Shown here: positions 1 through 64,000 of the stretch, piece after piece
How the letters are laid out: every line of letters starts with the position of its first letter
Position numbering within the stretch: position 1 is the first letter of the stretch
Source of the DNA: a virus
Taxonomy: Duplodnaviria > Caudoviricetes
Virus record (IMG/VR): IMGVR_UViG_3300028886_000002
Coordinates: 32,001 to 96,000 of that record
Length of the DNA stretch: 64,000 nt
Reading direction: 5' to 3' (one strand)
Made by a program: the position numbers and the translations under genes
Notes under the pieces: model-generated
What the model saw: the letters and a program-made list of their open reading frames with translations, nothing else
The model's database searches: none
Told to the model about the DNA's origin: nothing

Positions 1-3000
1 ACAAAGATTCAGAACGGTGATAAGGATATAAGTATTCCTGCAGAATATATATATCCTAAGTTTACTAAAGACGTAGTAAAAAAATCAAAAGGTAAAGCTA
101 AAACTCCTAGTAAGAAAAATAAGAATACTAAATTTGATGTAGGGGATATTATTACAATAAAGAAAGAAAAAGGTAAGAATGGTCGAAAAGGATCTTCTAT
201 TTAGTATAAAATATCTGATATATCTTCTAAGAGAGTATTTAATAAAAAAACCAAACGTTGGACTAGCAAACAAGTATACAAATTACAGCAGGTAGGGAAA
301 CCAGCTAATGTAAAAGAATGGACTACAGACTTTGTAGATAATAATTACAAGAAAGTAAGAAGCGCAGCTGCTTCTAAGACTACTAAAGAACAGGTATCTA
401 CATTAGAGAAATTAATGGCTAGAGAAATTAAACCTGCAACTACGGGAGATACCACACCAGTATCAGCTACAGAGTTACAGAACATCCTTAATTATGCTGA
501 TAATCAAGTAATGGGAGTTAAATTATATTCTGGTCTGTGCTTTAGAAGTGGTATAGGATTTAATGTTACTCCTAACACTGACACCTTTACTTTGACTTAG
601 CTTGATCCACTAGGAAGAGATGAAGAAAATCCTTCCGACTTAAGTGGTCTTATAATACCTTTCTTAAATATAGTGGATAATAATGGAAATCCTTTGTAGT
701 ATGACCATAAAACAATGTCTGCTGTAACATAGGGTAACGATTTAGTAGTAGTATAGAAAGGTACTAGTAATGTAATTGGTAAAGTAAATAATCCAACCTT
801 GCCTGTTAAATTGTTAAGTGAACTTGAAGCAACTCAAGCAAAGCTTAGATCATTATTGATGTTTAATAATGGGAATCTAAGAGAATTACATAAAGATATA
901 TATGGAGAAGTCTATAATCTATATGCTAACAATTCTGCATTCTTACAGACTACTAAGGATTTAACAAAAATACCTTTATTATAGAATTTGTATAGATTAT
1001 CCAAAAGCTCAAGTCCAGGTTAGTTTACTTTTAAATTAAAGGTATTTAATAAAGATAACTTTGAACCTGAAGTTGACAAAGTATTAAGAATGGGTAACTC
1101 TGCAGTTCCTAATTCTAAATTATTAGTATATTCTATAGAAGGATGTATGGAAATAACTATGGGCGTATTTCCAAATCCTAAAACTGTAGAAACTTATATA
1201 TCTAATTTAGAGAAGATATATAAGTCAATGAAATCTAGTAATAAGGATAAAGCACGCTTAAATAAAGCAATAAGTTAGCTAAAAAATACTTTAACCGTAG
1301 TTAATTCTATAGATTCCAGCTCCAAGAGTTTACAACAAACTACATACTGGGATTTAGGAGAATTCAATTTGGCAGAGCATCGTGTCACTAACACAAAGAG
1401 AAGCCCAATTTAGTTTGCTTTAGGAAATGGATAGACTTAGATGGATTTTGCTCAATTTAAGGAAGATCCAGATATTATTTGCTCTGATCCTTTCTTATTT
1501 ACAGATGCTTATAAAAATTCTGGCTTAGTTGATCCCTCAACTGCAGGTAAAGCTGTTGTATTCTATACTACAGACTTAAACCTTTACTACGGTTTTGAAA
1601 ATGGTAAATTAGCAGTTGCAAATAGTAAAAAGAATGATTCCTTTAAGAAGATAACTAAAGCTAATAGTAACGAATTATATTCCTTATGGGCTACTGTTAG
1701 AGAATAGGCCGTTGCTTCAGGTAATATGGATGATCTTAATGCTTTGGAAGATAAAATTACAATGGTTGTTTTATCTCCAAAGGGCGTATCCTTAGAAGAA
1801 TTCGTAACTCAGGCTATCAAATTAAAAGAAGCCATGAGAAATGGTGTAAAATATATTACTCCTGCGGGAAATATAAACACCTATACTAGAATTATAGAAT
1901 TCTTGATTAATACTAACATAGAAGTAAAGAAATTCTTAGCTAAAATAAATAAGGATAGTGGAAAATCTTCTTATTCTTACGGCACATTATTTAGTGTTAA
2001 TGGAACAAATGCAGCTATTAATTTTAACACTGTAGATGAAGTTAAGTAGTTCCATGATGATTTAACCTAGATGCTCTCTGGTATATTTACAACAATTGAT
2101 TCTAACATTAATCTCTCTGATTATGGTATTGGTAAATCTACCTCTACTAAGAAATTAGAGAGTGCTTTAGGAAAACTATTAGTTGAAGTTATTGGAGACT
2201 AGGACTTAATAAAAGAATTTATTGATAGTGGTAGAGTTGGGTATTCAGCTAAAGGTACTGGAAATACCATAAAAACAACTTTTAGTGGTTCACATTGGTA
2301 TGAAGTATTCTCTTCTATAGTTAGTTACTTTACAAATAATGTAAATGTTGACGACACTGAAATTGCTGAAAATAGAAAAGATTTCTTAAGCAAGTTAGAA
2401 GCTTTACGACAAGTGGACGCCATTGATAAAGAAAATCCATTAAAATTCGGAATCTTCTATAATCCAAGGTTTAAACCAAATCCTAATTTTAACCCTTCCA
2501 AAAAGGAAATGGCTTATCCAGCAACAGATCTCGAAGATCACTTTTATGTTTCAGTTGTACCTCAAACTCCTGACTTTGTATTACCATTAACAACACTAAG
2601 TAAAGTAAGTAGTACTTCAAGTTCGGACAATGTAGGCGGTACTGCTCCTTCAACTTCGGTAGCAAGAGCAATGGCTGCCGCTCCTGCTGCAGCTGCTTCT
2701 AATTCAGAAGCTGAAAAAGTATTAGTAATGCTTAATAGAGCTATTGAAAAATTTAAGTAGAAGTTAATTGATGAACTACATATACAAGAAAATATTGATC
2801 CTAATTTACTTACAATCCTGGAACAAACTATAAGCGATGTCGTAGATTCAAAAGCAGAACCTATTATACAGGATTTAAGAACAAATGGGGATAATTCTCA
2901 ATATGCAGTAAAAGAGAAAATGATGGAGGCTGCTAATGCATCAGTTAGAACTATACTTACTGATATTGTTACAGAAGTTAATAATAGGATATCTGATCTT

Positions 3001-3639
3001 AATATTTCTACTGTTCCTATAGTAACTTATAATGGAATGATAAGTACGCTTGAACAAGAATTACGTTCTAGAAAAAATTATAAAAAGACTGATTTCAATA
3101 GCCCATTAGCTGAAACATAGTTAGTTAAGGATGGTAAAGATTATTTCTTATATTATAAAGAAGATGGAATAGCTTATAGAGTTAAAATAACTATGTAGGA
3201 TGGCTATGTACGTGATATCAGAAGAAAAGTTATAAGTGCATCAGAATTTCCAGGGGCAGCTCCAGCCGTAGAGCCAGAACAAAAATCTGATTCTTTAGAA
3301 TTAATACCTAAAATAATAGAAAGCATTAATTCTGTTGAACCTCAAAGAGAGGGAGGAATACCTCAGTAGTTTGTAGATGCTTTTAATACGGCAAAACAGA
3401 GTCTAATTGAAGCTGTTACTGATTCTATTTCTTAGGATCCTGGAGTTGTAAATGCTGCTGTATCGAAGTGGCAACTTGCTATGAGCATAATAGAAAATTT
3501 AAAGAATATGTACTAGGTAACATCTAACTTAGATGCTGTTATAGCTGAACATATAAAAGAATTAAATTCGAAACAAACATCGGAAGACATTTGCGTAGAT
3601 GCGCAAAACTTAGTAATTTTGTTGAATAAAACAATTTAA
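1..3639 (+). CDS. Large virion cargo/ejection protein, C-terminal part (5' end outside window); TAG read as Gln
   Basis: Frame-1 ORF fragments 415-3120 all end in TAG and join into one frame, open from base 1 to TAA at 3637-3639 (...EDICVDAQNLVILLNKTI*). Lies directly upstream of the virion RNAP gene. Confidence 0.8.
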
Positions 3640-3652
3640 AATTAATATTCAA

Positions 3653-6600
3653 ATGAACGGACAATGTAGTTTAAATGATTCAAACATATATTCACTTTTA
3701 AATAAGTTATTAGTTCCTGGCAGAAATCTAGATAATACCTATAAAGAGATAGGTAGGACTCTAGTAGAGGGAGGGTATGACTTATCTGAGGATAACAGAG
3801 AACATTTGGCAGAAGCAATGCTAGCTTGGAGGAATGCTAATCTTCCAATAGCATTGTTTTCGCCTGGTTCAGAGAATCAAATATATCTGAGCGCATTAGC
3901 TGCTGATAGTAAAGAATTATAGTATGCTTTAACTTCTATTATTCATTGGGATGGTGATACTAAACCAGAAGATACTAAATAGATGGTTATAGTTGATTAG
4001 GACAACAGTGATAATGATACTGTTGATATTACCACTCGTATTAAGGAGAACCAATTGGATGATATTTACTAGCAAGCTGCAGAAGCTAAAACATTAATGT
4101 AGCAATCTTTTAAAAGAAATATTGTTAGTTCATTGCTAGTAAATTTTAAAATTGGTCAAATTCCAACAACTGCTGAACAAGTAAATAATAATATTGCTTC
4201 TTATAAAGAGGAATTAGCTAAAGCTATCGTTGATTATGCAAATACTTATGCAGAAAGAAATATTACTGCTCAGATGTATAATGAAGATGGTACCTTAAAT
4301 ATTAGTGGGTATAGAACAGTTGAAGAATTAGCAAAGCATCTTTTTGAAAATACTACAGATATTGAACTTATCGACGCTTTTAAAATGAGAAATGAATCTC
4401 CTAAATCTAGAGCATTTCTTGACGCTTTTAATGCTTGGATAATTCTAAATAACTTTGATATGTTATTGAAAGCAGAGTTAAAAGATTCTGTAAATATTAA
4501 GAAAAGTCTTTTAGATGCTCAAGTAGATAAAGATGTTATAAAATACTAGCTTGTAGATGAGTCTGAATTAGTAAAGACTTGGAGAAATTCAGAAGATGTA
4601 AATGCATTAAAAGAACTTGGTAATATAACAACATTACTTATCTCATCTACACCTATGTATGATTACAATAAAGGCAAGCCTTATTTGCAGCCTGGGAAAT
4701 ATGTAGATCCAAATTCATTTTTCTTTGCATTTGCTGATATATTAAGAATACCATCTATTAAGAGAATTTCTGAAAATAAACGTTATAATTCATTAGAAAT
4801 TATCCCTCAAATTATAGATGCTGTTTTATCTATTTCTTCTTTGGGCCCTAATACAAATCTAATACATAGTATAATGTATTCTGTACAATAGCATTTCTTT
4901 AGGACTTCTGGAAAGCAAGCTGACCAAGACTACTCTTTGGCAGAAATTATGCTAAAAGAACAAAATTCTGAAGGTTACTATGTAAATAAGAATTATTTAA
5001 ATTATGTTGCATCTGCTATAGATAAGACTGTACGAAACTTATATTTGACTTATAATTCAAATAGAGACACTGGTGTAATTGAAACTAGAGTTTCTACGGA
5101 TGTATCAGCATCTAATAGTGAATTTGACATTAGGAATTCTATCGAGAGTCCTAATAAGATGCTTCTTCCTTCTTAGAGAGAATAGTTAATAAATACATAT
5201 GTTCTTAACAATAAAGAATACTACGATGCTTTATCTGAAGAAGAGCAAGAGAAAATTGGGTATGATCCACAGTTAAGTTCATATCCAAGTTTGTGGTCTA
5301 TAACTACTGATATTACTGTGGGAGGAGCTCCTGCTAAATTAGTAATACGAGTATTTAATGACATTACTTCAGATGGTAGTTAGAATAATAAAGCAATCCA
5401 TTCTATAAATATAGTAGATGAAAACGAAAATGTATCTACTATATTTAATAGTAAAGATGGATTTAGCCCAGAAGTTCCAGAAGCAATATTACAAAATGTA
5501 GAATCTGTCATAATGGATATGGTAGATGATACATTAAAGCAGAACTTCAAGACCAATCCTGAATTCTTTAATGCTTATATGTAGAATCTTCCTAACAAGG
5601 AAACTGGACAATAGCAGTCACATTTAGAGGGATTATTATACTTAATTCCAATGGCTAACAGAGTATTAATTAAACATACTTTAGAAGCTAAGAATTTAGC
5701 AGAGAATACTTCATTGTTAGACAAAGTATATAGAATTGATCCTATTTATAAATTTTAGAATGGTAAGCAAAAGCCTTATTTATCCCTTTAGAAAAAACTA
5801 AAAGTATTAATGGATACAAAAGGTGATAAGACTGTTGTAAAATTCTTAGGAAATGCTAAAATGGTAATTACAGGAGAAATTGCAAAATCTACATCTAAAA
5901 ATATTGAAGGTAATACTGTTTCTAACAATGGTCTAACTAATCTTATGAGCACTGTTGCTTTAGTATTTGAAGATTCCAGGAAAAAACTATCTACTGAACA
6001 GGATGATAGTATGGAAGACCCATACTATCGTAATTCTTGTTTACGAAACTGTGTCTTTGTACTACAACCTGAATTTTTACATGGAGTAGTATAGAAGCAA
6101 GGTGCAAAAAGTAAAGACGGTTTATCTAGTAAGCTAGACAAGAAATTTAATGTGGCAGAGTCCTTAGAAAGTGCAATAAAATTTGATTTCTTGATTAATT
6201 ATGGGTTAGATCCAACTAATTCACAACAAGGTATAATCAGAATTCAGCCTACAGATTATTCTGATAAAACTACTGACTATCTTCTCGAATTAAATGGAAA
6301 TATTCCACTTTCAAATAATAAAAGTTTAGTAGGAATGTCCTGTATAGAAGTAGAAGAATTGCATAGAACTCAAATGGATAGTATGTATAGTACTATGCGT
6401 GATAACATAGGAAAAGACTATCATGACACATTATTTAATTTCGTATTAAGAAATGCCGAAATATTAGGATTAAACAGAGACTATTTAATACGTTTAGATC
6501 AGTAGGCTGATTATTCAAAATACTATGATTACTATACTCAAATAGTATTTAAAGCAATCAATAATAATATTGGTAACTTACAAATAGATGGTAAAACTTA

Positions 6601-9600
6601 TTCTAATCCAAAGCAATTATATAGAGACTTATCCAGAATAAATAATACCAAAGTAATTACTAATGTACATTTTGATGATACGGCTAAAGTCTTAACTACT
6701 AATAATATTATTGATTATTATTTCCGTGTATTCGGCAATAAAGATTTATATAATTATGTTCTTAAGAGAAACCAGTTACGTTTTATTAAAGATGTTGCCC
6801 AGTATGTTAACTTTAGATGGTCTACTCAAAAAGGTATTGATCCTATATTGGAAAATGCTGTAAAGAGGCTAATAAGTAATGGTACTATTGGTGATGAAGA
6901 AATGTTTATACATAATTGGGTAGATTATAGAACTGGTGACCTTATATTAGCCAAAATAAATACAGACGAAGAATCTATACCTTTAACTAAAACTGACTTA
7001 AAGAAATTAAAACTTTCTGATTTAATTTATGGTGATAATTTTGGATTTGAGATAAACCCAATTCTTAGAGCATTCTTTGCCATTGACACAATGGTATCGC
7101 AGCAATTTATTAGTTCTACTGTTGGAGGTAACTTTGTACATAAAAACAACTTTGGAAAAAATACTGATGCTAATCCGTTGTGGGAAAATGTAGGACGATT
7201 TGAAATAGGTAGTCCTGAATTTAATATTGCTTTAAATGAATACTTAGATACAGTGGAAGTAGAAGATGCAGGTAGATTACTTACTCAGTATAAACGTATG
7301 GTTATTTACCCTGCCACTATGCACCCATTGTATTAGATGGCATTGGAAGGGTCTCCTACATATTATAATATGGCAAGTATAGACGATGTTTAGGCCAATA
7401 CTTGGGATTATATTAGTGGAGACCATAGTAACGGTAAACAAAAAACTATAGATGCTCACGATGGTTCTGGTATGGTTGATCCTGGATTTGCTATTCTTGA
7501 AAATGGATCATTACAAGGTGCCCATGTAGGTATTGATAAAAAACCTATTGGACATAGTATGGATGATTCATATATGGTTGAGACAGAATTAAAGTATGCG
7601 TTGTTTGCAATTACTAATTGGAAAGTTAGAAATTCTAGTAATAGAGTCGGAGAACGCTATGGTATTAATTATGACCTTTTCCGTAGAAAAATGGGTAGTT
7701 CAGAATATGGGCAAGGATGGCCTAGTGATTTAGATATAGATATTACCACTAAATTTAATGGTGAAAAAATTAATCTAGATGACTTAGTTTCTACATATTT
7801 CTATGATCCAAAACTCAAGAGTTACTTCCAAATTGTAGGAATACAAAAGTTACCAAATGTTAAGAATGGTTACATATTTACATACTAGCATGTAGATGAA
7901 AATGCAAAGCCCATAGGAAAACCAATAGAAGCAGAGCAGCCTCTTATAATTGACAGTAATTACTCTTTATGGAAAGCTTTAGGAGGAGAATGGTCTTGTT
8001 CTCTCCAAGATGGTAGGTTAGTAGAAGATGAATCCTCTAACTATAATTGGGCTTATTTTGCAAACAATATAGGATTTATAAGAACAAAACAAAATCCTAT
8101 AGCTATGCATGAAATAGATTATACTGAAAATGATTTACTTGATGAAAATGATATTACTACTGATGAAAATGGTAAAAAATCTTTTCCAGTAGTTTTAACT
8201 CAAAAAGATATATATCAACCTCTTAAATATTCAGGAATACAATATGCAGTAAACGTATCAGGTATTAAGAATGGTCAAGTAAATACAAACCCAGTACGAT
8301 CTTATTATGATTAGACCCCTTTAAGAAGCTTTCGTATATTTACTAAGCATCTTGGGGTGCAAATGAATGCTGACCACCATGCAGATGATGCAGAACTTAC
8401 TGAGATGTCTCAGGTTATTTCTGCATTGGAAGCTAACGGTTGGGCACACGATCTAGTAAAATAGATTTATGAAGACCTGGGAAGTATAGTATTATAGACT
8501 CTTGAACAAGAAATTAAAGCTTTAAAAGTTTTCTTAAAAACAGGTGATAATACAGAAATATATAGAATTGTAGGTAAGGCCTTTATAAAATCTTTTGGTA
8601 AAGACGGAGGACAAGACACTCTTACTGCTAGTATGATGAATAATATCATCAAGGAATTAAATGGAGAAGACAATATAGAAAATATTGAATAGAAATTACC
8701 TTTTAGTGATACTTCTGTATTATCTTCAGTAGTTGGTAGTATTACTTCTAATATCAATAAAACAGCCATTAAAAGAAAGTACTCAGGTTTAGCCGCTGTT
8801 CTTGTACCTGCCTATGATATTATAAAAGTTTATAAGCAGAAACAAGAAGATGGATCAACTAAAGACGCTCTTAATGAGGATATTATTAAAAATGATACTG
8901 ACTTGTCTGCTCAAACAGAAGCAAGTGATATAATGTCAGCTAAAAACATAGAGTTAGGCCTATCTTATATAGTATATGAAAATGTGGCATTAGACCCTTA
9001 GCCATTAAAAAGAGCTATAATTGATGGCAAAGAATATTATGTAGGGCATAATTATGACGGAATGTTAGTTTTGTTTGATAAATATGGTAATCAACAAGAT
9101 ATTCCTATGCCTGATTTAATACAAGGGCAATATGTTACTGGATAGTTACCTGATTTAGTTGTTACATTGGATACAATTAGTGACTACAAGAAGTTTAAGC
9201 GTTCAGCATTATAGTTTAAAGAAGACTATGCAGTAGGTAGAAACCTCTAGCCATCTAAAACTAGCTTCTAGGTTAGAGAAGAAGAGGGTACTACTTATAG
9301 TATATTTGACACTGATGAAATTGAACAAAAAATAAAATTCAGAGAATTCTATGATGTATTTAAAAAGACTCCTGTAATAAATTACAAGAATTTCTTTAAT
9401 AATAATGATGCTTTATTTGATATAATCAACAGAAATCTAAATCCTAGAATAGTATCTATATACACTAAAATTAGAAATCTAACATCTAAAGATGTATTGA
9501 CTACTAATGATGATGTAATGATTTAGAAGTATATGGATATGTTGGAAGTCGAGTTTGCTAACCAAGTAGTAATGGCTTTCCAAAATTTGCATCAATAGCA

Positions 9601-12600
9601 CATAGTACATATGGGAGGAGAAACATTTAATGTTGTTCCTGAAACAATTAAAGTTGAACCTGCTGAATTGGTTGTATCTAAAATATATGCAACTAAGTTT
9701 GGAATAAAGAAAGGTGATAACTTAAACAATATTGATCTTTAGTATTTTATAAACTAGCAAAGAGAAAATTTTGTACCCAAAACTGAATTATATGATATAA
9801 TGCTCCGTAGGGATAATGGAAGACATACTTATGTTTTACTTAGTAAGCATAAAGACTAGTTATTAAATAAGCAATTTGTAAAGGTAAATCCCCCTACTCG
9901 TGTGGACTCTGTTACTGGTGATGTGATAAGATTAAATGAGTTAGAAGAGGACATGATGCCTTTCAATAACTGCGAGCTATATGTTAAGGATGGAATAGAA
10001 GTAATCGTAACAGACGATCCTGCTGATTTAGTAGATGATGCTTTTGAATACTCTTCATATGATATAAATCCATCTAGTAAATTTGGATTAGAAGACTTAA
10101 AAGTATTTGATACTATTCCTCTTAAGAGGATTTCATTAGAGCAAAGAGAAAATTATATTAATAACTTAGCTTAGAAAAAATGGTCTTCTTTCTAGCAATC
10201 ATTAGAATTTATAGCTGCTCGTATTCCTGCTCAAGCTTTACAATCCTTCATGCCTATGAAAGTAGTAGGATTTACTGATTCTGAGGAAAACAAAGCTTAT
10301 GTTTCTCATTTCTAGACTTATCTTTAGGGTTCTGACTATGATATTGATAAAGTATATCTAATGGGTAATGAGTTTACAGAGTCTGGAATTTATATTGGCT
10401 GGAGTCCTTACTTCAACTTAAATAGTTTACAGAAGTTAAAAATTTCCTAGGAAATTCCTATGCCTAATGGTATAGAATATTCATTGGTTTCTGCTTAGGG
10501 TACAGGTGAAAATACTGATATAACTGAAGACATAATTAATCTTAAGTTAACGGAACTTTCTTATGGGTAGGACAGTATTTAGTATTTAACTGCAATCAAA
10601 AACCTTCTTATTAAAGCTTAGCAGACTAAAAATTCAGAATTGGCTGTAAATTATACTTCTTTGGCAGATACTTTTATACAAAATGGAATTGCCCACGATC
10701 CTACAGCATCTTTATAGTTTGTATAGGATGAAGCTGACAGAATACTTGATATGATTAATAAACATACTTCTTATTTTAAATCAATTAAGAATAAGGATAT
10801 GCGTTTAAAGATGACCAAGAATTCTGTTACATCCAAGATGTATAAAACTGCTAATCTTCCAGAAAATACTTATGCTGCTTACAGCCCTATCGAGATGGGT
10901 GAAACTAGAGAAGCTGCAACTAAGTCTTAGATGGGTGAAGCCGAAAAAGACTATACTACTTTTAATCCAGTATCTAAGTTTATGATGCATTATCAAAATA
11001 TGATGGGTAAAGATGGTATTGGTATATCAGCAGTAGGAGAGAAAGTATTATTCTGTCTATAGTTCTATTTTAACGAAGCTGCAAGATTAAACTCAAATTT
11101 TGATAATCTTGATTCTGATGAATTTAAATTCTAGAGAAATGCATTTTTCCATAAGACATTGGATATAGTAGCAGCTGGTACAGATAGAATGCCTATAATT
11201 CGTAATCTTATTGCAAACGTTAATTTAAAAAATAATAATCATATATGGGCTCAAATTATTAATTCTAACGTAGCAGAATTAGAGAGTCTAATGCAGACAA
11301 GTTAGGATTCAGAAAGAATTAAATTCTTACAAGACATGATACTACTCCAATTAAACTATATGAAAGATAGTTCTCTTGTGAATAGTTCACTTCTTTCTGC
11401 AGCAACTGATAATGCTAAAGAGCTTATTCTTGCAAAAATCAATGCTAATCCTGATATGATGAAAGTCTATACATACGGTATAATATTAGGAATTGATTTT
11501 ACAGATATAGCAAATTTAATGATCTCTCCAACTGTAAATGCTGTTAATCAGTTGAGTGATATTAACATATTTGAGAAAGATAGCTTAACTTCTGCTATTA
11601 CAGCATCTTTAAATTCTCTTAAGAAAGGTATAAATCCTGGTGAGTATCTTAATACTACTGACATAGAGATAATTGAAGACTTACTTTTTAAAGTACCTAA
11701 TGGGGATGTTAGAAGACTAGATTTATAGGAACTTATACGTAAGTCAAAAACCTCTAGTGTAGAAGGGCATACCACGTTCAAGCAAGATTTAGATGGAGTA
11801 AATAAAGGTGAAGTAAGTTGGGAAAGATTTGCAGCTGATTGGACAGTTAAGATTAATAATATTATTGCATTAATAGATGGGTTAGCGGGTTCCACTCCTT
11901 CTCCAAGCATTCAATAGCTTTACAGGTATTTATTCAAGATGCAAGAATGGCTGGATATTGTAAAGGATATTGATCAAGAAACTTTGAATACATTTAAAGA
12001 TATGCTAGATTCAGCAGAAGAATTTGTTACCTTTGGTGCTATCTTAGGCATTAATCAAGGTATTAGAACTGATGTTGATGGTAAATTAGCATATTTAAAT
12101 AGAATAGAAAATGTGTTTAAAAATAGATTCGATAAAGGAGCTTCTGTAGATGTAAATGATATTTTAGCTTCTAAACCTTACTATGTAAGATTCTATGGTG
12201 GGGAACAAGAAGCTAGAAATTACATAGAAGCTACTGTTAAGAAGGCAGACTCTTTAGGAATATTCAACGACTTTAATGTACTACAATTCCTATTAGATGA
12301 ATAGTACAGAGAGGTTGCTATTGATGCTTACGACTTAGTAAAGGGTACTATTAATATACTAGATATAATATCAAGAGTACCCCATTTCCAGGCAATGATA
12401 GACTCTAGCGGTGTTGATTTTTATTTGTTCAGCAGTATTAGTTCTGTATTTAATTTGATGTATAATATTTCACATGAATTATTATAGAGAGGAGAATTAA
12501 GCTCATTATCTACTAGACAAAGAACTGACTTTACTAGAGACCTTCAGAACTTTATACAATCTCAAATTGCCTTAAAGTATTTTAAGGATAGAAATGTTAA

Positions 12601-13585
12601 AGTTCCAATCGGCGAAGGAAATCAGGTAATTAATAAAGACGGTGAACTAATAACTATTGAACAAGAAGAGGCTTTAGATTTAGGAACAGTAGAAGGGCAA
12701 GCAGCATTTAAACTTTGGATGGAACAAACTGTAGTTCCAAATTTAAAAATGGGAGTTGTTGAAGATGGTAATGATGAATATATCCAACGCTCATTGTTAA
12801 CTAATAAATTTATACAAGCCCTTACTTTGAATTCTACTACTAGAACAACTACTGGAGATGAAAAAGGTGTTATATCTCTACCTATTAATATGTCAGTATC
12901 AACAAGTGAGTATAATGAAAATATGTTCGTATCATACCTTACTGATTTTAATAAATTAAAAGGTGTAACATATAATGGTATTCCAGTACAAACTTTATTC
13001 TTCTGGTATAACTTGATTGTAAATAGAAATGTCCAAAGCCGAGATTCTTTAACCAAAATATTTAAATCTGCTATTAGAGATAATAGAGGGGATAATGACA
13101 TTAATGACTATTTTAAGTATGTTGGTGACATGGATAAAAGATAGTTGTTTTCTTCTGAAGACTTTAATATGCAAGACTTATTATTATCTTGTGCTCCAAA
13201 AGTTACTAGAGCGTGGTTAGTAAATGAGAAGTATGAATCTAACTAGTATCCTACATTTGTAAAAAGCTGGGATTCTGACACTGGTACATATAAAATATAT
13301 AAATTAGATCCTACTACTTTTGCAAAACGCGGAGGTGATGAAATGGACGATCTAGCATTAGCACAAATGGAAGATGCAGGAGAATTAGATTATGAAACTA
13401 ATGAGTTTACTCCTGTTGGATATAGAGAATATACTGTAAATGCAAATATGAGTAAAGCAGTAATGGCTAATTTATATCCATTCTTACCCTATAATTCCAG
13501 AGAGTTTAAAACAAAAGACGTAATGGATAAATTAAGTAGATTATTTAAACAAGGTAAAATTTTTATTTATAACGATTGTGGCTAA
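3653..13585 (+). CDS. crAss-like virion RNA polymerase, about 3310 aa, TAG=Gln
   Basis: 14 track fragments share frame 2 and are separated by TAG; terminal stop is TAA 13583-13585. Catalytic DxDxD motif GSDYDIDK at 10328-10351, preceded by AARIPAQALQSFM (about 10215-10252). Confidence 0.92.
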
Positions 13586-16472
13586 TAATTGTATTCCAAA
13601 AATAATAATGGGTGACTAGGAATTTGTTGGTTCCTAGTTACCCGCCCATTCGTCTCTTACACAAATATTGTAGAGTGTATTGGCTAATGGTAATAATGCT
13701 TCAGAGTTAAATTAGAGATTGTCTGATATTTCTAGTCTTGATTAGGTGTAGATAACTTCATTTGATCAAGTTGCTTAGATAATACCAGGTAATGCTACAT
13801 TTATGGATATATCTAAAAAGATACATTCTGAGGGGCGTATATATTCTCCAGTAAATAAATCTATAGAAGAAGCTATAAGTATTATCACTAAATATGGTAA
13901 TTATCCAAAAATATTATGGCTTAATGGCGATATAAAATTAAATGGAGCTTCTATTCCTAATGTTATTATTACTCCAAATGGAGAGGATATTATAGTTCTT
14001 AAATCGAATGATCCTTTTGAGATAAATATAGCATTATAGGAATACATTTATAAAACACTATTATCTACAAGAGCAAGAAGTTTCTTGAGTCTTATAGAGA
14101 CTGCTATGGGTAAAAAAATTACTCAAAAAAATAAAGACTAGATTGATTTAGTATTTAGAAGAAATCCTGCTATAGCTGCTATAGGAACTAAAGAAGAGTA
14201 CAGACAATATTTATTATCTATATTTCCAGAATCTGTAGAAACTTCAATCTATTGGCACGGCTCTAATTCTGATTTCTCGGAAGGATTTTAGAGTGCACAA
14301 AAAACTGAAGGTAGTGGTGCTCCTGAAGTACAGGATAGAAATGATATGTACTTTAATAAGTAGGCGTATGCTTCTATTCAATATGTAAATGGACAAAATA
14401 GAACTGCTCCAGCAGATGTTAATGGTTTTGCTCATTGGAATAAATTATATTGGGAACTTAAAGAGATCCTTTCTAATGGTTTATCTGGAGATTCTTGGAG
14501 AAATCAAGTAATTGATACAAGCACTATTAGAAAAGAAATTCCTAATAAAAGAGGTGAATTTGATCCAAAAAGAAAAAAAGGAAAGACTCTAGACTAGAGA
14601 AAAAGAGCTTATGGGTATGGTGAAGGTGATGAAGAAACAGTTGCTTTCTTTAGAGAAGTTTTTGGTATTGAAATAAATGACCCAAATAAAAAAATAACCT
14701 TTAATGAATGGGTTGCTAAAAACAAGAAAATCTTTAAGGATATGGAAGGAGAAGCTCCTGGTCTTTATCCTGTTATTCTTAATATCAAGAAACCTATTAG
14801 AGAAGAGGGCCAAGATACCTATTATGAGGGGCATCGCAGACTATTTACTAAAGCAGCTAAAAAAGGCAATGATGCTATTATAGGTACTCGTACTAAGAAT
14901 GAATTTGGGTCTGATGTAGTAGTAATGCTCAATCTTGAAGACAATCCAGAAGAAAGAGTACATTTTTTAGGAACTACAGCAGATTTAGAAGCGTTTGCAG
15001 CTTGGAAACAACAAAATCAACTTTCAACTGATAATATAATTGAGAAAATACTTCGAGACCCATTTATAAATGAATTTCTCGATTCTGAAGGTTCTGCTAT
15101 TACTGAAGGTTTTGATACCCTTAGAGATGAATTACAAAGTGTAGTACATTAGGCTATCAATGATGCAATTAGTACAGAACATTATTTTAGATTAGAGAAA
15201 GTAATTAGTGGAGGACAAACTGGAGTAGATACTGCAGGTGTTACTATAGCAAGAGAATTAGGATTTTCCACTGGAGGAACCGTGCCTGTAAATGGTTTAA
15301 GAGAAAGAGTAAATGGACAATCTAGTAATATATCTAAAGAGGATATGGTTAAGTTCGGATTTGAAGAAGTACAAGACATTACTGCTTCTAACCCTTACAC
15401 TGACAGAACAAGAGCTAATGTTCAAAACTCTGATGGTACTGTTTATATATTGGCTAGTAAGTATCTCGCTAGTGGAGAAGAATCCGCTGGTTATAAAGCT
15501 ACTTCAAGAGCTGCTATGGAACTCGGGAAACCTTTTGCAGTTGTCTATAGTGCATAGGACTTAAGAGAATTTGTTATAAATAATAACATTAGAGTATTGA
15601 ACATTGCAGGTTCTAGAGGCAGTTCCTATTCTCCTGGAGATGAAGAAAGAATAAATAGTATTATTAAAGATGGTCTTACTGCACAGCCTTGGATAACAAA
15701 AAATAGAGTTGAATCTTCTTTAGTTACTTCAAGATATCCAAGTGCAAACTACAACACTGATAATATGAGTGTTTCTGATGTACAAGACGCTCTCAATAAT
15801 CGTACTGCTAATATGGTTTCTTATTATGGAAAAAATAAAGCCAATCCATCTATTCCAGGCAATACTTTTGAAGCAATTCTAACTCATTAGAGAACCGCGA
15901 CTACTAGGTATGATAATTTATACTTTTGGACAAAGAAAGTAAAAGTCGGAGACATTGTAGCTTTTAAGAAGAGTAAAGAGGCAAATTCTAGTGTAGTTTT
16001 TGTAAGAATAAAAAGTATTAATCCTATAAATGAGGATGCTAATCCTTCAGAATGGTCAAGCAAAGAAGGTTGGTCATAGGCTTATTTTAAGGATACAGTC
16101 ATACCAAAAATTAGAGAAGCAAAAAAAGAGGGCAGGTAGCCAGTGTAGATAGAATATGAATATGTAGGAGCTATTATTAATGATGACTTAAAGAATGTTT
16201 AGGGAACAAGTGAAACTACCTTTACAATATAGACTCCTATAGGACCTCTTGAATTTAGAAATTAGAAGGATTTAGCAAATAAATTAATAACTATTAGAAA
16301 GCAAATAGTTGGAACACAGAATTAGGAAGCCGAAGAAAAACTATAGAATGATATGAATATGTATGCTCAAGCTATAGTTACAGGCATTCTTCCTAGCGGA
16401 AGGGATATAAATAATGATCCCGTCGAGATGTAGAATTTTATAAATACTGTTATCAATGACGGAAACTGCTAA
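13578..16472 (+). CDS. Polyvalent virion protein, 964 aa: ART-PolyVal-like + cpYpsA/MoCo-carrier-type SLOG + ASCH domains; TAG=Gln
   Basis: GTG start overlaps the RNAP stop; frame 3 is open to TAA 16470-16472 if TAG is read. Motifs: IYWHGS...MYF...YPVILNIKKP; KVISGGQTGVD...RTRANVQNSDGT...LNIAGSR; AILTHQRTATTR...KVGDIVAF. Confidence 0.8.
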
Positions 16473-16477
16473 TAAAT

Positions 16478-18190
16478 ATGGCTCAGTGTATTAATAAATT
16501 AGAAATAGAATATCAACAATTATTAGAAATGACAGGACTAATGCCAGCAGAATTAGATTTATATATAGGAGAATATTATCAAAAGAATGGAAAATGCCCT
16601 ACCGTAGATAGATTCCTCCGTACAACTAATACTACAGCGGCTTTTGTCAAGGAATATAATTTAAAGAAATGTGGCAAAGGATGGATAGCATAGGACGACA
16701 GACCTATTGATATTCCATTGATTAACTCTAAATACCGAGATATTGAAGTGTCCGCAATAACTTCTAATATTAGCCCTACTGTATATATGGCCAAAGTAAG
16801 AGCTATTTAGAATAGAGATTTGGACACACCTACAACTTATTTATTACCAACCACCATTGAACAAGTAAAAGAGCTAGAACCCGAGATGCAGCTCGAAGAT
16901 GGTTCCTACCTTTATAGGCAAGGTAACACAATTTATAGAACAAATTGTAAAGTTACTAGTCCTCTTTTACTTACTAATTATCCAAACTTTGCCACTTATT
17001 CTGAAGCTCTCACTACTCCAATAGAAAAAACAAGTTACGATAAAAGCGTAATTGATGTTATTAGATTAAATAGAGGTAAATTGTTTAACGATTAGTATAT
17101 TAAAGTAAAAACTTTGTTAAATTTGCCAGGGGAAATTAAGTTCTACAAAGATTTTAATTACCCAGTATTTGAATTTAATAATATTATTGGAGATCGTGAT
17201 TATTATATAAACTCTTTAGGAGTTCTATTAATAAATCCAGATTCTGTAAACACAGACTTAGATTTAGAAAGAATTATCTTACAAGCAGAGGGATTTAATG
17301 ACTCTTAGATTGAAACTATTTTATCTGGATTGTCTAACTATGAAACTTATGAAGCTATTAGACAATCTAACGACAGCTATTTATTACATAAAGTTAATAA
17401 TGGAACAGATATTAATAGTGTTGCTAATACTATTTCTCCAAAAACCCAAAATAATGGAGAAAATCATCTAGAAAAAATTCTTGATAGATTAGAGGAATTA
17501 TATGGAATAGGGTTTATAAGAACTAGTACAGCTGAATTACAATCTAATAATTTTACTGCTATTATCCCTGACGCTACTAGAGTAAATGCTTTTATATACT
17601 AGGGACAGATTTACATAAACATGGATAATGCTACATCTGATTCCCCTATTCACGAGTTATCTCATATATTATTAGGGGCTTTGAGGGATACTAACCCTGA
17701 TATATATTATACTTTGGTATAGTCAGTAGAGCAACTCCCAGATTATCAACAGAGACTTCAATAGTTTCCTAATCGAACTAGATAGGATGCTAATGAAGAA
17801 ATCTTTGTAGATTTATTTGCAAAGCATTATACAGAGGGCTTAAATCTTGAGGCTGATCAGAGTATTATAAATGATGCAGAATATGAAATTAAGCATAATA
17901 TAGATTCAGGTATATTCCCAAATAAAAGCACTACTACAATAAATTTAGCAGAGCTTATGAATAAATCCTTAAATGAAATAATGGATGTATTTGGGACTGC
18001 CATTAATAGAGATACTTTAATAAAATCTTATAATAGTGATACAGCATATTGTCGTACAATATCTAATTTAAAAGAGGAACTTTTAAAAAGAAAAGAATTG
18101 GAAGAATATTGCTCAGATGGTGGGCATCATTCTTAGAGAATAATTAATGCTTATCGCAGAGGTTAGGATTCTAATCCTGCTAAATTTTAA
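16478..18190 (+). CDS. Virion protein with zincin-like metallopeptidase domain, 570 aa; TAG=Gln
   Basis: Frame-2 fragments join through TAG to TAA 18188-18190. HELSH (HExxH) at 17651-17665, followed by NEEIFV. Confidence 0.8.
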
Positions 18191-18199
18191 AAAGGTCGA

Positions 18200-18415
18200 A
18201 TGATGGATAATGCTAAAGATTTAGATACATTTATAGAAAATGTTAAGAAGTCTTTTCGTGAAACAGAAAGAGGAACTTTTGATGTCAACGGTGTCTTCTA
18301 TAAAAACCCTGACGTTACATATGCTTAGAATGTTAGAGGAGCAAAAGATATAAGAGATCTCTGGAATGAATATAGATCTTATGTAACAGATAAATATCCA
18401 AACGCAAATATATAA
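18200..18415 (+). CDS. Small hypothetical protein (71 aa, one TAG), in frame with the upstream zincin gene
   Basis: ATG 18200 to TAA 18413-18415, one internal TAG; fills the gap before the next gene. Confidence 0.5.
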
Positions 18416-18421
18416 TAAATT

Positions 18422-21400
18422 ATGAGTACATGTGTATATAAACTTGGAGGAAGAGTATTTGGTTCAGAGTTGGATTTAGATAATTTCTTATATAATTATC
18501 TCGGATCTTTTGATGCAGACAGCATACCTGATCTTGTATTTAGTACACGATCTCCTAAAGCTAATGTGCTTTCTAAAAAATTGGATGATAAAGCTGAAGC
18601 TTTAAAAGCCAATGTAGTTAAAGCTGCAAAACTAAGGGCTAGAAGAGATGAATTTGTTAGTGAAGCAGAAAGTGCATTAATAGCAAATTACTATGGTGCT
18701 AATATGGTATTATCTACTGTAGAAATCGCCCCAAATACAAGAATAACACCAGAGTTCATTCGCTCTAAATTAAAAGCTAACTTGTTTAATTAGTGGACTG
18801 GTTAGCCTTCAGCTAAATCAACAGGTATTAGTAAAAACATTGCTGATATTTTAGCCGCAGCAGGCTATACAGAGAATGGCAGGCAATTAAAAGCTGGAGA
18901 TATTATTACAGAATAGACATATGCTGGCAATTCCACCAATATAGAAGATATTTTCCCTAAATGCAATGATATATTTGAAAATTATGTATGGCCTTATTGG
19001 GCAGGTTTAGGAAAAGTAGGTACTGCTATGCACCGTGTAGCAGAAATGTTTTGGTTGGGAGAAAGCACTATTTCCATATTAAATGATTCTGTTGTTATAA
19101 CTGGTGATGACAGTTTTACTGGCGATTTATCTAGTGTTTCTCCAGTACTTTCTAATGATACTATACATGAATTTCTTACATATCTAAATAGTTTAAAAAC
19201 TACTTTGCAAGCTCGACATGGAAAAAATTGTAAATTTAGACCTGAGTATCCAGTAGTTGCTAAAAGCTCTCTTCCAGTAAAAGGCAATCATAAGGCTCAT
19301 ATTATAGGTATCATTGACTTAGTAGTAGAAGACGAATAGGGAATACCTCATATTTATGACTATAAAACGTCCGATAAAGATATGGATGAATGGGGTGCAA
19401 TTAAAAGAAGATCTTATATGGCTCAGTTAGGTTTATATAGACGTATTCTTGAATCTTATGGTATAAATATAGAAGGTTCTACTCTAGGAATTTTACCTAT
19501 AAATTTAGCAAATTACACCATAACAAATGAGGGGTCACCTAGAGTAAATTCAATAGAATGTCCTAAAGATGTAAGAGGTCTTCCTTACATTGAAGATGTT
19601 TCTAGAGAACCAGCCTTATCACCTTTAGGAGAATTAACTGCAAAAATTAATAAGTTAGTATATGCTGAAAATGAACTTGAAGCTTTACCAACTAACTTTA
19701 TTAGAGATATTGAAACACATTTCAAAGAACTCTTCCCAAGTTATACCTTTTAGAAAGACTATGATGATGCTGTAAAAGAAGGTATAGAAGCTGAGATAAA
19801 AGAAAACTTGAATAATGGTAAGTACATGTTCCCAAAAATTCCTGGTGAAAAAGAACGTATGGAATATGATAAAGAGGAAATATCTTAGCATATGGAAGAA
19901 TTTTATAAAAAGTATGTTACTTAGAATGATATAGCTCAAAAGCGTAACATATTTTATATAAAACAAGCTATTAGAGAGTAGGATCCCGCTAGACTTCCAG
20001 CAGTATCTTCTGTTAACTATGGAGACAAAGGCGAATGGTTTATTCCAATGTTTTCTAGATATTGTAACGGCTCGTGGGAACCTGTAAACAATGACGCTCT
20101 TGAGAGTTTAAACATATTAGCTTTAAGAAATAAAATCTCTGGACAAGTTAACATCTTTGTTCTAAGCGGATATGACTTAAGCCGTAAAGTAAAAATGAAA
20201 GAGGGTAATACAGTCCTAGGGTAGCATGTTAATGATATTACACCACAACATGAAGGCGTTATTCCATTAGAAGCTGATTTAGGAAACATTGAATTAATGA
20301 AAGCAATGGTAGCTATTAATTTAGCATCTAGATCAGTTCTTCGTAAAGGGGATAAACTAGGCGAAGTTATGGCAATAAATATTTGGAATCAGTAGGGTAG
20401 AACTACCTCTAATAAGCAATTAATGGATAATTTCAATGCTCTATGTGATTATTCACAAACAACTATGCCTAATAATTTTGCCAATGGTAAAATAGAAGTA
20501 GCGTCTGCAACTCAAAAAGTTGCTACTACTATGCTTGAATTAGGTTCTTTGGAAAAAGTGGGAGTTTTAAACCGTATATACTCTAAATATGAAAAAAGCT
20601 TAGTGTCTTTGGACATTGAATATGATACATTAAATAGACTTCGTAAGGAATTAGAGGATGCATATCCAGATTTAGCAAAAGGAGAAGTAGATATTAATAC
20701 ATCCCAAGGGGCTATGTATTCTACTATTATGACTGCTATTTCTGAAATGAATAATGCTTATTATACACAAGAATTAAGAGAAAGTTCCTTTATATCTCTT
20801 AATGTCAATACTCCTGAAATGATGGAATCTTCTAATTTAAGAAGATTAAGAGCTTTAACTAACAATGCATTCTAGAGATTACGTGATAGAATGAATAATG
20901 AAGCTGCCGAGTGGAGAATCCATTATGACAAATTAATAAAAGCCAAAGGTTACAGTAGAGGAGAAAAGTGGATCACTGATAATGATTCACGTCTTTATGA
21001 GAATATGATTATTCATAATAAAGAATAGGGTATTCTTAAATTTAAAAATCCTTGGGATCAGACTACAGACTTGACTAAAGAAGAAAGAGAATTCTTAAAA
21101 TGGTATCTTGATAAACAAGACAAACTAAGGTTTGAAGAGGATAGCACAGAAGAAAGTCGTCAATTAAGAAGGGCAGACTCTAATAGTCAATACTTTGATG
21201 TTCCTTTAATGGAATCTAAGGGACAAGAAAAAATCTTAAATGGCAGAACTAAAGGTTTAGTGGCATGGTTTAAGCGTACAATGCAATGGTGGAGACACCC
21301 AATTCAAAATGCTAAACGATTAGAAGCGAAGGTTTTAACAAATGAGAAAGCCGACGAAGCAAAGAAGACTGCACAAGCTTTTAGAATTATGGATGTTTTT

Positions 21401-23182
21401 GAAGAAAGTGAAAATGAAGTAACTCGAACAAAACTTTTAAAAGAGCACGATCTTAGCTATTTTACTACAAGCGTTGAAAAAATATTCTATGCTTATTCTT
21501 TCTCTAAAATTAGAAAGAGTGTATTAGATTCTTATATGCCTGTATTAAAAGGTATGTATGTAATGCTAAAAACAAATGGTACATTAAACAATATTGGGAT
21601 AGAATAGATGTAGAAATATCTATTAAATTATGTTGAAGCTAAGATAATGAATCGCTCTTTGGTATCTGATGAATACAAAGGTCTAGCACATGCTATGAGT
21701 AAACTTAGAAATATAACAAGTGAGGTTACATTAGGTGTTTCTCCTAAGGCATTCTTATTCTAGCTTATTGAAGGCGTATGGAAAAATAATTCTCGTTCTA
21801 TTGTTAAACCTATGGGACTTAACCAATTTGGACAAAAAGAATATAAAGATGCTTTAATATGGCTTCTTGGAGATGCTAAAAATCACTTTAAAGTAGTATC
21901 AATGGGTGAGCTTATAAATGAACAATATGGTATAAATGACTAGGATATTAATGTACTACAAGACAGATTACGTCAAGGGCAAGATGCTTTAACATTTTAG
22001 GGTAAATTAATGTGGATGGTTAGTGCTCCAGATTATATGAATCGTATGGCTATATTTGTTGCATAGATGAAAGCTGACGGTTGCTTTGATGCTCATACCA
22101 TGAATGATGACGGATTTACAATGTCCTATGATTGTTCTAAAGATACACGCTTTAATAAACTTAAATTTAATAAAAAGTCTAGAGAAGATGTAAATACTAA
22201 CAATCCAGAATATCTTAAATAGCTAGCTCTTTATAAAAGAATGGTAGATGAGTTTAATGCTTAGGGGTATAAGATTATAGATCCTAATACTGGACTAGAA
22301 AGAAAAATGACTTATAATGATAAATTACCTAGGGCTTATACCAATAGAGAGGCTAGAAGTATAAAATCATTTGCAGATTCTTTGTATGGCTATTATAATC
22401 ATGAGGATCAATATCTATTAAAGAGTTATTTATTAGGTGCTTTATTTACTTAGTTTAGAACTTACTGGTCTTCTCTTAAGAACAGATGGTGGCTACGTGG
22501 AGGTATTTACAGTCAAGGACATTGGGAACATATGAAGAACTCAAAAGGAGAGTTAATGTATAAAAAAATAATTAACGAAGGTCAAGAGAATGAAAGAGTA
22601 ATTCTTGTTCCTGAAAGTCAATTGAACGGTGAAAATCTCGAACCATATATGGATTGGAAAGGTTCCTATTAGGAAGGCTATGGTTAGACAGTTTTAAGTC
22701 TCTTTAAAGATATGTTTAGTCCAAATGAAGATGATTTGTCTATGTCTGAAAGAGCCAGACAATGGTGGAAAGGGCAAGAAGGTATTGATGATACTGTTGC
22801 CTATACAAGAAGAGCTAATATAAAATTAATGATTCACGATTTATCAGTATTCTGTTTAATATAGTTAATATTTGGTACAATCATTATGCAACTATTTAAA
22901 GAGCAAAAGAAGAATGATAAAACTAGAAATCTAACTGCAATGGAAAAAGCACTAAGATCTGCTGAAAGAGTAGGACTTTATGCTATGATTCAATCAGGAT
23001 CCGACCTTGGAATTGGTGATGTGTTTTCACCAATGACTGATTGGACTCCTCCTAGCTTTGCAGTAGCTAAAGAAGCTTGGAAAGATATGGGAGAAGTAAT
23101 GACTGGTGATTAGAATTTCTTCAAAGCAGTAGTTGATAATGTAGGATTCTTACGACAGACTAAAACTTTATGGTCACTTTGA
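18422..23182 (+). CDS. Large virion cargo protein, 1586 aa, with PD-(D/E)xK (RecB/Cas4-like) nuclease domain; TAG=Gln
   Basis: Frame 2 is open through TAG to TGA 23180-23182. GTAMHRVAE...IIGIIDLVVEDE(TAG)GIPHIYDYKTS...AQLGLY at about 19019-19440. Confidence 0.85.
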
Positions 23183-23194
23183 TTAAATATAGAG

Positions 23195-23238
23195 AAAAAA
23201 AATGGGCCAACACTCCGAAGAGTGTTGACCCGTTTTTA
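23195..23238. terminator. Bidirectional rho-independent terminator between convergent modules
   Basis: A-tract, stem gggccaacactc-cgaa-gagtgttgaccc, then T-tract; lies between the + gene stop (23182) and the - gene stop (23244). Confidence 0.85.
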
Positions 23239-23243
23239 TTTAA

Positions 23244-23654
23244 TTAATCCTCAATTTTAAGAGAGATTGCTTCTTTGCCTTTAGTTTCTTCTTTAGGAAG
23301 ATAGATATTTAAAATACCATTCTTAAGATCTACTTTAACATTTTGATAATCAATATCATCACTTAAAGCTATCTTTCTTTCACATTTTTCAGAAAAGAAT
23401 TCGTGATTATCATCATAACCTTCATCTTTACTGCGTTCTCCAGTAACTGTTAATATGTTATCCTTTATTGTTACTTTAAGTTCCTCTTTATTAAAACCAG
23501 GAACCATCACTTGAATTGTATAGGAATTTTCTTCCTCTTTCATTCTAACAGGTACAACATAATCAGTTATCTTACATTCAGGTAAATTAAGTTCTCCAAA
23601 CTTGTTAAGAGAATCTCTTAAATAACTTTGAATTTCTTTGAAAGAATTACTCAT
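23244..23654 (-). CDS. Hsp20/alpha-crystallin small heat-shock protein
   Basis: VPGFNKEELKV...LTVTGER...LKNGILNIYLPK and C-terminal LKI motif. Confidence 0.9.
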   Translation of the reverse strand: MSNSFKEIQSYLRDSLNKFGELNLPECKITDYVVPVRMKEEENSYTIQVMVPGFNKEELKVTIKDNILTVTGERSKDEGYDDNHEFFSEKCERKIALSDDIDYQNVKVDLKNGILNIYLPKEETKGKEAISLKIED

Positions 23655-23656
23655 TT

Positions 23657-24730
23657 TTAAAATCCAATTTTCTTTTCAGTTTTAACCCCATTATCTTCCT
23701 GGTAATTAAAGACATCACAAAGAGGCATCTCTTTAGGTGTCTCATTAATATTGAATTTTTCAAATAGATGTGTAACTTTATCTTTAGTTAGTTTACTAAA
23801 TTCATATTTTAATTTTAGTCTTCCTTTTCTTAATAGTGCAGAATCTACATTTGTTAGACTATCATTAAAAGTACATATGAATTTAAGGTTTAAAGAATCT
23901 CCTAGCATTCCATCTGAAATATTCAATATAGGAGTAATTAGGGTATTGTAATTACTACCTCTGTCTTTTAATACCATTTCACAATCTTCTAATATAAATA
24001 CAGAATCTTTACACTTAAATAAAAAGTCCATAAATGCAGTAGAATTTATCTGAGAAAACATAGAACTATCCAACCAATAAAACTTGATATCAGGATTATC
24101 TGTTATAAGTTTTCTTATAAGGAAGGATTTACCAGTTCCAGGTTCTCCATGAAGTAGTATAAGAGCACTACTTTTTGCTTGTATAATATCTTCTATTTTA
24201 TCATAAGGAAGATCATCATTATAGTTACTCTCTAAATCTACTTCATCTTGTCTGATTGGCATTAAATTAACATTAAATCTACCATTATTATCTACAGATA
24301 CAAATTTAAGATTGGCTTTATCACCAAGTTCATCAACTATACAGTCAATTATTTTTTGGCTTTTCTTTTCATTAACATTAAATATAGTACCCCTAAATAA
24401 TATAAATTCATTAGTTATTACGAATTTATAAGATTTCCATACATGCACGTAACATTCAAAATTCTTTATAATTTTTTCAGTAGTTTCATCAATATTAATT
24501 TTACCTCTTGGGTGATATTCTCCCTCTTCATCCCAATTTTCATCACTAATCTTCTCTTCTACTGTCAATTCATCAAAGAAATACATTACATGTGGTACTT
24601 TGCCATAAATCTTTACAAATAGAGCATAACAAAAAGCATCATCGTTAGTATTTTCTATTGTTGTTGCATCTTTGGAAGCTAATTCATAAATAGCATTTAG
24701 AGTTATTTGTTTTAGTTCTTCTTTCGTCAT
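23657..24730 (-). CDS. AAA+ ATPase
   Basis: Walker A GEPGTGKS, Walker B ILEDCE, SRH DSALLRKGRL. Confidence 0.88.
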   Translation of the reverse strand: MTKEELKQITLNAIYELASKDATTIENTNDDAFCYALFVKIYGKVPHVMYFFDELTVEEKISDENWDEEGEYHPRGKINIDETTEKIIKNFECYVHVWKSYKFVITNEFILFRGTIFNVNEKKSQKIIDCIVDELGDKANLKFVSVDNNGRFNVNLMPIRQDEVDLESNYNDDLPYDKIEDIIQAKSSALILLHGEPGTGKSFLIRKLITDNPDIKFYWLDSSMFSQINSTAFMDFLFKCKDSVFILEDCEMVLKDRGSNYNTLITPILNISDGMLGDSLNLKFICTFNDSLTNVDSALLRKGRLKLKYEFSKLTKDKVTHLFEKFNINETPKEMPLCDVFNYQEDNGVKTEKKIGF

Positions 24731-25437
24731 ATTTCAAAATCAAGAGGTGGATAAACTTCATCGTAACTTTCGTCAAGTATTGAAACTGTAGCAAATTTAG
24801 TACTAGTTTCAGGATATTCCTGAATAGAATGGTCAGAAGAGTGGATGTGTCCAGAGATTGCTATCTTTGGCTTTTTTTCTATAATAGCATTTGTAAGCAC
24901 TTTATTACCAGCGCGTTCCCCAGAATAATATCCTTGAGTAATAACTCCCATATTTCCAATATCTGGAGCATCATGAGTCATACATACATCACAGCATTTT
25001 GGTAATGTCTTATATTTCTCCTCTAAGAAAGAATCTACAGACATAAAAGCCCAATCACCAAATTGATGACACCAAGGAGAACCCCAAAACATATAACTCT
25101 TACCATCTTTATTGTAAAAATCTACAGTATCATTTAGGAATTCTATTTTATTACTAGTCGGCACTCTAATGACAGAATGATAATATGGCTGATTATAATA
25201 AAGGCTTTCACCTATAAAATCGTGATTACCCCAAACAGCATACACTTTATCACATGGTAATTTATTTATCCAAGGAACAAAGAATTTCTTTAGCCATTTC
25301 TCACTTTTAGGAATATTACGTTGAATATTTAATGGTACTATATCACCACAAATAAATAATACATCAAAACGATCAGTTATCTGCGGGAGTACACCATGAA
25401 GATCACTAATAGCTTTACACTTTAATTTACTCTCCAT
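24727..25437 (-). CDS. Calcineurin-like metallophosphoesterase
   Basis: SDLHG, CGDI, GNHD, THDAP and GHIH motifs. Confidence 0.9.
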   Translation of the reverse strand: MESKLKCKAISDLHGVLPQITDRFDVLFICGDIVPLNIQRNIPKSEKWLKKFFVPWINKLPCDKVYAVWGNHDFIGESLYYNQPYYHSVIRVPTSNKIEFLNDTVDFYNKDGKSYMFWGSPWCHQFGDWAFMSVDSFLEEKYKTLPKCCDVCMTHDAPDIGNMGVITQGYYSGERAGNKVLTNAIIEKKPKIAISGHIHSSDHSIQEYPETSTKFATVSILDESYDEVYPPLDFEI

Positions 25438-25621
25438 TATTATTATCCTTTATATATTCATCAACATAAGTAATTAATGCTTTATTTATAGTTTCTTCAC
25501 TAAATGTCTGTGCTCTCATTTGTCCAACAAAGAGATGTATCAAATCATATGCACAGATTCCTTCGTCTTTAGTTTCTGTTGTAGTAACTAGTCCGTCTAG
25601 ATTTAATTTTAATTCAGTCAT
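25427..25621 (-). CDS. Hypothetical protein
   Basis: 64-aa ORF coupled to the downstream gene. Confidence 0.65.
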   Translation of the reverse strand: MTELKLNLDGLVTTTETKDEGICAYDLIHLFVGQMRAQTFSEETINKALITYVDEYIKDNNNGE

Positions 25622-25639
25622 AATTTTAAATGCGTTTTA

Positions 25640-25735
25640 AAGCTATTTAGAGAGCCTCTCAGAGGCTTTTAGTTTCTGTCTAAGTAAGTAAGTGTTACAG
25701 AAATAAAAGCCCGCAGAAAGGCTCTATGATAGCTT
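25640..25735. other. Long imperfect inverted repeat; candidate structured RNA or DNA element
   Basis: Nested pairings agcta/tagct, agagcct/aggctct, ggctttt/aaaagcc and tttctg/cagaaa across an intergenic gap. Confidence 0.55.
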
Positions 25736-26252
25736 ATTTTTTATTAAATTTTTTACTTAAGTCAATATTAGATTTTAAGCATATATTTTCAGTAGGAGAT
25801 ACTTGAATTATAAGAGTGTCACACAATTTAATACTACGTTTTTTAGTATTTGCTTGAAGACATTTTCTAAGAGAGTAAGACTTAAGAATCCAAGTTAATA
25901 TTGTTTTCCAATAAATATTAGATTCATCACTCACACATTTTTCCATATGATGCTGTGGTGTCCAACCCATAAAACATCCTATTCTAGCCAATTCAATTTT
26001 TATTTCCCACCTATTAAACAATACTATGTCTATTATAGGATTATGCTTAAAATAAATTCTTTTTGCAGTCTGCTTATATTTAACATCTGATATAAAAATA
26101 TTCAATATTTTACAGTTAGGTATAAAAGGCTTATTCCTTTTCTTACCAATATAGAACTTTATATTAGGTTTTATAAAAAACTTCCTAACTTTCCAGTATG
26201 TTTTTAAGCAATTTTCTATATGTATTATAAAATATTTATTGTTTACTCCCAT
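25734..26252 (-). CDS. Hypothetical protein
   Basis: 172-aa ORF in operon orientation. Confidence 0.65.
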   Translation of the reverse strand: MGVNNKYFIIHIENCLKTYWKVRKFFIKPNIKFYIGKKRNKPFIPNCKILNIFISDVKYKQTAKRIYFKHNPIIDIVLFNRWEIKIELARIGCFMGWTPQHHMEKCVSDESNIYWKTILTWILKSYSLRKCLQANTKKRSIKLCDTLIIQVSPTENICLKSNIDLSKKFNKK

Positions 26253-26434
26253 ACTCCAGTCTTAATAGAAAGACCTTTGCTTTGTATTAATTTGGTAGTA
26301 TCAAATAATAATAAATTTCTAATATAAGCTTTAACTTCTCTAGGAGAATTTCTAAGAAAATCTTCTATTTCTCTATTTTTTTCTTCTTTCTTTTTAATTA
26401 TATTATTCTTTCTTATTTTCTTCTACCATTTCAT
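26243..26434 (-). CDS. Putative 63-aa protein with one TAG at codon 4
   Basis: ATG AAA TGG TAG AAG... open to TAA 26243-26245; fills the gap after thyX and overlaps both neighbours. Confidence 0.45.
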
Positions 26435-27281
26435 ATAAACAGTCTTTAATTTCGTTAGCAATAATCTGCATATCTGGATGAGCGCTACTAGCAGTTCTTA
26501 AAGAAAGAAAATGATCCCAATCATCTGAAAATCCAGTTACAATAAGTTCTGTCTTTAATCCAAGTGGTAAGACTTGTCTTGCTTGTTGTGGAGACATTTT
26601 AAGTTCTTGAACCATCCATAAATAATGGTCTTCAGTTTCTTCACAGGCTTTTATATAACACGCTTGTCCTTCAACATTATTATAATACCAATAAGGCTTT
26701 ATAAAAGTAAGTGTATTGCCAAAATTATCATAAGCATAATTGCAATATCTAGTGCTTTCTTGGCAAAAACTTAACTTTCTGTGCCTAACTATTTCATTTC
26801 CAACTGCTCTATCACATACAATTTTAAAGGAATATCGTTTAACATGATTAGGCTCTGGAATAGATAAATATTTAATATCATCCATTCTATCATTCTCTAA
26901 CAATACTCTATAATTTGTAGTAATATAATATAAAGAACTACAAGGCACATCATTGATATAATTTATATTCTTTACTATTCTAGAGTATTTATTGTGTTTA
27001 TAAAATGATATTATTTTATACTTATTATTATAATCAGGGTCTTTTGAAGCCTCTCTAGCAATCCAAGGTAATTCTATTTTTAAATATATAGTGCCATGTT
27101 CTAATGGGGAATAGTGTCCTCTTCTAACAAGCATATCTACAAAGTCTATGTGGGAATCAGTTGTTATTTTATGTTCTGATTTATAGCATATTCTTCCTGC
27201 TTTTTCAATCATTCTTGTGACATCATCAAAATCTTTATAGTCACATTTTAGCATCTCCACACTTGGATCAATTAGTCGCAT
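26403..27281 (-). CDS. thyX: Flavin-dependent thymidylate synthase
   Basis: RHRKLSFCQESTRY signature, GHYSPLEH, ARQVLP, LRTASSAHPDM. Confidence 0.95.
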   Translation of the reverse strand: MRLIDPSVEMLKCDYKDFDDVTRMIEKAGRICYKSEHKITTDSHIDFVDMLVRRGHYSPLEHGTIYLKIELPWIAREASKDPDYNNKYKIISFYKHNKYSRIVKNINYINDVPCSSLYYITTNYRVLLENDRMDDIKYLSIPEPNHVKRYSFKIVCDRAVGNEIVRHRKLSFCQESTRYCNYAYDNFGNTLTFIKPYWYYNNVEGQACYIKACEETEDHYLWMVQELKMSPQQARQVLPLGLKTELIVTGFSDDWDHFLSLRTASSAHPDMQIIANEIKDCLYEMVEENKKE

Positions 27282-27628
27282 AAGATATTATTTTTGATAT
27301 ATTGATTCATTTCATCATACTTTCTGTTAAATTCTTCATTGCTAATAAGATTAGCTTTTATAACAAGAAGTATATTCTTATCTATCTTAGTAGTAATTGT
27401 CTTATGTCCTATTTGTAGGCCTATATAAGTTATATATATTTCATCGTCTCCACGATATTTAATATTAGTAACTTTTATGATCTTAGTGCGGATACCATCA
27501 ACATAAAAACATTTACCTTCTAGATATTTATATTTTTCTAATTCAAGCTCTCGAATCGCCTCATTAATATTTTCGAGACGATTCTCAAGCTCAAACTTTT
27601 CTACCATTAATTCTCCTAGTTTGCTCAT
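27272..27628 (-). CDS. Hypothetical protein
   Basis: 118-aa coupled ORF. Confidence 0.65.
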   Translation of the reverse strand: MSKLGELMVEKFELENRLENINEAIRELELEKYKYLEGKCFYVDGIRTKIIKVTNIKYRGDDEIYITYIGLQIGHKTITTKIDKNILLVIKANLISNEEFNRKYDEMNQYIKNNILCD

Positions 27629-27786
27629 AGTTCTTTTTCAATTCTTACGAATGTAATACTATAAACCCCAGGAAATTGTGCTTTAAGTTTCTTTAAAGCA
27701 CTTTCCTTATTATAAGCATCAATGAATACTTTGTCTAATTCTTTATCACCAGCGTTATATTGAATGTTATATATATATCTTTTCAT
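27625..27786 (-). CDS. Small hypothetical protein (53 aa)
   Basis: MKRYIYNIQY...IEKEL*; TGA overlaps the next ATG. Below the track length cutoff. Confidence 0.55.
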   Translation of the reverse strand: MKRYIYNIQYNAGDKELDKVFIDAYNKESALKKLKAQFPGVYSITFVRIEKEL

Positions 27787-27820
27787 TTAATATGATTTAA
27801 ATGTTAAACAATGGATTTAA

Positions 27821-28465
27821 TTACTTCTTAATAACTTTATTGATTTTCTTTGTGCCATTGTCATATTCTATAGTAACAATGTTTACACCGTCAAATGGTT
27901 CAGAACTTTGAACGCCTTGCATATTATAATATTGGACTTTCTTTACAGAAGATTCAACATTTGTAATGCCAGTTGGAGGGGTATATGGAGTATAATTAAT
28001 TGTAATACTCTTAATTCTTACTTGAACATTTGTTGTATTATTGTTTCCAATTGTAAATGCAGAAGCATTAATTGCATATTCACCTTCGTCATTTGGTTCA
28101 ACTATATTACCATTTACTTCAACATACACATTTGAATAATTAGCGCTACTAAACTCAAATGTAATATTATTAATAGTTGCATTGTTCAATGATGCAACAT
28201 CAATGGTACTTACACCATTTTCATTCCAGTATAATCTTACTTCTCCAGCTTTATTTAGTCCAGGATAAAGATCATTACCTGCTAAATTACCAATTACTGA
28301 CCATTCAGTGGCATCAAGTCCAACAATAGCGGCGTCATTCTCACCTGTCATATTTGTTGTTGTGGTTCCTGTGTATGCCAAAACTACAGTTTCAGCATTT
28401 GCATACAATGACATACTCACAAAGAGTAATAATAAAAGAGATAATAATTTTTTCATAAAATACAT
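27821..28465 (-). CDS. Secreted beta-rich protein with Bacteroidota T9SS-like C-terminal sorting domain
   Basis: Signal peptide MKKLLSLLLLLFVSMSLYA; C-terminus PTGITNV...YYNMQG...P..GVNIV...TKKINKVIKK. Confidence 0.75.
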   Translation of the reverse strand: MYFMKKLLSLLLLLFVSMSLYANAETVVLAYTGTTTTNMTGENDAAIVGLDATEWSVIGNLAGNDLYPGLNKAGEVRLYWNENGVSTIDVASLNNATINNITFEFSSANYSNVYVEVNGNIVEPNDEGEYAINASAFTIGNNNTTNVQVRIKSITINYTPYTPPTGITNVESSVKKVQYYNMQGVQSSEPFDGVNIVTIEYDNGTKKINKVIKK

Positions 28466-28473
28466 TTTTTCAT

Positions 28474-28508
28474 AAAAAAGAGAGATACTATTTATATAAT
28501 ATCTCTCT
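28474..28508 (-). terminator. Rho-independent terminator after ompA-like gene
   Basis: agagagata/tatctctct stem followed by a U-tract on the - strand. Confidence 0.65.
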
Positions 28509-28529
28509 AATTAATATAATCGATCTAAT

Positions 28530-29624
28530 TTATTTTACAATTACTATAGCAACACGAGCACCAAGTTCTGTTCCAATACCGTGAGCATCTTCAACACGAA
28601 TTCCACGATTCTTAAGATAGTTCTTTACAACCTGTGCACGCTCATTTGCAAGATTTGCATTGAAATTAGCATTGCCATCGGGCGATGCAGAACCAACTAC
28701 ACGAACAACTGAATTTTCAGCAATCTCATTAAGAGTCTCCTTGGCATTAGAAGTAAGCTCAGCTGAAGCATGGTCAAAGAATACTACAAATTGATTATTT
28801 TCGTTTACTGTTTTAGTAACAACCTTTTCAACAGTTTCGACCTTTGTCACAACCTCTGGTTTACGATTGCGAAGCTCATTGATTTGATCATTAAGGCGGT
28901 CAACCTCAGCTTGTGTATACTTATAAGGACAGAGTGTAAAGTTGTGTGTTCCATTACTATTCTTAAACTTATAAGTTAAACCTGCTTCAAGACCTACCCA
29001 AGCATTACGGGAATCAAATGCTGGCTGATTAACATGATAATAGCCGTTAGCACCTGTAAAATTATAAGCAATATAAGGAGCAACATTAATTTGCAACCTA
29101 TCAGTAATATTTACATTTACTTCTGCTCCTAACTTAGTAATAATGTCATTAGTATGTGCAGTAGTGCCAAAGTAGTAATATTCAGCATCTTGAGCATAGA
29201 TAAAGCCATGATTCCAACCAATACCTGCCACTGCTACAACTTCTACAGGACGAGGTTGTCCTTTATAACCAGCAAACAAGTTATTCAAATTAACTTTGCC
29301 ATTTGCCATAACATTTACATAGTTAAGCCAATTGCGACCTTGAAAATCACCTGGCTGAGAACCATTCTCCCAACCGATTGTACTTGAAATACCTACTCCA
29401 AATACAGGAGTGATGTATTTAGTCAAGTCAAGACTAGTACTTGCTTGGATGGTATGCCCAAAATCTTTATAATTGTTACAACCTGGATGTAAAATAGCTG
29501 TAACACCGCCTCTCACGCCGATTTGCCAATTGTCTGTAAATTTAGAATGCTCTACTGTTTGTGCGCTCATACTGAGCATAGTAGCTAGAGCAGCTACTGC
29601 CATTAAAATAAATTTCTTCATCAT
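28530..29624 (-). CDS. OmpA-family outer membrane protein (beta-barrel + peptidoglycan-binding domain)
   Basis: Signal peptide; barrel ending GLTYKF; coiled linker; VFFDHASAEL...VVGSASPDG...NANLANERAQVVKNYL. Confidence 0.9.
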   Translation of the reverse strand: MMKKFILMAVAALATMLSMSAQTVEHSKFTDNWQIGVRGGVTAILHPGCNNYKDFGHTIQASTSLDLTKYITPVFGVGISSTIGWENGSQPGDFQGRNWLNYVNVMANGKVNLNNLFAGYKGQPRPVEVVAVAGIGWNHGFIYAQDAEYYYFGTTAHTNDIITKLGAEVNVNITDRLQINVAPYIAYNFTGANGYYHVNQPAFDSRNAWVGLEAGLTYKFKNSNGTHNFTLCPYKYTQAEVDRLNDQINELRNRKPEVVTKVETVEKVVTKTVNENNQFVVFFDHASAELTSNAKETLNEIAENSVVRVVGSASPDGNANFNANLANERAQVVKNYLKNRGIRVEDAHGIGTELGARVAIVIVK

Positions 29625-29652
29625 AAAATCATTAGTTCAATAAAAAAGTATC

Positions 29653-29904
29653 TTAATCTTTTGATATATATTTTAGTATTTCATCAGGATGAGTGAGGCC
29701 GTGCCATTCTTTTATTACCTCATTGTTATCATCAATTAATACTAAAGTTGGTAGAGATTTAACCTTATACTCTTCACATAAAGATTCATTCTCTTCATTT
29801 TCAACATTTACTGGTTCAACTTCTACCACATCAAAAGACTGTAATAATTCTCCTTGCATTTTACAAGGAGAACACCAATCTGCATAAAAATCAAGTAGTT
29901 TCAC
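29653..29904 (-). CDS. Thioredoxin
   Basis: DFYADWCSPCK and VKSLPT cis-Pro motif. Confidence 0.92.
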   Translation of the reverse strand: MKLLDFYADWCSPCKMQGELLQSFDVVEVEPVNVENEENESLCEEYKVKSLPTLVLIDDNNEVIKEWHGLTHPDEILKYISKD

Positions 29905-30148
29905 TTTTAATTAACTCTATTTCTTTATTAATATACCATATGGCTTTTTCGAGATCTTCTATATGAGTATCCTTTTTATTACCTTTGAGTCCAGCACGCC
30001 ATAGATATTTAATAGCATTACCTATACAAAAATCTCTGTGTTTAATAATATCTATACATTCCACTCCAGAAGGATCTGAGCAATAATGAAGTGGATGGTC
30101 CACATTACTTGTGGAAGCTATATAAGGTTTTTTATTATCTTTTATCAT
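29891..30148 (-). CDS. DUF3310 / T7 gp1.7-like nucleotide kinase domain protein
   Basis: VDHPLHY...GVECID...GNAIKYLWRAGLK...EDLEKAIWY. Confidence 0.88.
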   Translation of the reverse strand: MIKDNKKPYIASTSNVDHPLHYCSDPSGVECIDIIKHRDFCIGNAIKYLWRAGLKGNKKDTHIEDLEKAIWYINKEIELIKSETT

Positions 30149-30374
30149 AACTATAATAATCGAATAAATAAGAAGGAATTTTATTCATAAAGGATAGCCA
30201 ACCTCTATCATGTGATTCTAAATTATAATATTTATTTTTTATCTCTCTAATTCTAAATCTGGTAGTAGTGCTATGAGTCTGACGGCCCCTTTCTTTATAA
30301 AAGAAAAGCTTTCCTTCTCTATTTTTTTCACTCTGCAAAGTTATCACTTTTATTTCAGATTTCATATAACACAC
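30135..30374 (-). CDS. Hypothetical protein
   Basis: 79-aa ORF between coupled genes. Confidence 0.5.
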   Translation of the reverse strand: MCYMKSEIKVITLQSEKNREGKLFFYKERGRQTHSTTTRFRIREIKNKYYNLESHDRGWLSFMNKIPSYLFDYYSYDKR

Positions 30375-30386
30375 AGTTAATTTTTC

Positions 30387-32432
30387 TTAATGAACCCAAT
30401 GGTCGGATACTTCAGCTTCTGCAGGTATAGGTAAAGATTTACAGTATTTGGCTGCGGATTCTTCCATTTTCTGTTGTACTATATTAGGAAATTCTTTTAC
30501 TTCTTTCGGAAATTCCCAGCATGTTTCATCATGGACTAGAGCACAACATAGGATTTTGCCAAAATACTTATTTTCAACAATCCAATTAAAAATATCAGTA
30601 ACAGCTTCCTTGGTCATTGCCGCCGATGTGCCTTGTGGAGGGGCATTTCGAGCAAGTCGATCCCATTTACTGGCAGCTCTAAAATGACTAGAAACCATTA
30701 AAGCTACTTCATCTCCAGTACCCTTATGGAATTGTCTATATTCTTCCCAAAATTCTGGAGTAAAAGATTGCTGCCTAGCTAACCACACATCATGGTCCCA
30801 CCAATACATCTTATGACCAGTCAATGGACATATTAAAATATAACCATTCTTCCTTACAAAGGCAGCTCCTCTTTTTGCAAATTCTACTGTACCTTTAAAG
30901 CCTTCCTCATAATTTTTTACTATAGTTAAAGCTTCCTCTTCGCTACATTTAAGTTGCTGCATTATAGTAGTATATCCACCACCGTATGCTAGTGCAAACT
31001 CGGGCCCCTTGGCTAGAGTTCTTAAATCTGGTCTTAATCTTTTAACATCATGTACATCAATATCTTTTAGTTCATCCTTAAAAAATATCTTAGCATACAT
31101 ACTATGACCATCAATCCCTTCTCTGTACATTTTTAGAATAGCCTTATCTTGATATATGTCACCTTGAACACGCCCTTCTTGAGCTGCGTAGTCACAGCTA
31201 ACAAATAAATTACCTTCTTTCGCAGTAAAACAAGCTCTAGTTGTAGCATCATGTGGTAGCTGCTGAAGATTTGGGTAAGTACAATCTTTAGGACTTAAAT
31301 TTTTATACTTGGCTAAATCATAATTAGACTGCTTACTTCCACAAGACATTCTACCAGATCTGGCTCCAAGTTGTTTATAATTAGTATGTATTCTATCGGT
31401 TTTTGGGTTAATAGCATTAAGATGGCCTTGACCAAAAGATGTAATTACTTTAAATGCTTCCTGAAAATCAAAATATAATTTCAGGAATTCATCATTTATT
31501 CCTTTTTGACTATTAAGATGCTTTTCAAGTACACTATCCTTATCTTCTCCAGTCTTTTTATCCTTTACTTCAGTATTAAATCCTAAATCTTTGGCTATTT
31601 TAACCACTTGTTGACTACTAGCCCAGTTAACTGTGCATATAGGAGTAGTATCAAATCCATCAAATAGACTACCTTGTAGATTTACTCTAGTATATTTAGA
31701 TAAAGCAGGATTATTGACAACAAAATCATCAAGAGCCTTTTTATTAGCTTCATACTTGATTCTATCATTCTTCATCTTTTCTTTCCATTTATCTGCATCC
31801 AAATGTATTCCACACCATTCGAGATAAGCTATAGCTGGAATAAAGTTACATTCTACTTGAACTGCTTTCTTAAGACCTTGTTTCTTTACATCCTTTAATT
31901 GTGAATTAGCTATATCGCCTAAATATGTAACATCTCCTGCTGCATATTTAATAACTTCTTCATCCAGTCCTCTCCATATAATCTCACCTCTAACTGTTTT
32001 ATCAATATCAATATTAAGCCTTCTAGCTGCTATTGAACGTAAAGAATAAGATATTACACTGCTAGGATATCCTAAATGTAATAGTTGCTCTACAATCATA
32101 GTATCATACACATTTCTAGGTATAATTCCATAGTTATATAAGAACTGTAAATCAAATTTTATATTTTGACCTACTAGTTTATTGTTTTCTAAAATATCCT
32201 TATATAGCAAAGGCGAAATCGTAGTAGTATCAACAACTATTTGATTTTCTCCTTTAATGTCTCCAAATTGCATACAAAGCAATTTACAGAGATGTGGATC
32301 ACGACCTTCGGTTTCAGAATCATACTGAATGATACTCCAGGACTCCATCATTTTAATGGAGTCCTCTGGAGTTATCATCGTGTACACGTCTGAGTTGAAT
32401 AATTCTTTTTGTGTACTTACAAAATATATCAT
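30387..32432 (-). CDS. polA: Family A DNA polymerase with 3'-5' exonuclease
   Basis: Exo motifs YDSET, NIKFD, YAAGD; polymerase motifs DYAAQEGR, RTLAKGPEFALAYG, VHDE. Confidence 0.95.
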   Translation of the reverse strand: MIYFVSTQKELFNSDVYTMITPEDSIKMMESWSIIQYDSETEGRDPHLCKLLCMQFGDIKGENQIVVDTTTISPLLYKDILENNKLVGQNIKFDLQFLYNYGIIPRNVYDTMIVEQLLHLGYPSSVISYSLRSIAARRLNIDIDKTVRGEIIWRGLDEEVIKYAAGDVTYLGDIANSQLKDVKKQGLKKAVQVECNFIPAIAYLEWCGIHLDADKWKEKMKNDRIKYEANKKALDDFVVNNPALSKYTRVNLQGSLFDGFDTTPICTVNWASSQQVVKIAKDLGFNTEVKDKKTGEDKDSVLEKHLNSQKGINDEFLKLYFDFQEAFKVITSFGQGHLNAINPKTDRIHTNYKQLGARSGRMSCGSKQSNYDLAKYKNLSPKDCTYPNLQQLPHDATTRACFTAKEGNLFVSCDYAAQEGRVQGDIYQDKAILKMYREGIDGHSMYAKIFFKDELKDIDVHDVKRLRPDLRTLAKGPEFALAYGGGYTTIMQQLKCSEEEALTIVKNYEEGFKGTVEFAKRGAAFVRKNGYILICPLTGHKMYWWDHDVWLARQQSFTPEFWEEYRQFHKGTGDEVALMVSSHFRAASKWDRLARNAPPQGTSAAMTKEAVTDIFNWIVENKYFGKILCCALVHDETCWEFPKEVKEFPNIVQQKMEESAAKYCKSLPIPAEAEVSDHWVH

Positions 32433-32728
32433 AATTGATATTGCTTCACATATTCGTATAAAGAATCTAAGTCATAGCAAATTCTATTACCTTCTGCATC
32501 AGTTGCTATATGGTCTTTACCCTCAAATAAGTACCACATTATCCAATCAATTCCATATTCATTAAAGTGACTAGCTATTAAAGTTTCAAATATTACAAAA
32601 CTCTCCTTATATAAAGGGGATTCTCCTATTTCTATATGATGATCATCCCATAATTTATGTCCTTCGTCCAATAATACTTCTACACTTTTAACAGCTTTGA
32701 TAAATAATTCTTTAGTTATCATATTCAA
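32429..32728 (-). CDS. Hypothetical protein
   Basis: 99-aa coupled ORF (DWIMWYLFE). Confidence 0.7.
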   Translation of the reverse strand: MNMITKELFIKAVKSVEVLLDEGHKLWDDHHIEIGESPLYKESFVIFETLIASHFNEYGIDWIMWYLFEGKDHIATDAEGNRICYDLDSLYEYVKQYQL

Positions 32729-32942
32729 TAATTTCTACATTAAAATTGTCGGATTCTACTTTTGTAAGTATATAATCACTTATAACTTCTTCTACTCCTT
32801 TTATGATTTCCTCTGTTGTAGGACTATCTTCTACAGAGAGAAGCATATCCATAAACAAAGGATCTTTCTTTAAGTTAGCAATATCAACTAAAAATTCACC
32901 AGTAATTTTTGCAACAGTTTTCATATTAATACCAAGTTTCAA
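32712..32942 (-). CDS. Hypothetical protein
   Basis: 76-aa coupled ORF. Confidence 0.6.
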   Translation of the reverse strand: MKLGINMKTVAKITGEFLVDIANLKKDPLFMDMLLSVEDSPTTEEIIKGVEEVISDYILTKVESDNFNVEIIEYDN

Positions 32943-33306
32943 ATGTTATATATTCTGTATCTTTTAAATTATCAAATGCGGGGATAATATCCTCTTGTAA
33001 TTTCTTTAACACATGTTCCACATCTTGAATATAATATTTGTCATATGCTGTACTACCAAAGAAGAATCCATCCATAGTCGGTAGTAACTCTTCACAAAGA
33101 ATAATATTATTTAGTACTGCTCTACATCGCTCCTCTAAATCTTCACACATTTCTTTAGTTATTTCTAGGGGAATTTGTTTTTCAACATTAAATCCCCTAT
33201 CACCAAAAAATCTTACTAAGAAATTAACTTTGCGAAAGTATCCTATTTCTTCTGATTCTATGTTCTCGTTTCTATTTCTACGAAAGAAAAATATATCTAA
33301 TCCCAA
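32926..33306 (-). CDS. Conserved phage hypothetical protein
   Basis: MGLDI...EIGYFRKVN...LPTMDGFFFGST.YD pattern, common in phages. Confidence 0.75.
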   Translation of the reverse strand: MGLDIFFFRRNRNENIESEEIGYFRKVNFLVRFFGDRGFNVEKQIPLEITKEMCEDLEERCRAVLNNIILCEELLPTMDGFFFGSTAYDKYYIQDVEHVLKKLQEDIIPAFDNLKDTEYITFETWY

Positions 33307-33326
33307 TTTATTATAATATTTAAATG

Positions 33327-33839
33327 TTATTTACCTGTATGTCCAAATCCTCCATCGCCTCTTTCAGTTTCACTTAATTCAGTAACTTCTACGAGTTCAA
33401 TTTTAGGATAAGGTAATATTATCATTTGACAAATTCTTTCCCCAATTTTATAAGGAGCTAAAGCACTTATAGTATTGGCATAAGCGTTTATCACAGTATT
33501 CTGGTCGTGAGATAATGTAAGATAAGGTGTTATAGGTAACTTATCTCTATTCTTAAATACTACTAATAATTCTCCTCTATAACCAGAGTCAAGAGTACCA
33601 GGAGCATTAGGCATATACACATCAGTCTTAGTGTTACTGCTTCGTGGTCTAAGATCCATATAATAGCCTTCTGGAATTTCAAATGCTAAACCCGTATGAT
33701 AAATATATCTATCATTCTGTAAATCATATTCTACATCTACGGCTGTTATATCCATTCCAGCATCTCCTGGCTTTGCATATGTAGGAATAACTGCATTTTC
33801 ATGCAGTTTCTTGAATTTCACTTGTAATGTCTCTCTCAT
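33327..33839 (-). CDS. dut: Trimeric dUTPase
   Basis: AGMDI, PRSS, GTLDSGYRGE, ERICQM, RGDGGFGHTG. Confidence 0.96.
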   Translation of the reverse strand: MRETLQVKFKKLHENAVIPTYAKPGDAGMDITAVDVEYDLQNDRYIYHTGLAFEIPEGYYMDLRPRSSNTKTDVYMPNAPGTLDSGYRGELLVVFKNRDKLPITPYLTLSHDQNTVINAYANTISALAPYKIGERICQMIILPYPKIELVEVTELSETERGDGGFGHTGK

Positions 33840-34203
33840 TAAATTTAAATTTATATTCAGAGTTTAAAGTATGAAAAATATTATTTTCCCAATCAATAGA
33901 TTGGATTGTAGAAGTATAATAATACATATCTTTGTCTTCCATACAACAAGATATTCCTTCTCCAAATCCTGGGGTAACACCCTTCATTTTTATTACTTTT
34001 ACTGTATCTAGAGGATCATTTGAGATTTTTTCAATTTCAATATCCCCCATTTTAGATTTCTTCACTGCTTCATATATAAATATGGAATCTTTTCCATATT
34101 TCTTTATAAAGTCTTCTTTAGACATCTGTCTTATCTCCATTATCTTCAATATCATTGGGTGATGGAGAGTCAAATATGTCACAGGACGTCTTATCTTTGA
34201 CAT
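33799..34203 (-). CDS. Hypothetical protein (true start may be downstream)
   Basis: ORF overlapping both neighbours. Confidence 0.55.
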   Translation of the reverse strand: MSKIRRPVTYLTLHHPMILKIMEIRQMSKEDFIKKYGKDSIFIYEAVKKSKMGDIEIEKISNDPLDTVKVIKMKGVTPGFGEGISCCMEDKDMYYYTSTIQSIDWENNIFHTLNSEYKFKFNERDITSEIQETA

Positions 34204-34468
34204 AATTTACTATATTATTAATATTACATTCATTTACTTCGGAATAAAATCCTTTTATTCCTTTTTTATTTTCGTAAACAGCTACAAATGGAATCAATCT
34301 TGCTCCAAATGAGCTTTTTATTTGACGAGCTTTTCTTTTATCACTAAATATATTCTCATCATAAAATTCAAAACTAATAGGAAACCCTTCCAGCTCTTTA
34401 GTTAAGCTAGAAGGGTTTAACTCATTAGTTAGTAAACTATTATAAACCAATTTTATTGTCATAAGCAT
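34118..34468 (-). CDS. Hypothetical protein, possibly thioredoxin-like fold
   Basis: FGARLIPFVAVY resembles a cis-Pro loop; follows the RNR gene. Confidence 0.55.
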   Translation of the reverse strand: MLMTIKLVYNSLLTNELNPSSLTKELEGFPISFEFYDENIFSDKRKARQIKSSFGARLIPFVAVYENKKGIKGFYSEVNECNINNIVNYVKDKTSCDIFDSPSPNDIEDNGDKTDV

Positions 34469-36414
34469 TTACTATAATCGCAGTCTAAGCACCTTATACA
34501 TCCACCTTCTCGAATTAATCTGCCACCACATTTAGGACAAATTTCAGCACTTTCTTCTTTAGGCATATACTTACTTAATATTCTACATATAGCAGAACTA
34601 AATGACGTTATATTCTCATTAACTTTCTTTTCAGTTTTGATAATAAACTTTAATGGAATTCCATGCCGCAACAATGCACTTACTAACAACGTACAAGTTC
34701 TCTGTTCTGCATTAAGAAGACTGTCTAAGTCATCTATGTTGATAAGATCTGAGTGGAAGCTATATAATCCTTTAGCTCTTTTTGTTAATATACCTTTATG
34801 ATTATTTATTTTTATCTGTTTTTCTGGCTTAAAGCAGAAAGCTTCATAAGGTTTATTCTTATATAAACCAATCATAACATAAAAGATTTCTCCACCTACT
34901 TTTACAGAATAGAATTCTGCATCTAATTTCCTAGGGCGTTTAGGAGCACTAATAGAAGATTCAAATCTTTCTTCTTTTTGTTTATCACTAACAGAGTTAA
35001 GAATTCCTTCCCTACATCCATCACGATATACTGTAACTCCCTTTAAACCATTTTCCCAAGCTTCCATATAGATTTTAGATATCTCTTCTTCTGTAGTTTC
35101 TTTAGGTAGATTTATAGTAGATGATATGCTATGGGTTATAAAAGTTTGACATGTGGCCTGAGTCATAATTCTATAATGCCAATCAATGTCATGCGCTGTC
35201 GCTCCATGATATGGACTCTCTTTATAAATAGTATCCCATTTATCGAGACTCCAATTATCAATATTTTCTTCTGGGTATTTTATTCTTGCCCATTGTTTTA
35301 AACCCTCGTGTACAACTACGTATTCTGTAAATTTAACACCTAGTTTATCTACATAATCTACACGATCAGTATCAGAAGTACATTTCTTTCTTCTCTTATA
35401 ATATGGCATAAATACAGGTTCAATACCTGAAGATGTTTGAGTAAGCATTGCTACACTACCAGTAGGAGCAATGGTACTAAAAGATATATTACGTCTTCCG
35501 ACTTTTAACATTCTTCTGTACGTTTCAAAGTCGTATTCTTTTACAAGACTTTGAAATAATGGATTCTCTTTATCAAAACCATCATATTCTTCAAATATAC
35601 CTCTAGTTTCCGCCATATCAACAGTTGCCTTAAGCTCTGCTTTGAAGATAGTTTCCATTACAGTCTTTATAATAGGAATAGATTCTGGAGAACCATATTT
35701 AATATTAAGTTGTGCTAACATATCAGCTAGACCTAGTATTCCAACACCTGCTCTTCTTCCTCTCTTCGAAACATCAAGAATTTTTTCCCACATTTCTTGT
35801 TCTTCAGATTCAGACTCACATACATCAATAATCCTTTTTACTGCTTCTTGCTCTAAATCTACCAAGTCATCTCCCAATTTCATTGCATAATAGCCTAAGT
35901 GAGCTATAACATTGTAGTCTAATTCCGCTTTTTCAGTATATGGATATTTAACACATTTAGCAAGATTAATATGAATTAATCTACAGGAATCCATAGCTCC
36001 CATACCAATCTCTCCACAAGGATTTGTAGAAATCATACTAAATTCTGGATAATAACGATCTGGTGCTTTTAAATGCATTGCATCATCAAATATTATACCA
36101 GGCTCGGCTGTATTCCAAGCACAATGAATTAATTTATTCCATAAATCACGTGCTTTAATTCGCTTGACATATTTATGATAGCCAACTTCAATAAGTTCAC
36201 CTAATTTACTATTAGTTGGGATATATACAGTATCAAAGTCCAAGTCTAAAGGATATCTTTGGTAATATATCTCATCATTCTTAACGGCTCTCATAAAAGC
36301 ATCAGACACTTTTACAGAAATATTAGCACCAGTAACTTTTGTTAAGTCTTGCTTCTTTTCTATAAATTCTTCAGCATCAGGATGATCAATAGATATAGTT
36401 AACATTAATGCGCC
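34459..36414 (-). CDS. nrdJ: Class II (B12-dependent) ribonucleotide reductase, exon 2
   Basis: Begins GALMLTISIDHPD; TNPCGE, TIAPTGS, SISSTINLP, GLKGVTVYRDG and a C-terminal Cys cluster. Confidence 0.92.
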   Translation of the reverse strand, partial: GALMLTISIDHPDAEEFIEKKQDLTKVTGANISVKVSDAFMRAVKNDEIYYQRYPLDLDFDTVYIPTNSKLGELIEVGYHKYVKRIKARDLWNKLIHCAWNTAEPGIIFDDAMHLKAPDRYYPEFSMISTNPCGEIGMGAMDSCRLIHINLAKCVKYPYTEKAELDYNVIAHLGYYAMKLGDDLVDLEQEAVKRIIDVCESESEEQEMWEKILDVSKRGRRAGVGILGLADMLAQLNIKYGSPESIPIIKTVMETIFKAELKATVDMAETRGIFEEYDGFDKENPLFQSLVKEYDFETYRRMLKVGRRNISFSTIAPTGSVAMLTQTSSGIEPVFMPYYKRRKKCTSDTDRVDYVDKLGVKFTEYVVVHEGLKQWARIKYPEENIDNWSLDKWDTIYKESPYHGATAHDIDWHYRIMTQATCQTFITHSISSTINLPKETTEEEISKIYMEAWENGLKGVTVYRDGCREGILNSVSDKQKEERFESSISAPKRPRKLDAEFYSVKVGGEIFYVMIGLYKNKPYEAFCFKPEKQIKINNHKGILTKRAKGLYSFHSDLINIDDLDSLLNAEQRTCTLLVSALLRHGIPLKFIIKTEKKVNENITSFSSAICRILSKYMPKEESAEICPKCGGRLIREGGCIRCLDCDYSKCL

Positions 36415-37403
36415 CTATTTGGACTATTTCATACCTTTTTACAGGCTTGGGCACTCTAGCTGGTTATTAAGGGAACCCATTTTCCCTCCAGTAGTCTCTA
36501 CACCTTCTACTTCATGGGAAGTAGCTTGGCACGAGATTGCACTATTAATAGTGTTTTCCTCGTTTTCACCCAATTCAAGACGCAGCGCATTATATTTATT
36601 ATATTTACGGGGTAATACAATTAAATCTTCTTTCCCGTACATATATTTCAAGATATTTAAAACATCTTTTTTAGATGCCATTTCTAATACATAACAATTT
36701 TCTGTTCCTTTTTTATGTAAGGCGGAACTTATACCTAAAGATATTAAAAGCTTTTGTATAGCATATAACAATTTATAACTTCCAGTGAAATTTACTTTTT
36801 GCCATATTCTATTACGATCTTTTCTTCTACCCCATGTTAAACATCCATCTCCATCAAAAAAGCCTAGTAACATATAAGGCTCTAAATCTTTTCTTATTAT
36901 CGGAAAAGTTTTATTTTCTTTAGTACCATTAGATAGCCTATTAATGTCCTTTACTAAAGTCGAATTTCCAATATTTACACTAGCATTAGGAAATCTTCTT
37001 TTACTCCTATCTAGCTTAGTAGATATTATAACTCTAGTATTTAGTTCTTTAGCAATAAAATCTAAAATACATTTATCAGCTAAAGCGCATCTATATTGTA
37101 TGACTTTATTGTTTATATAACCATCTGCTAAAGTATAGCCTAATATATAAGCTTTTTCTTTTGTGTCTATTTTGTTAAAATAATCATAATTATATTCTGG
37201 TCTTTTATGCTTATAAAATTCTTTCAAGCCCATTTTATTTATATGATGCAAAATAGTTCTATGTTTTATGTTAACATTTGGTAACTTTTCTATTTCTTTT
37301 GTATTCATACCTTTAATAAGGCATTCTTTTAAAAATTGTTTTTCTATCATAATAATCTCTACTCTCTATATTTTCGAAATTAATTTTTAAATATCTTTTA
37401 TTT
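36415..37403 (-). mobile_element. Group I self-splicing intron (989 nt) in nrdJ
   Basis: 5' exon ends in U (aagacgU) and the intron ends in G. IGS gcgucuu (36583-36577) pairs with the exon end; P10 aaugcgc pairs with exon-2 gcgcauu; P7 gacua/uaguc. Splicing restores NGRR|GALM in frame. Confidence 0.92.
36439..37350 (-). CDS. Intron-encoded LAGLIDADG homing endonuclease
   Basis: Two motifs, AYILGYTLADG and MLLGFFDGDG. Confidence 0.92.
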   Translation of the reverse strand: MIEKQFLKECLIKGMNTKEIEKLPNVNIKHRTILHHINKMGLKEFYKHKRPEYNYDYFNKIDTKEKAYILGYTLADGYINNKVIQYRCALADKCILDFIAKELNTRVIISTKLDRSKRRFPNASVNIGNSTLVKDINRLSNGTKENKTFPIIRKDLEPYMLLGFFDGDGCLTWGRRKDRNRIWQKVNFTGSYKLLYAIQKLLISLGISSALHKKGTENCYVLEMASKKDVLNILKYMYGKEDLIVLPRKYNKYNALRLELGENEENTINSAISCQATSHEVEGVETTGGKMGSLNNQLECPSL

Positions 37404-37898
37404 ACGTCTTCCATTCATAGCTACTTCATTAGTTAGTGCTGAGTTCACATCCATAAAAGATGCTGCACCAGTAGAAGTAGAAGCGGCATTATTTACCATT
37501 GCCCCATTAGGTCGCAACTTAGACAAGTCATATCCTACGCCTCCGCGTCGTTTCATTAATTGAATCTGATAGTTTCTAATTTTCATTATTGAATTATAAC
37601 TATCTTCTGGAGATTCAACTACAAAGCAGTTAGAAAGACTCACAGGTTTCTCTAAGCCAGCATTTGCTAATACAGAACCACCTGGAATTATATATCCATC
37701 TTTAAATAAATTTTTAATAAAAGTAGGAGCTAACACCCAATGGTCTTCTTTATAATTAGATTCTATCCTTCCAAATTCTTTGGCTAATCTTTCATAAGTA
37801 TCATCTGGAGTTTGTTCATTCTCGGCTTTATATTTATTCTCCCAAACGGAAGCAGCCAACTCGTCACCATTAAAATACTCTAAAACTTTATTATTCAT
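37404..37898 (-). CDS. nrdJ: Class II ribonucleotide reductase, exon 1
   Basis: IIPGGSVL, SLSNCFV, KRRGGVG.DLS.LRP, STGAASFM; ends AMNGRR. Confidence 0.92.
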
Positions 37899-37902
37899 CT
37901 AG

Positions 37903-38697
37903 TTAATTTAAAGATTGAATACCTAGAATCTTACCTGCTAATAAAGTCTTTTCTGGAATACTAAATACATCCCTACCTTTAGTTACCATATTAGTTATTT
38001 GCTGAGTCATTGCATTATATACATCATACATATTAACAGTATCACCTACTTGATAATACTCTGAGTTTTCTTCTAAGAATAAACTCTTATATGCAGATAT
38101 AATATTATCAACACTTAACTTTACTGGCTGAAAACCATTATTCCAATTCATAAGAAGAGTATTATCTACCCATTTTCCTAGTAATTGTTCTCTTGCTTCT
38201 ACACTATTCTCAAATCTCTCTTCGTGCAGTTTAGTAAGAATAGCATTTGTTTCATCCTTTAACTCTAAAATATGATCTAAAGGTTTAAAATCAATAGGAG
38301 TTTCTGGATCTAAAGCTTGGATACTTAAATAAGAAGGACTAAATATGCATAAATTAGTACAAGCAGCATTAAGTGCTCCACTATAGAATTTAACAACTGG
38401 CTTTCTTACATCTAAGCCCATTACCATACCTATAACCTTATCATGGTTCTCATACATTTCTTCATCTGGCATCACCGCTTCAATATACACTCTATTATAA
38501 GTAGTGTCATGGGAGCTAGTACCACCATTTTCAGTAATAGTTATTTGTTCAGGAGTTTGTACATGTACTCTAAAATCATCTGTATAATTTGATAATCTAT
38601 CCAAGAAAGGCTTTACATAATTTGCAGTCTTAAAATAAGCTTTTTTACCAATAATTGTTGGTTTACCTTCTAATAATTCTTTTACTTCAATATCCAT
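37903..38697 (-). CDS. Conserved crAss-like protein (DUF932-like)
   Basis: ACTNLCIF and YDVYNAMTQ motifs. Confidence 0.6.
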   Translation of the reverse strand: MDIEVKELLEGKPTIIGKKAYFKTANYVKPFLDRLSNYTDDFRVHVQTPEQITITENGGTSSHDTTYNRVYIEAVMPDEEMYENHDKVIGMVMGLDVRKPVVKFYSGALNAACTNLCIFSPSYLSIQALDPETPIDFKPLDHILELKDETNAILTKLHEERFENSVEAREQLLGKWVDNTLLMNWNNGFQPVKLSVDNIISAYKSLFLEENSEYYQVGDTVNMYDVYNAMTQQITNMVTKGRDVFSIPEKTLLAGKILGIQSLN

Positions 38698-38701
38698 ACT
38701 A

Positions 38702-39055
38702 TCATTCTTCCTTTTCTTCCTGCTCTTGCTGTAACTTAGCGATTTGATCTTGCAACCACGTTTTGTATCTGGTTTCTATTACTTCTTTATAATTATCCCA
38801 AATTTCACGTACTTGTTCATTATCATACCTCCATTCTCTTTGTCCCTTAGCTGGTACATAAAAATGAGCAGTAAGTTCTTTTAATACTTTTTCATCTTCT
38901 TTTGTTCCGTGTTCTACAATATCTATAATTTGTGTATCAGGATTATAAGATATGTATTCTTTTAATCTAGGGTATTCACCATCAATTTTTGCTCTTTCGG
39001 ACCACCCTATTTTAACTTTATCATGTCCATTACTTACTAAATATATCATTATCAT
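38702..39055 (-). CDS. T5orf172/GIY-YIG-like domain protein
   Basis: IYLV...VKIGWS...RL...NP...E...REW. Confidence 0.55.
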   Translation of the reverse strand: MIMIYLVSNGHDKVKIGWSERAKIDGEYPRLKEYISYNPDTQIIDIVEHGTKEDEKVLKELTAHFYVPAKGQREWRYDNEQVREIWDNYKEVIETRYKTWLQDQIAKLQQEQEEKEE

Positions 39056-39104
39056 TTACATTTAAGTGAGTTATCTAGTGATACTAGTTTACTCTCACTA
39101 TTAT

Positions 39105-39141
39105 TAAATAATAGAGTGGTATATTACCACTCTATTATTTA
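39105..39141. terminator. Palindromic hairpin, probable terminator
   Basis: taaataatagagtggt-atatt-accactctattattta perfect 16-bp stem right after the 39142 stop. Confidence 0.7.
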
Positions 39142-39669
39142 TTAGCCTACAAATCTAAAGAATGTATAAGCACCTTTTTGAGTGCCTTTAGAAGGGGTAT
39201 ATTTGCACTCCAAAGTTTTAAGATTATTTACATCAATCTTAATCGGCATTATATAAGCATCCTCTTTTGCGCCATTAAAATACAAATCTCTAAGAGCTTT
39301 AATTGCATCACTTTTCTGCTTATAATAATGAGGGTGCAGTTGCCCACCAATAACAATTACATAATGTTTTACATAATGTCTTGCTTTGGTTGGAATATTC
39401 TTCATGCTATAAGGTCTGGTACGCTTATTTTCTTTGCCATAATTTTCGATGATATATAAGCTAACATTTTCTTCATCTTTGCATTTCTTTTCAAGCTGCT
39501 CTTCCATAAATTTTTCTAAATCTATTCCAGTTGGACAACCAGCTTTTTGCCAAGCTATGGTACAATTAGCCCCAGAGTCTGGAAATACTACACCAGTACC
39601 TTCAGGAAATTGATCTAGAGCATCTTTTAAAGAATAAGCTTCAAATTTTTCAACTTTTAATATTGCCAT
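39142..39669 (-). CDS. Conserved crAss-like hypothetical protein
   Basis: 175-aa ORF (RTRPY, YTPSKGT). Confidence 0.7.
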   Translation of the reverse strand: MAILKVEKFEAYSLKDALDQFPEGTGVVFPDSGANCTIAWQKAGCPTGIDLEKFMEEQLEKKCKDEENVSLYIIENYGKENKRTRPYSMKNIPTKARHYVKHYVIVIGGQLHPHYYKQKSDAIKALRDLYFNGAKEDAYIMPIKIDVNNLKTLECKYTPSKGTQKGAYTFFRFVG

Positions 39670-39687
39670 ATTATTTATTAAAATTAA

Positions 39688-40047
39688 TTAAAATGGGATC
39701 CATGTATCTAAAATTCTCTTGACTTCTGCAATCATTTCTTTATTAGATTTAAAATCTAATTTAGGTATCTCACCTTTTATGCCTTGCATAAAGTCTTCAC
39801 ACATTATTGCTAGTCCTCTGATAGCTGCAACATAATCGTCACAATATGATCCCTCTTTAAATACTATCTTGGCTAGCACTTCCCAACATGTAATATCTGG
39901 GTTTTTCTCTCGTAATTTTTGTGTTATATAACACACAATTATTATAAGATTTATACGATCTTCAAAAGAACCATTGAAATTACATACACCATAATATCTA
40001 TTGTATGTAGTTTTTAGCTCTTGATAATCAGGTATCCAAGTTTCCAT
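39688..40047 (-). CDS. Hypothetical protein
   Basis: 119-aa coupled ORF. Confidence 0.7.
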   Translation of the reverse strand: METWIPDYQELKTTYNRYYGVCNFNGSFEDRINLIIIVCYITQKLREKNPDITCWEVLAKIVFKEGSYCDDYVAAIRGLAIMCEDFMQGIKGEIPKLDFKSNKEMIAEVKRILDTWIPF

Positions 40048-41047
40048 CTTGTATCTTATTTAATTCTACTTCAGCTGCCATTTTAAGCAGTTTAATAAAT
40101 TCTTGAAATCCATTTATTATTTCAGAATCATATACTTCATATATGCCAGAGTTACATTCTGAAACTGTACTTACCACTAGCATATTAGCATTAAAGCTGC
40201 TTATGTCTGTTATATTGTGATATTTTGCAACATACTCCTTAAGCATAAAAGCATAAAGACCCATTTGTCTGGCATAATGATATTCTTTAAAACTATGCTT
40301 AAAATATTCTAATGGATGCCCAGTAGTCTTTAAATCATTTAGCACTAAAGAACCTTCACTAATAGTAAAATTATCCAGTTTTCCCTTTACTTTAAGTATA
40401 ACAGATTTTCCTGTTTCGGTATCAGTAGCTTTAAAGTCCAGAAATATAGCAGCTTCATTCATTACCTTAGAATCTGCTGGATGCAAAAGTTTCATAATAC
40501 TAGGATTCAACTGTAGAGATGCTACACATTGCATACAAGTCTCATAGTTACGAGTATCTAAAAATATACTTTCAGCATTAAGATACTCTGGACTTTTCTC
40601 TTCTTTATATCTACTCTCTAAATATGGGATACATTGTTCTAGAACACTATTTATTCTAGAATCCGTAAGAGACTTAGAATAATAATCTACTTTAATACAT
40701 GCCTCTCTTACTTCTTCTAAGGTTGGTAATTCTTTAGTTTTCTTGTATTTCTTATATAGTATATCAGCTATGAATCCTACCTTTGCACTAGGGCGAGTTG
40801 TATCATCAGATAATTTAAAATCTTTAGGCTGTAAAATTAATTCATGAACAGCGCTTCCTAAAAATAAACTATTAGAATAGTTTGGCTTAAATCCAGCCAA
40901 ATATTTTTCTACTGATCCTCCTTGATCGGGATTTATTAAGCTAAGTTTAGAATTACTGATACAATTAGAAAACTCTTTAGAAAAATAGCGTTCATCACTT
41001 ATCTCAAGATATTGAACGCTATTTGGTATATATTCAATTTTTATCAT
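40028..41047 (-). CDS. PD-(D/E)xK exonuclease (RecE/DUF3799-like)
   Basis: ISNSKL, GSAVHELIL, KGKLD...DLKTT, YARQMGLY. Confidence 0.85.
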   Translation of the reverse strand: MIKIEYIPNSVQYLEISDERYFSKEFSNCISNSKLSLINPDQGGSVEKYLAGFKPNYSNSLFLGSAVHELILQPKDFKLSDDTTRPSAKVGFIADILYKKYKKTKELPTLEEVREACIKVDYYSKSLTDSRINSVLEQCIPYLESRYKEEKSPEYLNAESIFLDTRNYETCMQCVASLQLNPSIMKLLHPADSKVMNEAAIFLDFKATDTETGKSVILKVKGKLDNFTISEGSLVLNDLKTTGHPLEYFKHSFKEYHYARQMGLYAFMLKEYVAKYHNITDISSFNANMLVVSTVSECNSGIYEVYDSEIINGFQEFIKLLKMAAEVELNKIQDGNLDT

Positions 41048-41580
41048 ACTAAATCTTTAAAGTTATAAAAATGTTTCTCCATAAATTCATCATAGGCCTT
41101 GCATATAGTATCATAGTCAAGAGATTCAATTCTGCCTATTTCTCCCCAACTTTGATTATTAGGTGTACTATATAATAAGCAAGGCACGCCTGCTAAATTC
41201 AGCTGAATCATATTATGTATGCTATCATCAATAAAGACATCAACTTTCCCCTTTACTCTTTTTGATTTATCAACTCTATGCCCATACATTTGATATACTG
41301 GACTATTAGGAAAGCCGTTATCCTTTAACCACTTTTTAGACCAAGCTTTATTATTGACTCTAGCAGTACAATATAATACTGGAACAAAATCAATTTTATT
41401 CTTTATAGGTAAAGTAATCCAAAACTGTCTATTTGTTTTTAGATCTCTGACAACATTCTTTGTTATTTGGTGTTCTTTTAGTCTGCTTGGGTATTTCTTT
41501 ACATTATAATACTCACAATAAGACTCCCACCAATAACATAAACAGTCATCAATATCTAAACCAATCTTTAAATCTCTCAT
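41044..41580 (-). CDS. HAD-superfamily 5'(3')-nucleotidase-like protein
   Basis: GLDIDDCL, CTAR, K, FIDDS. Confidence 0.85.
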   Translation of the reverse strand: MRDLKIGLDIDDCLCYWWESYCEYYNVKKYPSRLKEHQITKNVVRDLKTNRQFWITLPIKNKIDFVPVLYCTARVNNKAWSKKWLKDNGFPNSPVYQMYGHRVDKSKRVKGKVDVFIDDSIHNMIQLNLAGVPCLLYSTPNNQSWGEIGRIESLDYDTICKAYDEFMEKHFYNFKDLV

Positions 41581-41804
41581 TCAAATTCATCTAAACTATA
41601 TATATCCCCAATTACTATATCACATGTTTCAAATAATATACTTTTAAGTTCAGAAAAATTATCTGGATCAATTTCTTCGTTATCAATATATTTATCCATT
41701 AAAATTTTAATATATTTATCTTCTGCGGCTTTAAAGTCCTTAGCTACTACTTTATGTATAATATTATCAACATCAGAGCATATTGGCAATAGATATGTAT
41801 TCAT
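41577..41804 (-). CDS. Hypothetical protein
   Basis: 75-aa coupled ORF. Confidence 0.65.
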   Translation of the reverse strand: MNTYLLPICSDVDNIIHKVVAKDFKAAEDKYIKILMDKYIDNEEIDPDNFSELKSILFETCDIVIGDIYSLDEFE

Positions 41805-41805
41805 A

Positions 41806-42222
41806 TTATTTATTTTTACTAATTAATTCAAGGAAATAATCCAAAGGAATCATAGCAATAGTTCCTTCACTATTATGACCAGATGTCCCTGTTTTTTTCC
41901 AAATAACACAAAACGGCTTCTCTTTATCTGTACAAGCATCTCGTATTGCAAAGTATCTAGGTGTAGAAATAGTATTTTTTGTTTGGATATTGCATGGTAA
42001 TTCACCATTTAAATCTACTACATCTATTTTATTAGCATCAGCCATCTTATTAACAGCACGACTAGATTTACATCCTGTATATCCTATTTGTTTTAATTTA
42101 TTTACTATTTCAAGTTCAAATTTATTTCCTTTACGCCTATTACGTTTGCCTATGCTTGACTTTTTAGTTTTTTCATCAGGCAGCTAATCTTTGTTTTGTG
42201 CTTTACAGTTTTTCTTTTGCAT
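41806..42222 (-). CDS. Holliday junction resolvase-like PD-(D/E)xK nuclease (138 aa, one TAG at codon 13)
   Basis: RRKGNKFELEIV...ID...NIQTK motifs extend upstream of the track start (42045). The nearest ATG/GTG/TTG covering them is 42222, with in-frame TAG at 42186-42184. Confidence 0.7.
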
Positions 42223-43201
42223 AATCAATTAATTCAAGAGTCTTTTCTCTACCAAATTTACTATAATAATCTGAAATATCTTTTGCACCATATTTTCTAG
42301 GAATCCAAAAACATTTTACTCCAAATTTCTTTCTAAATTTATTCATATTCTGAATACCAGCCAAATCATTATCGTAGAATATAACTATATTTTTAAACCT
42401 CTTATGAAGGGCTTCAAACTGTTTTTCAGTAAGAAATAAATTTTCAGAATTAGGTGCTACTGCAGTAATTCCTAAAGAATACAGACAGGCTACATCTTTT
42501 AAAGCTTTAGTTACTACTAAAACATCACCACTTAAAGGGAGTTGTTTTGCTCCTTGAAGCATAGTAGCTCGCCAATTAGATAGAAACTTTGGCTCTCTCT
42601 TCCTATGTTTAGGAAGATATATTCGCCATAGTTCCATTCCTTTGGAATTTTTCCCTCTATAATAACCATATACAGGATGTGATTTACTAGAGGTGGTAAA
42701 GATATTTCCATTTAAAAATACAGTATTACAAGAGAATATCCTAAATTTCTTTAGGATATCCTCAGTAACACCGAATTGATTCCACCATTTAAGTTCTTCT
42801 GCAGAAAAATCTTTTATTTCGACTTGTATAATAGCTTCTTGAGTCTCCTCAAATTTGTCTTCACTTACTTTTACAGATTTTCTTGTTTTAGGTCTATCAG
42901 TATGTATAAATCCAAAATCATTTCCTATGATTTTAAGGGCTTCAAAATATGAGCAATTATATTTAAACATTACAACATTTATAAAATTGCCTCTCATATC
43001 AGAGCCAAAATCCTTAAATATGATATCACCTTTTTTATTTCTATAAAAAGAACACGTTGGGTTTTTATCATCCCTTAAAGGAGAAACAAATAATCCTTTC
43101 CGTACAGGAACTCCTAGGTAGTAATTAAGATAAGTCTCTTGAGAATACTTACTTAATAAATATTCTTTAGTAATTGTAGGTTCTAATCTAAATATTGCCA
43201 T
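42203..43201 (-). CDS. DNA primase (TOPRIM)
   Basis: SPLRDDKNPTCSFY...FKDFG; VVTKALKDV; FYDNDLAG; KDISD. Confidence 0.88.
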   Translation of the reverse strand: MAIFRLEPTITKEYLLSKYSQETYLNYYLGVPVRKGLFVSPLRDDKNPTCSFYRNKKGDIIFKDFGSDMRGNFINVVMFKYNCSYFEALKIIGNDFGFIHTDRPKTRKSVKVSEDKFEETQEAIIQVEIKDFSAEELKWWNQFGVTEDILKKFRIFSCNTVFLNGNIFTTSSKSHPVYGYYRGKNSKGMELWRIYLPKHRKREPKFLSNWRATMLQGAKQLPLSGDVLVVTKALKDVACLYSLGITAVAPNSENLFLTEKQFEALHKRFKNIVIFYDNDLAGIQNMNKFRKKFGVKCFWIPRKYGAKDISDYYSKFGREKTLELIDYAKEKL

Positions 43202-43225
43202 AACTATTATTTCTTATTAGAACTA

Positions 43226-43240
43226 CAAATTTACTAAATT
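43226..43240 (-). promoter_or_regulatory. Bacteroidota-type -7 promoter element upstream of primase
   Basis: AATTTAGTAAATTTG contains TAnnTTTG; near-identical copy at 50899-50913. Confidence 0.55.
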
Positions 43241-43241
43241 A

Positions 43242-43910
43242 TTAAAGATCATCCAACTCTAAATCGTCTGTATCTTCAGACTTGGAATCGTCTTCCAAAT
43301 CATCAGGCATTACAGTTGGTTTAGTGTTAGCAAGTGCTTCTTTTGCTTTAAGTTCACGAGCTGTAAATTTAAGTTCGGACTCTTTCTCGCTAATCCAGTT
43401 ATTGCTAAAGAAAGCTTCATCTGTCTTAGTATTGATTTGAACAGAATTTGGCAGAGAAGCATAGCCTCTATTATTAGCAACCACTTTGATATAAAATTCT
43501 TTATCTATACTAGAGTTAGTAGCTTTAGTAAGGACTTCTACAAGTTTATCAAATTCGGCTGGCAATTCCAAATTCAATTTGCCCTTAATCTTCTCATAAT
43601 TTTCTGGTGCTACTACAGATAAGAAATGAGCTACATTAAAGATAAGTTGCTCCATAGCAGAAGGCATAACCCATTTATAAGTTCCAGTGTCTCCAGACAT
43701 TCTCTCTTCACCCTTAGCGTCGGGACAGAAGAACATAGTATCAAATACACCAGACTCTCCGTCAAATTTTATCTGAAAAGCTTTCCACTCGCGGCCTTCT
43801 TTAGACTTTCCTTCTTTGGCTTCAATACCTTTAAAGGCAACTTTAGAGATTGTAAAAGGGGCAATTCTTTGCACCGCTGTAGTATTTGCAGTTGAAATAT
43901 TAAACTTCAT
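43242..43910 (-). CDS. Probable single-stranded DNA-binding protein
   Basis: Beta-rich N-terminus, acidic tail (DTDDLELDDL), position near Sak4-like ATPase and primase. Confidence 0.6.
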   Translation of the reverse strand: MKFNISTANTTAVQRIAPFTISKVAFKGIEAKEGKSKEGREWKAFQIKFDGESGVFDTMFFCPDAKGEERMSGDTGTYKWVMPSAMEQLIFNVAHFLSVVAPENYEKIKGKLNLELPAEFDKLVEVLTKATNSSIDKEFYIKVVANNRGYASLPNSVQINTKTDEAFFSNNWISEKESELKFTARELKAKEALANTKPTVMPDDLEDDSKSEDTDDLELDDL

Positions 43911-43912
43911 AT

Positions 43913-44458
43913 TTAATTAATTAATGATTCAAAATTTATATCCTTTAGTTCTGTGCTTTTATCAAACTCGGCTAGCCAGTCATCTAATTCATCAGAACTT
44001 TCTTGTTCATCTATATCTATTTCTTCGTCAGCATTTGGAAGTTCTATATTCTCATCTTCCATTATTATAGGTTCAGCATCTTTACTGACTAATTTAAAGA
44101 AAGTACCATCATAATATTCAATAGTAAATTCAGTACCATATTTAGATAATACCTCATTAGCTGTACCCCTATAACTTACTGTTTTACTTTTAGTAAGCTT
44201 ATTACCAGCATCCACTGATTTACATATTACAGGATACATAAAGCCATCTATTTGAGAATATTCAATATTTAGTCTATCTCCATAGGTGGCATTTAATAGT
44301 TCTATAGCAGCACTATTTAACTCATATTTATTATCTCGTAATATTAATAAAGGTTTAGTACTGGTTTCAATTTCTTCTAATATTTCAGAAGTAGTAGATA
44401 ATACTTTAAAAGTATTATCTTTACCTACTTCTGCAAGAGTTGTTATTTTAATTTTCAT
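43913..44458 (-). CDS. Hypothetical protein with acidic tail
   Basis: Likely start MKIKIT at 44458, overlapping the upstream TGA. Confidence 0.65.
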   Translation of the reverse strand: MKIKITTLAEVGKDNTFKVLSTTSEILEEIETSTKPLLILRDNKYELNSAAIELLNATYGDRLNIEYSQIDGFMYPVICKSVDAGNKLTKSKTVSYRGTANEVLSKYGTEFTIEYYDGTFFKLVSKDAEPIIMEDENIELPNADEEIDIDEQESSDELDDWLAEFDKSTELKDINFESLIN

Positions 44459-45192
44459 TTCTTCAATGATGGGTAAATTCTTTCCCAATGTGAAACAAAT
44501 GATCCATCTGATTGAAGCTCAGCCACTATAATTTTCTTATTAGCTAAATGCTCGGGTCTGGCTCCTGCTGTAGCGTCACCATTCGTTTCAAAATTTATAC
44601 ATAAATTACTATTTTCGTCTCTATAAACGAAACCAATTGCATCACTTTTAGCTGCTAATATCCTGCCAGTTTTACCTGTTAAATCTAATTCCTTAATATT
44701 ACTATCTTGGGTTTCTCCCATAGTAACAATAGCCTTATCTTTAACATGCCCTACTAATATAATATTAGGAGCACACATAGCAAGTTTTTCAATAATTTTC
44801 TGCATAGCTTCTCTTAAGAAACCATAACCTGCACCGTGAGGAGCATGAAGTACATCATTATCATTAAAGTTTGATCCAAGAGGAGATTCCTTATACATTT
44901 TAAGAGCAAGAGGTTTGGCAAATTCCTCTAATGCGGTAACTGTATCAATCGTTATAAACTTATAAGGATATGATGCTTCCTTAATAGCTTTGCATAATTC
45001 ATTAAGTTCCTTGATTGTGGTAATTTTTACTTTCATAGCTTCTACATAATCAGAACCCTCTTCTAAATCCACAATAAGATTATCTTCCAAAGTGGCTAAC
45101 AAAGAGGTCTTTCCAATCTTAGGAACTCCATATAGTATTAAATTTTTAGGATCTTGAGTTACTTTTGGCAGTTTCTTTAAAGGTAAATCCAT
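44455..45192 (-). CDS. Sak4-like / AAA_24 ATPase (recombination)
   Basis: YGVPKIGKTS, DLEEG, ITIDTV, GAGY, LVGHVK. Confidence 0.85.
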   Translation of the reverse strand: MDLPLKKLPKVTQDPKNLILYGVPKIGKTSLLATLEDNLIVDLEEGSDYVEAMKVKITTIKELNELCKAIKEASYPYKFITIDTVTALEEFAKPLALKMYKESPLGSNFNDNDVLHAPHGAGYGFLREAMQKIIEKLAMCAPNIILVGHVKDKAIVTMGETQDSNIKELDLTGKTGRILAAKSDAIGFVYRDENSNLCINFETNGDATAGARPEHLANKKIIVAELQSDGSFVSHWERIYPSLKK

Positions 45193-45196
45193 TAAT

Positions 45197-46279
45197 TTAT
45201 AGTTTAAAAGTTACTTTAGGAGTATCTGTTGTTTTGATAGTATCTTGTTTTAATGTCCAATTAGGATTTTTATAAGTTTCATAGTCCATAATTTCTTCAG
45301 GTTTAGGAAGCTCCTTAAACCAGCCACATTCTCCGTAAAATCCAATATGGTCTATTATATCAGAAGTACCAAATCTTGACTTTAGAAGGATACAAGCTAG
45401 ATAATTATGTCCTATTTCTTTCATATTATATCCTTTATAACTAGCTAATTTAAATTTAAGAGGGGAATGTAGTGCTAATACTACTTGAGAATCTTCATAC
45501 ATAGCAGCAGAATCCTTAAAATCAGAAGCATCAGGCTCTTGCTGCCCTTGCCTCAATCTTTCAGAATTGTTTGCATTTCTATTAAACTGCATAATATGAA
45601 TTGGACTTATATTATATTTATTTCTTAAAGAAACAGAATATGAAGATAATAAATCCATTTCCTCTTTCTTACTTTTACCTGCACTAGCTCTTACAAGAGA
45701 CATATGATCGATAATAACAGAAATTATTTGATTTTCATTATTAGGTATATAATATTTAGGAGTAAAAGTACCAAATCTTTTTAAGTCTTCTAATACTGTC
45801 TTTTTATATTTTTCAGCATTTAAAGTACCACCATGAAATATAATTCTTTCATCTAATAGCTTTAAGAATGGAGTACAAGACTTAACTAATTCAAAGTGTT
45901 CATCAGATAATCTACAATCATGTCCTCTGGAAAATAACTCTTTATACGTTATTGAAACACCATATTTTTCAAATACATACATAGAAACCAGTTTAGCATA
46001 AATTTGTTCTTGAGTCATCTCCAAGTTGAACATAATAAAATATGGATCTCTGAATGTAGATATACCCTTTATATATTCCTTTAAAGGCTTATATATAAAA
46101 GAGTATAACATAAAGGTACTTTTACCTACGCCACTTTGGGCAGCTATTAAATAAGATGTACCTGGAAGAAGACCATCCATATATAATTCCATTTTAGGAA
46201 GGCCAATAGTTAATCCTATGTTATTTCCATCTCTTCCTTTATCAATCAATTCATAAAAACGTTCTGTTCCTGTCATCAT
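45197..46279 (-). CDS. DnaB-like replicative helicase
   Basis: AQSGVGKS, NLEM, IIDHMSL, MQFNR, DFKDS, LKSRFG. Confidence 0.9.
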   Translation of the reverse strand: MMTGTERFYELIDKGRDGNNIGLTIGLPKMELYMDGLLPGTSYLIAAQSGVGKSTFMLYSFIYKPLKEYIKGISTFRDPYFIMFNLEMTQEQIYAKLVSMYVFEKYGVSITYKELFSRGHDCRLSDEHFELVKSCTPFLKLLDERIIFHGGTLNAEKYKKTVLEDLKRFGTFTPKYYIPNNENQIISVIIDHMSLVRASAGKSKKEEMDLLSSYSVSLRNKYNISPIHIMQFNRNANNSERLRQGQQEPDASDFKDSAAMYEDSQVVLALHSPLKFKLASYKGYNMKEIGHNYLACILLKSRFGTSDIIDHIGFYGECGWFKELPKPEEIMDYETYKNPNWTLKQDTIKTTDTPKVTFKL

Positions 46280-46884
46280 ACGGATGTTAAGGTATCAAAT
46301 GTTATAGTACCATTACCATCTTTCATTTCTGCAACACTCTCCCACATCTTACTCACTACAAAATCAGCTATATTCATATTAATAAGCCTACAATTATTTT
46401 CTTTAGCCCATTCTATTAACTCTAGTATCTCACGATGTTTATCTATATTCCATCCTATACTTTTACCATAAGCGAAAAAGAATTCATCTTCTGAATTAAA
46501 TTTCTTTGCAAAGTTTTTAAGTGGGGCTTCTACACCATTAATAACACAGATACTAGGATAAGTTTTCCAAAATTCATAACCAAGTTCATTACTGCATTTC
46601 ATGTGACCAGTTAAAAAATTCTTAGAAAAAGGGACAGTTTCAGGGTCAAATTTATCTCCTTTATCTGGGATTTTATAGGATTTTAGTATTATATTTTTAT
46701 TTTGTAGCGAAACAAGTATATCTCTTAAATCACATTTAGATGCTTCTAAATACTTACATAAATATTCTGAATGCCTTAATTCACTATTAGCTAATAAAAG
46801 TAATTCTATTATAAATAATTCTTCTGCATTTAGGCTATAACGAGCCATAAGCAGTAGTTTATTATCAAGTGATTTTATTTCCAA
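46276..46884 (-). CDS. Replication-associated hypothetical protein (TTG start)
   Basis: 202-aa ORF coupled to the helicase; EFWKTYP motif of the type seen in phage replication initiator C-terminal domains. Confidence 0.6.
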   Translation of the reverse strand: MEIKSLDNKLLLMARYSLNAEELFIIELLLLANSELRHSEYLCKYLEASKCDLRDILVSLQNKNIILKSYKIPDKGDKFDPETVPFSKNFLTGHMKCSNELGYEFWKTYPSICVINGVEAPLKNFAKKFNSEDEFFFAYGKSIGWNIDKHREILELIEWAKENNCRLINMNIADFVVSKMWESVAEMKDGNGTITFDTLTSV

Positions 46885-47100
46885 TTAAATAGACTGATTG
46901 TATAGTTTCGAGCTATATCTATTTAATTGCATACAGTTTATATTCCTTTCGGAAGGTGTCTATTGCATCTTATAGCGACGAAGTAATGTGCGCTCTAAAT
47001 CAATTAATTCGTCTTCAAACTTTTCCATATCATATACAGTGCTGTCTTCATAACGTTTAAACAGCAAATGCATAGCAATATATTTTATATACTTAAACAT
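46885..47100 (-). CDS. Leader ORF: 46 aa if TAG stops, 71 aa if read through to the TAA adjoining the next TTG start
   Basis: ATG 47100; TAG 46962-46960; TAA 46887-46885 directly followed by TTG 46884. Confidence 0.55.
46888..46964 (-). promoter_or_regulatory. Structured RNA leader upstream of the replication genes
   Basis: Closing helix aauagac/gucuauu; inner hairpins ccuuc-cg-aaagg region and uauagc-ucg-aaacuaua. Confidence 0.5.
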
Positions 47101-47104
47101 ATAA

Positions 47105-48355
47105 TTAAAATCTAAAAATCATTTGTTTAGTTTTAGTATTTATTTTAGGAGTTATCTTCTTACCTTCTAATAATAGATGTAAGTTCTCCTCGTCTATAGT
47201 AATGTATTTACTATTCCCTACACTATTTCGGAACCATTGCTCTTCTACAGTATTCTTAATAACTAAATTAAATATTTCTACAACCTTTCCTTCTTGTTGT
47301 CTAATTGCTCGGCCTATGCGTTGTTTTTTGGTTGTTTTACTACTATTAGTACCTAAGATTATAGCTACTGATATAGAGGGGTCATTAAATCCTTCATTTA
47401 ACCTCATAATAGAATGTACAACTCCACTATCTTGGTTAATAAATTCCTCTAAAGTAATTCTCCCTTTCTTCTTAGAATCTTTACCAGAGTAAACCTTACC
47501 ATATTTTAGTTTTTCAGCCATTGCAATTGTTGCACTAAAAGTGATGCACTTTTTGTCTTGTCTATGCTCTAATATTAAATTAGTTAACTCTACTTTCTTA
47601 GGATGATTATTTATATATTTTTTCCTTTTCTGTAGGGTCCTAGTAAATCCCATAGCATGTATAAGAATTTGCTTATTTACTTCTTTAAAATTAGTACCAT
47701 CAGACTTTTGTTTGGCTAAAGCAGCTCGTGCCTTCCAATCAGTAGCCATCTTCATAGCTACTCCAAAATTGAAGTCAAAAAAAGAGAAATGCTCAATAAA
47801 TTCTCGGTTAACCTTTTCATATTCTTCTATATCATCAGGTTCTATTAGAACCAAATACTCTCTATAATCATTTAACCAATCATTTTTGATAGATTCCTCT
47901 ATTGTAACTTCATCAACAATAGGTGCATGTTGTGATAATAATCTATCTCTACCATCCAGTCTTTCAAATGTAGCAGTAAGACCTAATATTATCTTATATT
48001 CTACATTCTCAAATACTGAATATAAAGTAGGAGCAGCAACCTTATGTACTTCATCTATTACCAATAATGCACATTTATATTGATTACGTGATACATCATA
48101 CATTGTATGTACTTCTGCATTTATATTATTATCTTGCAATTCTTTATCCCATTGTATTTTTATTGCATCACTAGGTACAACAATTATAACTTTTTTATTT
48201 GCATTTTTATTTTGAAACCTTCGAACAGCCTGTAGTCCTATTTGAGTCTTTCCAAATCCTGTAGCTGCAACAATACTTCCGATACATTTACTTTTTATCC
48301 AATTATCAACACATTCTTTTTGTCTTTTACTACGAGAAGAATTAGGATCAAACAT
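47105..48355 (-). CDS. Superfamily 2 (DExH) helicase
   Basis: ATGFGKT, DEVH, LGLTAT, LNEGFN, QRIGRAIR. Confidence 0.92.
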   Translation of the reverse strand: MFDPNSSRSKRQKECVDNWIKSKCIGSIVAATGFGKTQIGLQAVRRFQNKNANKKVIIVVPSDAIKIQWDKELQDNNINAEVHTMYDVSRNQYKCALLVIDEVHKVAAPTLYSVFENVEYKIILGLTATFERLDGRDRLLSQHAPIVDEVTIEESIKNDWLNDYREYLVLIEPDDIEEYEKVNREFIEHFSFFDFNFGVAMKMATDWKARAALAKQKSDGTNFKEVNKQILIHAMGFTRTLQKRKKYINNHPKKVELTNLILEHRQDKKCITFSATIAMAEKLKYGKVYSGKDSKKKGRITLEEFINQDSGVVHSIMRLNEGFNDPSISVAIILGTNSSKTTKKQRIGRAIRQQEGKVVEIFNLVIKNTVEEQWFRNSVGNSKYITIDEENLHLLLEGKKITPKINTKTKQMIFRF

Positions 48356-49166
48356 TTACTCCTTTAGATTTGAGAACAAGACGTATTTGTCTCTCCCTTT
48401 CTTCCCATTGACTAATATGATATTGAACATCAGACTCAAGAGAGAATAATATCCTGTTTCGTAATACTTCCAACTGCATAGTAGATAATTCAGAATATTT
48501 CTTGCTATGTAACATAATCATAGCTCTCATTTGATCTAAAGTAAGACCTTTATAATTTATCATTACATTAATATTAGGCTTTAAATCCAAATAACCTCTG
48601 ATATAATCCACTTTACTAGTGTTTTTATCTATTCTCTGTAAGTCACTCTCAGTTAGATAAATTCCTTGTTTAAGTAAGAATGTTAATGTAATATGTTGCT
48701 TAGAAAACTTTCCTAAAGTATCCAAACAAGCAGCTAATACTGTATTTATAGTTAGGGTACTAAATTCTTTTGGACAATCTCCAACAGCCATCGCTATAGA
48801 ATTAGTTTTAGGATCAACAGATGGATTATTATTTAGAAATTCTCTTAAAGCAGACATAAATACAAATCTAGGAGTATCTTTATCTTTTTCAAGCCATCTA
48901 ACAAATAATTCTGCATTACATTTATTACGCTGCTCCTTAATAATATCAAGTAAGACATATCTTCCAGGATTTTCTTTATCCTTATTATAAAGCATTGTCT
49001 CACAATGTTTATAAAAAGTTAAAAGTTCTTCAGGAGTACAATCCTTTAATTTCTTTTCTTCTTGAAATACTTCACCATCCTTGATAACTTTCTTACCTTT
49101 CCAAACAAAAGAATTTATATCATTTTCCTTTTTACTAAGGGCTTCTTCGTATCTTTCTTTAATCAT
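48348..49166 (-). CDS. Conserved crAss-like hypothetical protein
   Basis: 272-aa coupled ORF. Confidence 0.7.
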   Translation of the reverse strand: MIKERYEEALSKKENDINSFVWKGKKVIKDGEVFQEEKKLKDCTPEELLTFYKHCETMLYNKDKENPGRYVLLDIIKEQRNKCNAELFVRWLEKDKDTPRFVFMSALREFLNNNPSVDPKTNSIAMAVGDCPKEFSTLTINTVLAACLDTLGKFSKQHITLTFLLKQGIYLTESDLQRIDKNTSKVDYIRGYLDLKPNINVMINYKGLTLDQMRAMIMLHSKKYSELSTMQLEVLRNRILFSLESDVQYHISQWEERERQIRLVLKSKGVNV

Positions 49167-49248
49167 GTTTTAATCATAACATATCATATTTTTACCATAA
49201 TATCTAGTTTTTTAAGTATTATCTATTTTACATTCCACAGTTGATGAA

Positions 49249-49587
49249 TTAAAGTACTATTTCTTTTGTAGGAGTTTGTTCTTTAATAAATTCTAAAAAG
49301 TGAATATTAGTATATTTATAAGGAATATTAGTATCTGAAACACTATCATACCAACTATCTATACCCCCTTCTACTTCTCTAAATTTAAGAAAGCCAATAT
49401 CTCCTATATTTAATTCATCACATTGCCAGTTAGGAAATCTAGTACACATTACATATTTATCATATAACTTATCAAAATCTAAGTTTTCGAAAACATATAC
49501 TATGTATCCTCCTGGCTCATCGTGTTGTGCCAACAGTTTTGCTTTTTGTATCCGTATATTCTTTACACCCATACTTAGCGAAATCAC
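49249..49587 (-). CDS. Hypothetical protein
   Basis: 112-aa ORF (MCTRFPNW). Confidence 0.65.
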   Translation of the reverse strand: MISLSMGVKNIRIQKAKLLAQHDEPGGYIVYVFENLDFDKLYDKYVMCTRFPNWQCDELNIGDIGFLKFREVEGGIDSWYDSVSDTNIPYKYTNIHFLEFIKEQTPTKEIVL

Positions 49588-49699
49588 ATGACAATGTATC
49601 TATGCCATAGAAGCAAGGGTATCTTTTACATTCTTTACATGTTCTATAAGGGAATTTGTATATAATACCCGAAGGGTCTCTTGGCTTATCTTTTCTCAT
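49517..49699 (-). CDS. Small Cys-rich protein
   Basis: CKECKRYPC...C...GC pattern; start overlaps the upstream stop. Confidence 0.55.
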   Translation of the reverse strand: MRKDKPRDPSGIIYKFPYRTCKECKRYPCFYGIDTLSCDFAKYGCKEYTDTKSKTVGTTR

Positions 49700-50109
49700 T
49701 TAAAGATTAATAATATAGCCAAAGTAGCACTAAGAGTAATTCCCCCTATACTTACCCATTTTAAAGTTTTTTGCTTTGACCTAATACCTTTTAATTCTTT
49801 ATCTTGTATTAAAAGTTTCTCATGGGCCATATCAGCATAATTCTTATACTCAGTTACTTTTAATTCATTTAAAGCTTCCGCTTTTTGATAATTATCAACT
49901 AAATTTTGATAATTTGTAATTTGAGTATTTAATTCAATATTCTCAGCTTTTAACTTTTTATGTTCAGCAAATATTAAATTAGTTTCCTTTAGTTGCTGAC
50001 TGGTTATAACTACTAGAGAATCGTTTAAAATTTTCGGATAAGTAGTCTGTGAAAAACTTACTATCACTGTCGGCAGACTGATTAATAATAGTATTAAAAT
50101 CCTTTTCAT
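49696..50109 (-). CDS. Exported coiled-coil membrane protein (possible spanin-like component)
   Basis: Signal peptide, coiled coil, C-terminal transmembrane segment; overlaps the upstream gene by 131 nt. Confidence 0.55.
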   Translation of the reverse strand: MKRILILLLISLPTVIVSFSQTTYPKILNDSLVVITSQQLKETNLIFAEHKKLKAENIELNTQITNYQNLVDNYQKAEALNELKVTEYKNYADMAHEKLLIQDKELKGIRSKQKTLKWVSIGGITLSATLAILLIFK

Positions 50110-50344
50110 ACTGTAACTCTATTAAACCTATGTTCTGCTTACTACTATCAATATTACTAAGTATTGTATCTCTTTGAATTTTAAGTGAATCAATTTTAAT
50201 ATTAAGAGAATCTACTCTATGAACCATATCATTGTATGGATCATTTTCTATTTTATGAGTAGAACACTTTCTCCATAAAAAGAATCCAGTTATAATTAAA
50301 ATTATACAGATACTAAGTAATATTAGTTTATTTTCCTTTGTCAT
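49979..50344 (-). CDS. N-terminally anchored coiled-coil membrane protein (possible i-spanin-like)
   Basis: Start MTKENK overlaps the ferritin stop; one TM helix, then a coiled region with DSL/DTI motifs. Confidence 0.55.
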   Translation of the reverse strand: MTKENKLILLSICIILIITGFFLWRKCSTHKIENDPYNDMVHRVDSLNIKIDSLKIQRDTILSNIDSSKQNIGLIELQYEKDFNTIINQSADSDSKFFTDYLSENFKRFSSSYNQSATKGN

Positions 50345-50889
50345 TTTAAATGCACTATAGCATCTTGAATAGCTAACCAATCTGTACTCAATTCTGCTAT
50401 CTGATTAACTGTTCTAGCTAATCCCATCTCTTCGAGTTGTTCTCTAATCATTGTGTATATAAAATCTATAGCTAACAAGTCATTTTCTTTTTCAGCTTGG
50501 GCATGTAATTTATAAAAAGCTTCGGTAGTTTCATTTTCTGCTTTCTGAAATATTTCAAGAGGTTTCTTAAAATTACCGTCTTCCATTACTTCCTTTACTG
50601 GAATCATACTATAGCTATGAAGTCTATATCCTCTAGCTTTAAGAAAATTCTCAATAAGTTCAGCATGGTCTAACTCTTCTTTTGCATGATTTTTAAAGAA
50701 TTCAGCTAATCCTTCCAAACCGAAATAAGAATAAAAGTTAGACATATAATTATAAAGATTAGAGTTATATAACTCACTATTAATCTGGTTTTCTAATGCA
50801 GTTAATATATCTGCTTTAATATCTGTAGTTTTAGGAGTAACATCTACTTTTTCTTCAACTAATTCTTCGTCATTGCTGTAAATTCTCAT
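50341..50889 (-). CDS. Ferritin
   Basis: QINSELY...Y...GLEGLAEFF...EELDHA...E...EQLEE ferroxidase pattern. Confidence 0.9.
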   Translation of the reverse strand: MRIYSNDEELVEEKVDVTPKTTDIKADILTALENQINSELYNSNLYNYMSNFYSYFGLEGLAEFFKNHAKEELDHAELIENFLKARGYRLHSYSMIPVKEVMEDGNFKKPLEIFQKAENETTEAFYKLHAQAEKENDLLAIDFIYTMIREQLEEMGLARTVNQIAELSTDWLAIQDAIVHLK

Positions 50890-50898
50890 TTTTTATTT

Positions 50899-50913
50899 CA
50901 AAATTACTAAATT
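50899..50913 (-). promoter_or_regulatory. Bacteroidota-type -7 promoter element upstream of ferritin
   Basis: AATTTAGTAATTTTG contains TAnnTTTG; 14/15 match to 43226-43240. Confidence 0.55.
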
Positions 50914-50950
50914 TTTTTCAATTTAAGGGGATTTAAAAGTTTAATAAAAG

Positions 50951-51388
50951 TTAAAGTCTGAAGTTAGTAATTCCTTTAGATACAGATTTTACTACTGCTC
51001 CACGAGCTAGTCTATCTGCCATTTCATTATATTCAACATTACAATGCCCTTTAACTAAAACAAACTTTACTGAAGAATGCCTATCAATAGCTTCGTCTAA
51101 TCTTTCCCATAAATCAGAATTAGACTTCTCTTTACTCTTCCATCCCTCATTGTAAGTATTTACTACATATGCAGAATCACTATATACAGTTACATTACTA
51201 CTTACTTTAATTGTATTTAAAGCCTGTAATACTGCCATCTGTTCCATTCTATTATTAGTAGTATTCTTAAATGGCTTAGCAAATTGAGCAACTATTTGAT
51301 CCTTATCATTTAATATAACAAAGCCTATTCCTCCAGTGTTTTTCTGAAAGGAATAGGCTCCATCTGTATATATAGTATAAGAACTCAT
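50951..51388 (-). CDS. rnhA: Ribonuclease HI
   Basis: IYTDGA, TTNNRME, YSDSAYV, NSDLW, VKGH, NEMADRLA. Confidence 0.95.
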   Translation of the reverse strand: MSSYTIYTDGAYSFQKNTGGIGFVILNDKDQIVAQFAKPFKNTTNNRMEQMAVLQALNTIKVSSNVTVYSDSAYVVNTYNEGWKSKEKSNSDLWERLDEAIDRHSSVKFVLVKGHCNVEYNEMADRLARGAVVKSVSKGITNFRL

Positions 51389-51389
51389 A

Positions 51390-51830
51390 TTATTTATCTA
51401 AATTTATAATATGGCTAGTTTCTTTAATAGTTAAAGAGGAAAACTTATCTAAGGAATTAACTAACGCATTTACTTTAATTTTATAGTAATCCAAAATATC
51501 TGCTAATATAGATGCAATATAACAAAAAGCTCTACCATCACATATTGATTCTGTAATACGTTCTGCTTTTATCTTATCATAAGTATCACCTTCCTTAAGT
51601 GTTACCTTAGAAGAAAATTGTTTTCTTACATATAAAGTATTAGCATTATTTATAAATGCTACATTAGAATACTTCTGTTCTAACGACTTTTTTATACTTT
51701 TCGCATCAACATTATCGATAGTAAACACTACCCATTTTTTGCACACTGTAATTTTGTCATTACCAAAAAATTGTTTATCAAGTTGGTGCATTTTAACTTT
51801 TGGTAATTCTTCTGGATTTTCTTTTAACAT
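51390..51830 (-). CDS. Hypothetical protein
   Basis: 146-aa ORF. Confidence 0.65.
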   Translation of the reverse strand: MLKENPEELPKVKMHQLDKQFFGNDKITVCKKWVVFTIDNVDAKSIKKSLEQKYSNVAFINNANTLYVRKQFSSKVTLKEGDTYDKIKAERITESICDGRAFCYIASILADILDYYKIKVNALVNSLDKFSSLTIKETSHIINLDK

Positions 51831-51849
51831 AATCTTAATTTTTTTAAAT

Positions 51850-51880
51850 AAAAAATCTCCGTTAAAATTAACGGAGATTG
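51850..51880 (-). terminator. Rho-independent terminator closing the recoded island
   Basis: aatctccgttaa-aa-ttaacggagatt stem with U-tract on the - strand, just after the 51884 stop. Confidence 0.75.
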
Positions 51881-51883
51881 TAA

Positions 51884-53215
51884 TTATACAAATAACATTC
51901 TAAATATTTGACCACCATTTTTAAATAGTATATCTTCGTTACTATATACTTTGTCCCTTATTCCTTTTAAACTAGCTCTACCATTTTCTGCTCTATTCCA
52001 AAAATCATTATTTAGTTTAAAACGTCTTCTAGTCATGTCTCTAAATATCCTATATCTTTGTTCGGGTGTTAATAAATCCCTACCATCACTGTCTCTACTA
52101 TTATTAATAATATCATTATAAATCTCAATTAACTTTCTACCATTACCAAGACCAGCATCACGATTTAATCTATCCATTACATGCTAAGCATCAACTACAT
52201 AATCATTCCTAAAATAATCATTTTGAGCAAATTCATTTGCAAGTGTTCCCCAAACGTTATCGCCTGCATACTTTTTAAAGAAATTTGCTCCATTATATTT
52301 TTTATCTATACTATTTCTAGCTTCATTTAAATAGTCTCTATCTGCCTATCCATCACGACCAGTCCAACCTTTGGTAGCGGCATATGCTTCATATTTATCC
52401 ATATTATCAAGAGAAGCATAACCTCTACGTAATTGCTCATAAAAGGGTTTACCTTCATCAGAAGCAGCATATTTTCCTAATAAAGCAGCGGCACGCTTAA
52501 CAGCATCGGCATTTCCTATGAATCGGTTGTTAACAAATAAGGGATTTTCTCCAGAGTTACTATTAATGTAGTTTATAGCACCTTGTGCACCCTATAATTG
52601 AGCAAGAATATTTAACTCTTCTTCTGTATCAATGTCACCATAAATATTACCTAAACTTCGTATATTGTTGAAATTTTTTGCTCCCCAAGGATTGGTATCG
52701 CTCATCCACTCACTATAAGTATAAGCACCATAATTAGGAGTGATTACAGGAGCAGTTTTATCATTCAAATGAAGATAGCCACCTGTTGGAGCTGGTGTAC
52801 TAGGTGTACTAGGAGTGGTAGGAGTAGAAGCAGCTCCTAGACCAGGATTACGTCTGTAAAATGTATTAAGCAGAGATAATTGTATTCTTCTCTTCTGACC
52901 ATCATCACCCGTATATTCATATACACCCCATTGACCTTTCTTACCAGGTATTACGTTATTTGGATCTATACGAACATGTACCTTATAGTTATCATCATAT
53001 GCGTACATATCATCATACAAATCATCGTTTTTATATCTATTTATCATTTCATTCCATCGCTACCCTTTTGCGCCTTTAAAGGCAGTACGAAGCCAAGGAT
53101 TATAATATGATTTATTATCTCCATATGCTATAGGAGTCTACAGAGTAATAGGTATAAAATCGCTTGTTGATAATCCCGTGAAAATGTTATTATTATCATT
53201 ATTAACTGTTGCCAT
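51884..53215 (-). CDS. TAG-recoded hypothetical protein, 443 aa, probably virion-associated
   Basis: ATG 53215, five in-frame TAGs, TAA 51886-51884; joins two track fragments. P/S/T linker and C-terminal KNGG. Confidence 0.8.
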
Positions 53216-53230
53216 AATTAATTAATTGTT

Positions 53231-54004
53231 TTATTTCGTTTGTGTATTATAACTTCTATTTATTCTATTTAATGAGTTTAAGTAAGTGGAAACTAAACTA
53301 GATATTGCAGTATCATTTAATTTAGTTTCATTAACTATAGTATTTGCTATTTGATTTGGATCTAATTCTGTAGTTTTATCTTTACTGTCTTCTTTTTGTG
53401 TTCCTAGTATATCATCAAGAAAATCAAAACTTCTAGTAGTAGAGTCAGTACTTATGGCAGAACTTGTGTCTGTAGTAGTATTAGTATCTGAAGTAGAATT
53501 AGTGACATCAGTTGAATTAGTTATTGATTTAGTTGTTGGAGAAGATGAGGCAGAATCAGTATTATCTACCCACTTACCTTTTTTAAGGATATTGTAATTA
53601 CCTTTAGAATCATATCCTGTAGAACCTTCTGATAATATATACCAATTTTTATTATGATCACCAGTTATATACCTACCTAACCATTTATTATATGCTGATT
53701 TATATTCTACTTCTCCTTTAGCATAGTTTTTAGGAGATTTAATAGTATCAACTTTATATACTTTATCACTTCCAAAAAGACCTCCGTCAGAATAATGTAT
53801 TAAATCTCCTTTTTTATACTGAACTCCTTCTATAGATATATCTTCAGGAATCTATCCAATATAACCATCCGTATCATTAAATTTAATTAATTCAATAACC
53901 TCTTCAGGTCCTGTACCAGGTTTATGGTCTGCACTATATAAAAGTAATCGTTTTTTGTCTGTACCTACATCACCTCTGAAAGAATAGGTCTATGGTTTAC
54001 TCAT
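53231..54004 (-). CDS. TAG-recoded hypothetical protein, 257 aa, with S/T-rich linker (absent from the ORF track)
   Basis: ATG AGT AAA CCA TAG...; two TAGs (codons 5 and 51); TAA 53233-53231. Confidence 0.78.
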
Positions 54005-54032
54005 AATTATTATTTATCATTTATATTTTATT

Positions 54033-54064
54033 TTAGTATCTCGGCTGAGAATCAAACTCAGATT
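54033..54064 (-). pseudogene. Isolated 3' half of a tRNA (T-arm plus acceptor 3' strand)
   Basis: CTGAG-TTTGATT-CTCAG followed by CCGAGAT A CTA; no adjacent 5' half. Confidence 0.4.
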
Positions 54065-54068
54065 ATTG

Positions 54069-54148
54069 TACAGGGAGGGGGATTTGAACCCCCATACTGG
54101 CGTCAATTTAGTAAACTGATGCAAGCATCCCTTATGCGTTACCCCTGC
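54069..54148 (-). ncRNA. Atypical tRNA-like RNA with extended anticodon stem (loop UUACUAA, nominal anticodon ACU)
   Basis: Acceptor GCAGGGG/TCCCTGT; D-like GCAT/ATGC; T-arm GGGGG-TTCAAAT-CCCCC; 8-position anticodon stem with one A-C mismatch. Confidence 0.7.
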
Positions 54149-54212
54149 TCGAAGGCCTCCACGGGTGCGCTGTTCTTATGAGAAGCGTAGGAGGTCATAT
54201 TTTAAAACTTAT

Positions 54213-55238
54213 TTAAAGCGTAAAGTTAGGACCTTTACTTGCTTTATAATATTTATTATCTTTAGATAAACCTTCTTCAATGATTTGTTCAAGAATAATG
54301 TTTCTATCATCAATAGGCATTCCCTTAAATAGAGATACATTCATGATGTCACACAGACTCATATCAGTCTTCTCTAGCAGAGTGATTCTTTGCATAGTTC
54401 GATATGAACATAAACATTCAATGCCACACTTTTCTGTGGTTTCTCTAAATTTATGTACAAAGTTAATCAATTCTGTGTTATTTTCACAAATATTTTCCTC
54501 AATTTTTTGTGAATAGTCAATTTCTACCAATGCAAATCTATCCAAAGATGCTGCATCAATACAATATCTACCAGTATAGTTATTATCAGCACCTTTACCT
54601 ACAGTATTACCAGCGGCAATTACTCTAAAATTCTCGTGAGCTTCTACTCTACCTATAGGAAAATCAAAGTAACCATTAGCAATAGCAGCATTAAGAATAA
54701 CCAATACTTCAGGAACAGAAGCATCCATCTCATCTAAGAAGAATACACCGCCTTTAGTAAATGCATCATAGAACTGAGTCTTCTGATAATTACCATGAGC
54801 ATCAATAAATCCAGTTAAACGATACTCTTGAGTTACAGCATTAGTAAAATAGAATTCAAAACCAAGAGCATCAGCAACTTGCTTACAAATAATATTCTTA
54901 CCAGTTCCACTCTTACCAGTCATAAATACAGGAATACCAAGATTAACCATGTTCAAAATCTCATCAAATTTCTCATGAGTTACTCCTTCTATTTTTCTAG
55001 TTTCAGTAGGAGTTTTAATTTCATGGATCTGAGGTAATACCCCATAAATTTCAATAATTTTCCTGGTTAATTCGGGCTTAATAGTCTCTACAATAGCATC
55101 AATACCATCACCAACAACAGTATCAATGATAGTCTTTTGAATAGCCTCTACTACTTTATTAGCAGAAGTAGTGTTTTTACCTTTTGGAGTTTTAATTCCA
55201 GCTGAAATCTCTTGTTTAATTTCATCTACAGTTTTCAT
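54213..55238 (-). CDS. MoxR/CobS-like AAA+ ATPase
   Basis: GKSGTGKN, FFLDEMD, AAGNT, DAASLDRF. Confidence 0.88.
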   Translation of the reverse strand: MKTVDEIKQEISAGIKTPKGKNTTSANKVVEAIQKTIIDTVVGDGIDAIVETIKPELTRKIIEIYGVLPQIHEIKTPTETRKIEGVTHEKFDEILNMVNLGIPVFMTGKSGTGKNIICKQVADALGFEFYFTNAVTQEYRLTGFIDAHGNYQKTQFYDAFTKGGVFFLDEMDASVPEVLVILNAAIANGYFDFPIGRVEAHENFRVIAAGNTVGKGADNNYTGRYCIDAASLDRFALVEIDYSQKIEENICENNTELINFVHKFRETTEKCGIECLCSYRTMQRITLLEKTDMSLCDIMNVSLFKGMPIDDRNIILEQIIEEGLSKDNKYYKASKGPNFTL

Positions 55239-56077
55239 CTATCTACAATCTTTTTACAATTTAAATATTTTAATAATTCTTCAATATCATAATTATGCTC
55301 TCTAATCCAATAGTTACTTACTACAAAGTTATCGTCTTTTTTGAGATATTTAACTATATTATCTGAGTTTGTAATACTTCTTCCATAGCTAATTCTCCAA
55401 TCTCCTTTTTTTATAAATGGATTTGTTTCAATCCATTTGAATCCTATTCTTCTTAGCATAGAAGGATGAGTTATAGGGAAACAAATCTTTAAAAGATCAA
55501 GTCTTTGGCCATAATTTTTAAGGTTAACTGTTGGAAAAGCTGCTTCACAACACTCTTCTGCTGCTACAAAAGCTAGATCAAGTTTTACTTGAATACCGTT
55601 AGATTCTATAATATTTACAGCAGTTAACATTGCTACTCCTGCATCAATAAAAAAATTAGAGCTTTCACAAGAATTACCACTATTAGTATAGATTATATGC
55701 ATAGTTTTTTGCTTTTGTGGTATTTTATGCACATTAATCATACTATTAGGAATATTTTGTATAGCATTTGGTACATGTGGAATATAGCCAACAATATCTG
55801 AATGAGGAGCGTTTTTACTTACTACTTGAAATTTATTATATTTTTTAGAAGTCACCCTCATCTGTTGTTTAATTTTATAGAGATGTTCTTTATAACCAAA
55901 AGTTATTAACTTTTTAGCATCATCATAATCACAAGTACAATACCATGTACCACCTTTACTTTCTATATCTTCACTACTTAAACGACTCTCCTCTTTAAAT
56001 ACTATATTAGGTTTTCTACAGTCTAAAGTCTTAAGCAAATTACTTACACTTGGAAATTCTTCAGTATATACATTCAT
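55235..56077 (-). CDS. Probable VWA-like partner of the MoxR ATPase
   Basis: Coupled to the ATPase; VGYIPHVPNAIQNIPNSM and HPSMLRRIGF motifs typical of phage MoxR partners. Confidence 0.6.
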   Translation of the reverse strand: MNVYTEEFPSVSNLLKTLDCRKPNIVFKEESRLSSEDIESKGGTWYCTCDYDDAKKLITFGYKEHLYKIKQQMRVTSKKYNKFQVVSKNAPHSDIVGYIPHVPNAIQNIPNSMINVHKIPQKQKTMHIIYTNSGNSCESSNFFIDAGVAMLTAVNIIESNGIQVKLDLAFVAAEECCEAAFPTVNLKNYGQRLDLLKICFPITHPSMLRRIGFKWIETNPFIKKGDWRISYGRSITNSDNIVKYLKKDDNFVVSNYWIREHNYDIEELLKYLNCKKIVDR

Positions 56078-56085
56078 TTTTTATT

Positions 56086-56337
56086 TTATTTCATAAATCT
56101 TGATATTATATAAATTACAATACAAATAACAAATATTTGCCAAAATTTTAAAGTAATCCAACCAAAGCTTACAGCTAGAGCATTATATAATACTAATAGT
56201 ATTCCAGCAGCAGCAGCATTAATAGCTATTACTAAAAGAAATAGTCCTAATAATACTATTAAACATTTCAAGCAAGAATATTTTTCTTCATTCATAATAT
56301 CTTTATTTATAATAAGTTTAATCTCTATATCTGGCAT
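56086..56337 (-). CDS. Small membrane protein
   Basis: Two hydrophobic segments. Confidence 0.65.
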   Translation of the reverse strand: MPDIEIKLIINKDIMNEEKYSCLKCLIVLLGLFLLVIAINAAAAGILLVLYNALAVSFGWITLKFWQIFVICIVIYIISRFMK

Positions 56338-56608
56338 CTCCGTGATTAATAATACCTAAACCAGACACATCATTATTAATTTCTTTAGCTTTAGGTAGCT
56401 CTTCATATTCAATAGTACACAAAGATTTAGCTACCTTATATAGACTCTCTAGCTCTTTTAATTTTTCTTCTTCTTTAAAGATGGTTTGTCTTAAATTCCA
56501 AATACTATCTTGCAGAGCTTTAATAGAAGTATTCAGTTGGATAACATACTCCTCAAAATTTTCCCCAGTTATCATGGGATACAAAGATTTAACTTTCTTT
56601 ATTTTCAT
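56318..56608 (-). CDS. Hypothetical coiled-coil protein
   Basis: 96-aa coupled ORF. Confidence 0.6.
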   Translation of the reverse strand: MKIKKVKSLYPMITGENFEEYVIQLNTSIKALQDSIWNLRQTIFKEEEKLKELESLYKVAKSLCTIEYEELPKAKEINNDVSGLGIINHGDARYRD

Positions 56609-56838
56609 TATATTATTGCTTTATAGCCGCATCTACTACATTTATACTTATAGACATAATAATACCTATTTCGCATTCCTGTAGCATGTGGGCGTAAAAT
56701 TTTACCACATTTAGGACATCTTATAGATGCTCGTTTATTTCTTTGATATTTAGTCCAATAGACAAGTAGCCCTAGCAGGGACCATCCTACTAGGGCTATA
56801 ATTAAATTTTCAGTCATTTTTATAGTTTTATACTCCAA
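56608..56838 (-). CDS. Membrane-anchored zinc-ribbon protein
   Basis: TM helix, then CPKCG...CSRCG. Confidence 0.65.
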   Translation of the reverse strand: MEYKTIKMTENLIIALVGWSLLGLLVYWTKYQRNKRASIRCPKCGKILRPHATGMRNRYYYVYKYKCSRCGYKAII

Positions 56839-57757
56839 AAGCTACCTTATATGCCTTGTCTAGAGTTTCTCTAGATAATGTACTTCCTGTTTCCTATTTA
56901 GCTGTAAGAGCCACAAATGAACATAAAGTCCACTTATCATCAGTATTAAGTTTGTCAGCTGGAGAAATTCCTAACTATTTACATTTCTGAGTAACTCCAT
57001 AAAGTCGCATAGCGGTAAGACCAATAGGTTCATTTCTATTATAATAACCTCGCATACCATTATCCATTTGAGCTACATTCTTTTTACCATATTTTCTTCT
57101 GTATAAACGCATAGCACTAGCTATACCATCTATTACATTATCAAATACAGCTGCTCCTTGCCCATCTCCCATTGTAGCTTTTCCACTTACTCCAAGAGAA
57201 TCCTTAGAAGCTGATATATTACAAGGATTATTATTTCTACCACCAGCAGTATTTTTATTTATATAAGTTTTAGCATTGTTAGAAACTAAATCAAAAGTCT
57301 TATAATTAGTACTGTTATCCTTTAATAATTGTTCATACTAATCATAATCTATTATTGGGCGAGTAGTAATTTTTCTTAAATCATAGGTTTTAATTCCCTT
57401 GTATGGAGTAGTATTAGCATAAGGGTATTTACCCTCAGCTAATTTTTTCCCAGTAATACTAGAACCTCCTGGCGGAAGCTTAGAAATCATATTAGAAGTA
57501 TTATTACTAAAGTCTTGAGTTTCTACTTGATCCTACATACTGGTGTCAGTAGAAAACATATCAGAAAGGTCTATAGATTTATTTTTAAGACTATTAAATA
57601 AATCTGAAATATCAGTGTACTAAAAATTCCCTTGTGTAGAAGTACCAATAGAACTATCATATTCTTGTAAATCAGTCTCATCATCTAAATCAAGACCCCA
57701 AGAACTAGGAGGATTCCAGAACATACCGTACTGTGCTTTTCTTATAAGTTTACTCAT
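56828..57757 (-). CDS. TAG-recoded lysozyme-like (RNNNPGNI-family) virion protein, 309 aa
   Basis: ATG 57757 (MSKLIRKAQYG), five TAGs, TAA 56830-56828. RNNNPCNI at about 57238-57215, then AVFDNVIDGIASA...Y and C-terminal AK(Q)ETG. Confidence 0.75.
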
Positions 57758-57778
57758 AATTTGATTAATTAAAAATAG

Positions 57779-57842
57779 AACCTCTTGAAGGATTCGAACC
57801 TCCATTTCTATATCTAGTGTACTGCCTTTATACTAAAGAGGC
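57779..57842 (-). ncRNA. tRNA-like RNA lacking the anticodon loop (64 nt)
   Basis: Acceptor GCCTCTT/AAGAGGT; D-arm GTAT-AAAGGCA-GTAC; CTAGA joined directly to TATAG; T-arm GGAGG-TTCGAAT-CCTTC. Confidence 0.75.
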
Positions 57843-57874
57843 ACCTTATACGCTTTAGGTTTTATTTACATTAA

Positions 57875-58051
57875 TTATTTAGCAATTAACGTAGAGTCAA
57901 CAGAAATTGAATCAACTACAACTTCTTCCACCATAGTAGAATCGTTATTGAGAGAATCAACGTTGCTATTATTGCTAGTAGTACCTTCAGTATGGCAAGA
58001 AGCACAAGCCATAGCTACAGCAGCAATCATAATAAACATAAATTTCTTCAT
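57875..58051 (-). CDS. Small Bacteroidota-type lipoprotein (58 aa)
   Basis: MKKFMFIMIAAVAMACASC lipoprotein signal; mature part has DSL, DST, DSI, DST. Confidence 0.75.
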   Translation of the reverse strand: MKKFMFIMIAAVAMACASCHTEGTTSNNSNVDSLNNDSTMVEEVVVDSISVDSTLIAK

Positions 58052-58077
58052 AAATCAAAAAATTTAAAGTTAAAACT

Positions 58078-58491
58078 TTAGCATACAAAATGCTTTATCT
58101 TATATATGGCACGTTTAAATAATCTAATTATATATTTGTACAAATATACAAGTGCAAATTTAAGTCTATTTTTCTTATAAACCAAATATTGAACCTTAGA
58201 ATTTCCACCTGGGAGAACATTATATCCATTAGGAATCATAGTATCAAATGCTTTAATATATTGTTTCTCTAAAGCATTTAGTGCTTTATGAACGTCCCTA
58301 GATGGGCCAGATATTCGTTCAAGTACGGTATATTCAAAATTAAATATACCGTACTGACGAATAGCTTTATCAATACGCTGTTTATTATTAGTCAAATGTT
58401 CTTTAAATCTTTGCTTTTCTCGGACTGTTTGACCTATATATATTTTACCATTAATTTTATTAGTAAAACAATATATAATACCTTCGATCAT
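58078..58491 (-). CDS. GIY-YIG endonuclease (free-standing, homing-type)
   Basis: GIIYCFTN...IYIGQT...RFKEH...E...GYN. Confidence 0.88.
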   Translation of the reverse strand: MIEGIIYCFTNKINGKIYIGQTVREKQRFKEHLTNNKQRIDKAIRQYGIFNFEYTVLERISGPSRDVHKALNALEKQYIKAFDTMIPNGYNVLPGGNSKVQYLVYKKNRLKFALVYLYKYIIRLFKRAIYKIKHFVC

Positions 58492-58700
58492 AGTTTTCTT
58501 CTAGTTTTCTTTGTACGCTTTTCTCTTCGTTGAATTTCACGAATCAGTTTATTATTTAGAATGCGAACCGCATTATATACTTTCTTGTAATTACTTTCAA
58601 ATTCAGTACCTCTAAGTCTTAGGCCAAGGCTTTGTAATTCATTATTACCTGCTTTATATAATTCAGCTTGAGCCTGTTTTAAATTATAATCATCAATCAT
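58488..58700 (-). CDS. Hypothetical protein
   Basis: 70-aa coupled ORF. Confidence 0.6.
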   Translation of the reverse strand: MIDDYNLKQAQAELYKAGNNELQSLGLRLRGTEFESNYKKVYNAVRILNNKLIREIQRREKRTKKTRRKL

Positions 58701-59388
58701 TTTCTTCTTCTTCTAATTGATATTCATCACCCCATTCAGAATCATCTGGAATTTCAATATCTTTATCAAATACTTCTTTCCAAGCTTCTTTAACTGTATT
58801 TCTATTACTATTAGGACTATGAAATACTACTCCTCCTCTAAATTGATTTTCCTCTCGAAGACCAAACTTATAATAATGTTTAGCTTTATCTATATAATCT
58901 TCTATATTACTATATACTTGATCAAGAATTTTGTCATCTTTTATTATTTCTTTTAAAGAATCTTTCAAAGAAGGTAAATGTTTATAATTTCTACTATAAT
59001 GACCTTCTGAGTCTTTTTCATACACTTCGGTTACGCAAGAATTGTTTACATTATTAATATACTCCGATAAGACATCTATATAAGTTCGCCATATATAAGT
59101 AATACCAAATGCATCACAGAAATTATTAACAACCATAGTTTGAAATTTTGCAGGACAGTAATAGAAATCTAGAGGATATAAATATTTTTTACCATTCTTG
59201 CCAATCATATTGAAAGCTTCTCTAGGATCATCTCCTTTATATTCCTCTCGAATTTTCTTACATTTAGGAATAATGTCTTCCATAAAGTTTACTTCTGGAT
59301 AGCTCATATTATATAATAATGCTATAGTATCATCTACATTATCAGCTATAACATCACTTCTGTTCTTATATTTAAATATATATTTCAT
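58693..59388 (-). CDS. Hypothetical protein
   Basis: 231-aa coupled ORF. Confidence 0.7.
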   Translation of the reverse strand: MKYIFKYKNRSDVIADNVDDTIALLYNMSYPEVNFMEDIIPKCKKIREEYKGDDPREAFNMIGKNGKKYLYPLDFYYCPAKFQTMVVNNFCDAFGITYIWRTYIDVLSEYINNVNNSCVTEVYEKDSEGHYSRNYKHLPSLKDSLKEIIKDDKILDQVYSNIEDYIDKAKHYYKFGLREENQFRGGVVFHSPNSNRNTVKEAWKEVFDKDIEIPDDSEWGDEYQLEEEEND

Positions 59389-59389
59389 A

Positions 59390-59815
59390 TTAGCTATTTT
59401 TTAATGTTTCATACTTTTTCATAATATCAGGCATTTCAAGAGACCATCTTTCAAAGATTTTTATTTTTCTTTCTAAGGAGGCTAATTGGACATCTTTATT
59501 AAGACGAAGCCTTTTCTTTTCTAAAGTGACAATCTCATCATAAGTAAACATATTGTACTCTACACACAGTTTACCAAATGGAGTTAGAGATTTTGACTCC
59601 ATATTATATAAACCATATGATCTATCTTCTAAAATTGTCTTTGAACTAGGACTATAGAATAACTCTCCACTCTCGTCTTCTGCAATACGCATTATAAGAT
59701 AGTCTTTTTTATCTCCTTTACTTAAGAATAAAACATACCCATTTAAATCAGCTGGTCCAGACAAATCTATATTTGCATCTATTACCCACCCAGCTAACTC
59801 ACTTAATTCTTTCAT
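59390..59815 (-). CDS. Hypothetical protein
   Basis: 141-aa coupled ORF. Confidence 0.65.
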   Translation of the reverse strand: MKELSELAGWVIDANIDLSGPADLNGYVLFLSKGDKKDYLIMRIAEDESGELFYSPSSKTILEDRSYGLYNMESKSLTPFGKLCVEYNMFTYDEIVTLEKKRLRLNKDVQLASLERKIKIFERWSLEMPDIMKKYETLKNS

Positions 59816-60117
59816 TTTAATTCAGCATTTAAAGCATCTTTAATCTTTTGACAACTTTCTTCGTCTTTTCCACCAATATGCCAGATTATATCCTCTTTCT
59901 TCTTAATTTTACGATATTCTTTATAATCGTAAATATAACCTTTCACACCATCAATAGTTTCCACTGCCCATTCAAATTGAGTTTTTTCATCTTTATCTTC
60001 ATCCTCATAAGTAGGTGGACCAAGCACTTTCTTCAATTTATTATAGGAAGTTCTTATAGTATAACCATGAAAGCTAGTGCCTATAATATCACTTTCACAT
60101 ATTTTAATTTGTCTCAT
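59812..60117 (-). CDS. Conserved phage hypothetical protein
   Basis: GTSFHG...LGPP...KTQFEW...IYDYK...WHIGG pattern. Confidence 0.7.
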   Translation of the reverse strand: MRQIKICESDIIGTSFHGYTIRTSYNKLKKVLGPPTYEDEDKDEKTQFEWAVETIDGVKGYIYDYKEYRKIKKKEDIIWHIGGKDEESCQKIKDALNAELK

Positions 60118-60418
60118 AATTTAAAATAAATCTTCTAATTCTTTAGGAACTTCTGGAGCATGTTTAATTTCCCATATTAACCAAATAAGGCCTAATAGCC
60201 ATATAATTCCTATTATTAGTAATCCCATGTTATAAAATATCTGATAATTTTTTATTCATCTCTATCATTAATATCCTTTGAAGAGATAAGCAATAACTTA
60301 TCTACGCCCCAATAATCTCGACGAATTTGACATCGTGCTTCATTTTCATTTTCAGCATCAACCCAAACTTTGTCACCATCTTCATCTCCGTTCTGATATA
60401 TTCTAAAATAATATCTTT

Positions 60419-60655
60419 TCATATCGCATAATTTATTGTTATTTTAACTATTTTGCCTTTTAAAGTACATCTACTAAATAATAATTTATACCAATGTCCA
60501 CTTAATTCACTCCCTTTAGATTCATAATCAAAATTATGATGGAATTCATTACTCAATTCTATTCTAAAGTCTTCACTCATATTAGGTAAAGCTAAATCAA
60601 CTATATGTTTTCTATGGATTGGACTTAAAGAATTCCAGAACTTTTTAGTAATCAT
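60419..60655 (-). CDS. Hypothetical protein
   Basis: 78-aa ORF. Confidence 0.6.
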   Translation of the reverse strand: MITKKFWNSLSPIHRKHIVDLALPNMSEDFRIELSNEFHHNFDYESKGSELSGHWYKLLFSRCTLKGKIVKITINYAI

Positions 60656-60661
60656 TATTTT

Positions 60662-61066
60662 TTATTTTCTAATAACATTATACACCCATCCAACATCATT
60701 AAAGTCAACATACAACTGTGATGTGCCATCTCGTGCAATGCGAAGACGAATCATACCTTTGTCATAATCCTGGTCAAGAACATAATAACCTTGCTGTTGA
60801 CCTCCTTCATTATCTGTATATGTCCCAGCATTTTCATAAATGGCATATGCCTGTGTCCTATTGCTATAGATCACGATGACATCATCATCTATCTTAAACT
60901 CAATGTCAACGTTGCATTTCTGGAAACTTGACCAGCCCTGTGAATTATTTCTATTATAGTTATTTTTGTACTTAACAGCATAACTATAACCAGTAAACCA
61001 AATACTTTTTGCTTCAGCAGATAGCACTCCTAAACTAATTAATAGTATTATTAATATCTTTTTCAT
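60662..61066 (-). CDS. Secreted beta-rich hypothetical protein
   Basis: Signal peptide MKKILIILLISLGVLSAEA. Confidence 0.7.
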   Translation of the reverse strand: MKKILIILLISLGVLSAEAKSIWFTGYSYAVKYKNNYNRNNSQGWSSFQKCNVDIEFKIDDDVIVIYSNRTQAYAIYENAGTYTDNEGGQQQGYYVLDQDYDKGMIRLRIARDGTSQLYVDFNDVGWVYNVIRK

Positions 61067-61089
61067 ATTATATATAATTTAATTCTTAA

Positions 61090-61488
61090 TTATAAATTTT
61101 TTATTTCTCTCACATTTTGCTTACACCATTCACCAAAGTCTTTGGCAATTTGCTCTAACTCATCAATACTTCTCTCAGGATGCGATAATGATAAATCTAT
61201 TCTTTCACTACTACTTCTTCCAAACATTATAACTGGTTCAAAAGATAGCCAATTGTCACTATCAGGCAATCTATCTCTAAATTCCCATAAAGACCAAGGT
61301 CTAAATAATAACTGGGTTAATACTAATCTGTCTCCATATTCGTCTTTAGTTTCATCTATTACTTTATAATAGTAATAAAATAAACCACTATAACCAGGCT
61401 TGTACAAGTCACTCATTCTAAAGTTTCTCCTATAACCTCTTTTATAGAGTTCTTTGGAAACTTTAAGAAATTCTCTTTTATTTATCAT
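61090..61488 (-). CDS. Hypothetical protein
   Basis: 132-aa ORF. Confidence 0.65.
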   Translation of the reverse strand: MINKREFLKVSKELYKRGYRRNFRMSDLYKPGYSGLFYYYYKVIDETKDEYGDRLVLTQLLFRPWSLWEFRDRLPDSDNWLSFEPVIMFGRSSSERIDLSLSHPERSIDELEQIAKDFGEWCKQNVREIKNL

Positions 61489-61790
61489 ATGCTATTTTTT
61501 ATTAAGTTCTTTAAATAAGCACTTATACGATTTATTAGTGTATTATTAGTTGTACTTATATTGCTTATAGTGTTATTTATTATTGTATTTATATCAGCTG
61601 TCATCATTTCACTATTTAATTCCATGATTTGCCGCTCGTGAATTTCTATCAGTCGAGATTTACACTCTTTTAGATGTGTATATTCACTAATAGGAATTTC
61701 AATAGTCTGCTTGGTACACTTACTCACTTTCATCCCAATCTTCTTTCTCTTTATTAAATTCTTCAAGCATATCACAGTATTGTTGTCCAA
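61485..61790 (-). CDS. Hypothetical protein (start uncertain)
   Basis: Probable start at the internal MKVSK. Confidence 0.5.
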   Translation of the reverse strand: MDNNTVICLKNLIKRKKIGMKVSKCTKQTIEIPISEYTHLKECKSRLIEIHERQIMELNSEMMTADINTIINNTISNISTTNNTLINRISAYLKNLIKNSI

Positions 61791-62130
61791 GCCAACCTAT
61801 CATATAGGCATAAGCTTCATCATCTTCTGTATGTTCAACTCCCCTGTCTTTAAGAATACTATCAGCAGTGTGATATACCTCATGTAAATAGTAAGTAGGA
61901 TAATTTGCATCTTTTATAATCGTAACATACCCATCGTTATTTAATAATGTTACAACACTACCACCACAAGTATCACTTGAAATTTCATCAGATACTTCTT
62001 TTATATCTTCCTCACTAAGTTTATCTTTGTTTGTTTCCTTACTACAAAATTCTATCCATTCTTCACTTGTAGTTTCAAGAAGGAAAAGTACATTAGTGTT
62101 ATAAATCGGCACATCTAATTGTCTAATCAT
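61720..62130 (-). CDS. Small HExxH zincin-like protein
   Basis: YLHEVYH...DEAYAY motif. Confidence 0.7.
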   Translation of the reverse strand: MIRQLDVPIYNTNVLFLLETTSEEWIEFCSKETNKDKLSEEDIKEVSDEISSDTCGGSVVTLLNNDGYVTIIKDANYPTYYLHEVYHTADSILKDRGVEHTEDDEAYAYMIGWLGQQYCDMLEEFNKEKEDWDESE

Positions 62131-62524
62131 TTTGATTATTATTTAAAAAGTAATTATCAAATTCATCTTTAAACCAATAAAGTATATTATTAACAAGACG
62201 GTCAATAATTGCAGGAAGTGCGTATGTTCCTAAGATATACGTACTTCTTAAACAAAAACATCCTTTAGGATTTGTGTCTGTAATATCTACAATTATCTCC
62301 CAATTCCCGTCTGAATAATTTGGTGACACAGCCCTACCAAGTCTTGATAAAGTATCAATATTATTACAATAAAACCACATGCTAAAAACATTTATCCCAT
62401 GACCTGAACATGATTCAAATGTATAAACTCCTGGAAGTCTATTTAATGTATAGTATAGACTAACACATTCTATGTCTAAGTCTTTAGGTGGTTTATCCAC
62501 ATCAGTTATTTCTTTTATCTTCAT
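62123..62524 (-). CDS. Hypothetical protein (TYW3-like N-terminal motif)
   Basis: D...LNRLPGVYTFESCSGH; ends in TAG with a backup TAA eight codons later. Confidence 0.6.
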   Translation of the reverse strand: MKIKEITDVDKPPKDLDIECVSLYYTLNRLPGVYTFESCSGHGINVFSMWFYCNNIDTLSRLGRAVSPNYSDGNWEIIVDITDTNPKGCFCLRSTYILGTYALPAIIDRLVNNILYWFKDEFDNYFLNNNQND

Positions 62525-62559
62525 TTTTAATTTCTCTCTAAATAGTCACTACAAACAAT

Positions 62560-62838
62560 TTATTCATTTTTCACTTTTACTTTATTGGCAATGGCGCAAG
62601 CCTCCTCAAAAGTCAACTCAGGATTTTCTTTGAGTGCCTTCGCAACAGCTTCTCCTTCTTCGGTAAGGCAGAACACTGCGTCGGGGTCGGCAGCACATTG
62701 TACAACATTCAAAAAGTTCATCAGCTCATCGCCGCTTGAACACATCGCCTCCAGCTCAAGTTCCTCGCATCTTGCGAGTAGTCCCTTTTGGTAGAGGTCT
62801 ATACTTATTTCAGCTATCTTTTTATTCATTCTTTGCAT
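62560..62838 (-). CDS. Hypothetical protein
   Basis: 92-aa ORF, locally higher GC. Confidence 0.6.
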   Translation of the reverse strand: MQRMNKKIAEISIDLYQKGLLARCEELELEAMCSSGDELMNFLNVVQCAADPDAVFCLTEEGEAVAKALKENPELTFEEACAIANKVKVKNE

Positions 62839-63050
62839 CCTTTATCAATTTCAATAAAGTTATAAACTAACTCATCTATTAAGTAGGCAAAAGCATCAAC
62901 ACTTGTCTCGAAATAATGAGGAGGGGCAAAACTTGGTGTACCCCACCATTTGATAAACCAAAAAAGAATATATCGCTCTTGTATCTTCCAAGGCAGGAGC
63001 TGATTACCGCTTTTTACTATTCTGTATTTCTTCCAAGTTAAAAGATTCAT
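62826..63050 (-). CDS. Hypothetical protein
   Basis: 74-aa coupled ORF. Confidence 0.55.
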   Translation of the reverse strand: MNLLTWKKYRIVKSGNQLLPWKIQERYILFWFIKWWGTPSFAPPHYFETSVDAFAYLIDELVYNFIEIDKGCKE

Positions 63051-63418
63051 TCTTTGCCCCCTTTCTGCTCGTCTAAGTATTTATCCAAAGCATCAATTAC
63101 TTTGTCAGGCAACTTCTTTGCCTTCTCATTGCCCTTGACATAATCAATAACTCCACCTATGCCGTAAATAGCATACATTTCCTTAGTGCTTGGAATGAAG
63201 CAACTTATTAATAAACAGATAAAACTAATAATTAATAAATTCTTAGCTTTAATTTTACATCGTCTATGTAACTCTTTTTCATCTTGAGTATCATACTCAG
63301 TGACTGTAGTCATATGCCAACCATATAATCCTCCACCAATAAGTAAACATAAAAAACCTGTTACCACTAGCAATGCACCTAGGTTTCCTAAAATGGTCAT
63401 AAAATATAATTCACTCAT
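63047..63418 (-). CDS. Two-TM membrane protein
   Basis: Two hydrophobic helices, then FIPSTKEMYAIYG. Confidence 0.7.
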   Translation of the reverse strand: MSELYFMTILGNLGALLVVTGFLCLLIGGGLYGWHMTTVTEYDTQDEKELHRRCKIKAKNLLIISFICLLISCFIPSTKEMYAIYGIGGVIDYVKGNEKAKKLPDKVIDALDKYLDEQKGGKE

Positions 63419-63433
63419 TTTTATCTCCTTTCT

Positions 63434-63724
63434 TTATTTTTTATCTTTTAAATGTTCAACACTTGGCAAATGCATCCAATGGGTAACAGAAGTATCATTA
63501 ATCATCCATCCTTTTTCTTTGTGAGAATAAAGATTCTGCCAATAAGATTTTCCGTCTGTGACTAATACACATTCTCCTTGTGGTGGCAACTCATCCTCAA
63601 CGCTTATCCAGTGAGGGTGTTGGTCACACCACCTCAAAGCAAACGCAAGTGCCTGCATTATCGCAACACTACCCTTGCCCATTTCTTTGTACCATGCATC
63701 ATTTAATTCTTCTTGTCGTTTCAT
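63434..63724 (-). CDS. DUF551-family protein
   Basis: WISVEDELP...VLV...VTHWMHLP. Confidence 0.8.
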   Translation of the reverse strand: MKRQEELNDAWYKEMGKGSVAIMQALAFALRWCDQHPHWISVEDELPPQGECVLVTDGKSYWQNLYSHKEKGWMINDTSVTHWMHLPSVEHLKDKK

Positions 63725-63906
63725 AATTCAACAATTTCAATGTTTGTATCATCAATCCATTTAACTGCATCTTCTGCTTTCTTACGAGTAGAAAACAAAG
63801 CCTTGTGCTTTTGACTACTTGCCCAATAAGTTAACAAGTAGTTACCTGTATCCTTATTTCGTAGGGCATAAACATGTTTATATTCTGTTCCTCTCATAAT
63901 TCTCAA
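63721..63906 (-). CDS. Hypothetical protein
   Basis: 61-aa coupled ORF. Confidence 0.55.
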   Translation of the reverse strand: MRIMRGTEYKHVYALRNKDTGNYLLTYWASSQKHKALFSTRKKAEDAVKWIDDTNIEIVEL

Positions 63907-64000
63907 TCTTTATAAGGGTTATTACCTTCTGTTACTTTAATCGCAAGTCCTTTGTCAATAAGTCCTCGGTAGTCAAAATGATGAGCATTGAGCCAATCAA
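63903..64000 (-). CDS. 3' end of a hypothetical protein (start outside window)
   Basis: ...DWLNAHHFDYRGLIDKGLAIKVTEGNNPYKD*; TGA overlaps the next ATG. Confidence 0.65.
   Translation of the reverse strand, partial: DWLNAHHFDYRGLIDKGLAIKVTEGNNPYKD

Follow-up and report, generated by a model that had tools for sequence, protein, structure and literature searches.

The window, the whole 64,000-nucleotide stretch of DNA analysed here, corresponds to bases 32001-96000 of a virus record that is 160.7 kb long and carries terminal repeats. On its minus strand, a helicase gene, a small open reading frame (ORF), the gene of a 202-amino-acid protein (p202) and the gene of a DnaB-like replicative helicase follow one another, and a conserved leader RNA motif of ~110 nucleotides leads into the start of p202 (Table 1). 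The TAA of the upstream helicase gene lies 4 nucleotides ahead of the ATG of the small ORF, and p202 and the DnaB-like gene share an ATGA (46279-46276) in which the stop of the one (TGA) and the start of the other (ATG) overlap. An initial annotation, made from the sequence and its ORF list, had described a 46-codon frame closed by TAG, 24 further open codons up to a TAA immediately before the TTG start of the next gene, and coupling of that gene to the DnaB-like helicase. Direct reading of the minus strand and the ORF lists bore out both parts of the frame, and the stop/start overlap together with the DnaB_C domain bore out the pairing of p202 with the helicase. A promoter scan returned background levels, and a terminator scan found none.

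Table 1. Genes, reading frames and RNA features around the leader of p202 (window coordinates)
Feature	Position	Strand	Remarks
Upstream helicase gene (ResIII/Helicase_C, PHROG 16)	47105..48355	-	TAA at 47107-47105
Small ORF, 46 codons	46960..47100	-	ATG at 47100; ends at TAG 46962-46960
Read-through extension	46885..46959	-	24 codons plus TAA 46887-46885
TTG start codon of p202	46882..46884	-	directly after TAA 46887-46885
p202 gene	46276..46884	-	202-aa protein; TTG is the first start
DnaB-like replicative helicase gene (DnaB_C in Pfam, PHROG 19)	45197..46279	-
Conserved leader RNA motif	46873..46985	-	covariance-model match, 70.8 bits
P0, 5' strand	46964..46967	-	UGCA in the window; UGUA or UGUG in relatives
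P1 hairpin	46943..46954	-	4 bp, GAAA (GNRA) loop; strongest covariation
Invariant UAA	46938..46940	-	present in 26/26 aligned leaders
P0, 3' strand	46928..46931	-	UGCA; last two bases (CA) also the base of P2
P2 long hairpin	46882..46929	-	5' strand 46929-46913 pairs with 46894-46882
5' arm of the earlier-proposed 7-bp helix	46958..46964	-	contains the TAG; complementary to 46894-46888

The genome is strongly recoded at TAG, as judged from the gain in long-ORF coverage when TAG is read as sense (41% to 81%) and from a tRNA with anticodon CUA, located outside the window. Late genes are full of in-frame TAG, and the replication genes have none. Among the 82 ORFs of the minus-strand early block, 55 end in TAA, 25 in TGA and 2 in TAG, which makes a TAG stop unusual there; of the two TAG-ending ORFs, one belongs to a recoded gene. 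Besides the 46-codon ORF, only the ORF at 62123-62524 (minus strand) ends in TAG in the early block without being part of a recoded gene, and read-through would add 7 codons to it. Within the window the only tRNA call is an odd tRNA-Ser with anticodon ACT (54068-54148, minus strand). Outside it, a tmRNA-like gene with the tag peptide GGTLNIACWP (ARAGORN; G000:C1:114250-114584, minus strand) sits inside a cluster of phage tRNA genes. Two related genomes differ in code state: G002 is strongly recoded (ORF coverage 56% to 80% with TAG as sense), and G003, the genome that holds locus L036, has mostly open genes already in the standard code (82%, rising to 88%). G002 has two tandem tRNAs with anticodon CUA, and G003 carries one (19612-19684) despite its near-standard-code ORFs.

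No Pfam or PHROG family matched p202, for which at least 63 homologues were found. In IMG/VR, 237 stretches matched a profile scan, and 80 of these loci, spanning 34-40 distinct leaders, were fetched. TTG was the first start at the homologous codon in all 80 (45-98% identity), and the first 12 codons after it are kept as protein among p202 relatives. Two distant relatives (L089 and L086) have ATG in place of TTG at the homologous codon, and L089 shares its p202 N-terminus with L092, which has TTG; the TTG position is taken as the start of p202 because distant loci have ATG there with the same N-terminal peptide. A reading of p202 and the upstream ORF as one gene broken by the TAA was rejected, since p202 stands alone in some relatives, and the ATG of L089 and L086 counters it as well. 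In the phage GenBank collection, only two distant records were present: L086, which carries the leader motif, and L087, in which the covariance model found no leader motif at E values up to 10. In another distant lineage (L090:273-679, and L091), an additional ORF of 103 codons stands behind the leader and runs into the ATG start of p202, and the leader may control a string of three genes there.

A structure model of p202 (pLDDT 87) resembled winged-helix proteins over residues 1-99 (MotA, MarR and DnaD-NTD), with Z scores of 5.3-6.2, a range common by chance. Residues 99-183 showed a weak likeness to the SPP1 helicase loader G39P, also with a score in the chance range (Z 5.0, rmsd 2.8 over 64 residues). 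Foldseek returned no match for the model at E values up to 0.001. From the likeness in predicted fold and the adjacency to DnaB, a role for p202 in loading or organizing the helicase is plausible.

The ~100 nucleotides upstream of the TTG are far better conserved than ordinary spacer, and three helices were recognized in the leader. P0, typically UGUA paired with UACA, is UGCA/UGCA in the window and UGUG/CACA in others; it encloses P1, a GNRA hairpin of 4-5 bp. The stem sequence of P1 is wholly different between clades, and in 14 of the 26 aligned leaders two of its pairs have both bases altered. The junction between P0 and P1 ranges from 4 to 11 nucleotides and varies in sequence as well. The invariant UAA follows P1 and, like P1, is enclosed by P0; it is the stop codon of a small gene (ORF-B) in relatives and lies out of the small ORF's frame in the window. 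Directly after this P0/P1/UAA part stands P2, an A/U-rich hairpin of 15-20 bp, whose conserved 5' strand (CAGUUA onward) pairs with the bases just before the start codon and, in most clades, with the UUG too (UAAUUG), and whose apical half differs completely between clades. The 3' end of P2 falls at -1, +1 or +3 of the start codon, according to clade; where a triplet other than UAA stands at the junction, its 5' partner in P2 has changed as well, and the helix stops at -1 or +1.

Every leader, folded alone, forms P2 at -12 to -16 kcal/mol (single-sequence folds), and in each of the 26 most of the stretch from -15 to -1 is predicted to be paired (unpaired probability 0.03-0.36). The UUG itself is predicted to be free in L036, L069 and L075, because the register of P2 differs by clade. 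P0 and P2 share a CA that has two possible partners: the UG of the start codon, which closes P2, and the UG of an invariant AUG farther upstream, which completes P0. The predicted balance of the two states differs among lineages; in L006 and L115, P0 does not overlap P2. Leader and UUG are kept alike in the recoded G002 and the near-standard-code G003.

Covariation was scored on a MAFFT alignment of 26 distinct leaders. For P0, P1 and P2 together, 91.6% of cells were paired, against 81.9% in shuffles (0 of 500 reached the observed value), although the relatives are non-independent samples and the shuffle statistics therefore overstate significance. With slid partners only 24-49% of cells were paired. 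Ten pairs were changed on both sides in this alignment, and the addition of distant loci on which the model had not been trained gave 14 such pairs, with 90.9% of cells paired. P2 alone has 5-7 pairs changed on both sides, counted on a structure derived from the same sequences. RNAalifold recovered P0 and P1 from both alignments and did not return P2; the support for P2 comes from single-sequence folds and from pair counts on a structure derived from the same leaders, and A/U-rich RNA pairs easily.

The covariance model found one strong copy in the 160.7-kb genome (70.8 bits) and scored 24.6 bits on the reverse strand; this weak reverse-strand score and the many G-U pairs place the structure on the sense strand. 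It matched the leader in 80 of 80 IMG/VR loci and in 6 of 8 untrained loci (37-46% protein identity; one weakly, E=0.04), and each motif-bearing untrained locus has new P1 stems. The motif is thus kept in more than 80 relatives of 37-98% protein identity, in recoded and near-standard-code genomes. A motif-only pattern (P0 5' strand, P1 and UAA, with no p202 sequence), scanned over all IMG/VR, matched 41 contigs once each, and p202 follows the match in 39; in the other two the stretch is too short to tell. Rfam 15 (cmscan of 46700-47300, both strands, E up to 10) held no matching family, the sole match being 13-bit noise on the opposite strand, and no paper describing the element was found in the literature. 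In one clade (L036-L041; L044:3714-3817), a weak second match to the model lies inside the DnaB-like gene (22-28 bits, E ~0.03-0.9) with its own P0/P1-like pairing, and this may be chance. The idea of a regulon was dropped, the word formed by the P2 5' strand having 17 matches in the window with 18 expected by chance.

In the window's own leader, P2 pairs 46929-46917 with 46894-46882 at probabilities of 0.96-0.99 for 12 of the 13 pairs (0.59 for the innermost), so the UUG and positions -10 to -1 are predicted to be buried. P0 is predicted to be weak there (probability 0.02-0.06). Among 160 crude gene starts in the genome, only 1 is both as stable and as occluded. The initial annotation had instead placed the UAG in a 7-bp helix that closes just before the start codon. 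The two arms are indeed perfectly complementary, and the 3' arm does end 3 nucleotides before the TTG, but the helix is predicted not to form: forcing it changes the minimum free energy of the window RNA from -18.9 to -13.4 kcal/mol (a cost of 5.5 kcal/mol), its pair probabilities are ~0, and its 3' arm is out-competed by P2. Nor did it covary, since 66% pairing over the 26 distinct relatives was reached by 195 of 500 shuffles.

We read 46985-46873 (minus strand) as a conserved cis-acting leader RNA that would act as a translational operator for the p202/DnaB-like helicase pair, and from sequence comparison and structure prediction we give this reading a probability of roughly 0.65. A helix lies over the initiation region (the P2 3' strand of the window covers -10 to +3), and compensatory change is seen in its pairs, the share of paired cells over P0, P1 and P2 exceeding that in all 500 shuffles, on a structure that was derived from the same sequences. 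In its general form, the proposal of a translational control element ahead of the replication genes is supported, with a weak TTG start behind a folded leader. That the leader is a new RNA element, outside the described families and resembling start-sequestering operators, appears well supported by these comparisons.

In the mechanism that we propose, the P2 fold would keep initiation at the UUG low; such phages are expected to live in hosts where initiation requires a start region free of structure. Because the stop of p202 overlaps the start of the helicase gene, the leader would set the output of both p202 and the DnaB-like helicase. The shared CA would toggle between the P2-closed and P0-complete states, and the leader looks poised to switch because this CA pairs in two ways with a lineage-dependent balance. 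The trigger would most likely be a leader-binding protein, which is a guess; autogenous control by p202, with its winged-helix-like domain, would be one candidate.

The initial annotation had gone further and taken the UAG as a sensor of the code state. Confined to the window's clade, this would mean that an ancestral leader hiding the start had become such a sensor: early in infection ribosomes would stop at the UAG and leave P2 closed, and after synthesis of the phage tRNA(CUA) they would read on through P1, melt P2, stop at the UAA next to the UUG and re-initiate there; if true, the output of the helicase-loader-like protein and the DnaB-like helicase would rise with the code state. We regard even this clade-only form as unlikely. 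Its layout of TAG, open frame and TAA-TTG is real, the genome is strongly recoded and has the tRNA, a TAG stop stands out among early-block ORFs (2/82), and the frame is open in 4 of 4 clade members. The small ORF, close behind the helicase stop, also looks translated (6 synonymous to 3 non-synonymous changes over its 46 codons, window versus L005; p202 itself has 41:10 within the clade) and is, from its sequence, probably a real gene of the clade, with no Pfam or PHROG match for its 46 amino acids. P2 is predicted to occlude the start, so a passing ribosome would matter, and a clade-specific effect of read-through would be mechanically possible because ribosomes would cross P2 to reach the UAA beside the UUG.

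Several observations stand against it. The TAG and the open extension occur only in the window, L004, L005 and L113 (at most 11% divergence, at least 89% identical there), and with four near-identical leaders the open frame has hardly been tested by evolution. When the 72-nucleotide extension was shuffled, 13% of the shuffles stayed open; multiplied by one third for the shared frame, the chance level is roughly 4-5%. The extension itself is without protein constraint (1 synonymous to 3 non-synonymous changes in the clade), and its changes fall in unpaired RNA. The other 23 distinct leaders have UUG, UGG, CGC and others at the position of the TAG, and 2-5 stops interrupt the p202 frame ahead of the junction in all relatives beyond the clade; the small ORF of these relatives ends at a TAA elsewhere, with no open frame to the junction. 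The UAG-holding helix, as noted, is not predicted to form. The TAA-TTG junction is ancestral and explained by base pairing in P2, where the junction TAA pairs with UUA and the two change together. P1 can be read either way: it begins 5 nucleotides after the UAG, as a structure that stimulates read-through might, and it is kept in all relatives that lack a UAG.

Because the relatives, recoded G002 included, have neither the TAG nor the open frame, amber sensing as a conserved device is not supported at the family level, on the very comparison that the initial annotation had named as its test. The stop is not conserved at the same position in relatives, and the extension is neither kept open in them nor constrained as protein. 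The TAG at 46962-46960, two bases 3' of the P0 5' strand and in the variable P0-P1 junction of the leader, would then do no more than end a small upstream ORF that is specific to the clade. For TAG-recoded phages at large, PMC9523058 gives metaproteomic evidence for code 15, and bioRxiv 10.1101/2021.08.26.457843 puts forward that in-frame stops may regulate the translation of late-stage and lytic genes in gut phages. Such gut phages share with the present genome the late-gene TAGs, the TAG-free replication genes and the suppressor tRNA(CUA); they differ from it in that here a single TAG was claimed as a sensor ahead of a replication gene, a claim that the relatives do not support.

Helicase stop and TTG are separated by 88-130 nucleotides in six lineages, by 220-228 nucleotides in the window's clade and by ~390-560 nucleotides in most others. 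The longer spacers of most relatives hold two small conserved genes, ORF-A (~60 codons) and ORF-B (52-74 codons), for example at L012:2000-2430 and in homologous stretches of L009, L036, L053, L075 and others. Neither has a Pfam or PHROG family match, and the 46-aa ORF of the window has no significant homology to them (3 bits). TAG is a frequent stop of ORF-A. The ORF-B protein opens with a conserved MTTERMLEL, and the final ~11 codons of ORF-B double as the P0 5' strand and P1; ORF-B ends exactly at the invariant UAA, 50-57 nucleotides before the UUG, in a frame that varies relative to the start. The six short-gap lineages, which have no ORF-B, keep the whole motif, UAA included.

Ribosomes that end at the UAA of ORF-B (at the UAG in the window) could be imagined to melt P0 and P1 and thereby tilt the balance between P0 and P2, coupling p202 to the upstream ORF. 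ORF-B is a conserved small protein family that, where present, stops at the invariant UAA in relatives down to 46% (L088), and the CA common to P0 and P2 offers a route. Such coupling nevertheless seems improbable to us, given that the motif persists in the six lineages that lack ORF-B, that the frame of ORF-B relative to the start is not fixed, and that a stop 50 nucleotides upstream is too far for ordinary termination-reinitiation. A stop codon within a few nucleotides of the start, where a translating ribosome would end, was found in the window only if the TAG is read through. A bypass of the T4 gene 60 type from ORF-B to p202 was also considered and rejected: take-off and landing codons match (GAA/GAA) only in some lineages and differ in L008, L011, L036, L047, L075 and L078, and p202 stands alone in the short-gap genomes.

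The leader could also be a riboswitch, with P0, P1 and their junctions as a metabolite aptamer and P2 as the expression platform. The helix that would close the aptamer shares bases with the start-sequestering helix, an invariant UAA and a GNRA loop are present, and the element adjoins replication genes. We hold this to be quite improbable: the P0-P1 junction varies in length (4 to 11 nucleotides) and sequence, unlike ligand pockets, P0 and P2 are free of overlap in L006 and L115, and no Rfam family was matched. Least probable of all, and in our judgement very remote, is a role at the DNA level, in which the element would be an origin or a signal for single-strand initiation next to the replication genes. 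Initiator genes often contain or adjoin the origin in phages, and strand-specific hairpins with G-T pairs are also known in single-stranded DNA signals, but a role in translation is favoured because in every clade P2 has its 3' end at the start codon (-1, +1 or +3) and because the non-AUG start is conserved.

As a putative translational operator, the leader has counterparts in other phages and in bacteria. In the replicase operator of MS2 and Q-beta, the start of a replication gene lies inside a hairpin, and initiation stays low until the hairpin is refolded or bound. The leader described here likewise has a start-containing hairpin on a replication gene; it has no sequence or structural homology to that operator, belongs to a double-stranded DNA phage, and differs in a much longer hairpin, preceded by the P0/P1 domain, and in a binding protein that is only guessed. 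In T4, the pseudoknot of the gene 32 leader, the gene 43 hairpin and the RegA sites are leader structures that permit autogenous or protein-mediated repression. They too stand ahead of replication genes of a double-stranded DNA phage; the likeness is one of description, and the protein that would bind the present leader is a guess. The gene infC (IF3) is autoregulated through a conserved non-AUG start, and in both systems a non-canonical start is kept across distant relatives; the codon is AUU in infC and UUG here, and nothing points to initiation-factor discrimination at the p202 leader. Start-sequestering riboswitches in Rfam share with the leader a closing helix that competes with a start-sequestering helix, and differ from it in that the leader has no Rfam match at E up to 10 and its junctions are not conserved.

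Guts and rumens are rich in large crAss-like phages with recoded TAG, yet to our knowledge the timing and dosage of replication proteins in these phages are almost wholly unstudied. The leader would be among very few candidate cis-regulatory RNAs for that phage group. It is a well-defined, testable element of ~110 nucleotides, with one copy per genome, always before p202, coupled with a conserved weak UUG start and absent from Rfam. The hosts are expected not to rely on Shine-Dalgarno pairing, and the leader offers a handle on the control of translation in such hosts. The locus also counsels caution with recoded genomes, in which a striking layout seen in a single genome (here TAG, open frame and TAA-TTG) may merely reflect an RNA structure of greater age.

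Follow-up and report, generated by a model that had tools for sequence, protein, structure and literature searches.

Late-type recoded genes at tRNA loci of a crAss-like gut phage: a decaying tRNA allele and a conserved tRNA look-alike

In a complete crAss-like gut phage genome of 160,728 bp (160.7 kb), three late-type genes with in-frame amber codons lie in two groups, each of which follows an RNA scoring above the Rfam tRNA threshold. With moderate confidence, we interpret these as late-type recoded genes at tRNA loci, where one RNA (RNA 1) is a decaying tRNA allele and the other (TLS2, or RNA 2) is a selected tRNA-like RNA that would be excised from its transcript. Recoding is widespread among gut phages, and the scheduling of their lysis has yet to be explained. 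The locus is a case of lysis-type genes that are kept among early genes, contain amber codons and are found at tRNA loci, and it tells apart the debris of selfish-nuclease activity in tRNA genes from a conserved non-decoding tRNA look-alike.

Recoded genes within the standard-code arm

The locus, part of the window (the whole stretch of 64,000 nucleotides analysed), belongs to the standard-code (early/middle) arm of the genome, and the phage reads TAG as Gln in its late genes. As originally predicted, the only multi-TAG genes on the - strand of the window are those at 51884-53215, 53231-54004 and 56828-57757, whose frames are open with TAG read as Q, and the tandem pair has its own terminator, a T-run hairpin directly past the pair. 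Two other candidates, 34459-36432 (-) and 32429-32779 (-), are start-extension artefacts, the former being in reality a 648-aa standard-code ORF, and the remaining - strand ORFs of the window with at least two TAGs are overlapping wrong frames. The features of the locus are the following.

51854-51879, -, intrinsic-terminator-like hairpin (11 pairs, then a T-run) closing the P0002-P0001 pair
51884-53215, -, P0001, 443 aa, 5 TAG; open frame with TAG=Q, conserved C-terminal motif GGQIFRMLFV
53231-54004, -, P0002, 257 aa, 2 TAG; Ser/Thr-rich linker and conserved C-terminal part
54037-54067, -, orphan 3' half of an ordinary tRNA-Arg(UCU): variable loop, T arm, acceptor 3' strand, A73
54069-54148, -, RNA 1, degraded gene of a long-variable-arm tRNA(UCU) family; Rfam tRNA match
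54149-54212, -, spacer of 64 nt separating RNA 1 from the ATPase gene; contains a weak hairpin
54213-55238, -, AAA_5 (MoxR-like) ATPase gene without TAG, between the two islands
55235-56077, -, DUF7192 gene without TAG (context)
56608-56817, -, gene of a 69-aa protein without TAG, directly after the lysin gene
56828-57757, -, P0003, 309 aa, 5 TAG; open frame with TAG=Q, disordered N-terminal half
57779-57842, -, TLS2, 64-nt tRNA-like RNA (Rfam tRNA match, fold, conservation)
57875-58051, -, 58-aa ORF without TAG, ending 32 nt before TLS2
58078-58491, -, gene of a 137-aa GIY-YIG protein of homing-endonuclease families (phrog_314, E 1e-21), upstream of TLS2

We call a gene recoded (TAG=Gln) where, as here, its in-frame TAGs are conserved or alternate with CAA/CAG in homologues. 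Judging from homologue alignments, TAG is a genuine sense codon in the three genes: two of their TAGs persist in 9/9 or 13/13 homologues, TAG swaps with CAA/CAG in conserved columns (for P0003, columns 237, 267, 273 and 298), and the residue most often opposite TAG is Gln (51 cases). All three are conserved late-type genes, one encoding a putative lysozyme-fold cell-wall hydrolase and the other two Ser/Thr-rich proteins of unassigned role. P0001 has no Pfam or PHROG match, and its homologues bear TAGs too in all relatives.

The putative cell-wall hydrolase is P0003, whose C-terminal domain (modelled with a pLDDT of about 85-95) is predicted to fold like the catalytic domain of the phage Enc34 endolysin, with one significant structural match in Foldseek, to 7q47 (E 2.9e-4, probability 1.0, TM by target 0.58, 20% identity). 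Its PHROG matches, to endolysin and tape-measure lytic-domain families, are weak, and it has no Pfam match. The protein begins with a conserved MSKLIRKAQYGMFW start, and a homologue in L063 keeps this N-terminus together with a Phage_lysozyme2 domain (precomputed matches) and 5 TAGs. The 69-aa protein encoded next to it, with a hydrophobic N-terminal helix (by eye) and weak, below-threshold zinc-ribbon matches, might conceivably be its lysis partner.

Translation of the TAG genes would have to await the phage's ordinary suppressor tRNA(CUA), a tRNA of normal form encoded beyond the window (genome 126017-126091), as described for recoded lysis genes of gut phages (bioRxiv 10.1101/2021.08.26.457843). 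Because this standard suppressor exists, timing needs no leader RNA. TAG to Gln recoding is known from crAss-like and Lak phages, whose recoded modules can be dispersed across different parts of the genome (bioRxiv 10.1101/2021.08.26.457843; PMC7886860). The present phage resembles these published modules in confining TAG to late-type genes, including what is here a putative cell-wall hydrolase gene, and in combining standard-code replication genes with a phage suppressor tRNA(CUA), but here single recoded genes stand within a same-strand early block, at tRNA loci. In Jade phages, what precedes the lysis cassette is a "code change module" containing a genuine suppressor tRNA, whereas here the RNA is tRNA-like and non-decoding.

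Recoded genes and tRNA loci

As originally noted, RNA 1 and TLS2 are the sole tRNA-like elements of the window; the whole genome has seven more tRNAs, one of them the suppressor. In whole-window searches, both pass the RF00005 gathering score of 29 bits with a cloverleaf (TLS2, 45.4 bits, E 1.9e-6; RNA 1, 33.9 bits, E 0.0026), and both have the predicted G1-U72 pair with good acceptor and T arms. ARAGORN finds RNA 1 alone, labelled "tRNA-Ser(ACT)", and misses TLS2. Neither RNA has CUA at positions 34-36 of a 7-nt loop.

The proposal that recoded islands follow tRNA loci holds as adjacency in all fetched relatives and as a genome-wide enrichment, but there are exceptions and it is not a rule. 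About 3 of the 6 genes directly behind a - strand tRNA or tRNA-like gene are recoded, compared with about 5 of about 105 genes (hypergeometric about 1e-3, an estimate). For example, a 345-aa gene outside the window, containing about 10 TAGs, is preceded by tRNA-Leu(UAA) at a distance of 43 nt. Conversely, no tRNA-like RNA is found upstream of a recoded NlpC/P60 gene (genome 128595-129413, -), and tRNA-Lys, tRNA-Gly and tRNA-Glu head TAG-free genes in this genome. A PD-(D/E)XK gene sits inside a split tRNA. Homing endonuclease genes at tRNA loci (this PD-(D/E)XK gene, the GIY-YIG gene and an HNH gene in the relative L015) suggest a hot-spot explanation, by which tRNA loci in this phage lineage would be boundaries that gather homing-endonuclease cassettes and accessory genes. 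The hot-spot idea leaves the fixed places of P0003, P0002 and P0001 in all relatives unexplained.

RNA 1 as a decaying replacement allele

Both RNAs were originally taken to be tRNA mimics, a view that fits TLS2, which has no anticodon loop, but fails for RNA 1, a degraded long-variable-arm tRNA(UCU): at its place, L002 and L017 carry an ordinary, intact 72-nt tRNA-Arg(UCU) (67.9 bits). In L015, L016 and L018, an 89-nt long-arm tRNA(UCU) is accompanied by the same leftover 3' half as in the window, and in L015 an HNH ORF (phrog_10822, E 8e-19) lies directly upstream, so that the HNH ORF, long-arm tRNA and leftover half make up a homing cassette with its replacement copy. The window has only the latter two parts, with no endonuclease gene adjoining RNA 1. 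The half tRNA beside RNA 1 is real, as predicted, with a T arm and the 3' acceptor strand; its T loop is mutated in the window (TTTGATT), and it lies 32 nt from the P0002 ATG at 54004. The spacer on the other side of RNA 1 is common to the window, L001 and L016 and differs in L002, L015, L017 and L018.

The 7-nt anticodon loop of RNA 1 (TTACTAA) presents the anticodon ACU, so the window copy reads ACT where a tRNA-Arg(UCU) reads TCT. This U34A change occurs only in the window copy, the long forms of L001, L015, L016 and L018 reading TCT, and an 8-nt deletion in the variable arm is common to the window and L001. By these comparisons, RNA 1 is a replacement allele in decay, next to which the stump of an ordinary tRNA-Arg(UCU) survives. 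A long-arm tRNA(UCU), HNH-linked in one relative, would have overwritten the 5' half of the ordinary gene, and the window's copy would later have lost part of its variable arm while its anticodon changed to ACU.

The arrangement resembles the free-standing homing endonucleases of the T4 SegB type in phage tRNA clusters, in that the HNH gene of L015 abuts a tRNA gene and the leftover half of the target adjoins a sequence-divergent replacement allele. It differs in that the T4 SegB type is GIY-YIG while the L015 cassette is HNH, with presumed cleavage and an unusual long-variable-arm tRNA(UCU) as the replacement, and in that the genome to which the window belongs lacks the endonuclease gene. Short variable arms are the norm for bacterial tRNA-Arg, and a long-variable-arm tRNA with a UCU anticodon in the relatives is unusual in itself. 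The long arm of RNA 1 raises the question of an identity other than Arg; AGA is the main Arg codon of the phage genome.

TLS2 as a conserved non-decoding tRNA-like RNA

Structure and conservation together mark TLS2 as a conserved, selected, non-decoding tRNA-like RNA, the only true mimic of the two. It consists of a 7-bp acceptor stem, U8, A9, a 4-bp D stem with A14/G18G19/A21, A26, a stub, a 4-nt variable loop, a T arm (TTCGAAT) and U73, with CCA not encoded. The stub (CUA-GAUA-UAG, 3 bp capped by a tetraloop) replaces the anticodon arm, so that 10 nt, CUAGAUAUAG, stand where a decoding tRNA has 17. The minimum-free-energy fold is the Rfam cloverleaf with this stub. A D-armless fold in which TLS2 would display CUA was rejected, as it needs an A-A mismatch and A33 and is neither the minimum-free-energy nor the covariance-model structure.

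TLS2 is present in every fetched relative whose locus spans the position, always before the recoded cell-wall hydrolase gene, although the relatives form one genus-level group (about 82-94% DNA identity) and conserved adjacency among them is weak as independent evidence. The predicted closeness to P0003 is confirmed, with a gap to its ATG (57757) of 21 nt instead of 22 nt, and of 20-22 nt across relatives. Only five sequence variants occur among the relatives, differing by U13C (G-U to G-C), G41A (G-U to A-U), a 2-nt loop insertion and two loop substitutions. Column identity is 97.5% against a background of about 85%, placing TLS2 in the top 0.4% of 64-nt windows and making it the most conserved 64-nt stretch within its 2.9 kb. 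Conservation of 0.90-0.96 is also seen in windows from 58250 to 57990, parted from the TLS2 peak by a dip to 0.80-0.83.

Among the phage's own tRNAs, tRNA-Thr(UGU) has an acceptor 5' strand and U73 identical to those of TLS2, and the suppressor tRNA(CUA) shares the first 12 nt of the D arm. Unlike both, TLS2 has no anticodon loop and cannot decode, and it has G1-U72 where they have G1-C72.

Similar RNAs in other systems

The closest likeness is to SpF41 (Rfam RF02435), a Streptococcus sRNA whose tRNA-like core has nearly the same D-arm sequence (UAGUAUAWAGG..UAC), a short GAUR-tetraloop hairpin where the anticodon arm would be, and GGUUCGAAUCC as the T loop. SpF41 is found in phages and phage satellites, lying just before late genes (terS) in phages, not in satellites. 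TLS2 scores 31.8 bits against RF02435 in the window and 32.3-34.8 bits in relatives, below the gathering score of 52, and differs in having a plain 7-bp acceptor stem instead of an extended interrupted one, in having neither a promoter-like TATAAT box nor, up to the P0003 ATG, a terminator, which SpF41-like loci possess, and in its host phylum, as it belongs to a Bacteroidota-type phage and not to phages of Streptococcus. Plant mitochondrial t-elements (PMC1920247) and mascRNA-type signals likewise place a non-decoding tRNA-like fold at an mRNA boundary and preserve what RNase P and RNase Z recognise, but they act in organelles or nuclei, where cleavage has been shown by experiment, whereas for TLS2 it is inferred.

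Stub-armed tRNA-likes similar to TLS2 occur in other phages, some within tRNA arrays, and in a cross-family alignment 13 of 19 pairs show compensatory changes. Quite tentatively, TLS2, SpF41 and such unannotated tRNA-array genes could form an undescribed phage-wide class, kept as non-decoding substrates of host tRNA processing, which in the crAss-like lineage and Streptococcus phages head lysis or packaging genes and control the timing or level of late messages. If TLS2 and its kin serve as cleavage signals or decoys, phages would be using host tRNA enzymes in a new way, through a gene class currently missed by tRNA finders and annotation pipelines.

Possible functions of the tRNA-like RNAs

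TLS2 has the shape of a tRNA-like processing signal, being a fold that cannot decode, stands at an mRNA boundary and has its acceptor-T stack and elbow intact. It keeps exactly the parts read by RNase P, RNase Z and the CCA-adding enzyme (acceptor-T stack, D/T elbow), and it would be excised from the transcript like a tRNA, cutting the message 21 nt before the lysin start. The selected function may be either this cut or the released small RNA. The original prediction went further, casting both RNAs as dedicated 5' leaders, at which RNase P/RNase Z cleavage releases, stabilises or times the recoded late mRNAs from a long early transcript. This would be a phage equivalent of t-elements. We consider it doubtful. 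In its favour, the 20-22-nt distance to the lysin is fixed in all relatives even where the catalytic domain is swapped, no terminator intervenes and the upstream ORF is only 32 nt off; tRNA-Arg and tRNA-Leu likewise stand 32-43 nt ahead of recoded genes. Moreover, a pure cleavage signal is expected to look like a non-decoding tRNA shape, t-elements provide a precedent (PMC1920247), and SpF41-like stub-armed RNAs separate terS from the last early gene in Streptococcus phages whose terS genes are of three types. However, relatives have an ordinary tRNA-Arg in place of RNA 1, whose window copy is decaying, one recoded - strand gene has no tRNA upstream, TAG-free genes are also headed by tRNAs, stub-armed tRNA-likes of other phages lie inside pure tRNA arrays with no mRNA to release, and the suppressor tRNA already supplies timing.

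It seems less probable still that TLS2 acts in trans, as an excised, CCA-tailed, non-decoding decoy or ligand for readers of the acceptor end or elbow, its place before the lysin being incidental. Candidate partners are defence nucleases or transferases of the host that target tRNAs, or a tRNA-binding enzyme of either phage or host; phage tRNAs are known to counter tRNA-targeting defences (PMC10264068, PMC11464382, PMC11555353), including tRNA-tail cleavage (PMC12851939), although known decoy tRNAs retain anticodon loops. The invariance of the tertiary-contact nucleotides (U8, A14, G18G19, A21, the T loop) and of the whole acceptor stem would suit such a role, as would the match of acceptor 5' strand and U73 to tRNA-Thr(UGU) and the stub-armed genes that are ordinary tRNA-array members in unrelated phages (L046/L048, L051/L057, L053), but these may be pseudogenes, and the strict 20-22-nt link to the lysin gene is left unexplained. 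Very improbable, in our judgement, is that both RNAs are functionless scars of homing-endonuclease traffic, with TLS2 conserved by hitch-hiking in a recently homogenised tract. Endonuclease genes at or near both loci, the visible decay of RNA 1 and the half tRNA, and the well-conserved flanks of TLS2 speak for it. Yet conservation peaks sharply at TLS2, with a less conserved interval between this peak and the GIY-YIG tract; the few changes in TLS2 preserve pairs or fall in loops; the RNA is unchanged in relatives whose adjacent lysin shows only 70% identity or a different catalytic domain; and a search around the GIY-YIG gene found no partial TLS2 copies or target-site duplications. The high conservation of TLS2 may partly reflect a co-conversion tract around the GIY-YIG gene. 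That gene is kept at the same place in all relatives, and its protein, which has the catalytic domain only and no DNA-binding domain, may be inactive.

Recoded genes and their relatives

At 160,728 bp, the virus record is a complete genome with direct repeats at its termini; the window is its bases 32001-96000. In-frame TAG abounds in giant genes of the + strand (54 in one 3310-aa gene), and the - strand block at about 55-123 kb of the genome is nearly TAG-free, the same layout as in amber-recoded crAss-like phages (PMC7886860; bioRxiv 10.1101/2021.08.26.457843). Since TAG alternates with CAA/CAG in conserved alignment columns, we read it as Gln. The genome carries an ordinary suppressor tRNA(CUA) of normal form (genome 126017-126091) and six ordinary tRNAs (genome 109.9-115.3 kb), found by both ARAGORN and Rfam; all seven (7/7) lie outside the window.

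Only three multi-TAG genes were predicted on the window's - strand, and this stands, the remaining candidates being start-codon extensions or wrong frames. The coordinates of the features below all hold, and the half tRNA and the terminator are real.

51854-51879, terminator after P0001
51884-53215, - strand, P0001, recoded gene
53231-54004, - strand, P0002, recoded gene
54037-54067, half tRNA, 3' half of a tRNA-Arg(UCU)
54069-54148, - strand, RNA 1, tRNA-like, ahead of P0002 and P0001
56828-57757, - strand, P0003, recoded putative lysin (hydrolase) gene
57779-57842, - strand, TLS2, tRNA-like, ahead of P0003
58078-58491, - strand, GIY-YIG gene

P0001, P0002 and P0003 are recoded and conserved, and show no compositional foreignness, their GC and GC3 being like those of their neighbors. 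No Pfam or PHROG family was found for P0001 and P0002. The C-terminal domain of P0003, modelled with pLDDT of ~85-95, has one significant match, the catalytic domain of phage Enc34 endolysin (7q47; E 2.9e-4), with which its PHROG endolysin and tape-measure lytic-domain matches are consistent; a PDB sequence search with the P0003 profile returned chance-level matches only. The product of the following gene, 69 aa long, has a hydrophobic N-terminus and zinc-ribbon matches that are weak and sub-threshold; this protein may also serve lysis.

Protein look-ups yielded two IMG/VR contigs (L001 and L002, the only relatives in IMG/VR) and eleven assembly contigs (L015-L024, L063-L065); P0001 as query gave no matches, and no close relatives of either the region or TLS2 were found among deposited phage genomes. 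The relatives have a common gene order: GIY-YIG gene, small ORF, TLS2, recoded hydrolase, small membrane/zinc-ribbon protein, 96-aa ORF, DUF7192, AAA_5 ATPase, tRNA(UCU), and the P0002 and P0001 homologues. With DNA identities of ~82-94% to the window, they represent a single genus-level group, so that their agreement is weak independent evidence. Some carry a recoded paralogue beside the recoded hydrolase; this heavily recoded tandem second lysin has up to 10 TAGs, four within the first 23 codons, and the window's genome has a single lysin copy.

L002:6972-7901, second lysin paralogue
L015:7445-8320, second lysin paralogue
L017:7463-8395, second lysin paralogue
L019:752-1624, second lysin paralogue

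TLS2 is conserved and cannot decode

Both RNAs are tRNA-like as predicted, TLS2 scoring 45.4 bits and RNA 1 33.9 bits, above the Rfam tRNA threshold. The minimum-free-energy fold of TLS2 equals its covariance-model alignment: a 7-bp acceptor stem with G1-U72, U8 and A9, a D arm (GUAU/GUAC) with A14, G18G19 and A21, then A26, a stub hairpin (CUA-GAUA-UAG) replacing the anticodon arm and exactly 7 nt shorter than a normal one, a 4-nt variable loop, a T arm with UUCGAAU, and U73; CCA is not encoded. Across all relatives TLS2 occurs in five sequence variants only. Their changes are U13C (G-U to G-C) and G41A (G-U to A-U) in stems, a 2-nt insertion in the stub loop, and one substitution each in the D loop and the T loop. 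Column identity is 97.5% compared to ~85% in the surrounding 2.9 kb, placing TLS2 in the top 0.4% of 64-nt windows, and the stretch between TLS2 and the GIY-YIG gene is less conserved. Moreover, the hydrolase always starts 20-22 nt after TLS2 in the relatives. One of them (L063) retains the N-terminal MTKLIQKAKYGM segment in the gene after TLS2, where a Phage_lysozyme2 domain replaces the Enc34-type one; 5 TAGs are still present in this gene.

Sequence shared with two tRNAs of this phage points to the likely origin of TLS2: it has the same acceptor 5' strand and U73 as tRNA-Thr(UGU), and its D arm begins with the same 12 nt as that of the suppressor tRNA. A hidden D-armless suppressor with anticodon CUA was considered and rejected, since the genome has a normal suppressor; that fold also needs a mismatch and A33, and the U13C change and loop insertion of L017 suit the cloverleaf with stub better. 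Around the GIY-YIG gene, no partial TLS2 copies or target duplications were found. A promoter scan was uninformative (47 sites versus 46.8 expected), and no Bacteroidota -7 motif was seen by eye. The GIY-YIG gene contains a palindrome with 16-nt arms (AGTACGGTATATTCAA / TTAAATATACCGTACT; window 58322-58355), an arm of which recurs at 57719-57733 (13/14 nt) in lysin codons 8-12, encoding AQYGM; the recurrence could be chance or a nuclease recognition site.

RNA 1 derives from tRNA(UCU) genes

The original prediction regarded RNA 1 as a tRNA mimic as well, which we do not uphold: at the same place, L002 and L017 have an ordinary 72-nt tRNA-Arg(UCU) of 67.9 bits, an outcome that the prediction itself had named as refuting, and RNA 1 derives from tRNA(UCU) genes. 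Three other relatives have instead an 89-nt tRNA with a UCU anticodon (variable arm 5 bp, D stem 3 bp, anticodon stem 6 bp), directly followed by the last 31 nt of the ordinary gene.

L015:11300-11388, 89-nt long-arm tRNA(UCU)
L016:9906-9994, 89-nt long-arm tRNA(UCU)
L018:10096-10184, 89-nt long-arm tRNA(UCU)

In bacterial systems it is unusual for a long-arm tRNA to read an Arg codon; this one may be charged with Arg, Ser or Leu, and the tRNA-Sec model gives it 37-38 bits, against a gathering score of 47. Just upstream of the long tRNA, L015 has an HNH endonuclease ORF (phrog_10822, E 8e-19), itself with three TAGs. In the window and in L001, the long form has lost 8 nt of its variable arm, and the half tRNA of both is decaying too, with a mutated T loop. 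T34 is changed to A in the window copy only, which is why ARAGORN labels RNA 1 "Ser(ACT)". RNA 1 appears to be a nuclease-linked replacement allele: it would have overwritten the 5' part of the tRNA-Arg gene resident there and would itself be eroding now in this genome. The 64-nt spacer at 54149-54212 folds no better than shuffles (z = -0.47).

Recoded genes concentrate at tRNA loci

Elsewhere in the genome, some loci favor a general tRNA link and others do not. In its favor, tRNA-Leu(UAA) is followed at 43 nt by a 345-aa - strand ORF with ~10 TAGs (genome 112774-113811; L059:3775-4812). No Pfam or PHROG family matches this ORF; inspected by eye, it shows an NlpC/P60-like C-terminus and a peptidoglycan-binding-like segment, and the next gene (198 aa) has weak NlpC/P60 and CHAP matches. 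Also outside the window, a 140-aa PD-(D/E)XK endonuclease gene with 3 in-frame TAGs (PF11645, 103 bits) separates a tRNA-like 5' half, with acceptor CTGGGAT and a canonical D arm, from a perfectly complementary 3' acceptor strand (ATCCCAG) in a 3' part without a normal T loop. Here (genome 115644-116191; L059:6645-7192, - strand), a recoded selfish nuclease gene has split a tRNA gene. A TAG-free 566-aa protein with DUF2828 and DUF7788 (genome 116621-118321; L059:7622-9322, - strand) adjoins the tRNA cluster.

On the other side, the 160-nt spacer upstream of a - strand NlpC/P60 gene that holds 6 TAGs (Pfam 42.9 bits) gave no tRNA-like match at E up to 1, and the genes after tRNA-Lys, tRNA-Gly and tRNA-Glu are TAG-free. 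The NlpC/P60 gene adjoins a TAG-free Phage_lysozyme2 gene (74 bits) in a second cell-wall cluster (genome 127784-129413; L058:5785-7414, - strand). Taken together, the TAG-bearing genes of the standard-code arm are concentrated at tRNA loci (about 1e-3 by a rough hypergeometric estimate made post hoc, with the data already seen), and two of the TAG-bearing genes at tRNA loci are selfish endonucleases, but the relation of recoded genes to tRNAs is not one-to-one.

Possible roles of TLS2

RNase P, RNase Z and the CCA-adding enzyme recognize the acceptor-T stack and elbow, not the anticodon. TLS2 retains exactly these parts and has U at -1, and therefore should be excised like a tRNA. Such excision, expected from established knowledge of the tRNA enzymes, would give the lysin message a 21-nt A/U-rich leader. 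The observation behind the original prediction is confirmed, and its interpretation, that tRNA mimics act as 5' leaders or processing signals that release, stabilize or time late mRNAs, is supported in part.

On balance, we lean towards the islands being suppressor-gated late genes sitting at tRNA loci, which act as cassette boundaries and nuclease hot spots, with RNA 1 as wreckage and TLS2 as a selected, non-decoding and probably processed RNA. That the cut at TLS2 is itself the selected function of a dedicated system, as originally proposed, seems rather unlikely: the non-decoding tRNA shape and the constant distance to the hydrolase would fit it, and the ordinary tRNA-Arg at the place of RNA 1 and the six-TAG gene lacking an upstream tRNA speak against a general system. 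Selection for the released TLS2 RNA, with which the conservation of its fold would be compatible, appears less probable still, and the selected function could also be neither the cut nor the released RNA.

Stub-armed tRNA-like RNAs in other phages

Pattern scans requiring D-arm and T-loop motifs with a space too small for a full anticodon arm returned twenty Streptococcus-type prophage/satellite contigs with Rfam SpF41 RNA, about 10 further metagenome examples, and three in Bacteroidota genomes.

SpF41 RNA carriers: L025-L044 (IMG/VR); Streptococcus phages phiNJ2, A25, Str01 and the Javan series; Streptococcus satellite phages

In SpF41 RNA, the tRNA-like core has a 4-bp stub, and a terminator of its own comes after the core; TLS2 as a member was rejected, its score being under threshold. 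In the ~38-kb prophages with a readable downstream ORF (13 loci), the first late-region ORF comes right after the SpF41-like RNA, which in the two scanned loci stands between a phrog_9479 gene and terS/terL. Among the downstream ORFs there are at least three unrelated N-termini; we take these to be different terS types. Satellite copies have a TATAAT box just upstream and lie near one end of the satellite. Deposited records do not annotate the locus as RNA.

Other stub-armed examples (L046/L048, L051/L057 and L053) lie inside tRNA arrays and receive no ARAGORN call. RNAalifold on the TLS2 variants and four such stub-armed RNAs gave a cloverleaf with stub and compensatory changes in 13/19 pairs, with the caveat that the pattern used to choose the input prescribes part of the D arm and the T loop. 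In the literature available to our search, nothing relevant on anticodon-less tRNA-like RNAs in phages and no description of such a class were found. Recoded lysis genes are of a known kind, as are suppressor tRNAs, nuclease traffic in tRNA genes and tRNA-like processing signals; what is new, as a variant, is the coupling of a conserved tRNA-like RNA with a stub anticodon arm to a recoded lysin, plus the apparent relatives of this RNA in other phages. The array of L051/L057, from an unrelated metagenomic phage, contains besides its stub-armed gene a tRNA with a four-base anticodon (cttt) called by ARAGORN (L051:282-354 and L057:2305-2377).
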